A DNA stretch of 27,978 bases from an uncultured Anaerolineaceae bacterium (GTDB lineage: Bacteria > Chloroflexota > Limnocylindria > Limnocylindrales > CSP1-4). Below the pieces are notes generated by a model. The model was not told the origin of the DNA. It worked only from the letters and a program-made list of their open reading frames with translations, and did no database searches. Shown piece after piece: positions 1 through 27,978 of this stretch. Every line of letters starts with the position of its first letter. Position 1 is the stretch's first letter. The position numbers were made by a program, and so were the translations under genes. Location of the stretch: the NCBI GenBank assembly GCA_964603175.1, contig CAZRUC010000001.1, forward strand, positions 19,743 through 47,720, read 5' to 3'.

Positions 1-2
1 TG

Positions 3-1052
3 AACCACGGGGCCGACGCAGCTCTGCGCGCCTACGACAGCGGCAAGATGGACGGCTTCTCGGCCACCCAGGCGCAGTACAACCTGCCGACCAACCTGGC
101 GATGGGGTACTACGACGGTTCGGACCTGCCGCTCTACTACAACCTCGCCACCAACTACGTGCTGGCCCAGCGTTTCTTCAGCTCAGCCTGGGGATCCAGC
201 GAAATCAACCACATGTATTCGGTGGCCGCGCGTGCCCCCGGGACGCTTGCCGCGACCGGCTACGACTTCTCGACGATCTTCGATCGCCTGCAGGCCGCGG
301 GCGTGTCGTGGAAGTTCTACGTCCAGAACTACGATCCGACGATCAACTTCCGCAACCACGATCCCGCCGCGGCGAAGTCGGCGCAGCTCATCTGGGCGCC
401 TCTCCTGGACTTCGCCCGGTTTGTGGACGACCCAACTCTCTCGTCCCACATCGTCGACATGTCGCAGTACTACACCGACCTTCAGAACGGCACGCTCCCG
501 GCTGTCGCCTACCTGGCTCCGAGCGGGCTGTCGGAGCACCCACCCGGAGACATCACCGTGGGCCAGTCGTTCGGCGGGGCAACGGTCACCTCTCTGATGC
601 GCAGCTCGGCCTGGGATAGCAGCCTATTCGTCCTGTCGTGGGACGACTGGGGCGGCTGGTATGACCACGTGGCTCCCCCGCAAGTCGATGCCGACGGCTA
701 CGGCTTCCGCGTCCCGGCCCTCATCGTTTCGCCCTATGCAAAGTCGGGCACGATCGACAACACGACATATGACTTTACCTCGGTCTTGAAGTTCATCGAG
801 GACAACTGGTCGCTTCAACCCTTGACGGCTCGCGATGCGACCGCGAACAGCATCTCGAACGCCCTCGACCTGAGCAAGCCGCCGGCCGATCCGGTCTTCC
901 CCGCCCAGACATATCCGATACAGCCCGCGCAGGACACCCACAACCGGCCGCTCCTGCTCGGCATCTACGCCGCCGTGGTCGCGATGGCAATCCTCCTCGG
1001 CGCCCTGATCCTCCTTCGGCCCTGGCGACGCCAGGCGCTCGACCAAGCCTGA
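3..1052 (+). CDS. Phosphoesterase / phospholipase C-acid phosphatase family protein with C-terminal membrane anchor (5' end lies outside the window)
   Basis: Frame is open from base 3 ([19 protein letters not shown]). Family motifs: [32 protein letters not shown] (Ser nucleophile position), [41 protein letters not shown]. Ends in a hydrophobic helix followed by RPWRR. Confidence 0.9.
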
Positions 1053-1060
1053 GGGCCACC

Positions 1061-2443
1061 ATGAACGAAAGTCTCGCCCATAACGACCATCGCCCGGGAA
1101 GGCTCGTCCACGCGCTCGCGCTGGCGGCCATCCTCGTGTTCAGCCTCGCCCTGGCGGCCGCACCCCGCGCTTACGCCGCGGCGACGGTCCCGGTCGCGAG
1201 CGTCCTTACGGCAGAGGTCCCGACAGGCAGCGTTCTGGGCAAGAACGTGATCGTCGGGGCGATTCTCAAGGACCGTTCCGGAGCTCCGCTGGCCGGGGAG
1301 CACTTGACCCTGTTCATCGAGGGCACCCAGCTGCAGTCCCAAGCGACGGACGCTCAGGGCGTGGCTTCCTTCACGATCCTCGGCAAGCGGCTCGATCAGG
1401 CCAGGGACTACCGGCTGACGGTGGTATTCAGCGGCACGCATGGATTCGCGCCCTCCACCGTGAACGTGACGCTCACCATCCTGGCCGCCGCCATCCAGAT
1501 CCAGACTGTTCCTCCAATGCCGGGGCTGAAATTCACGCTCGGAACTGCCAGTGCCCTCACCGGCCCGGACGGCATCGCCGCGCTTCCGGTACCCCAGGCC
1601 GGGTCCTACGACCTCACGGCCGACCTGAACCCGAACGTCGCCAATCCGACCGTCAAGGCCAGCTTCGTCCGTTGGCTCGATAACGTGTTCACGGCCAACC
1701 GAACGATCGACGTGACCGGGCCTGCGACATACACGATCGGCCTCACCGTGGCTTATCGCGCCGCGGTCCAATACGTCGACCTGAACAACCAGCCCGTGGA
1801 CCCGTCGCTGGTGTCCCAGGCTCAGTTCAGTACCGGGACCGGCGCCAACGACGTGGTCCTGAACTCGCAGACAAAACCCACCGACGTGTGGTGGACGGCC
1901 TCGACCACGATCCGCGCAGGCACGCAGCTTCTGCCATCGCCCGTGGTCTACCGCGCGCTCTCCGTGAAGATGCACGGCGCCGAAGTGGTGAACCGCGGTC
2001 AGCAATCCTGGACCCCGACCGAGAACGGCGTCTGGACCGTCCAGGTCTTGCTCTACGGGTTGACTGTGCAGACGCAGGACGCGCTCCTGGGCGGAGCCGT
2101 ATCCGGGAAGATCGAGCTCACCTATCCCAACGGCGACATCGCCACCAAATCTGTCGGGCCCGATGGCACAGTGACTTTCGACAATCTGCCTCGCGGTGAC
2201 TACAAGCTCTCGCTCGGATCCTCGCTCACTCCCCCAACCCAGGTGGCGCTATCGCGGCCCCAGTCGGCAACGCTCCGCGTGATCACCTATTTGGACATCG
2301 GTCTGGGGTTGGGCTTCGGGCTGGCGGTCGTCGTCATGCTGGTCCTCATCGGCCGGTGGTCGATCGTGACCAGGCGGCTGCGACGAAAGCAGCGCAGCCT
2401 TGCCGTGAGCACTCCCGCCGACTTGAGCCGGCCCGCCGCATAG
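1061..2443 (+). CDS. Secreted, C-terminally anchored protein with several Ig-like beta-sandwich domains; function unknown
   Basis: ATG preceded by GAGGG. Signal peptide (RLVHALALAAILVFSLALAAAPRAYA). Thr/Val-rich beta-strand patterns such as TDAQGVASF and DGTVTFDNLPRGDYKL. C-terminal TM followed by RRLRRKQR. Starts 8 nt after the previous stop. Confidence 0.75.
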   Translation: MNESLAHNDHRPGRLVHALALAAILVFSLALAAAPRAYAAATVPVASVLTAEVPTGSVLGKNVIVGAILKDRSGAPLAGEHLTLFIEGTQLQSQATDAQGVASFTILGKRLDQARDYRLTVVFSGTHGFAPSTVNVTLTILAAAIQIQTVPPMPGLKFTLGTASALTGPDGIAALPVPQAGSYDLTADLNPNVANPTVKASFVRWLDNVFTANRTIDVTGPATYTIGLTVAYRAAVQYVDLNNQPVDPSLVSQAQFSTGTGANDVVLNSQTKPTDVWWTASTTIRAGTQLLPSPVVYRALSVKMHGAEVVNRGQQSWTPTENGVWTVQVLLYGLTVQTQDALLGGAVSGKIELTYPNGDIATKSVGPDGTVTFDNLPRGDYKLSLGSSLTPPTQVALSRPQSATLRVITYLDIGLGLGFGLAVVVMLVLIGRWSIVTRRLRRKQRSLAVSTPADLSRPAA

Positions 2444-2478
2444 CGGCCGCTCAGCCTGCCTCCGTGCCAGCTCCACCG

Positions 2479-3720
2479 ATGCGCACCAGAGTCTCGCCCC
2501 CACATCGCCGCCGTCCCGTTCTATCGGCGACGGCGGCTTTGCTGTTCGTCCTTACGAGCCTGGGCGCGCTCATATCCGGCCCTGCGATCGGCGCGAGCCC
2601 CAGCGTCTCGCCTTCGGCGTCACCGCCGGTGCTTGCCTACTACTACATGTGGTTCAACGCCGCGAGCTGGACTCACACCAAAACCGATCTGCCCTCTCTC
2701 GGGGCCTACGACAGCACGGACCCAGCTATCGTCCACCAGCAGGTGGCTTGGGCTAAGGCTTCCGGAGTCGACGCCTTCATAGCGAGCTGGAAGCACACAC
2801 CGACCCTCGATACCGCCCTCGCGGAATTGGTTGCCGAGTGCCGGACGCAGGGGATGAAGCTCGTCCTCATCTACGAGGGCCTGGACGTCAATCGAAATCC
2901 GATCCCGGCTGCGACCGTAGGTGCAGACATCGCCTGGTTTGCGGATCGCTACGGGTCCGACCCTGTATTCGACGTGTACGGCAAGCTCGCCGTCGTCTGG
3001 TCGGGCAGCTGGCAGTTCAGCGACGCCCAGATCGCCGGCGTCCGTACGCAAGTCGGCGCTCCCGATCGGCTGCTGCTGCTCGGTTCCGAGAAGGACGCGG
3101 CCTCGTACACGGCGAGGGCGAGCCTGTTCGACGGCGATGCCTACTACTGGTCCTCGGCGGATCCGCTCTCGACGCCCGGCTACCAGAAGCGCCTGACACA
3201 GCTCGGCGCAGCCGTCCACGCCGACCAGGGAATCTGGCTCGCCCCGGCCGCGGTCGGCTTCGACGCCCGCCTCAACGGCGGGACGACGGTCGTCGATCGG
3301 CGCAGCGGTGACACCCTCCGGCAGGCATGGTCCGACGCGCTGGCGACCGCTCCCGAAGGCGTGGCGCTGATCAGCTGGAACGAATACACCGAGAACAGCT
3401 ACGTGGAGCCCAGCCGCAACTACGGCTTCCAGTACCTCCAGGTTCTGGCGAGCTTGACGGGCGCCGCCGGGCCCGCCGTTCCGTCCGCGGCGTCGACATC
3501 GACACCGACACCGACCGCTTCGGCAACCCCGGGTAGCTCGGTGGCCGCCGCCAACGGCGGCACGGGTCCGCGCAGCCCAAGCTACGGCGCGTCCTTGGGC
3601 CGGTCCCAACCGCCCTACGAATGGCTCGGATCGGTGCTCGTGGCCCTGGCGCTTATCGCCGGCCTGGCCATACTCGGGGTCAACCGACGCAGGCGGACGG
3701 AGCGGGGTTCCAGTGACTGA
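2479..3720 (+). CDS. GH99/GH71-like glycoside hydrolase with signal peptide, Ser/Thr/Pro linker and C-terminal TM anchor
   Basis: LAYYYMWF, GAYDS.DP.IV.QQV.WAK.SGVDAFI.SW, PGFD-like VGFD, and ISWNEY.ENS.VEP with an E-x-x-E catalytic pattern. The start is moved from the track's 2356, which overlaps the previous gene, to the ATG at 2479 preceding the signal peptide. Confidence 0.8.
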   Translation: MRTRVSPPHRRRPVLSATAALLFVLTSLGALISGPAIGASPSVSPSASPPVLAYYYMWFNAASWTHTKTDLPSLGAYDSTDPAIVHQQVAWAKASGVDAFIASWKHTPTLDTALAELVAECRTQGMKLVLIYEGLDVNRNPIPAATVGADIAWFADRYGSDPVFDVYGKLAVVWSGSWQFSDAQIAGVRTQVGAPDRLLLLGSEKDAASYTARASLFDGDAYYWSSADPLSTPGYQKRLTQLGAAVHADQGIWLAPAAVGFDARLNGGTTVVDRRSGDTLRQAWSDALATAPEGVALISWNEYTENSYVEPSRNYGFQYLQVLASLTGAAGPAVPSAASTSTPTPTASATPGSSVAAANGGTGPRSPSYGASLGRSQPPYEWLGSVLVALALIAGLAILGVNRRRRTERGSSD

Positions 3721-4384
3721 TTCACAGGGCGGAGCGGATCGGCCCGCTGTGGCCGTGGCCGTGGCGACTCCCCCGGCGAAACACCATCGGGGCCTACGCC
3801 TGGTCGTCGCAATCGTGGTCGCTCTGGCGATCGCCGCTTTCGTGGCCACGTGGGCGCTGCCCAACATGGCCGGACCGCTCTTCGTTCAGGTTAGCGTGCT
3901 GGTGGCGCCGCGGCCCGGCGTGACCGGCCCGACCGTGATAATCGCGGACCGCGCGCCGGTTCAGGCAACCGCGTTGGACATCGGCGTTGAAGTCGTCAAT
4001 CACTACCCGCTGGGTGTCGTCCTCGGAACGGGGCGAACGGCGTTCCAGGCCGCCATATACCGGCGCGATGCCACCGGGCAATTGGTCAGGGTCTGGCAGA
4101 CCAGCGCCAACGACCCGCTCCTCGAGGAAGGGTCGGACTCGCCGGTGGGCGGGGGTTCTTCCGGCGGCGCGGCCGTCGTTCCTTCGGGCACCACCCGCCA
4201 CGACCTGACGAGTTCGACGGCCTGGTTCAACCTTGTCGGGGGGCCCGGCGCCCCGCTCGAGGCCGGCGTGTACTACCTCCGGGTATGGGCCTACGGGATC
4301 GGGAGCCAGCTCGTCCCGATCTCTCTCGACGGCGGCACGGATCCGCTCGGTACGCCCGCGGACCTGCCGGCTCCCTCAAACTGA
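3713..4384 (+). CDS. Hypothetical membrane protein: N-terminal TM plus a probable Ig-like domain
   Basis: GTG start overlaps the upstream stop (GTGACTGA). TM LRLVVAIVVALAIAAFVATWAL. C-terminal GVYYLRVW strand is typical of Ig-like folds. Confidence 0.7.
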   Translation: MTDSQGGADRPAVAVAVATPPAKHHRGLRLVVAIVVALAIAAFVATWALPNMAGPLFVQVSVLVAPRPGVTGPTVIIADRAPVQATALDIGVEVVNHYPLGVVLGTGRTAFQAAIYRRDATGQLVRVWQTSANDPLLEEGSDSPVGGGSSGGAAVVPSGTTRHDLTSSTAWFNLVGGPGAPLEAGVYYLRVWAYGIGSQLVPISLDGGTDPLGTPADLPAPSN

Positions 4385-4406
4385 GACCCGCCCGATCGCA
4401 GGTGCG

Positions 4407-5627
4407 TCAGGCGCCGGCCGAGAACATCTGGACCCAATGAGCCGTCCGGCGCAGGTAGGCGTCCGGCGCGTCGGCCGCGGCAACCGCGTAGGCGCCTTCG
4501 TAGCCCTTGTAAGTCCTCGCTCCGGAAGCGAAATCCTGGGCGGGCTCGATCTGCGTCCCTTCGTGCCACTCGTTGAAGGTGGTCACGCTGATCCACTCCG
4601 ACCCGGCGGAGATGGCCGCCTGCCACATGGCGTCGTAGCGGGCGCCGTTCTGCCGGTCCACGAACAACTGACCCGTCGCGACCGCCTCGTGGTTGTCGAA
4701 GCCCGGGCTGACGCTGGGGCTGCAGATGACGTTCGCGGCACGGCAGCCCGACACCAGAGCGTCGAAGTCGGCGGGCGAGGCCAGCGCATCGTACGTGTAG
4801 ACGCCGTCGCCTCCGTCTTTTGTCGCAGACGAGGCTTTTGGCGAGTGGATCATGACGATCGAGTCGTCCGGCGTGCCGCGCAAGCTATCGAGCGAGGCCT
4901 TGAGATCTGCTGCCGGGAGCCTGCTGGCGGCGAAAACGTAGAAGACCGGCCGCGCCACTGCCGTCCCGCTGGCGGCCGTAGGCCTGGAGATTCGCAAGAG
5001 CGCGGGCGACGACCCGAACCGGCCTAGCAAGTAGTGCACATCGCTTGCAATCGAGGCGGCGGTCTGCCCGGTGTAGGGCTCGAGGTGGAACGCGATCCGG
5101 ATCCCGGCCGCTTCGGCTGCCGCGAACAGGCCGTCGAGCGATTGATCGTCCCAGCTGCCCTGGCCCCACCAGCTGACCGCAATCGCCCCCACTCCGGCAG
5201 AGCGTAGATCGTTCATCTGAGCGGCCAGGACGTTCGGGTCGCGCGAGCTGTAAGGACCCCTCAGCGGGTAATACGAGGAGGCGATGTCGTCCGGCGGCGT
5301 ATGGCTCAGCTGATTCCAGTGGCGCCAGGCCCCGTCATTGGCAAGTGTCCCATACCAGAGGTAGTAGAAGGCGGTGACCAGTGTCGAAGGCGGCGGGCCC
5401 GTGAAGGGCGAGGCACTTGGAGAAGAACTCGTGTCGGGCGACGGGACCGAACTTGGCGTCGGCGTTGCGGCGACGTCCGAATGCCCGGAAGTAGCCGTCG
5501 GGGGCGTAGAGCCGCATGCCGCCAACCCGACCGCGGCGAGCAGCATGATCGCCAGGGATGCCGCCCGACCCCGCGCAAATGGAGATTTCCGGCGCCGTGC
5601 CCGCGCGAACGTAAACGATACGTTCAC
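4407..5627 (-). CDS. GH99 endo-alpha-1,2-mannosidase/mannanase-family lipoprotein
   Basis: Lipobox LAAC. TAFYYLWYG, WRHWN, PPDDIASSYYPLRGPYSSRDP, AVSWWG, FHLEPY, PSVSPGFD, TFNEWHEGTQIEPA (GH99 catalytic E-x-x-E). Start uncertain: ATG 5651, GTG 5627 or ATG 5546. Confidence 0.9.
   Translation of the reverse strand: MNVSFTFARARRRKSPFARGRAASLAIMLLAAVGLAACGSTPPTATSGHSDVAATPTPSSVPSPDTSSSPSASPFTGPPPSTLVTAFYYLWYGTLANDGAWRHWNQLSHTPPDDIASSYYPLRGPYSSRDPNVLAAQMNDLRSAGVGAIAVSWWGQGSWDDQSLDGLFAAAEAAGIRIAFHLEPYTGQTAASIASDVHYLLGRFGSSPALLRISRPTAASGTAVARPVFYVFAASRLPAADLKASLDSLRGTPDDSIVMIHSPKASSATKDGGDGVYTYDALASPADFDALVSGCRAANVICSPSVSPGFDNHEAVATGQLFVDRQNGARYDAMWQAAISAGSEWISVTTFNEWHEGTQIEPAQDFASGARTYKGYEGAYAVAAADAPDAYLRRTAHWVQMFSAGA
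5607..5625. promoter_or_regulatory. Perfect 7-bp inverted repeat GAACGTA-N5-TACGTTC between divergent genes; candidate operator or back-to-back -10 pair
   Basis: The palindrome is directly visible, and each arm reads TACGTT (TAnnnT) pointing outward. Function is inferred. Confidence 0.4.
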
Positions 5628-5686
5628 ATTCGGTTGACATGGCCGGCCCATTCTGGCCTCGTGATAGATGGCTCAAAGGAGAGACA

Positions 5687-6160
5687 ATGGGAATCGTGAT
5701 GACGGTCCCGTGCCGATCGTACTCGGCTCAGACCTTCGATGGTTGCCCGGCTTGTCTCGATGCGGCCCTCGATGCCGTGACGCAGGCCGGTTTGTACCTG
5801 CTGGGACGGGCGGCGCCAAGCCTGTGCGGCGGGGCGGAAGGTCGGATAGAGATGTCGTACCGGCTGAACGTGCGTCTGTACGACGACAAGGGCGGCGAGA
5901 TGGCTGCCGACGAAGTCCTCGTCGACCAGTCGGTCGAGGGAGTCCTCGAACTTGCCGATCACGAAACGACCGAAGGTGGCTTCGGCGAGGACATCGAACC
6001 CGAAACGTCGATGCGTCTGGACGACTTCCAGACGACCGTCGATAACCTGGAACTCGCGCCGGCAGGCCGGGATGGCGCCTGCGGCTCGATCGATGGGAGC
6101 CTGCTGGGCTTCGGCCAGGTCGTGGGCCGGTTTACTGTCGAGATCGCAGCGGCCCGCTGA
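5687..6160 (+). CDS. Hypothetical acidic protein with N-terminal C-x10-CxxC motif
   Basis: Strong RBS AAGGAGAG 3 nt before ATG 5687. 157 aa. Followed by a terminator hairpin. No family recognised. Confidence 0.65.
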   Translation: MGIVMTVPCRSYSAQTFDGCPACLDAALDAVTQAGLYLLGRAAPSLCGGAEGRIEMSYRLNVRLYDDKGGEMAADEVLVDQSVEGVLELADHETTEGGFGEDIEPETSMRLDDFQTTVDNLELAPAGRDGACGSIDGSLLGFGQVVGRFTVEIAAAR

Positions 6161-6210
6161 CCCGGAACCAAGAGAGTCCCGTCGCCGGTAGGCAGATCCC
6201 GGCGCACAAT

Positions 6211-6247
6211 AGAAGCGGCCGACCCGTTTCCCGGGTCGGCCGCTTCT
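6211..6247. terminator. Probable bidirectional intrinsic terminator
   Basis: Perfect 16-bp stem AGAAGCGGCCGACCCG / CGGGTCGGCCGCTTCT with a 5-nt loop, T-rich tail on + (TTCTTGTTT), lying between two convergent genes. Confidence 0.85.
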
Positions 6248-6267
6248 TGTTTACGAGTGTCGAGGGA

Positions 6268-7881
6268 CTAGTAGGGGAACGCCATGGAGGACGCGGAGGA
6301 CGCGCTCCCCAGGTACGACAGGCCCCAGGCCTGCTCGATGGTGTGGAGCATCGAGTAGTGGGTGTACGACGCGCTGGTCTTGTAGCCGGCGGTCATGTTG
6401 GGAGTGACCGCGATGGTCATGACGTGGCCGCCGCCGCTGACGTTGGTCGTGCCCTCGTCGAAGGTCAGGTAGACGACTGAGTTGGCGAATGCCGGGCTGC
6501 TGGTGATCTTCGGCAGGAAAGCCTTCAGGAAGTTGTCGCCATCGGCGACGGTTCCGTCATGCATGTCGTTGATCATGTTCGGGGTGATGAACTGGAAGTT
6601 CGCCGCCGCCGGATCGAAGCTCGCCAGGTTGGTGATGTTGGCGCACTTGGAGCTGTTGCCGCTGATGCTCGTGTAGCTGATGGCCGGGTTGTGCTTGCGA
6701 ACATAGGCGCCCGACTTGCCCACGCCATCGGTCACAGCCGAGGACGACGAGCCGGCGAAGCAGTTGCCCGGATTGCCCTGCTGGACGGACTTCCAGGTAC
6801 GGCCCGAAGCCGTGATCTGGTCGAACAGGTTGTTCACGCCCAGGTTGTAGACGCCGTCGTCGGCGATGCCCTGAGTGCCGCCGGAGGTGAGGGCGATGTA
6901 GTTCGGCTCGGAAGGATGGCGCTCAGCGTAGAAGCCAGTCGAGAGACCGTACTTCGAGACCAGCGAGTTGATGAAGGGGGCGCTGCTCGAACCGATGACG
7001 CTCGAGTATTCCTTGTTCTCGAAGATGATCACGTAGACGTGGCTGAAGTTGGGGACGGTGCCGGACGGGGGAAGAGTCGGGCCGGTCGTCGGAGAAGCGG
7101 TCGGGGTTGAGCCGGCCGTCGGCGTGGAGCCGGGCGTCGGGGTTGAGCCGGCCGTCGGAGTGGAGCCGGGCGTCGGGGTCGAGCCGGGCGTCGGGGTCGC
7201 GCTGCTACCCATCTCCAGGGTCGTAGTCGCGATCAGGGTTCCGGCGGTGTCCTTGGCCGAGATCCGGCTGGTGCCGAGCGGAGTCGAGCTCGGGATGGGG
7301 AAAGCGACGCTGAACGAACCGGCGGAAGAGGCCGTGAAGGTTGCCTCCTTGCAGCCGTTGATAGTGAGATTGCCGGTCTTCCCTGCCGCGAAACCGCTAC
7401 CGGCGACGTTGACCTGTCCGCCGGGGTTCGCATAGGCCGGGACGCTGATAGTCGCCACGCCCGAAACAGCAGGCGGAACCGTGGCAGCCACCGCGCCGAT
7501 GGCCAGGGTTGTCGTGGCAAGCAATGCGCTCGCGCTCGTCTTGGCCGAGATCCGACCCACGCTACCGAGCGCCGCGCTGCTGGGAATCGTAAATGGGGCG
7601 CTGAACGAACCGGCGGAAGAGGCGGTGAAATTGGTCACCTGTCCACCGTTGTAGGTCAGGACGCCTGCCTGGCCGGCCCCGAACCCTTTGCCCGCGACAG
7701 TGATCTGCGAGCCGGGCGCGGCAGTGGCCGGCGCGGAGATGCTGGCGGATGCCGCCGCAGCGGTCATGACCGCGGACAGAGCGAGAACAGCGACAGCCAT
7801 GACCGCGAAAAGCCGTAGCTTTCGGGGCGAGCTTCGTTTGAGCCCGTTGGTGAGAGGAAGCCTGGAAGGGCTCTGGAACAT
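6268..7881 (-). CDS. Secreted acid phosphatase / phosphoesterase-family protein with two tandem N-terminal Ig-like repeats and a PT linker
   Basis: RBS AAGGAGGAG. Signal peptide. Catalytic domain [64 protein letters not shown]. Confidence 0.9.
7100..7198. repeat. 18-nt tandem repeat (~5.5 copies, with a 36-nt higher-order unit) encoding an (STPTP/AG)n linker
   Basis: Units GTCGG(G/C/A)GT(T/G/C)GAGCCGG(C/G)C. 7100-7135 and 7136-7171 differ at one base. Confidence 0.9.
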
Positions 7882-8207
7882 TTCTCCTCCTTCCCGCGGA
7901 CGGCCTCACAAGCGGTGCGCGGTTGGGGACGGACGGGACGGGACCTGGAGCGCCACGGGTGACGGCCCGCGAGATTCGCGCTCGCTGAGCGGATGTCCCA
8001 ATCTGCCTTGGGTGGTGGAACGCCGGCCTCAGCCGACCTCGACCGCCCGAATCTAACCCTCGAGAGGACCCACGGTCCAGTAGACCATGGGACTCGCGGC
8101 TGCCCCCGCTATGTCCTCTCTTAAGGTAGTCCACCACGACCAGCCCCAACGGGTAGGTGACCGCGGACACCCGGGCTGGCGCGGCCGCGTGGGCGCGTGG
8201 GCGCGCG

Positions 8208-8762
8208 TCAGGCTATCGGCGTCTCACTTAGGCAATCGGCGGGAGTCACCTGGCCGGACTGATCGGACAGCTGCTTGCACACGGTCTGGGTCCACGTAAC
8301 GGTCAGATCGGTGTGGGAGAACACGCGAGCGATCAACTGGACGGTGTCGTCGCCCGGCAGCCGGTAGATCGTGTACAGCTGGTCAGCCTCATCGGTGATT
8401 TCCGAGACGACAAGCACCGCCGGCTGGCTGTTCTGCCAGGCATCGATCAGGCAGCCGATCGCCTGCTTGTTGGCAGCGGGGTCCGTGAGCGGCCCCGGCG
8501 CGGTGGGCATCGGCGAGATGTCGACGTCCTCCTCGAACAGGACTTCTGCACCGCAAGATCGCACCGGAGTCAGCGCCACAACCGAGGCGGGGGCATCGGA
8601 CGGCAGTGGCGCGGTCGTCGAGTTGCCGGGAAGCGGACTGTAGGCACTTGTCGGGGACGCCTGGCCGATCGACGGGACCGTCGAGGAACCGGACGAACCG
8701 CAGGCCGCGGTGGCGGCGACCACCGCCAAAACCATCACCGGGATCAGTATCCGCAAGCGCAT
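8208..8762 (-). CDS. Hypothetical lipoprotein with four additional Cys (likely two disulfides)
   Basis: Lipobox AAC after MRLRILIPVMVLAVVAATA. Ser/Thr/Pro linker. Start is GTG 8765 or ATG 8762. Confidence 0.75.
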   Translation of the reverse strand: MRLRILIPVMVLAVVAATAACGSSGSSTVPSIGQASPTSAYSPLPGNSTTAPLPSDAPASVVALTPVRSCGAEVLFEEDVDISPMPTAPGPLTDPAANKQAIGCLIDAWQNSQPAVLVVSEITDEADQLYTIYRLPGDDTVQLIARVFSHTDLTVTWTQTVCKQLSDQSGQVTPADCLSETPIA

Positions 8763-8840
8763 CACTCACCATTTGACGTCCTGGAAGGCGCGGCGTCAAG
8801 CGGCCCGTCGGCCGGGCTCCGCCCGACGGGCCGAGGGGTC

Positions 8841-8870
8841 CTGACGCCCGATCGCGGATTGCCATATACT
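8841..8870 (+). promoter_or_regulatory. Candidate sigma70-type promoter for marR (CTGACG-N18-TATACT), 7 nt before the ATG, so probably leaderless
   Basis: TATACT at 8865-8870, ATG at 8878, no SD upstream. Confidence 0.55.
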
Positions 8871-8877
8871 CAATGTC

Positions 8878-9375
8878 ATGTTGAATGTACCTGAGGTACG
8901 GAGCATCAATCCAACCCACGGGGTCGACGATACGGGTCGCCCGGCGCTGGAACGAGAGTTGCTCGAGGAGATGACCGGCTGGTCGCCCCGCGATCGCGGA
9001 GGCGTCTTCAAGTCATGGCATCAGCATGCACTCAGCCTCGTTCATCTGAATGTCCTGACCGCACTCGAGGCCGAAGGACCGCTCTCAATGAAGGCCCTGG
9101 CCGAGGCCATGGACGTTTCCGACGCGAGCGCGACCGGGATCGTCGATCGAATGGAGAAGCGCGGGCTGGTCGAGCGACGGCACGGCACCGACGATCGCCG
9201 AGTCGTGCGCGTCCATGCCACGGAGGCCGGGTTCCAGGTCTTCCGCGATATGGCCACGCATCGGCGAGAGGCGCTCACGAAGGTCTTTGCCGAACTCACC
9301 GAGGAGGAAATGGCCTCTCTTCTCGTCGGCATGCGCGCTATCCATGCGGCCCGCCGGCGCCTCATGGGCGGATGA
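8878..9375 (+). CDS. MarR-family transcriptional regulator
   Basis: LSLVHLNVL..LEAEGPLSMKALAEAMDVSDASATGIVDRMEKRGLVERR...DDRRVVRV..TEAG winged-helix signature. Lies upstream of an ABC exporter pair. Confidence 0.93.
   Translation: MLNVPEVRSINPTHGVDDTGRPALERELLEEMTGWSPRDRGGVFKSWHQHALSLVHLNVLTALEAEGPLSMKALAEAMDVSDASATGIVDRMEKRGLVERRHGTDDRRVVRVHATEAGFQVFRDMATHRREALTKVFAELTEEEMASLLVGMRAIHAARRRLMGG
8887..8899. promoter_or_regulatory. Perfect palindrome GTACCT-G-AGGTAC; candidate MarR operator just inside the coding start
   Basis: The palindrome is directly visible. MarR proteins typically autoregulate via palindromes near their promoter. Confidence 0.4.
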
Positions 9376-9469
9376 GCGAAGCCGCAACTCCTTCGGCGCT
9401 CTTTCACGAGTCCTACACAATCCACTGCGACGCTGACAGCAACACCACTCACTCACAGGATCGAAGCCG

Positions 9470-11200
9470 ATGATCAGACTTCTCTCCCGGTTCGGATGGC
9501 CGTACCGCCGTCTTTTGGCGGTCGTTCTGGTTCTGGTCACGATCCAGGCGCTGACGAACCTATATCTGCCCAACCTCAACGCGGACATCATCAACAACGG
9601 CGTGCTGAAGGGCGATACGAACTACATCGTTCGCATCGGCGGGCTGATGTTGTTCGTGACGTTCCTGCTGGGCCTGTGCTCGATCGTCTCCGTCTACTTC
9701 GGCTCGCTGACTTCGATGTCGATGGGGCGCGACATTCGGAGCGCGATATTCCGCAAGGTCATGGGCTTCTCGCAGCAGGAGACGAATTCATTCGGGGCGC
9801 CGACGCTTATCACACGCAACACCAACGACGTGCAGCAGGTGCAGATGGTCCTCGTGATGGCCCTCAACATCATGATCCTTGCCCCGATCATGTCCGTCGG
9901 TGGCCTGATCATGGCTCTGCGCGAGGACGTGCCGCTGTCGGCGACTCTGCTTGTCATCGTCCCACTGGTCCTGATCGTAATCGGCACGATCGCTTTCATC
10001 GCCGTGCCGTTGTTCCGGTCCATGCAGAAGCGCACCGACCGCATCAATCAGGTCATGAGGGAAGTGCTCGGCGGCATGCGCGTGATCCGCGCCTTCGTGC
10101 GAACCGAGCATGAAGAAGAGCGCTACGACGAAGCCAACCAGGCGCTGACAGATAACTCGCTCAAGGTTGCGCGGCTGTTTGCTCTGATGATCCCGTTCCT
10201 GTTCGGAATCATGAATCTGTCGATGGTCGCGATCGTCTGGTTCGGCGGCCTTCGCATCGACTCCGGCAGCATGCCCATCGGGAATCTGTCGGCCTTCCTC
10301 CAGTACGTGATGCTGATCCTCTTCTCGGTGATGATGGCCGCTCTCATATTCGTGATGGTGCCGCGAGCCGCGGCCTCCGCCGAGCGAATCAACGCGGTCC
10401 TCGATACGGAAGCGGCCATCTGCAACCCCGATACCGCGACGGATCTGCCGGATCCCCGTGGCGTCGTCGAGTTCCGAAACGTCGAGTTCCGATACCCCGG
10501 TGCCCAGGACGCCGTGTTGTGCGGTATCTCCTTCACGGCCCGACCGGGCCAGACTACGGCCATCATCGGCGGCACCGGGTCCGGCAAGTCCACGCTCATC
10601 AACTTGATCCCGCGCTTCTACGACGTGTCGTCGGGGAGTGTGGAAGTGGACGGCGTCGACGTCAGGCAGATGCGCCAGGAAGATTTGTGGCGAATGATCG
10701 GCCTCGTGCCCCAGAAGGCATTCCTGTTCAGCGGCACCGTGGCAAGCAACCTTAGATACGGCGACGACAGCGCGGACGACGAAACACTCTGGCATGCTCT
10801 CGCCATCGCCCAGGGCAAAGACTTCGTCGAGGAGATGGCAGGCGGGCTCGACGGCCAGATCGACCAGGGCGGAACGAATGTCTCCGGCGGTCAGCGCCAG
10901 CGTCTGGCCATCGCTCGGGCGATCGTGAGGAAGCCGAAGATCTTCATCTTCGACGACAGCTTCTCGGCGCTGGACTTCAAGACCGATCAGCGTCTTCGAG
11001 GCGCGCTTCGCGACGAGACGGATGACGCGACCGTGATCATCGTGGCCCAACGGGTCGGGACGATCCTCCATGCCGACCAGATCATCGTGCTCGACAAGGG
11101 CGAGATTGTGGCGATCGGCAATCACGCGGAGTTGATGGAGAGCAGCGAGACATATCGCGAGATCGTCTACTCGCAGCTCTCCAAAGAGGAAGTGGCATGA
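9470..11200 (+). CDS. Heterodimeric type IV ABC exporter, subunit 1 (TMD+NBD; TM287-like, degenerate Walker B / H-switch)
   Basis: Six-TM domain, Walker A GGTGSGKS, signature VSGGQRQR, Walker B IFIFDD (E to D), switch IVAQR (H to Q). Confidence 0.95.
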   Translation: MIRLLSRFGWPYRRLLAVVLVLVTIQALTNLYLPNLNADIINNGVLKGDTNYIVRIGGLMLFVTFLLGLCSIVSVYFGSLTSMSMGRDIRSAIFRKVMGFSQQETNSFGAPTLITRNTNDVQQVQMVLVMALNIMILAPIMSVGGLIMALREDVPLSATLLVIVPLVLIVIGTIAFIAVPLFRSMQKRTDRINQVMREVLGGMRVIRAFVRTEHEEERYDEANQALTDNSLKVARLFALMIPFLFGIMNLSMVAIVWFGGLRIDSGSMPIGNLSAFLQYVMLILFSVMMAALIFVMVPRAAASAERINAVLDTEAAICNPDTATDLPDPRGVVEFRNVEFRYPGAQDAVLCGISFTARPGQTTAIIGGTGSGKSTLINLIPRFYDVSSGSVEVDGVDVRQMRQEDLWRMIGLVPQKAFLFSGTVASNLRYGDDSADDETLWHALAIAQGKDFVEEMAGGLDGQIDQGGTNVSGGQRQRLAIARAIVRKPKIFIFDDSFSALDFKTDQRLRGALRDETDDATVIIVAQRVGTILHADQIIVLDKGEIVAIGNHAELMESSETYREIVYSQLSKEEVA

Positions 11201-13290
11201 GCGGGCCCGCGAACGGCGCCGACGGACACGGACCCGCGGCGACGAACGGCCGGCCCGCCGCCGGGGTCGGCGGCCCCAGCGCTCCCGGCGGTGCCGCACC
11301 CGGCGGCGGCGCTATGGGCCCCGGCGGTGCAGGAGCGCGGCGGCGTGGCCCCGGCGGCGGCTTCGGCCCGATGGGGCACGGGCTCGGCATGCCGGCAGAA
11401 AAGGCCCGCAACTTCCGCGGCACGTTCCGCCGCCTCCTGGGCGAACTCCGCCCGGATCGGAAATGGATCGTCCTCGTGATGGCCGTGTCGTTCTTTAGCA
11501 CGGCCGGTCAGATCTTCGGCCCCAAAGTCCTGGGCAACGCCATCAACAAGCTGCTCGACGGTCTCGTCGGCAAGGAAATGGTCGCGCAGGGCGTGCCGAC
11601 CGGCCTCACCCACGACCAGGTGGTGTCGTCACTCAGGGCGGCGCACAGTCCGCTCGCGGACCTCGTGGCCGGTACCAACGCGGCTCCCGGCGTGGGCGTC
11701 GACTTCGGCGCCCTGGGCATGATCCTTTTGGCGCTGGCGGGCCTGTACCTGATCAGCACCTTCTTCAGCTGGGTCGCCTGGTACACCATGGGCGGCGTCT
11801 CGCAGCGCACGGTCTACCGGCTCCGCAAGAAGGTCGACCTCAAGCTCGCCCGCCTGCCGCTGAAGTACTTCGACACGCATCAGCGCGGCGACACCCTGAG
11901 CCGCGTCACGAACGACATCGACAACATCGCCGGGACGCTCCAGCAGAGCCTGACCCAGATCATCACCTCGGTCGCCACGATTGTCGGCGTGCTGGCGATG
12001 ATGTTCTGGATCAGCCCGATCCTGGCGCTCATATCTCTCCTGGTGATTCCGGTTGCCGCCGGCGCGACGATGTTCATCGCCAAGCGCTCGCAGAAGGAAT
12101 TCGCGGCCCAGTGGAAGCAGACGGGCGCCCTCAACGCTCACGTCGAGGAATCCCACACCGGTCACGCCATCGTCAAGGTCTTCGGCCACGAGGAAGACGC
12201 CATCCGCCGCTTCGACGAGGAGAACGCGCGCGTCTTCCGAGCCAGCTTCAGGGCGCAATTCATCTCCGGCATCATCCAGCCGACGATGAACTTCATCAGC
12301 AACCTCAACTATGTCGCCATCGGCGTCATCGGTGGCGTCCAGGTCGCCAGCGGCACCATGTCCCTGGGCGACGTGCAGGCGTTCATCCAGTACTCGCGCT
12401 CGTTCACGATGCCGATCACCCAGACGGCGAGCATCGCCAACCTGCTCCAGTCGACGATGGCCTGCGCGGAGCGTGTCTTCGAACTGCTCGATGAGCCCGA
12501 GGAATTGGCGGACTCTGCAACGCCGGCCGTGCTCGACAATCCGACCGGCCACGTCACCCTCGAAGGCGTGTCGTTCCGATACGAGCCGGACAAGCCGCTC
12601 ATCGACGACCTCAACGTGGACGTCCGTCCGGGCGAGGTCCTGGCCATCGTCGGACCGACCGGCGCCGGCAAAACCACCGTCGTGAACCTGCTCATGCGCT
12701 TCTACGAGATCGACGCCGGCGCCATCTGCATCGACGGCATCGACATCCGTGACCTGACCCGCAACAACCTGCGCCGGACCTTCGGCATGGTCCTCCAGGA
12801 CACGTGGCTCTTCGGCGGCACGATCCGGGACAACATCGCCTACGGCAAGGAAGACGCCACGGAGGAGCAGATCGTGGACGCGGCGAAGGCCGCCCACGTC
12901 GACCACTTCGTCCGGACGCTCCCCGGCGGCTACGACACCATGATCGACGACGAGGCTTCGAATCTGTCGGCGGGCGAGAAGCAGCTTCTCACGATCGCCC
13001 GAGCCTTCCTGGCCGACCCCGAGATCCTGATCCTCGACGAGGCCACCAGCTCGGTGGACACACGCACCGAGGTCCTGGTCCAGCAGGCAATGGCGCGACT
13101 GATGAAGGGACGGACGGCCTTCGTCATCGCCCACCGCCTCTCGACCATCCGCAACGCCGACTCGATCCTCGTCATGGACCACGGCAAGATCGTCGAACAG
13201 GGCAGCCACGACGAGCTGATCGCCAAGCGCGGGTTCTACTTCGACCTGTACAACTCACAGTTCGAGGAAGCAACCGCTGAGGCCGTGTAG
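11197..13290 (+). CDS. Heterodimeric type IV ABC exporter, subunit 2 (TM288-like) with Gly/Pro-rich N-terminal extension
   Basis: ATGA overlap with subunit 1. Walker A GPTGAGKT, non-canonical signature LSAGEKQ, Walker B ILILDEATS, IAHRLSTI. Confidence 0.95.
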   Translation: MSGPANGADGHGPAATNGRPAAGVGGPSAPGGAAPGGGAMGPGGAGARRRGPGGGFGPMGHGLGMPAEKARNFRGTFRRLLGELRPDRKWIVLVMAVSFFSTAGQIFGPKVLGNAINKLLDGLVGKEMVAQGVPTGLTHDQVVSSLRAAHSPLADLVAGTNAAPGVGVDFGALGMILLALAGLYLISTFFSWVAWYTMGGVSQRTVYRLRKKVDLKLARLPLKYFDTHQRGDTLSRVTNDIDNIAGTLQQSLTQIITSVATIVGVLAMMFWISPILALISLLVIPVAAGATMFIAKRSQKEFAAQWKQTGALNAHVEESHTGHAIVKVFGHEEDAIRRFDEENARVFRASFRAQFISGIIQPTMNFISNLNYVAIGVIGGVQVASGTMSLGDVQAFIQYSRSFTMPITQTASIANLLQSTMACAERVFELLDEPEELADSATPAVLDNPTGHVTLEGVSFRYEPDKPLIDDLNVDVRPGEVLAIVGPTGAGKTTVVNLLMRFYEIDAGAICIDGIDIRDLTRNNLRRTFGMVLQDTWLFGGTIRDNIAYGKEDATEEQIVDAAKAAHVDHFVRTLPGGYDTMIDDEASNLSAGEKQLLTIARAFLADPEILILDEATSSVDTRTEVLVQQAMARLMKGRTAFVIAHRLSTIRNADSILVMDHGKIVEQGSHDELIAKRGFYFDLYNSQFEEATAEAV

Positions 13291-13320
13291 CGAGCAGCCG
13301 ACGTCCGGCGGCACAAACGC

Positions 13321-13326
13321 TACGCT
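13321..13326 (+). promoter_or_regulatory. Candidate -10 box TACGCT, 6 nt before GTG 13333 (leaderless start)
   Basis: TAnnnT-N6-start, no SD. Confidence 0.5.
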
Positions 13327-13332
13327 CCTCGG

Positions 13333-14256
13333 GTGCATCCGTTCCGATTCGCCGTCCAGCTCGCTCGGGCAGAGTCGGGCGACGATTGGGCGCGGTCCGC
13401 TCGTCGGGCCGAAACGCTCGGGTTCGCCGTCCTCGCCATGCCGGATCACCTCGGCAATCAGCTCTCCCCTCTTGTGGCACTCTCCGCGGCCGCGGCGGCC
13501 ACGACGCACTTGCGCGTCTCCACGTTCGTCTTCGCCAACGATTACCGCCACCCGCTGATCCTCGCCCGCGAGGCTGCGACGCTCGACCTCCTCTCCGGCG
13601 GACGGTTCGAGATGGGCATGGGCGCCGGCTGGATGGTCGAGGACTACCGCCGGCTCGGGATGAACTACGACCCGGGGCCTCGGCGCGTGGATCGGTTGGA
13701 GGAAGCCATCCCCCTCGTCAAGCGGCTGCTGGCCGGCGAGACGGTCACCCACCGCGGGACCCATTACCAGCTGGATCGGGCGTTCGCTGGCGTGGAGACG
13801 GTCCAGAAGCCCCGACCGCCGCTGGCAGTCGGTGCCGGCGGGCCTCGAATGCTCCGACTTGCCGCCCGCGAAGCCGACATCGTGGGCCTGCTCCCGGGCT
13901 TCAGCGGCAGGGGCAGAGCGCAGCTGCTGCAGGCGACCGAGGCCTCGACGGCCAAGAAGGTCGCCATCGTGCGCGAGGCGGCGGGCGATCGCTTCGAGCG
14001 GCTCGAGTTGAACATCTGGCTCGCCGATGCCGCGATGGTGGGCAGCGGCAACTCCCGTCTCGGGTCGGCCACGGCGGCGGCGCGATGGGTCCCCGCGGCG
14101 GTGGTGCGCAGCCCTTACGTCCTGTACGGCACGATCGGTGCGCTGCGGGAGCGGTTGCTGCGCCGCCGCGACAGTCTGGGGATCAGCTACTACACGATTC
14201 CCGGGCGGGCCATGGAAGAGATGGCGCCGCTCGTCGAGGCGATGGCCGGCCGGTAG
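13333..14256 (+). CDS. LLM-class, probably F420-dependent, oxidoreductase (TIGR03621/MSMEG_2516-like)
   Basis: PFRFAV, ARRAE.LGF..L..PDH, PLVALSAAAAATT.LRV, NDYRHP..LAREAATLDLLSGGRFE.G.GAGW, RPPL.VG.GG.RMLRLAAREADIV. The cofactor is inferred from family. Confidence 0.88.
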   Translation: MHPFRFAVQLARAESGDDWARSARRAETLGFAVLAMPDHLGNQLSPLVALSAAAAATTHLRVSTFVFANDYRHPLILAREAATLDLLSGGRFEMGMGAGWMVEDYRRLGMNYDPGPRRVDRLEEAIPLVKRLLAGETVTHRGTHYQLDRAFAGVETVQKPRPPLAVGAGGPRMLRLAAREADIVGLLPGFSGRGRAQLLQATEASTAKKVAIVREAAGDRFERLELNIWLADAAMVGSGNSRLGSATAAARWVPAAVVRSPYVLYGTIGALRERLLRRRDSLGISYYTIPGRAMEEMAPLVEAMAGR

Positions 14257-14308
14257 CCCCCAGGCGCGGCGGCGCGGGCCGGTCGGGGCGCCCCGCGACG
14301 CCAGCGGT

Positions 14309-14314
14309 TACTCT
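14309..14314 (+). promoter_or_regulatory. Candidate -10 box TACTCT, 6 nt before ATG 14321 (leaderless start)
   Basis: TAnnnT-N6-ATG, no SD. Confidence 0.5.
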
Positions 14315-14320
14315 CCGAGA

Positions 14321-15472
14321 ATGAGTGAGATTGCAGGCACGATTTCCGCCGAACGCTTCCAGGCCAGGTTGGCGGCATGTCGCGTCGCGGTCGCGGAGTG
14401 CAGCCTTGCCGCCCTGGCCCTGAGCGTGGGACCCGATCTGCGCTACCTGACGGGGTTCGTGGGCGAGCCCATGGAGCGCCTCACGCTGCTGGTCGTGCCG
14501 CGCGAGGGCGAGGCGTCGCTGCTGGTGCCGCGGCTCGAGTCGCAAAAGGCCTGGGCCACACCGCTGGCTTCCGTCGGCGCGGCACGAGTGGTGCCGTTCG
14601 ACGAAGGCGACGATGCTGCGGCTTTGGTCGCGGGGATGCTGCGCTCACAGGTCGCGGCCCCGATCGGCGTGTCCGACCGGCTGTGGTCGATGCATCTCCT
14701 GCTTCTCCAGGCCGCCCTTCCCGATCGGCATTTCGAATCCGCGAGCGTCGTGATGCGCGAGTTGCGCCAGGTCAAGGACGCGGACGAGGCGCGCCTCCTG
14801 ACGCTCGCCGCCGAGGCCGCCGACCGGGCGATGGATGGGGTTTGCTCGGGCCATCTCGCCGGCCGGAGCGAGGCCGACGTGAGCCGGGAGATCCGCCGGC
14901 GACTGATCGACGAAGGCCACGACGTCGCGGATTTCGCGATTGTCGGTTCGGGGCCCAACGGCGCGTCACCCCACCACGATGCGAGCGAGCGGATCATTCG
15001 AGACGGAGAACCGGTCGTACTCGACATCGGTGGCACGCGCGCCGGTTACGCGAGCGACACGACCCGGACCGTGTGGGCCTCAGGCGACAGCGGCACCGCT
15101 CCGGAGCCCGAGTTCGTGAGCGTCTACGAGCTCGTTCGCGAAGCGCAGGCTCGTGCGACGTCGGCCGTTAGGCCCGGCGCTGCTGCGGAGCGGATCGACG
15201 CGACCGCACGCTCGGTGATCGCGGGCGCCGGCTACGGCGACTTCTTCACGCACCGGGTCGGTCACGGCATCGGGCTCGAGGTCCACGAAGACCCATACAT
15301 AGTCGCCGGCAACTCGACCAAGCTGAAGCCGGGCATGGCTTTCAGCGTCGAGCCCGGCGTGTACCTCCCGGGCCGCTGGGGCGTGCGCCTCGAGAACATC
15401 GTCATGTGCTCCGACGCCGGCGCGGACGTGTTGAACCGCTCCAGCCTGGACCTGAGGATCGTTCGCGGATAG
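14321..15472 (+). CDS. M24-family Xaa-Pro aminopeptidase / dipeptidase
   Basis: Creatinase-like N-domain (PDLRYLTGF). Metal ligands in DIGG, YASDTTRT, HRVGHGIGLEVHE, FSVEPGVY, GVRLEN. Start moved to ATG 14321. Confidence 0.93.
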   Translation: MSEIAGTISAERFQARLAACRVAVAECSLAALALSVGPDLRYLTGFVGEPMERLTLLVVPREGEASLLVPRLESQKAWATPLASVGAARVVPFDEGDDAAALVAGMLRSQVAAPIGVSDRLWSMHLLLLQAALPDRHFESASVVMRELRQVKDADEARLLTLAAEAADRAMDGVCSGHLAGRSEADVSREIRRRLIDEGHDVADFAIVGSGPNGASPHHDASERIIRDGEPVVLDIGGTRAGYASDTTRTVWASGDSGTAPEPEFVSVYELVREAQARATSAVRPGAAAERIDATARSVIAGAGYGDFFTHRVGHGIGLEVHEDPYIVAGNSTKLKPGMAFSVEPGVYLPGRWGVRLENIVMCSDAGADVLNRSSLDLRIVRG

Positions 15473-15583
15473 CGAAGCGTCCTGCCCCAATTGGCGGCTG
15501 GTACCCACCCCAAGCGCACGCTACGATCGCGCGGGCGATCTCCCGAAGGGCAATTCCCAGCCGCAACGGGCATGGAGGTTCAC

Positions 15584-16798
15584 ATGGGCGCGAGGCGCAT
15601 GGCAGGCGGACGGGCAACGGCCCTTGCCCTGCTGCTGGTCTTTGCCGCGGGTTGTACCGGCTCCTCGTCGACCTGGCCGGCGCTCCATTCATCGCCGACC
15701 GGCTCAGCGGCGGCGCCGTCAGGTGCCGACCGGCGAGCAGCGGTGCCCTCGGGCGGGAAGACCGCGGCGCCCGAGCAAACCGGACCCGGCGGAGCTGCCA
15801 CCCCGGCGAGTGCGACGGTAAACAACATCACAGTCGAGTACACCTATCAGGCCGACCTGATGACGCCCTTCTCGCAGCTCTATGGCACGATCCTGCCCCA
15901 TTTCGTCGTCGCCACCATCACCAACGACAATGCCCAGGCGGTCAAAGTCAAGGTGTCCACGGGCGTCACCGGCTTCACGAATACCAGCGTCGCCACCGTC
16001 ACTGTCGCCGGCAAGAAGACGGCGACCGTGGAACAGGACCCCGAGCTGACGAGCACGGCAATCGATTCGCTCACGTCCCAGAAGCCCGGCCAGCTGGAAG
16101 TGCTGGTCACCTACCTGGACAACGGCCAGGACCGCACAGTGCTCGACGAGACCGACAACATCGTCGTTACGGGTCGGAGCGACTTCCCCTGGTCGATCAA
16201 GGGCATGACCGAGGCGGAGACGTTCGCACTCCTCGGGGTCATGGTCACGCCCACCGATCCGGCGGTGAAGAACGACCTGATCCGCGCGGCGGCCGACTAC
16301 GATCCCAGCCGCTCGATCATCAGTGGGTACCAGAGCGAGGGCGACGCCGACAACTCGGTCTACCAGCGATTGAACGACATCTGGCAAGCCGAAACCAAAG
16401 ACTTCGCCATGACCTACATCAGCACGCCGGTCTCCTTTGCCCCCGGCGACACGCAGGCGATTCGCCTCCCCTCTGAAGCGCTCTCGAGCTCGAGCGGCAA
16501 CTGCATCGAGCTGGCGCTCCTGTACGCGTCGGCGGTCGAGGCGATGGGGATGCAGCCGGTCATCGTCGTCATCCCGGGCCACGCTTACCTGGGTGTCAGG
16601 GTCGACGACACGGGCAATTCGTTCTACTTCGTCGAAACGACCATGATCGGGCAGTCAACCTTCGACGAGGCCGTGACCGAGGGCGGCAACGAGTGGGACG
16701 AGGCGATGCCTCACGAGAACAACAACGACGAGGGCTACGGCTGGGTCGAAATCGCGCAGTCGCGCTCCGACGGCATCCTGCCGATCCCCTGGCATTAG
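15584..16798 (+). CDS. Lipoprotein with C-terminal transglutaminase-like (papain-fold) domain
   Basis: GGAGG 5 nt before ATG 15584. Lipobox AGC. GNCIELALLYAS / PGHAYLG / FVETT give a Cys-His-Glu triad. Confidence 0.8.
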   Translation: MGARRMAGGRATALALLLVFAAGCTGSSSTWPALHSSPTGSAAAPSGADRRAAVPSGGKTAAPEQTGPGGAATPASATVNNITVEYTYQADLMTPFSQLYGTILPHFVVATITNDNAQAVKVKVSTGVTGFTNTSVATVTVAGKKTATVEQDPELTSTAIDSLTSQKPGQLEVLVTYLDNGQDRTVLDETDNIVVTGRSDFPWSIKGMTEAETFALLGVMVTPTDPAVKNDLIRAAADYDPSRSIISGYQSEGDADNSVYQRLNDIWQAETKDFAMTYISTPVSFAPGDTQAIRLPSEALSSSSGNCIELALLYASAVEAMGMQPVIVVIPGHAYLGVRVDDTGNSFYFVETTMIGQSTFDEAVTEGGNEWDEAMPHENNNDEGYGWVEIAQSRSDGILPIPWH

Positions 16799-16865
16799 CT
16801 GCTGCGCCAAACGACCCGGACGCAAGGTAACCGCTGCCCGTGGCCGAGCGTCTGCGGGGTCGCGG

Positions 16866-17053
16866 GCGGACGCTTTCCCGTCTTACTCGCCACATGAGTG
16901 ATATGGAGCGGCGAGGGGCGATTCGGCCATACCATGACCGTTGCGGCGCCCGAGGCCGCGCTCAGACCGGGATTCCCGGCGGCAGACGTGGAGGCGACCC
17001 CGGGGTCGCCCCAACTTACTACCCGCCGGGCGAGTAACACGGGAAGCGGCCGC
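16866..17053. other. ~188-nt intergenic element bounded by ~26-nt imperfect inverted repeats and internally structured (ncRNA, MITE or inverton candidate)
   Basis: Core arms 16875-16891 TTCCCGTCTTACTCGCC and 17029-17045 GGCGAGTAACACGGGAA pair at 16 of 17 positions, and pairing extends to 16866/17053 with one bulge and one further mismatch. Internal palindromes at 16967-16979 and 16993-17010. Confidence 0.6.
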
Positions 17054-17080
17054 GGCGCTCCCAACTAAGTGGAGAAGAAC

Positions 17081-18070
17081 GTGAAGCGAACACTCGGACG
17101 CAGCGGCATCGAGGTTCCGGCGGTCGGGATGGGCTGCTGGGCCATCGGTGGCCCCTGGGAGATGTTCGGCGCCCAGGCAGGCTGGGGCGTCGTAGACGAC
17201 GCCGAGTCGACCCGAGCAATCCATGCCGCGCTCGAGCACGGGGCGAGCTTCTTCGACACTGCCGCCAACTATGGCGCCGGCCACAGCGAGCGAGTTCTGG
17301 GCGCCGCGCTCAAAGGCCGCCGTGATCAGGCCGTGATCGCCACCAAAGTCGGCCACCAGATCGACGAGGCCGCCCGGAAGGTCGTCTTCTACGGGCCCGA
17401 AGAGGTCGACAGCGACCCGGCCTCCCACATCCGCGAGGACCTCGAGAACAGTTTGAGGCGCCTGCAAACCGACTATGTCGATGTCTACCTCCTGCATGTA
17501 TGGAGCCTTTCTATCGAGCACGCGCTGGAGGCCCGCGAGGTATTCGACGATCTCGTCAGGCAGGGCAAGATTCGAACGTACGGCTGGAGCACCGACCGGA
17601 CGGACGCGATCGAGGCCTTTTCGACGGAAGCGGGCTGCGGCGTAGTCGAGCAGGAGCTGAACATCTTCACGGGCAACGCCGAACTGCTCGCCCTGGCCGA
17701 AAGGCTGAACCTCGGCAGCATCAACCGCGCCCCGCTCGGGATGGGCCTGCTGACCGGCAAGATCACCCCCGAGACTCGGTTCGGCGACGGCGACATCCGG
17801 CAGAAGGTCGAATGGTTCCCGGGCATCAAAGGCGGCCGGGCGAACCAGGTATGGCTCGATGGCCTGGTCGCAATGCGCGAGATTCTCACCAGCGGCGGTC
17901 GAACTCTCGCTCAAGGTGCGCTGGCCTGGCTCTGGGGACGAAGCCTCAACACCGTCCCGATCCCGGGCTTCCGGACGGTCGCCCAGGTCGAGGAGAACGC
18001 CAACGCCATGGAGTTTGGGCCCCTCACGGCTGGGCAAATGGCCGAGATCGATCGGATCCTGGGGCGGTAG
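17081..18070 (+). CDS. Aldo/keto reductase
   Basis: MKRTLGRSGIEVPAVGMGCWAIGG. Catalytic tetrad D (FDTA), Y (NYG), K (IATK), H (LLH). PIPGFRTV.QVEEN. GGAG lies 6 nt before GTG 17081 (the track start is 17069). Confidence 0.93.
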   Translation: MKRTLGRSGIEVPAVGMGCWAIGGPWEMFGAQAGWGVVDDAESTRAIHAALEHGASFFDTAANYGAGHSERVLGAALKGRRDQAVIATKVGHQIDEAARKVVFYGPEEVDSDPASHIREDLENSLRRLQTDYVDVYLLHVWSLSIEHALEAREVFDDLVRQGKIRTYGWSTDRTDAIEAFSTEAGCGVVEQELNIFTGNAELLALAERLNLGSINRAPLGMGLLTGKITPETRFGDGDIRQKVEWFPGIKGGRANQVWLDGLVAMREILTSGGRTLAQGALAWLWGRSLNTVPIPGFRTVAQVEENANAMEFGPLTAGQMAEIDRILGR

Positions 18071-18136
18071 GCGCCGCCACCGGCCCCCGATCGCCCGGCG
18101 CCGCGGCGGCCCCGGCGGCCGCGCGGTTCCCGGCGA

Positions 18137-19735
18137 CTACTCGCGGACCGACGTGACTCCGGCCAGCGTGCCGACGAAGATCTGGCCTTGCGAGAGCATG
18201 GGCGAGGCGAAATGAGGCACCGATCCGACGCCTATGCTGCCGAGTACGGCGCCTGTAGCCGGATTGAACGCCACGAGCCGGCCGGCGGAGCTCACGCTCC
18301 AGACCGCTCCCCCGCCGATCACCGGAGGTCCGCCGGCGGCGCCGCTCTGCCACCCCGGTGTCAGCGACCCGTCGGCCCCGACGGTGACCGCCCGTAGCGA
18401 GCTCACGCATGGGACATAGATCGCATTGCCGATCTGGGCCGCGCCGCCGAAGCCGGTGCACACCGGCGCCGACGACACCTGCCCGCCTATGTCCCCCAGC
18501 GCCCCCTGGCGCAGGACGTAGCCGATGCCGCTCTTGCCCGCGATGAAGACCCAGCCGCCCGGCACGAGCACGGGACTCAGCGACCCGAGGTCCGCATCGC
18601 CGGCGTTGTCCGCCGCCCAGCTCGACGGAGCGAACCGGCTCTTGAGGGTCAACGTGGGCGAGAGCTCCAACACCGAATCACTGCCGTCGTAAGTGGTCGT
18701 CGAGGCGCCGTTTCCGACGGAGACGTAGACGTTTCCCGCGCCATCGATCACCGGCCCGCCGGTCGCCCAGACGGCACCCTCGCGCGTGACCGGCACGCGA
18801 TACGCGATCGTGCCTCCCTGCCCGCTCGCCGGAACTCCGACGACCTCACCGATGTACTGGCCGCAATCGCCCGCCAGGCCGCCGAAGTCGATGTACACGT
18901 AGCCGTTGGCGACGGCCAAAGCCGGCCTCTGCTGATGGGTCCTGGGATCGTCTCCGGACAGGTCCACGCCGCGCGACCAGCGCACCGCGCCGGTGTCGGG
19001 GTCCAGGGCGAACAGCACGTGCTTGGGTCCGGTGACCTCCGCCACGACAAAGAGCGAGCCTGTGGCGGAGTCGAAGGCCGGCGTCCCGGTGATGCCGAGC
19101 GGGTCGATGTTGCCGCAGGGCAAGGTCGAAAGCGGGACCGGCGTGCCGAGGTTCTGCCGCCACACGACCGCGCCGCTCGAAGGGTCGAGAGCGTAGAGGC
19201 TGTCGCCTTCCGTGGCGGCGATGACTCTCCCGTGGACCAGCAGCGGCTCGGCGTAGACGGCGCCGTCCAGTGCAGTCGACCACCCGGCCGTAAGCGAGCC
19301 GCCGAAGGCTGGGAACGTACCGTCGTTGCCGGTTCGTCCCGCATTGAGGTGGTACACCGGCCAATCGGCGGCCGCCACCGGAGGCGTGGGCGCGGCTGTC
19401 GCTGTCGCGGCCGGTGTCGCCGTTGGAGGCGCAGGAGTGGCCGTTGCCGGACGCGGCGTGGCGGGCCGTGGAGTTGCCGGTCGGGGAGTTGCCGGGCGGG
19501 GCGTTGGGGTCCGTGTGCTTGCCGAGGGCGTCGCGGATAACGTGGCAGTCGGGCCGGCCGTATCCGTAGCCACGGCCGCGGTGGACGTGGGCTCAGCCGA
19601 GATGCTGGCCGCCGATGTCGTCTGGGTTGCGGTGGGCGTCGCGGACGACGTCGCGGATGGGGTCGCAGTCCCACACGCCGCCGCGATCACCCCGAGGGCG
19701 ACGAGCATCGGCACGATCCGACCGCGAATACGCAC
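18137..19735 (-). CDS. Lipoprotein with Pro/Thr stalk and PQQ-binding-like (BamB-type) beta-propeller
   Basis: Lipobox AAC. WPVYH.N..RTG. Repeated blade motifs LYALDP..G.V.W, LFALDP.TG.V.W, LVAFNP.TG. Several Cys pairs. No evidence of actual PQQ binding. Confidence 0.85.
   Translation of the reverse strand: MRIRGRIVPMLVALGVIAAACGTATPSATSSATPTATQTTSAASISAEPTSTAAVATDTAGPTATLSATPSASTRTPTPRPATPRPATPRPATPRPATATPAPPTATPAATATAAPTPPVAAADWPVYHLNAGRTGNDGTFPAFGGSLTAGWSTALDGAVYAEPLLVHGRVIAATEGDSLYALDPSSGAVVWRQNLGTPVPLSTLPCGNIDPLGITGTPAFDSATGSLFVVAEVTGPKHVLFALDPDTGAVRWSRGVDLSGDDPRTHQQRPALAVANGYVYIDFGGLAGDCGQYIGEVVGVPASGQGGTIAYRVPVTREGAVWATGGPVIDGAGNVYVSVGNGASTTTYDGSDSVLELSPTLTLKSRFAPSSWAADNAGDADLGSLSPVLVPGGWVFIAGKSGIGYVLRQGALGDIGGQVSSAPVCTGFGGAAQIGNAIYVPCVSSLRAVTVGADGSLTPGWQSGAAGGPPVIGGGAVWSVSSAGRLVAFNPATGAVLGSIGVGSVPHFASPMLSQGQIFVGTLAGVTSVRE
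19443..19502. repeat. Four 15-nt degenerate units encoding (PRPAT)4
   Basis: GTTGCCGGACGCGGC / GTGGCGGGCCGTGGA / GTTGCCGGTCGGGGA / GTTGCCGGGCGGGGC. Protein-identical but synonymously diverged. Confidence 0.85.
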
Positions 19736-19831
19736 GTCACCATCTTGCCGCCGAATCGCACCCGCGCGACCTCAGCGTTCCGCCCGCCCGCCGTGCGCAC
19801 CACTTCCGGCTCCGTCCCGCGCCGGACGCGG

Positions 19832-19837
19832 TATGGT
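19832..19837 (+). promoter_or_regulatory. Candidate -10 box TATGGT, 6 nt before ATG 19844 (leaderless start)
   Basis: TAnnnT-N6-ATG, no SD. Confidence 0.5.
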
Positions 19838-19843
19838 CCGGCG

Positions 19844-20431
19844 ATGGGCTTCGAGTCGGCATACCGCAACGGCGAGCCACCCTGGGACATCGGGCAGCCG
19901 CAGCCCGCGTTCAAGCGTCTTGCCGAACAGGGCGCCATAGCCGGCTCGGTGATCGACGTGGGTTGCGGCACCGGCGAGAACGCTCTCTTCCTGGCAGGAC
20001 TCGGGCTGGACGTCACCGGGCTTGATGCCGCCCCGACCGCCATCGCCCGTGCCCGCGAGAAAGCGGTCGCACGTGGTCTCGCCGCCACCTTCATCGTCGG
20101 CGATGCGCTCGATCTGGCGGCCGTCGGGAGCGCATTCGACGTCGCGGTCGACTCGGGCCTCTTCCACGTCTTCTCGGACGCCGACCGCCTTCGCTACGTG
20201 CGAGGCCTCCGCGAATTGCTTCGGCCCGGCGGACGCTACTTCGTGCTCTGCTTCAGCGACCTGCAGCCCGGCACGATGGGTCCGCGCCGGGTAAGCCAGG
20301 CCGAATTGCGAGCCGCGTTCGCCGAGGGCTGGCAAGTCGATTCGATCGTCGCCGAGCGCTTCGCTACCCGTGGCGGGTTTCTGGGGCCGGACGGCCCGCG
20401 CGCCTGGCTCGCATCGTTGACACGCCGGTAG
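19844..20431 (+). CDS. Class I SAM-dependent methyltransferase
   Basis: PPWDIGQPQP, motif I VIDVGCGTGENA, VTGLDAAPTAI..A, VGDAL.L, FDVAVDSGLFHVF. Start moved to ATG 19844. Confidence 0.92.
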   Translation: MGFESAYRNGEPPWDIGQPQPAFKRLAEQGAIAGSVIDVGCGTGENALFLAGLGLDVTGLDAAPTAIARAREKAVARGLAATFIVGDALDLAAVGSAFDVAVDSGLFHVFSDADRLRYVRGLRELLRPGGRYFVLCFSDLQPGTMGPRRVSQAELRAAFAEGWQVDSIVAERFATRGGFLGPDGPRAWLASLTRR

Positions 20432-20442
20432 GCTGTCCGGGG

Positions 20443-21738
20443 TCAGTGGCAGTTGGCTGAACCCGAGTCGGTGAACGAATACCCCGGCGCCGGCACGAAG
20501 CGCCAGCTGTAGCTCGTCGGCTTGAGGGTCATCGAGATGACCCCGAATGACGAGTCGTCGCGGACGACCTCGCCCGTGAGCGGCGCCACGACGAAACCCG
20601 TGTGGTTCTTCCCACCTGTGCCCACCACGAACTCCGTGACTCCAAGCGGGTTGGGCTGGCCGGCCGCGTCCAGCGGCACGAAACGTTCGTAATCGTGGTT
20701 GTGGCCGGTCAAGACGACGTCCACGTTCGCGGCAGCGAGGTCCGCCCAGATGGCCGACATCTGGGTTGCCTCACCCTCCTGCCCTGACGACCAGATCGGC
20801 TCGTGCCAGTAGACCAGCGTGCACGGCCTGGGATTGGCGTTCAGGTTGGCGCGCAGCCACGTCTCCTGGGCAGAGCCGGCCCCGCAGCCGCCGACTTGCG
20901 AACATTCGGAATCAAGAGCTATGAAGTGCCAGTTGCCCAAGTTGTAGCCGTAGTACGCAGGCACTCCGAAGTAGCCGAAGTACCCCGACGCGCCGGGTGT
21001 CAGGTACTCGTGGTTGCCGACTGTGGGGAATGTGATCGAGAAGTACTTGCCCCAGGTCGGGGCGTAGACGGACTGGAATGCCGCCAGCGTTCCGTCTTCG
21101 TATTGGGTGTCCCCGAGTGGCAGCACCGCCGTCGGGCGGAGTCCGCCGATCAAGTCGGCTGTAGCCGCTTGATCGCAATCCTGGGGCGCACCCGTGTTCG
21201 CGCTGGGGTCGCAGGCGATGTCGCCGGCCGCGGCGATCGTGATCGTCTTGCCGCTCGGCGTGGGCGAGGGTGACGGGCTGGGCGAGGGTGACGGGCTGGG
21301 CGAGGGACTCGGAGGGCCGAACGTCGGGGGCAGCGTCGACCCGAATGTCGGGCCTAGCGTCGGCGCGAAGGTGGGAAACGGCGTCGGATCCAGGGTCGGA
21401 ACGGCAGTCGTCCCGGGTGGTGGTTGAGGCGGCGCCGTCTGGGTCGCCGCACTCGGCGTGGGCGTGGCCCCGGGTCGTTGCCTGACCGCCGCGCTGGGCG
21501 AGCCGAGCTGACTTGGCGCCGACGTGGGCGCGGCCCCAGTCGAAATCGGGGATCCGACGACGACCAGGCCCGTCGGCGTGGCGGCCACACCCAGGATCGA
21601 CTCCGTAAAGGTCGAGCCTGGAGAGGTCGCGGTGGGGCTCGTGGTGAACAGGCCTCGGGTCGGCGTCGGGCCGGGACTCGCACAGGCCCATACGGCCACC
21701 ACGATCAGGGCACCGGCAAGGACCGTCACCGGGCGCAT
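20443..21738 (-). CDS. Calcineurin-like metallophosphoesterase with N-terminal signal/lipoprotein anchor and long Pro/Thr/Ser stalk
   Basis: AAGDIAC, LPLGD.QY, VGNHEY, YWHEP, LTGHNHDYER metal motifs. Hydrophobic leader ending VWAC. Start ATG 21738 (the track start is 21801). Confidence 0.9.
   Translation of the reverse strand: MRPVTVLAGALIVVAVWACASPGPTPTRGLFTTSPTATSPGSTFTESILGVAATPTGLVVVGSPISTGAAPTSAPSQLGSPSAAVRQRPGATPTPSAATQTAPPQPPPGTTAVPTLDPTPFPTFAPTLGPTFGSTLPPTFGPPSPSPSPSPSPSPSPSPTPSGKTITIAAAGDIACDPSANTGAPQDCDQAATADLIGGLRPTAVLPLGDTQYEDGTLAAFQSVYAPTWGKYFSITFPTVGNHEYLTPGASGYFGYFGVPAYYGYNLGNWHFIALDSECSQVGGCGAGSAQETWLRANLNANPRPCTLVYWHEPIWSSGQEGEATQMSAIWADLAAANVDVVLTGHNHDYERFVPLDAAGQPNPLGVTEFVVGTGGKNHTGFVVAPLTGEVVRDDSSFGVISMTLKPTSYSWRFVPAPGYSFTDSGSANCH
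21261..21306. repeat. Perfect 18-nt tandem repeat (2.5 copies) encoding a (PS)n linker
   Basis: TGGGCGAGGGTGACGGGC x2 plus TGGGCGAGGG. Confidence 0.9.
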
Positions 21739-21936
21739 GATTCGGCCGCGCCGAAATTGGGCGTATTCAGGCGGCGGTGGGGTCCGGGCGGGCTGTCGCA
21801 TCGAGGGTCTCGGAGGCCCGAGTATGGCCAGCGGCCGGAGACCGGTCTACCCCGGTCCACCCCGGTCCTGCCTGCCGCGTCCCCCACGCCGGAGCTGTGC
21901 GGCAGTCCAGTCACTCAACGGGTAGTCTAGGCAGCC

Positions 21937-23148
21937 ATGACGCCTGTCAAGCCGCCTTCAGGGACACCGGGCCCGATTACGGAACCGGGAAGGCCTTCCC
22001 CAGCCGACGCCTCGGGGGATTCGACGCGCGAACCCGCCCCGGCGCCGCGAGGGCTGAAGCCCACCCCACGCACACGGCCGCCGATGAGGATCCTCGTGGT
22101 CGGCGCGGGGGCCGTCGGCTCGTTCCTCGGCACACTCCTGGCAGCCGCCGGCAACGAGGTGACCCTCGTCCGCATCTTCGAGCCGTCTTCGACCCATCCG
22201 ATGACGCTCGTTTCCCCCGACGGCGCGGTCCAGAGCTTCCCGGTCCGCCGGGTCTCACGAACCGACGAGGCTGCCGAGCCCGACCTGATCCTGCTGGCGG
22301 TCAAGATGCCGGCGCTCCGTGAGGCGCTGGCCCCAACCCTGATCTGGCCGGCAGTGCCCACGCTCACTGTAGAGAACGGCATTGGAGCGGAGGGCATCGC
22401 GGCTGAAGTTCGTCCCGACGCGCCGCTCATCGCCGGCTCCCTCACGGCTCCGATCGAATTGGCGTCGAAGGACGAGATTCGCTGGCTGGGCAAGGGCGGT
22501 CTGGGGCTGTCGGCCGTGACGCCCGACGCCAAACCCGCGGTTCGGGCCATCAAGCGCGAGTTCGGCCGTGTCGGATTCCGAACCGCGGAGATCCGCGATG
22601 CTTCATCCATGAAGTGGTCGAAACTGCTGGCGAACCTGATTGCGAACGCCACGGGTGCGATCCTCGACATGGACGCCGACGAGATCTACCGCGATCCGCG
22701 CCTGTTCGCCATCGAGCGCCGCCAGCTTTGCGAAACGCTCGACGTGATGCAGCAGCTCGGCCTCAAGCCCGTTGGGCTGCCGGGGGCTGCGGTTCCCTGG
22801 CTGGCGCGAGTCGTCCGCCTGCCGGCGCTGCTCAGCCGCCCGATCCTGGCACGCGTCGTAGGCGGCGCGCGAGCGGGCAAGCTGCCATCGCTCCGGGTCC
22901 ATGTGCGGGCCGTCGAATCGGGCACTCCCCCCGTGACCGCCGTCGCCGGCGAGGCCACCGAAGTGCGCTGGATGAACGGCGCAGTGGCGCGCTTTGGGGT
23001 AGTGACTGCCGTGCCCACTCCCGTGAACAGCTTGCTCGCCGAACTGGTGGACGATGTCGCGGCCGACCCGGAGCGCCGGGCTGCTCTTCGTCGCAACCCC
23101 GACCGGTTGCTGGCCGAGCTGCTCGGAACCGCCGACGGCGAACCGTAG
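21937..23148 (+). CDS. Ketopantoate reductase (PanE/ApbA)-family oxidoreductase
   Basis: MRILVVGAGAVG Rossmann motif, LILLAVK, VENG, KWSKLLAN (catalytic Lys), PS, TEVRWMNGAV (conserved Glu). Start is 21937 or 22084. Substrate not certain, so no symbol is given. Confidence 0.85.
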   Translation: MTPVKPPSGTPGPITEPGRPSPADASGDSTREPAPAPRGLKPTPRTRPPMRILVVGAGAVGSFLGTLLAAAGNEVTLVRIFEPSSTHPMTLVSPDGAVQSFPVRRVSRTDEAAEPDLILLAVKMPALREALAPTLIWPAVPTLTVENGIGAEGIAAEVRPDAPLIAGSLTAPIELASKDEIRWLGKGGLGLSAVTPDAKPAVRAIKREFGRVGFRTAEIRDASSMKWSKLLANLIANATGAILDMDADEIYRDPRLFAIERRQLCETLDVMQQLGLKPVGLPGAAVPWLARVVRLPALLSRPILARVVGGARAGKLPSLRVHVRAVESGTPPVTAVAGEATEVRWMNGAVARFGVVTAVPTPVNSLLAELVDDVAADPERRAALRRNPDRLLAELLGTADGEP

Positions 23149-23192
23149 CCGCGCCCGAACCAACGGCAACTGCCGGTCTCAATTCGCGGCCC

Positions 23193-23198
23193 TATACT
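23193..23198 (+). promoter_or_regulatory. Candidate -10 box TATACT, 8 nt before the plsY ATG
   Basis: TAnnnT-N8-ATG, no SD. Confidence 0.45.
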
Positions 23199-23206
23199 TC
23201 CCCGCG

Positions 23207-23854
23207 ATGCAGACAATCGACGTCGTGCGGGCAGCCGCTGCGCTGATCGCGGGCTTTCTGGTCGGCGGGATTCCATTCGGAATCATCGTCCCACGACTGA
23301 TCGGCGGGCCGGATCCACGTACCCTCGGCAGCGGCCGCACCGGCGGCGCAAACGTGTCTCGCGCCGTCGGGTTTCGCTGGGCTGCCGTTTCCGGCCTACT
23401 GGACGTGGCCAAAGGCGCGGCTGCCGTGCTCCTGATCGTGGCCATCGGTGGGGACATCGTGGCCCAGGTGCTGGCCGCGTTGGCAGCCATCGTCGGCCAC
23501 AGCCGCTCGCCGTTCATCGGCTTCCATGGGGGTCGCGGCGTGGCCCCGGCCACGGGTGGAGCGCTGATCATCGCGCCGCCGATCCTGGCCGTGATCTTTC
23601 CGATCTTCGTGATCGTCATCGCCGTGACCCGAATTTCATCTTTGGGGTCGCTCGGGGCAAGCCTTCTCGGTGGCATAGCCATGGTCATTGCGACATTCGT
23701 ACTTCCACTCGCCCCGATCTACTACATCTACGGCGTCGGCGTTCCGGGGCTCATCTGGCTGTTCCACCATGACAACATCCAGCGGCTGCTCAGAGGCAAG
23801 GAGCGGCGCGTCGGTCCTCCGGGAACACCCACGGGGCAGGCCGCACAGCGTTAG
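23207..23854 (+). CDS. plsY: Glycerol-3-phosphate acyltransferase PlsY
   Basis: GGIPFG, DPR.LGSGRTGGANVSR, LDVAKG, GH...PF.GF.GGRGVA, HHDNIQRLLRGKE. Multi-TM profile. Start moved to ATG 23207. Confidence 0.9.
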   Translation: MQTIDVVRAAAALIAGFLVGGIPFGIIVPRLIGGPDPRTLGSGRTGGANVSRAVGFRWAAVSGLLDVAKGAAAVLLIVAIGGDIVAQVLAALAAIVGHSRSPFIGFHGGRGVAPATGGALIIAPPILAVIFPIFVIVIAVTRISSLGSLGASLLGGIAMVIATFVLPLAPIYYIYGVGVPGLIWLFHHDNIQRLLRGKERRVGPPGTPTGQAAQR

Positions 23855-24055
23855 GACGTGTCTCCTGAGGAGTTCCGGCTCGCCTACGCGAGTCGCCATA
23901 CGGGATGGTTTGACGAGCATCTAATCCCTAGTCGCGTCCCGCGCGAGACCAGTCCCATCCACCGAGTCTCTATACATTCGAGTAGGTAAGAGGGCCCTCC
24001 GGGACGTATCTTTTGCTCGGACTGTTCGACGAGCCGTCCCACCGGAGATTCGTTA

Positions 24056-24586
24056 GTGGAGCCGCAGGCGGGTCCGAGCGCCATGGAAACTCAGATCGAT
24101 TTTGTCGGCTATTCCGACGACTGCACAGTCGAGGGGAAAGTCGAACTCGAATGTTCGCGACTGGCCGACATGCTCAACGACCGGGCGACCATCGTCGTAC
24201 ACGATGCTGTTGTGGTCAGCACCGCCGACGGCCACAGCACCAGGTTCGATGAACTCGAGATCAACCGCGACGAACTCGGAATTGTCGTCGCGAGCGGTCC
24301 GCGCGGAGATCCGCAGCGGCGCCTCGCCACAAAGCCGAACGAAGTAACAGTGAAGCTCGGCCCGTACTCCGCCGCCGGGTACCTGCACGCGCCTGCCACC
24401 GCCAATCCCATCCGAGACCTGGGCCGACATGCGGTCATGGTCGCCGTTACAGACGCAACCATCGAGTACGACTACTGTGACGAGCGCGTCTCGCAGTGGT
24501 ACCGCACGATCCTTGTGAACCGGGAACTGGCGATCTCGCTGCGAGCCGTCGTGAACCCGGACGGATTCACGCCCGACGCTCCCTAG
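24056..24586 (+). CDS. Hypothetical cytoplasmic protein, apparently two related beta-rich halves
   Basis: GGAG before GTG 24056 (alternative ATG 24083). Both halves show a DA-x-V/I ... I/V-NRxEL pattern (HDAVV..INRDEL; TDATI..VNREL). Confidence 0.7.
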   Translation: MEPQAGPSAMETQIDFVGYSDDCTVEGKVELECSRLADMLNDRATIVVHDAVVVSTADGHSTRFDELEINRDELGIVVASGPRGDPQRRLATKPNEVTVKLGPYSAAGYLHAPATANPIRDLGRHAVMVAVTDATIEYDYCDERVSQWYRTILVNRELAISLRAVVNPDGFTPDAP

Positions 24587-24682
24587 CCCGTCGGGCCTCC
24601 GCGCCCGCCGCCACGTTGGATCGCTCGAACCTGGCATGATGCATCCCTACAGGGGGCCAAGCCAGGAGACTTCACTCGATCG

Positions 24683-26698
24683 ATGGATCGCGCGTCCGCA
24701 GGCACCGGGAGTTCGTCGAAGCCGATCGTCGGCCTCGCAGCCCTGCAAGACCTTGAGGTCATGCTCGACGGAATCGAGGACCTTGCGGCGCAGAGGTCGG
24801 TCTGCCGCCAGGTGCTGGAAGCCCGTCGTAAGCTCCTGGGAGCCGATCACCCGGCAACGCTCGAGGTGGATGCGCGTCTGGCAGCCATCGCCCTGGACCT
24901 CAACGAATTGCCGGTTGCGCGTGAGCAGTACTACGCGCTCCTGGAGCGCTGCGAGCGTGCCTACGGACCGCGCCACCTGGAGACCCTCTCCGCCCTCCAC
25001 GGACTGGCGGTCTCGCTGTCCTACCTCAATGAGCCCGAGACGGCGCGGCCCTTGTACGAACGGGTCGTGGCCGGGCGACGTTCGGCCCTCGGCTCGGAAG
25101 ATCCCGCCACGCTCAGTGCGCTCCACAACCTGGGCCTGACACAGCGAACCCTCGGCGACAATCACGGGGCCCGTACCACCCTCGAGACGCTGCTAGATGC
25201 TCAACGCAAAGTGCTCGGGCCCGAGCACCCCGCCACGCTTCGAACGATGACCGTCCTCGGGGCCGTGCTGATCGACATCGAGGAGTACCCGCGCGCTTGT
25301 GAGGTTCTGGCCGAACGGGTTGATCGCAGCCGCCGAGTCCTCGGTCCGACACACAGGGACACTCTCGAAGCGATGCTTAGCCTCGCGCGCGCCTTGTGCG
25401 GGTCCGGTGACCGGGCATCCGGCCGCTCCCTTTCGGAGCAAGGCCTGGCGGCCACGATCGCGACGCTGGGCCCGGACGATCCGGCCACGATCGCCGCGAT
25501 GGCCCATCACAGCCGCCTGCTGCTGAGGCTGGACGACGCCAAAGCCGCGGCGGCGGCGTACCGGGATCTATACGACCGCATGACCCGACTGCCGGGGCAG
25601 GACGAGATAGCCGTCCTCGACGCCCTAGCCGGGCTGACCGACGCGACGAGTCGTTGCGGTGACTTCCGGCGCGCGCGCGAACTCGATGAGCAACTTCTGG
25701 CGCGGCGGCTCGAACTGCTTGGACCGGATCACCCCGGGGTGCTCTGGGTCGTGGGCGATCTCGCCTGGAACCTGGAGCGGCTGGGCGACCTGGGTGGCGC
25801 CGCCGATCGCTTCCGGGAGGTTGCCGAGTCTCGTATTCGGACGCTGGGACCGGACGCGCCCGAGGTCGTTTGGGCTTTGAAAGGCAACGCCCGCGTGCTC
25901 GGTCGGATGGAGTCGCACGCAGACGCGCGGCGCGCGTACGCCACTCTCTATCAGACCCAGCGCCGCATCGCGGGTCCTGAGGCCACCGAAACGCTGGAGG
26001 CACTCGAAGGTCTCGCCTCGGAGCTGGGCAAGGTCGGCGAGCTCGAGGAGTCCCGGCGCCGCTGGGAGGAGCTTGCCGGCATCTTCGAGCGAATTCACGG
26101 ACCGAAGGACGAGCGCACGCTCAACGCCTTGATCGCGATCGCCGAAACGCTGGAGGACCTGGGCGACCTGGAAGGGGCCCGGACCATCTCCGAGCGCGTC
26201 GCCGGACCGCTGGGCCGCACCTACGCGAGCAATGCCGAGGCAAACGGTCCCGACGATCTGGGGACGCTGATTCTGGGCCGTAACCTCGGCCTGACCCTGG
26301 AGCGGCTCGGGCAGTTCGAGGCTGCCCGAACGACTTATCAGACAGCGCTGGATGGCTACGCCCGCCTTCAGGGCCGGCGCGGTCGTTCCGTGGCCGACCT
26401 TCGAGGTCACCTGGCCGACGTTGCCCGCAAGATGGCCGACCCCGAATCGGCGCACACCATGTATTGCGACGCGATCGGCATGATGCGCAAGCAGCCTGGC
26501 CCCGAGGATCCCGACACCCTGCGGCTCATCGGTCGGGACGCCGACGCTCTAGAAGCGCTGGGCCGAACGATCGCTGCCCGCAACCAGGCGCGCGCCGCGC
26601 TCGACGGCAGCCGCCACGCCTTCGGCGAGGGCAGCGTGCTGACACGGCAGGCCAAGGCTCGTCTCGAACGGTTATCGCTCAGGAAGCCCGCGCACTAG
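24683..26698 (+). CDS. Tetratricopeptide-repeat protein (kinesin-light-chain-type, ~15 repeats of ~42 aa)
   Basis: Recurring LG.DHP.TL...(N)L(A/G) units, e.g. LGADHPATL, YGPRHLETL, LGSEDPATL, LGPEHPATL, LGPDHPGVL, PGPEDPDTL. Confidence 0.9.
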   Translation: MDRASAGTGSSSKPIVGLAALQDLEVMLDGIEDLAAQRSVCRQVLEARRKLLGADHPATLEVDARLAAIALDLNELPVAREQYYALLERCERAYGPRHLETLSALHGLAVSLSYLNEPETARPLYERVVAGRRSALGSEDPATLSALHNLGLTQRTLGDNHGARTTLETLLDAQRKVLGPEHPATLRTMTVLGAVLIDIEEYPRACEVLAERVDRSRRVLGPTHRDTLEAMLSLARALCGSGDRASGRSLSEQGLAATIATLGPDDPATIAAMAHHSRLLLRLDDAKAAAAAYRDLYDRMTRLPGQDEIAVLDALAGLTDATSRCGDFRRARELDEQLLARRLELLGPDHPGVLWVVGDLAWNLERLGDLGGAADRFREVAESRIRTLGPDAPEVVWALKGNARVLGRMESHADARRAYATLYQTQRRIAGPEATETLEALEGLASELGKVGELEESRRRWEELAGIFERIHGPKDERTLNALIAIAETLEDLGDLEGARTISERVAGPLGRTYASNAEANGPDDLGTLILGRNLGLTLERLGQFEAARTTYQTALDGYARLQGRRGRSVADLRGHLADVARKMADPESAHTMYCDAIGMMRKQPGPEDPDTLRLIGRDADALEALGRTIAARNQARAALDGSRHAFGEGSVLTRQAKARLERLSLRKPAH

Positions 26699-27622
26699 AG
26701 CTGTCGCCGACGGACCGACCGCGGAGCTCGGCATCTGGCCCAGAACGACGCCTCCGAAGATCACCGCGCACGCCAGCATCTGAGCCGGGGCGAGGCTGTC
26801 CCCGAGCATCGCCCAACCTGTCACCAGAGCGACCACCGGCACGAGGTTTATGGCCATTGCGGTGCGACCCGCAGGCATCCTACTCAACGCGAAGTTGTAC
26901 AGGCCGGCCGGCAAGAGCGTGACCAGCATTCCCAGATACAGGACTCCGACCCAAGCATCGAGCGGAACGTGGCCCCATGCGTCGAGCGGCTCGAGGAGAA
27001 CGGCCGGCAGGAACAACACCCCTCCGACCAGGAATTGCAGGCCGGTCAGGAACCAGGGGTTGTAGCGACTCGTCAGTCGCTTGAGGGCCAGCATCGAGAT
27101 CGCGTAGCTGACCATCGCCAGAACTTCGAGCGCGTTTCCGAGCACGGGGTCCGGAGCCCCGGTCTGCCCGGGGGAGGCAAGCGACAGCACGACTACACCG
27201 ATGAGCGATGCCCCGAGCCCAACGACGGCACAGCCGGAAAGATGCTCGCTCATGAAGATGCGGGCGCCAACCGCCACGAGCAGCGGCACAAGTGCGGACA
27301 CGGTCCCGGCCTGGCCTGCGGTCGTCAAACGGAGAGCGTTGCCTTCGAGGACGTAATACACGCACGGATAGAGGAGAGCGATCAAGGCCAGCCATCGCCA
27401 GTCCCCGGCTCGCCGGTCGGGGGCCGGGACGCGGGACCAGAGCGGGAGCATGACGGCGGATGACAGGAGCATCCTCAGCGCCGCAACCACAAGCGGGCCG
27501 AACCCCGTAAGCGCAGCCTTGGTCGCCACGAAACTCGTGCCCCACAGGACCACGGCGGCGGCAAGCCCTGCGACGGGCAGCGCACCGGCGAGGCGAGTCG
27601 TCGACGCAGACGTCCGGCGCAC
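26672..27622 (-). CDS. DMT/EamA-family transporter
   Basis: VVLWGTSFVATK, VAALR, L..TTAG.A, GN.L...AM.SYA, Y.ALSR.PAG.....INL.PV.A...GW..LG. About 10 TMs in two EamA repeats. Probable start GTG 27622 after GAGG. Confidence 0.92.
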   Translation of the reverse strand: MRRTSASTTRLAGALPVAGLAAAVVLWGTSFVATKAALTGFGPLVVAALRMLLSSAVMLPLWSRVPAPDRRAGDWRWLALIALLYPCVYYVLEGNALRLTTAGQAGTVSALVPLLVAVGARIFMSEHLSGCAVVGLGASLIGVVVLSLASPGQTGAPDPVLGNALEVLAMVSYAISMLALKRLTSRYNPWFLTGLQFLVGGVLFLPAVLLEPLDAWGHVPLDAWVGVLYLGMLVTLLPAGLYNFALSRMPAGRTAMAINLVPVVALVTGWAMLGDSLAPAQMLACAVIFGGVVLGQMPSSAVGPSATALVRGLPER

Positions 27623-27737
27623 AGCTGGTACCTCGTGGCAGCAGGGGAAGCGACCGGGCGTCCGGCGCCGACAAGACGGTATCACCGTCCGAGTTTCGTG
27701 CGCGTCGATGCGCCCATCGCGTCCTGGCGGACCGCGC

Positions 27738-27767
27738 TTGCGCAAACAGCGGTCCCGCCATTACACT
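27738..27767 (+). promoter_or_regulatory. Candidate sigma70-type promoter TTGCGC-N18-TACACT, divergent from the EamA gene
   Basis: Direct match to -35/-10 spacing and consensus. A terminator lies ~170 nt downstream on the same strand. Confidence 0.55.
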
Positions 27768-27773
27768 CCGGCC

Positions 27774-27972
27774 TCGATGAATGCCCACACCTTCAGCCGC
27801 CGGGAGAACTCGCGCAGGGCCACCAGCCTGCGCAGTTCCATGATGGCCATGACTCGGCGGCCCCGAAGTGCGGAGGATGGGGTCTGAGGTTCTGGCTCAC
27901 CTAGCAGCGTAGCCGGACCAAGGATCGGTCCCGGGGCCGCGGTCTCCAGTCAGGAGCCGCGGTTCTTTGTTT
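27774..27972 (+). ncRNA. Putative ~200-nt structured leader or sRNA (riboswitch- or attenuator-like), class unassigned
   Basis: Bounded by the candidate promoter and terminator. Contains nested helices and a possible antiterminator (see findings). Confidence 0.45.
27935..27972 (+). terminator. Intrinsic terminator
   Basis: Stem GGCCGCGG(T)CTCC / GGAGCCGCGGTT with loop AGTCA, followed by CTTTGTTTC. Confidence 0.7.
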
Positions 27973-27978
27973 CTCCGG

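Follow-up and report, generated by a model that had tools for sequence, protein, structure and literature searches.

At the 3' end of the window (i.e., the whole 27,978-nucleotide stretch of DNA analyzed), we identified a compact plus-strand element that combines promoter-like boxes, a short open reading frame (ORF), alternative RNA helices, and a predicted intrinsic terminator. The flanking minus-strand gene, EamA (26672-27622), points away from it. The window ends within the element, at position 27978; a strain contig (L176) supplies 42 additional nucleotides, including the next conserved block. The features listed in the preliminary description were all present where it had placed them. The element consists of the following parts:

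27738-27743, + strand: -35-like box TTGCGC, which relatives keep as TTGCGC in type A (the type of the window) and as TTGACG in type B
27762-27767, + strand: -10-like box TACACT, TAYRCT (type A) or NANNAT (type B) in relatives
27777-27887, + strand: leader ORF of 36 codons (ATG 27777, TGA 27885-27887) encoding MNAHTFSRRENSRRATSLRSSMMAMTRRPRSAEDGV, frame kept in all homologues
27796-27804, + strand: region 1, GCCGCCGGG, pairing with 27853-27861
27806-27818 with 27827-27838, + strand: 5' hairpin within the ORF, restricted to type A
27840-27851, + strand: regulatory codon cluster ATG ATG GCC ATG (Met-Met-Ala-Met), defined by in-frame Met/Cys counts
27857-27865, + strand: R2, GCGGCCCCG, 5' strand of the antiterminator core, complementary to CGGGGCCGC at 27932-27940
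27871-27877, + strand: CGGAGGA, Shine-Dalgarno (SD)-like, inside the ORF, pairing with UUCUCCG 27971-27977 in read-through RNA (MFE)
27875-27931, + strand: central hairpin GGAU/GUCC, GUCU/GGAU, GGUUCUGGCU/AGCCGGACC, which contains the stop codon and stacks on the antiterminator
27913-27934, + strand: alternative hairpin P3, CCGGACC/GGUCC-C-GG, exclusive with the central hairpin
27933-27973, + strand: predicted intrinsic terminator, stem 27933-27947 with 27953-27966, then TTCTTTGTTT; U-tract UUCUUUGUUU
27971-27978, + strand: start of the post-terminator complement, UUCUCCGG, which runs on outside the window as CACACGACGGGCAGCCGCC (R5), the R2 complement

The MFE fold (-100.5 kcal/mol; z = -2.68 versus shuffles) includes both the nested helices and the terminator, and the minus strand folds more weakly (z = -1.69). 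Consensus scanners returned no match at the promoter or the terminator, and the single-sequence statistics are therefore modest. Because the boxes are weak by E. coli rules, we used conservation as evidence; on sequence grounds, what lifts the element beyond chance is comparative. Across the named structures, 95-99% of alignment cells were paired, versus 27-59% when the partners were slid. The modest z-score and the silent scanners would fit a locus with no functional unit, i.e., the terminator of a minus-strand gene or chance complementarity in GC-rich DNA. This is extremely improbable: the U-tract lies on the plus strand, the only neighboring minus-strand gene points away, the minus-strand fold is the weaker one, and the element keeps its register and covaries throughout a bacterial class, always in the same orientation as metY. 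The possibility that the hairpin is the terminator of a minus-strand gene, which had been named earlier as a finding that would overturn the switch, is already refuted by the comparative data.

Comparison with relatives gave direct observations of conservation, reading frame, codon content, pairing potentials, covariation, and downstream genes. The element was found in >85 Limnocylindria genomes and metagenome contigs, and a pattern scan located the same architecture upstream of metY in 81 genomes. The leader lies approximately 190-270 nt upstream of metY, which is the downstream gene in essentially all loci; in the few loci with another first gene, metY is still inside the operon. The metY product belongs to PF01053 (Cys_Met_Meta_PP) and bears the source name O-acetylhomoserine (thiol)-lyase (O-acetylhomoserine sulfhydrylase). 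The gene is usually followed by an Abhydrolase_1 (MetX-like) gene. The regulated gene had been expected beyond the window, and it is metY in 23 of 23 window-type relatives; for the genome of the window itself, a search by way of the TPR and EamA proteins led to short contigs that end 42 nt beyond it. All closely related metY loci (86-94% protein identity), which were fetched independently of the leader, carry it, and none of 74 distant metY loci does. A SAM-I riboswitch occupies the leader position in 5 of 20 distant loci from other phyla. The metagenome scan with MetY yielded mostly distant homologues, which served as negative controls and provided the SAM-I context. One divergent locus fetched independently of the leader (L179) has every helix, including the central hairpin, rebuilt from a different sequence.

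Metatranscriptome assemblies from soil and wetland contain both the leader and metY, and metY mRNA is among the well-represented transcripts in the wetland data. The metatranscriptome contigs give no indication that terminated leader exceeds metY; as mixed-species Logan contigs cannot resolve transcript ends or such an excess, this carries no weight either way. Contigs with unlike upstream sequences had suggested a mobile-element end, a bridge or omega RNA, the 5' end of a group II intron, or a stable RNA. These candidates were dropped because all copies are single-copy and fixed upstream of metY.

The promoter boxes are kept at fixed spacing within otherwise variable DNA. The proposed promoter, TTGCGC-N18-TACACT, is in the sequence, and its geometry is conserved among relatives, with the spacing of -35 box, 18 nt, -10 box, 9 nt, and start codon identical in both leader types. 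In all leaders, the -10-like box lies exactly 9 nt before the ATG or GTG, and there is no SD sequence. This distance implies a predicted transcription start 0-3 nt before ATG 27777, i.e., an mRNA that would be leaderless or carry a leader of 2-3 nt.

The distance from start to stop codon of the leader ORF is a multiple of 3 throughout, over at least nine length classes (63, 66, 69, and 72 nt in type B; 108, 114, 123, 126, and 129 nt in type A). These classes include insertions of 15, 18, and 21 nt in one hairpin loop, all of which keep the frame. Unlike the ORF, the noncoding spacers have lengths that take all residues modulo 3. The N-terminal part of the peptide is wholly different between types A and B, and the last 9-10 residues, RPR(R/S)AEDGV, are the most conserved part in both. 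An exact look-up of three leader peptides in a collection of 15 billion proteins found all of them absent.

The 11 codons before this tail contain at least two in-frame Met codons in 73 of the 74 distinct leaders and at least one Cys codon in 58. Individual leaders have two to five Met and zero to three Cys codons directly 5' of the segment complementary to the terminator 5' arm. The codon between the Mets is free (A, S, V, P, or C), and one leader has five Met codons spaced 2 codons apart. When one fixed GGATGG per sequence is excluded, ATG occurs 170 times in frame versus 4 times out of frame in the leaders; for comparison, the MetY protein contains 0.3% Met and 0% Cys. The suggestion that the 36-codon ORF with its MMAM cluster could be a leader peptide is thus borne out by frame conservation and codon content, which indicate that the ORF is real and its frame under selection.

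A transcript of approximately 195 nt that ends at the terminator might instead be a trans-acting sRNA, or the ORF might encode a small basic protein, with the position before metY being secondary. Some sRNAs derived from attenuators, and some leader peptides, are known to act in trans (rnTrpL/peTrpL; PMC7298713), and the recovery of the leader from metatranscriptome assemblies would suit such a role. We regard it as very unlikely, given the strict linkage to metY in >85 loci with otherwise unrelated neighborhoods, the sequence conservation that extends beyond the terminator up to the metY ribosome-binding site, and the dissimilar N-terminal peptides of the two types. A trans role would, moreover, add to a role in cis rather than replace it.

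The helices of the element are best described from the terminator backward. Its stem and U-tract, previously placed at 27935-27972, are conserved in relatives; the GC-rich stem is paired in 98.5% (type A) and 91.8% (type B) of cells, with four pairs changed on both sides, including one G-C to A-U exchange in 21 sequences, and the U-rich tract after it is conserved. R2 had been noted as perfectly complementary to the terminator 5' arm and partly sequestered in an enclosing helix. This complementarity extends to 9 nt, and the corresponding cells are complementary in 100% of cases in type A and 99.6% in type B. The 5' side of this antiterminator core is invariant and the 3' side varies only from C to U, giving G-U pairs, so that the 9-bp core itself lacks true covariation; the central helix on which it stacks covaries. 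Region 2 is far longer than the 8-9 nt first noted, running from R2 through the stop codon over approximately 45 nt (about 27853-27900). The antiterminator conformer is 98.6% paired (32-49% when slid) and, in type A, 97.6% paired (27-55% when slid).

The central hairpin is 93.6-99% paired with three pairs changed on both sides, and its type B equivalent, GUCUGAGGUCACGC/GCGGGACCACAGAC, is 97.4% paired with three double changes. A U-to-C change in this hairpin is compensated by A to G in one leader (L174). P3 appears in the folds when a ribosome is placed at the stop codon; in type B, 98.6% of its cells are paired and all of its changes are one-sided. The two hairpins described earlier as mutually exclusive belong to a central helix that stacks on the antiterminator.

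In type A, including the window, region 1 is predicted to sequester R2 as long as no ribosome sits between the two. This enclosing helix (27796-27804 with 27853-27861; 21-29:105-113 in alignment A2), which the preliminary description had recognized, is 89.8% paired, covaries through a compensatory G-C/G-U/A-U exchange at one pair, and has a probability of 0.75 in free RNA. The 12-bp hairpin at 27806-27838 that it encloses is likewise present in the sequence and covaries (93.3% paired, 2 pairs changed on both sides). Its double changes alter amino acids (S to Q and S to G), and the RNA constraint thus dominates there. The type A OFF structure as a whole is 95.0% paired, versus 34-48% when slid. 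Double-sided changes accordingly occur in the terminator, the central helix, the region 1:2 helix, and the 5' hairpin. Type B has no strong region 1; it has a local 4-bp hairpin and a weak pairing of the ORF 5' end, and the pairing of that end with the stop-codon segment showed no covariation beyond shuffles.

Taken together, the sequence features and the modeled folds suggest that the 3' end of the window is probably a ribosome-mediated leader-peptide transcription attenuator, leaderless and with Met/Cys codons, of a metY-metX operon for methionine/homocysteine biosynthesis in Limnocylindria (Chloroflexota). To examine the switch, we folded transcript intermediates with the footprint of a ribosome masked at set codons. 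For the window, the probability of the antiterminator was 0.99-1.0 with Met1 or Met2 in the A site, versus 0.03-0.07 in free RNA and 0 when the ribosome was placed at the stop codon; in the latter two states, the terminator formed instead. One type B leader showed the same dependence on ribosome position, and the mean over 62 type B leaders was 0.99 for ribosome-stalled intermediates; free type B RNA already reached approximately 0.45 before the terminator 3' arm emerged. A ribosome on the last Met codon covers 4-5 nt of R2 and reduces the probability to 0, so that good placement is confined to the first or second codon of the cluster. Under equilibrium folding with the same masks, the antiterminator was never favored; only the transcript intermediates favored it. 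Since the terminator wins at equilibrium once its 3' arm exists, the switch must be kinetic. The logic of sequestering helix, antiterminator, and terminator that had been read from the window is upheld by pairing, covariation, and the folding of these intermediates.

In the attenuator model, transcription would start 0-3 nt before ATG 27777, and 70S ribosomes would load on the leaderless short ORF; the transcription start, ORF translation, ribosome stalling, transcript termination, and a methionine response are all predicted from sequence and modeling. The cluster of Met (in most relatives also Cys) codons directly 5' of region 2, which comprises R2, CGGAGGA, and the stop-codon segment, would be the sensor. 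Under a shortage of charged Met-tRNA or Cys-tRNA, the ribosome would stall on the first cluster codons and part region 1 (27796-27804) from R2, leaving region 2 free. Region 2 and 27909-27940 could then form a long antiterminator rod (the core of R2 with the terminator 5' arm, plus the central hairpin), and RNA polymerase would read through into metY. When methionine is plentiful, the ribosome would reach UGA 27885 and mask most of region 2. After its release, R2 would be recaptured by region 1 in type A, or by a local GGCG/CGCC hairpin and the ORF 5' end in type B; the terminator at 27933-27973 would then form and transcription would end.

The preliminary description had put forward an unclassified riboswitch or attenuator and had found no match to a known class by eye. 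Rfam searches agree with the absence of a match: in gathering mode, the whole window gave 0 hits; in E-value mode, the best sub-threshold match in 27500-27978 reached 14-17 bits (E of about 1), and eight complete homologous loci gave nothing at the leader. Rfam 15 covers families including SAM-I to SAM-VI, SAM/SAH, Streptomyces-metH/metK, and T-box. An aptamer for SAM, SAH, methionine, homocysteine, or a sulfur compound, spanning R2 to the terminator with the ORF incidental or auxiliary, would thus be new. It would accord with the control of metY by SAM-I in other phyla, the strong nucleotide conservation of the core, and the elaborate conserved architecture, with a closing helix in the full-length RNA. 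That helix, however, lies 3' of the terminator and cannot sense before the termination decision. The start codon and frame are kept through many indels, Met/Cys codons are the most consistent feature of the variable part, and nearly all conserved nucleotides are explained by two or three alternative pairings, which leaves few conserved unpaired positions for a pocket. L179 also alters the "core" J segment freely provided that pairing is kept. The riboswitch reading is without positive evidence and not supported, and we consider it quite improbable; the element is accounted for without a ligand by its conserved reading frame, its Met/Cys codons, and folding that depends on ribosome position.

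The conserved peptide tail raises a different possibility, in which RPR(R/S)AEDGV and the stop codon form a ligand-sensing arrest peptide of the TnaC/SpeFL kind that, in response to a small molecule such as Met or SAM, holds the ribosome at the stop codon over region 2 and enforces termination, the Met codons being secondary. The tail is the best-conserved peptide segment in both types, several of its rare changes are synonymous (CGA/CGC/CGU, GAU to GAC, GGG to GGC/GGU), and in type B, which has no strong region 1, the dwell time of the ribosome at the stop codon could matter. The nucleotides of the tail, however, also pair in the RNA with as many as three partners and are constrained by that pairing, and nonsynonymous changes exist (A to T in L162 and L164; V to A in L174, compensated in the RNA). 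In L179, the tail is altered to RPRRSEDEVGIPR and the stop codon is moved 4 codons downstream, a pattern easier to reconcile with a constraint on the RNA than with one on the peptide. We know of no arrest peptide that the leader tail resembles. Such a peptide is, in our estimation, likewise quite improbable, and we favor attenuation by stalling at the Met/Cys codons.

Conservation does not stop at the terminator but runs as far as the metY ribosome-binding site. Conserved sequences directly after the terminator, most of which lie outside the window, can re-pair with the 3' half of the ORF; they take the form UCCUCCG, R5, and CCGGGAYC. The CGGAGGA:UUCUCCG helix (66-72:189-195 in alignment A1) is 93.5% paired and persists in the divergent L179. 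For the R2:R5 helix, which RNAalifold predicts, 96.8% of cells are paired over 62 sequences, and compensatory changes preserve it in L179. In read-through RNA, UCCUCCG and the CACGACGGG..CCGCC block 3' of the U-tract would re-pair with CGGAGGA and R2. Candidate roles of this re-pairing include locking or stabilizing the full-length mRNA, an RNase III site, or a coupling of leader translation to the metY ribosome-binding site. When folding was used to ask whether UCCUCC sequesters the metY SD in a way that depends on ribosome position, the SD went from 0.24 to 0.36 unpaired, a small shift.

Neither the conserved post-terminator complement nor the conserved RPR(R/S)AEDGV tail is needed by a simple attenuator model. 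The tail and the mRNA might together form a metabolite-sensing module, either as an arrest site for Met, SAM, or homocysteine or as an RNA pocket acting with the ribosome, a possibility that we hold to be unlikely. Were it true, tRNA charging and free metabolite would be integrated, and UCCUCCG, R5, and CCGGGAYC would be a second switch, translational or RNase III dependent, in the full-length mRNA.

Methionine genes are textbook cases of control by riboswitches (SAM), T-boxes, or proteins (MetJ/MetR). The attenuator proposed here would be a class-wide solution for metY-metX in the Limnocylindria, a soil and wetland lineage that is abundant and has hardly been cultured, and would extend leader-peptide attenuation to the Chloroflexota. 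Since metY mRNA is well represented in wetland metatranscriptomes, its control may be relevant to the in situ sulfur and methionine economy. The leader could serve annotators as a marker of an unannotated small ORF and would offer a compact natural example of leaderless translation coupled to intrinsic termination. The textbook model has no place for the post-terminator re-pairing, which might point to a further level of control such as mRNA locking, processing, or translational coupling.

Among the closest parallels are the classical leaders of amino-acid operons, namely trpL, hisL, pheL, thrL, leuL, and ilvL of E. coli. They share with our element a short ORF rich in codons for the end product; exclusive 1:2, 2:3, and 3:4 pairings that end in an intrinsic terminator; and a dependence on ribosome position, with region 2 released by stalling and masked once the ribosome has reached the stop codon. 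The differences are that Met/Cys would be sensed here and the host is a chloroflexotan, the ORF is apparently leaderless rather than SD led, and the regulatory codons are found between regions 1 and 2, not within region 1. In addition, region 2 is approximately 45 nt long and forms a long rod, and the conserved post-terminator complement has no counterpart in the classical leaders. We know of no Met attenuator among the classical or Rfam leader families.

The SAM-I riboswitch (S-box) of other phyla sits in exactly the same genomic position, precedes the same gene, and likewise acts by premature intrinsic termination; it senses SAM through a four-way-junction aptamer without translation and has no structural or sequence similarity to the leader. 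TnaC and SpeFL resemble the leader in that the position of a ribosome on a short leader ORF decides operon transcription and in the conserved C-terminal peptide beside the stop codon. They are Rho dependent and need a defined peptide, whereas the terminator here is intrinsic and the tail can be explained by RNA pairing and is altered in L179.

In Actinobacteria, leaderless leader peptides with Cys or Met/Cys codons have been studied or predicted: leaderless short ORFs with Cys codons precede cysteine genes in Mycobacterium (PMC1262725, Seliverstov 2005; bioRxiv 10.1101/834739, Canestrari et al.), and a leaderless "metL" peptide, MSTTSDRTPATEATTTPGARCMCRRMCAF, has been predicted upstream of metNIQ in Streptomyces lividans (PMC8079986). 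These elements have no recognizable intrinsic terminator and antiterminator, and their action is Rho or translation based or unclear (PMC1262725, PMC8079986). Like our leader, which is predicted to be leaderless as they are, they are short ORFs at the 5' end of sulfur-amino-acid operons in a high-GC lineage of Gram-positive type, with Met/Cys codons near the C terminus (CMCRRMC versus MCMRW/MMAMTR). They differ in the absence of sequence homology, in the regulated gene (metY-metX here), and in the phylum; the Limnocylindria element also possesses a full terminator/antiterminator set that covaries. In the literature searched, a complete Met/Cys-codon terminator/antiterminator attenuator is no more than hinted at, in Streptomyces (metL), and is nowhere dissected. 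The mechanism that most likely operates here is an old one, and the family, the amino acid, and the phylum are new to it.

At its 3' end the window carries, on the + strand, the promoter boxes, the nested helices and the complementarity between R2 (the antiterminator 5' strand) and the terminator arm listed in the preliminary description, all of which were recovered in place:

27738-27743 (+): -35-like box TTGCGC, with an 18-nt spacer to the next box
27762-27767 (+): -10-like box TACACT, 9 nt before the ATG at 27777
27777-27887 (+): short ORF of 36 codons, from ATG at 27777 to TGA at 27885-27887
27796-27804 with 27853-27861 (+): enclosing helix GCCGCCGGG/CUCGGCGGC; its 5' strand is region 1
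27806-27838 (+): 12-bp hairpin within the enclosing helix
27857-27865 (+): R2, GCGGCCCCG, perfect complement of CGGGGCCGC at 27932-27940
27932-27940 (+): terminator 5' arm, CGGGGCCGC, in a GC-rich hairpin with UUCUUUGUUU on its 3' side

The + strand folds at -100.5 kcal/mol (z = -2.68 against dinucleotide shuffles); the minus-strand fold stands out less (z = -1.69). Because this z score is modest and simple scanners flagged neither promoter nor terminator on the window sequence, the single sequence alone is suggestive rather than compelling. The sole adjoining gene, encoding an EamA-family transporter (26672-27622), is divergent on the minus strand, so the + strand U-tract cannot terminate it, which speaks against reading the hairpin as a minus-strand terminator. 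Next to the transporter gene, a TPR_12/TPR_10 repeat protein of 671 aa is encoded at 24683-26698 (+); the neighborhood 5' of the leader varies, with ADH, luciferase-like, and RbsD genes in other loci. Loose ends and one joint in metagenome/metatranscriptome contigs connect ~26790 to 27647, ~26885 to 27696, and 27645 to 27736, which implies related strains that lack either 90 nt of intergenic sequence or the greater part of the EamA gene.

Part of the stretch recurs almost unchanged across numerous metagenomes and metatranscriptomes from soil, peat, and rhizosphere, and contigs with unlike upstream sequence converge from ~27760 onward. A scan with the exact 21-mer at 27868-27888 (one genome per species) identified 81 loci, nearly all in MAGs of the Chloroflexota 'Candidatus Limnocylindria/Limnocylindrales' and mostly one per genome. 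In essentially all of them, a same-strand metY ORF lies 190-270 nt 3' of the leader; its product is a PF01053 Cys/Met-metabolism PLP enzyme (source name, O-acetylhomoserine [thiol]-lyase, i.e., MetY), and the second gene encodes a MetX-sized Abhydrolase_1 protein. In a few genomes, a beta-carbonic-anhydrase-like (Pro_CA) or OsmC-like gene comes first (loci L016, L022, L029, and L074; L023, L052, and L070) and metY follows later in the same operon. Speculatively, a beta-carbonic-anhydrase-like enzyme that is controlled by Met/Cys might be a hydrolase of the COS/CS2 type and provide sulfide. The regulated gene had been placed beyond the window, and metY indeed follows in 23/23 window-type relatives; contigs of the window's own genome stop 42 nt past the window, and those 42 nt hold the next conserved leader block (strain-level contig L176). 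Environmental metatranscriptomes contain RNA of the leader as well as of metY. In wetland metatranscriptome assemblies (runs X26 and X45), Limnocylindria-type metY mRNA (L045:2300-3440) has k-mer depths in the hundreds; expression of the operon in situ is strong. MetY contains 0.3% Met and 0% Cys (L014:3771-5105, minus strand, and 120 relatives, P0001-P0120), a sulfur-sparing composition that fits expression under Met/Cys or sulfur shortage.

Two leader classes precede metY: type A, which includes the window (peptide MNAHTFSRRENSRRATSLRSSMMAMTRRPRSAEDGV), and type B (peptide (M/V)THTQVSWNMCMRWRPRRAEDGV). Their N-terminal halves are unrelated; common to the two is a Met/Cys cluster with xxRPR(R/S)AEDGV-stop after it. 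From the RTGA start motif, the stop is in every case reached after a multiple of three nucleotides (63, 66, 69, or 72 nt in type B; 108, 114, 123, 126, or 129 nt in type A), and hairpin-loop insertions of 15, 18, and 21 nt keep the frame. The spacers from stop to terminator (35-52 nt) and from terminator to R5, the post-terminator complement of R2 (53-90 nt), take every residue modulo 3. Within the 11 codons before the shared tail, two or more in-frame Met codons occur in 73 of 74 distinct leaders, and one or more Cys codons in 58; the codon separating the Mets is unconstrained (Ala, Ser, Val, Pro, or Cys), and one leader reads MRMAMGMAM. Leaving aside a single fixed GGATGG in each sequence, 170 ATGs are in frame and 4 are out of frame. 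The sequences thus indicate that the short ORF, earlier suggested as a possible leader peptide, is a genuine, selected reading frame. Exact look-up of three leader peptides in a 15-billion-protein collection returned none. The two types share one promoter geometry (-35, 18 nt, -10, 9 nt, start codon); because the -10 box lies 9 nt from the start codon and no Shine-Dalgarno sequence precedes the ORF in either type, the mRNA is predicted to be leaderless or to have a 2- to 3-nt leader. In L176, which is otherwise identical, ATT replaces the third Met codon, ATG (window 27849-27851), giving MMAI; the last Met codon is the worst placed for antitermination.

Window transcript intermediates were folded with the ribosome modeled by removing RNA up to its leading edge. 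With Met1 or Met2 (27840, 27843) in the A site (RNA from 27853/27856), the helix between R2 and the terminator arm forms with P = 0.99-1.0 and persists until the terminator 3' arm emerges. In free RNA, R2 is held in the region 1:2 helix and antiterminator probability is 0.03-0.07; no antiterminator forms when the ribosome occupies the third Met codon or the stop. The terminator is thermodynamically favored once its 3' arm is available, and the antiterminator decision must therefore be kinetic, as in other attenuators. One type-B leader folded individually has the same ribosome dependence, and 62 type-B leaders averaged in the stalled state give P = 0.99 for R2 with the terminator 5' arm, 0.95 for GGAU:GUCC, and 0.93 for the 12-bp helix GUCUGAGGUCACGC/GCGGGACCACAGAC. 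Since the modeled stalled state pairs the whole segment, region 2 would be the entire stretch that starts with R2 and includes the stop codon. Most of it would be covered by a ribosome that terminates at UGA, which would remove the seeming difficulty that R2, taken by itself, is behind a stop-codon ribosome.

Comparison across leaders supports these pairings. In type B, the antiterminator conformer is paired in 98.6% of cells (slid controls, 32-49%), with double-sided changes at three pairs of the central helix; the terminator is 91.8% paired, with double-sided changes at four pairs, of which one goes from G-C to A-U in 21 sequences; and P3, the alternative hairpin exclusive with the central hairpin, is 98.6% paired, with one-sided changes only. 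In type A, the OFF structure is 95.0% paired (slid controls, 34-48%), with double-sided changes in the region 1:2 helix, 5' hairpin, central hairpin, and terminator, and the antiterminator conformer is 97.6% paired (slid controls, 27-55%), with double-sided changes at three pairs. Some type-A 5' hairpin changes alter encoded amino acids, and RNA constraint therefore dominates there. In the 9-bp antiterminator core, the 5' side is invariant and the partner varies only from C to U (G-U), changes that are compatible with pairing without being covariation. Covariation of the proposed switch holds for the terminator and central helices and, in type A, for the region 1:2 helix and the 5' hairpin, and not for this core.

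The 21-mer is invariant in the scan loci (L001-L081) by search design, and its variation was judged from leaders fetched via MetY, irrespective of what the leader itself reads: GCG to ACG (L162 and L164), GGG to GGC (L084), UGAG to UGAC (L178 and L181), and GUC to GCC, offset by A to G in the partner loop (L174). The divergent leader L179 (peptide VSTIRCSCRMFMQGRPRRSEDEVGIPR*, stop 12 nt further 3') retains R2 and has its central helix, P3, terminator, and post-terminator helix rebuilt from other sequence. Such variants suggest that selection acts on RNA pairing and Met/Cys codons rather than on one particular peptide. Type-A leaders have a small GC-rich hairpin (GAGCGAAAGC...GCUUUCGCU and its relatives) inserted at three sites: the 5' hairpin loop inside the ORF (15, 18, or 21 nt, always in frame; L002, L065, and L079; columns 51-71 of the type-A alignment, A2), the terminator loop (L025, L035, L040, L062, and L075; columns 201-221), and between UCUCCG and R5 (L004, L071, L075, L079, and L084; columns 256-280). 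Its recurrence suggests a mini-insertion or a mobile hairpin.

One component falls outside the textbook attenuator model. Directly 3' of the U-tract is UCCUCCG (UUCUCCG in the window, 27971-27977), followed ~10 nt beyond by CACGACGGG(N3-4)CCGCC; these blocks complement CGGAGGA and R2/CCCG/CGUG inside the ORF. The resulting long-range helix is predicted by RNAalifold, dominates the full-length leader ensemble (P, 0.63-0.77), is 93.5-96.8% paired across leaders, and is kept in L179 via compensatory changes. Its transcription follows that of the terminator, so it cannot affect termination and can only act on read-through mRNA, which it may stabilize or lock; alternatively, it may be an RNase III site or couple leader translation to access to the metY ribosome-binding site. 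In a folding calculation, the accessibility of the metY Shine-Dalgarno sequence shifted little with ribosome position (unpaired, 0.24 to 0.36). Outside the window, most loci (e.g., L082, L164, and L162) have a further conserved CCGGGA(C/U)C ~20-40 nt 3' of R5, with a GGCCC-UCCCA-GGGCC hairpin 5' of it. This block complements GGUCCCGG (P3 3' arm and terminator start), a pairing that would form a pseudoknot with the read-through structure.

The element lies outside every curated family. As the preliminary description had proposed checking, Rfam 15 was searched: there was no match at gathering score in the whole window, only chance-level matches in permissive mode (best, 14-17 bits; E ~1), and no hit at the leader of any of eight complete homologous loci. 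In distant metY loci of other phyla, nhmmer did not find the element, and 5/20 carry a SAM-I riboswitch at the equivalent position. A TPP riboswitch (64.6 bits; L060:6572-6679) a few kilobases from one metY leader is unrelated to the finding. Two readings were offered initially, riboswitch or attenuator. A metabolite-sensing element (riboswitch or arrest peptide) is unsupported and improbable, and frame, codons, and folding speak for an attenuator. With the testable defining features present in the sequences and folding models, the element probably behaves as a classical leader-peptide attenuator, with an upstream sequestering helix that is clear in type A only.

A 2010 statement restricted known leader-peptide systems to Proteobacteria and Actinobacteria, to which Firmicutes had just been added (PMC2965389), and our literature search on such systems found nothing on Limnocylindria. 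The closest precedents, both without a clear terminator, are 'metL' (...CMCRRMCAF), a leaderless peptide predicted 5' of metNIQ in Streptomyces lividans (PMC8079986), and the mycobacterial short ORFs with Cys codons, which are likewise leaderless (PMC1262725; bioRxiv 10.1101/834739).
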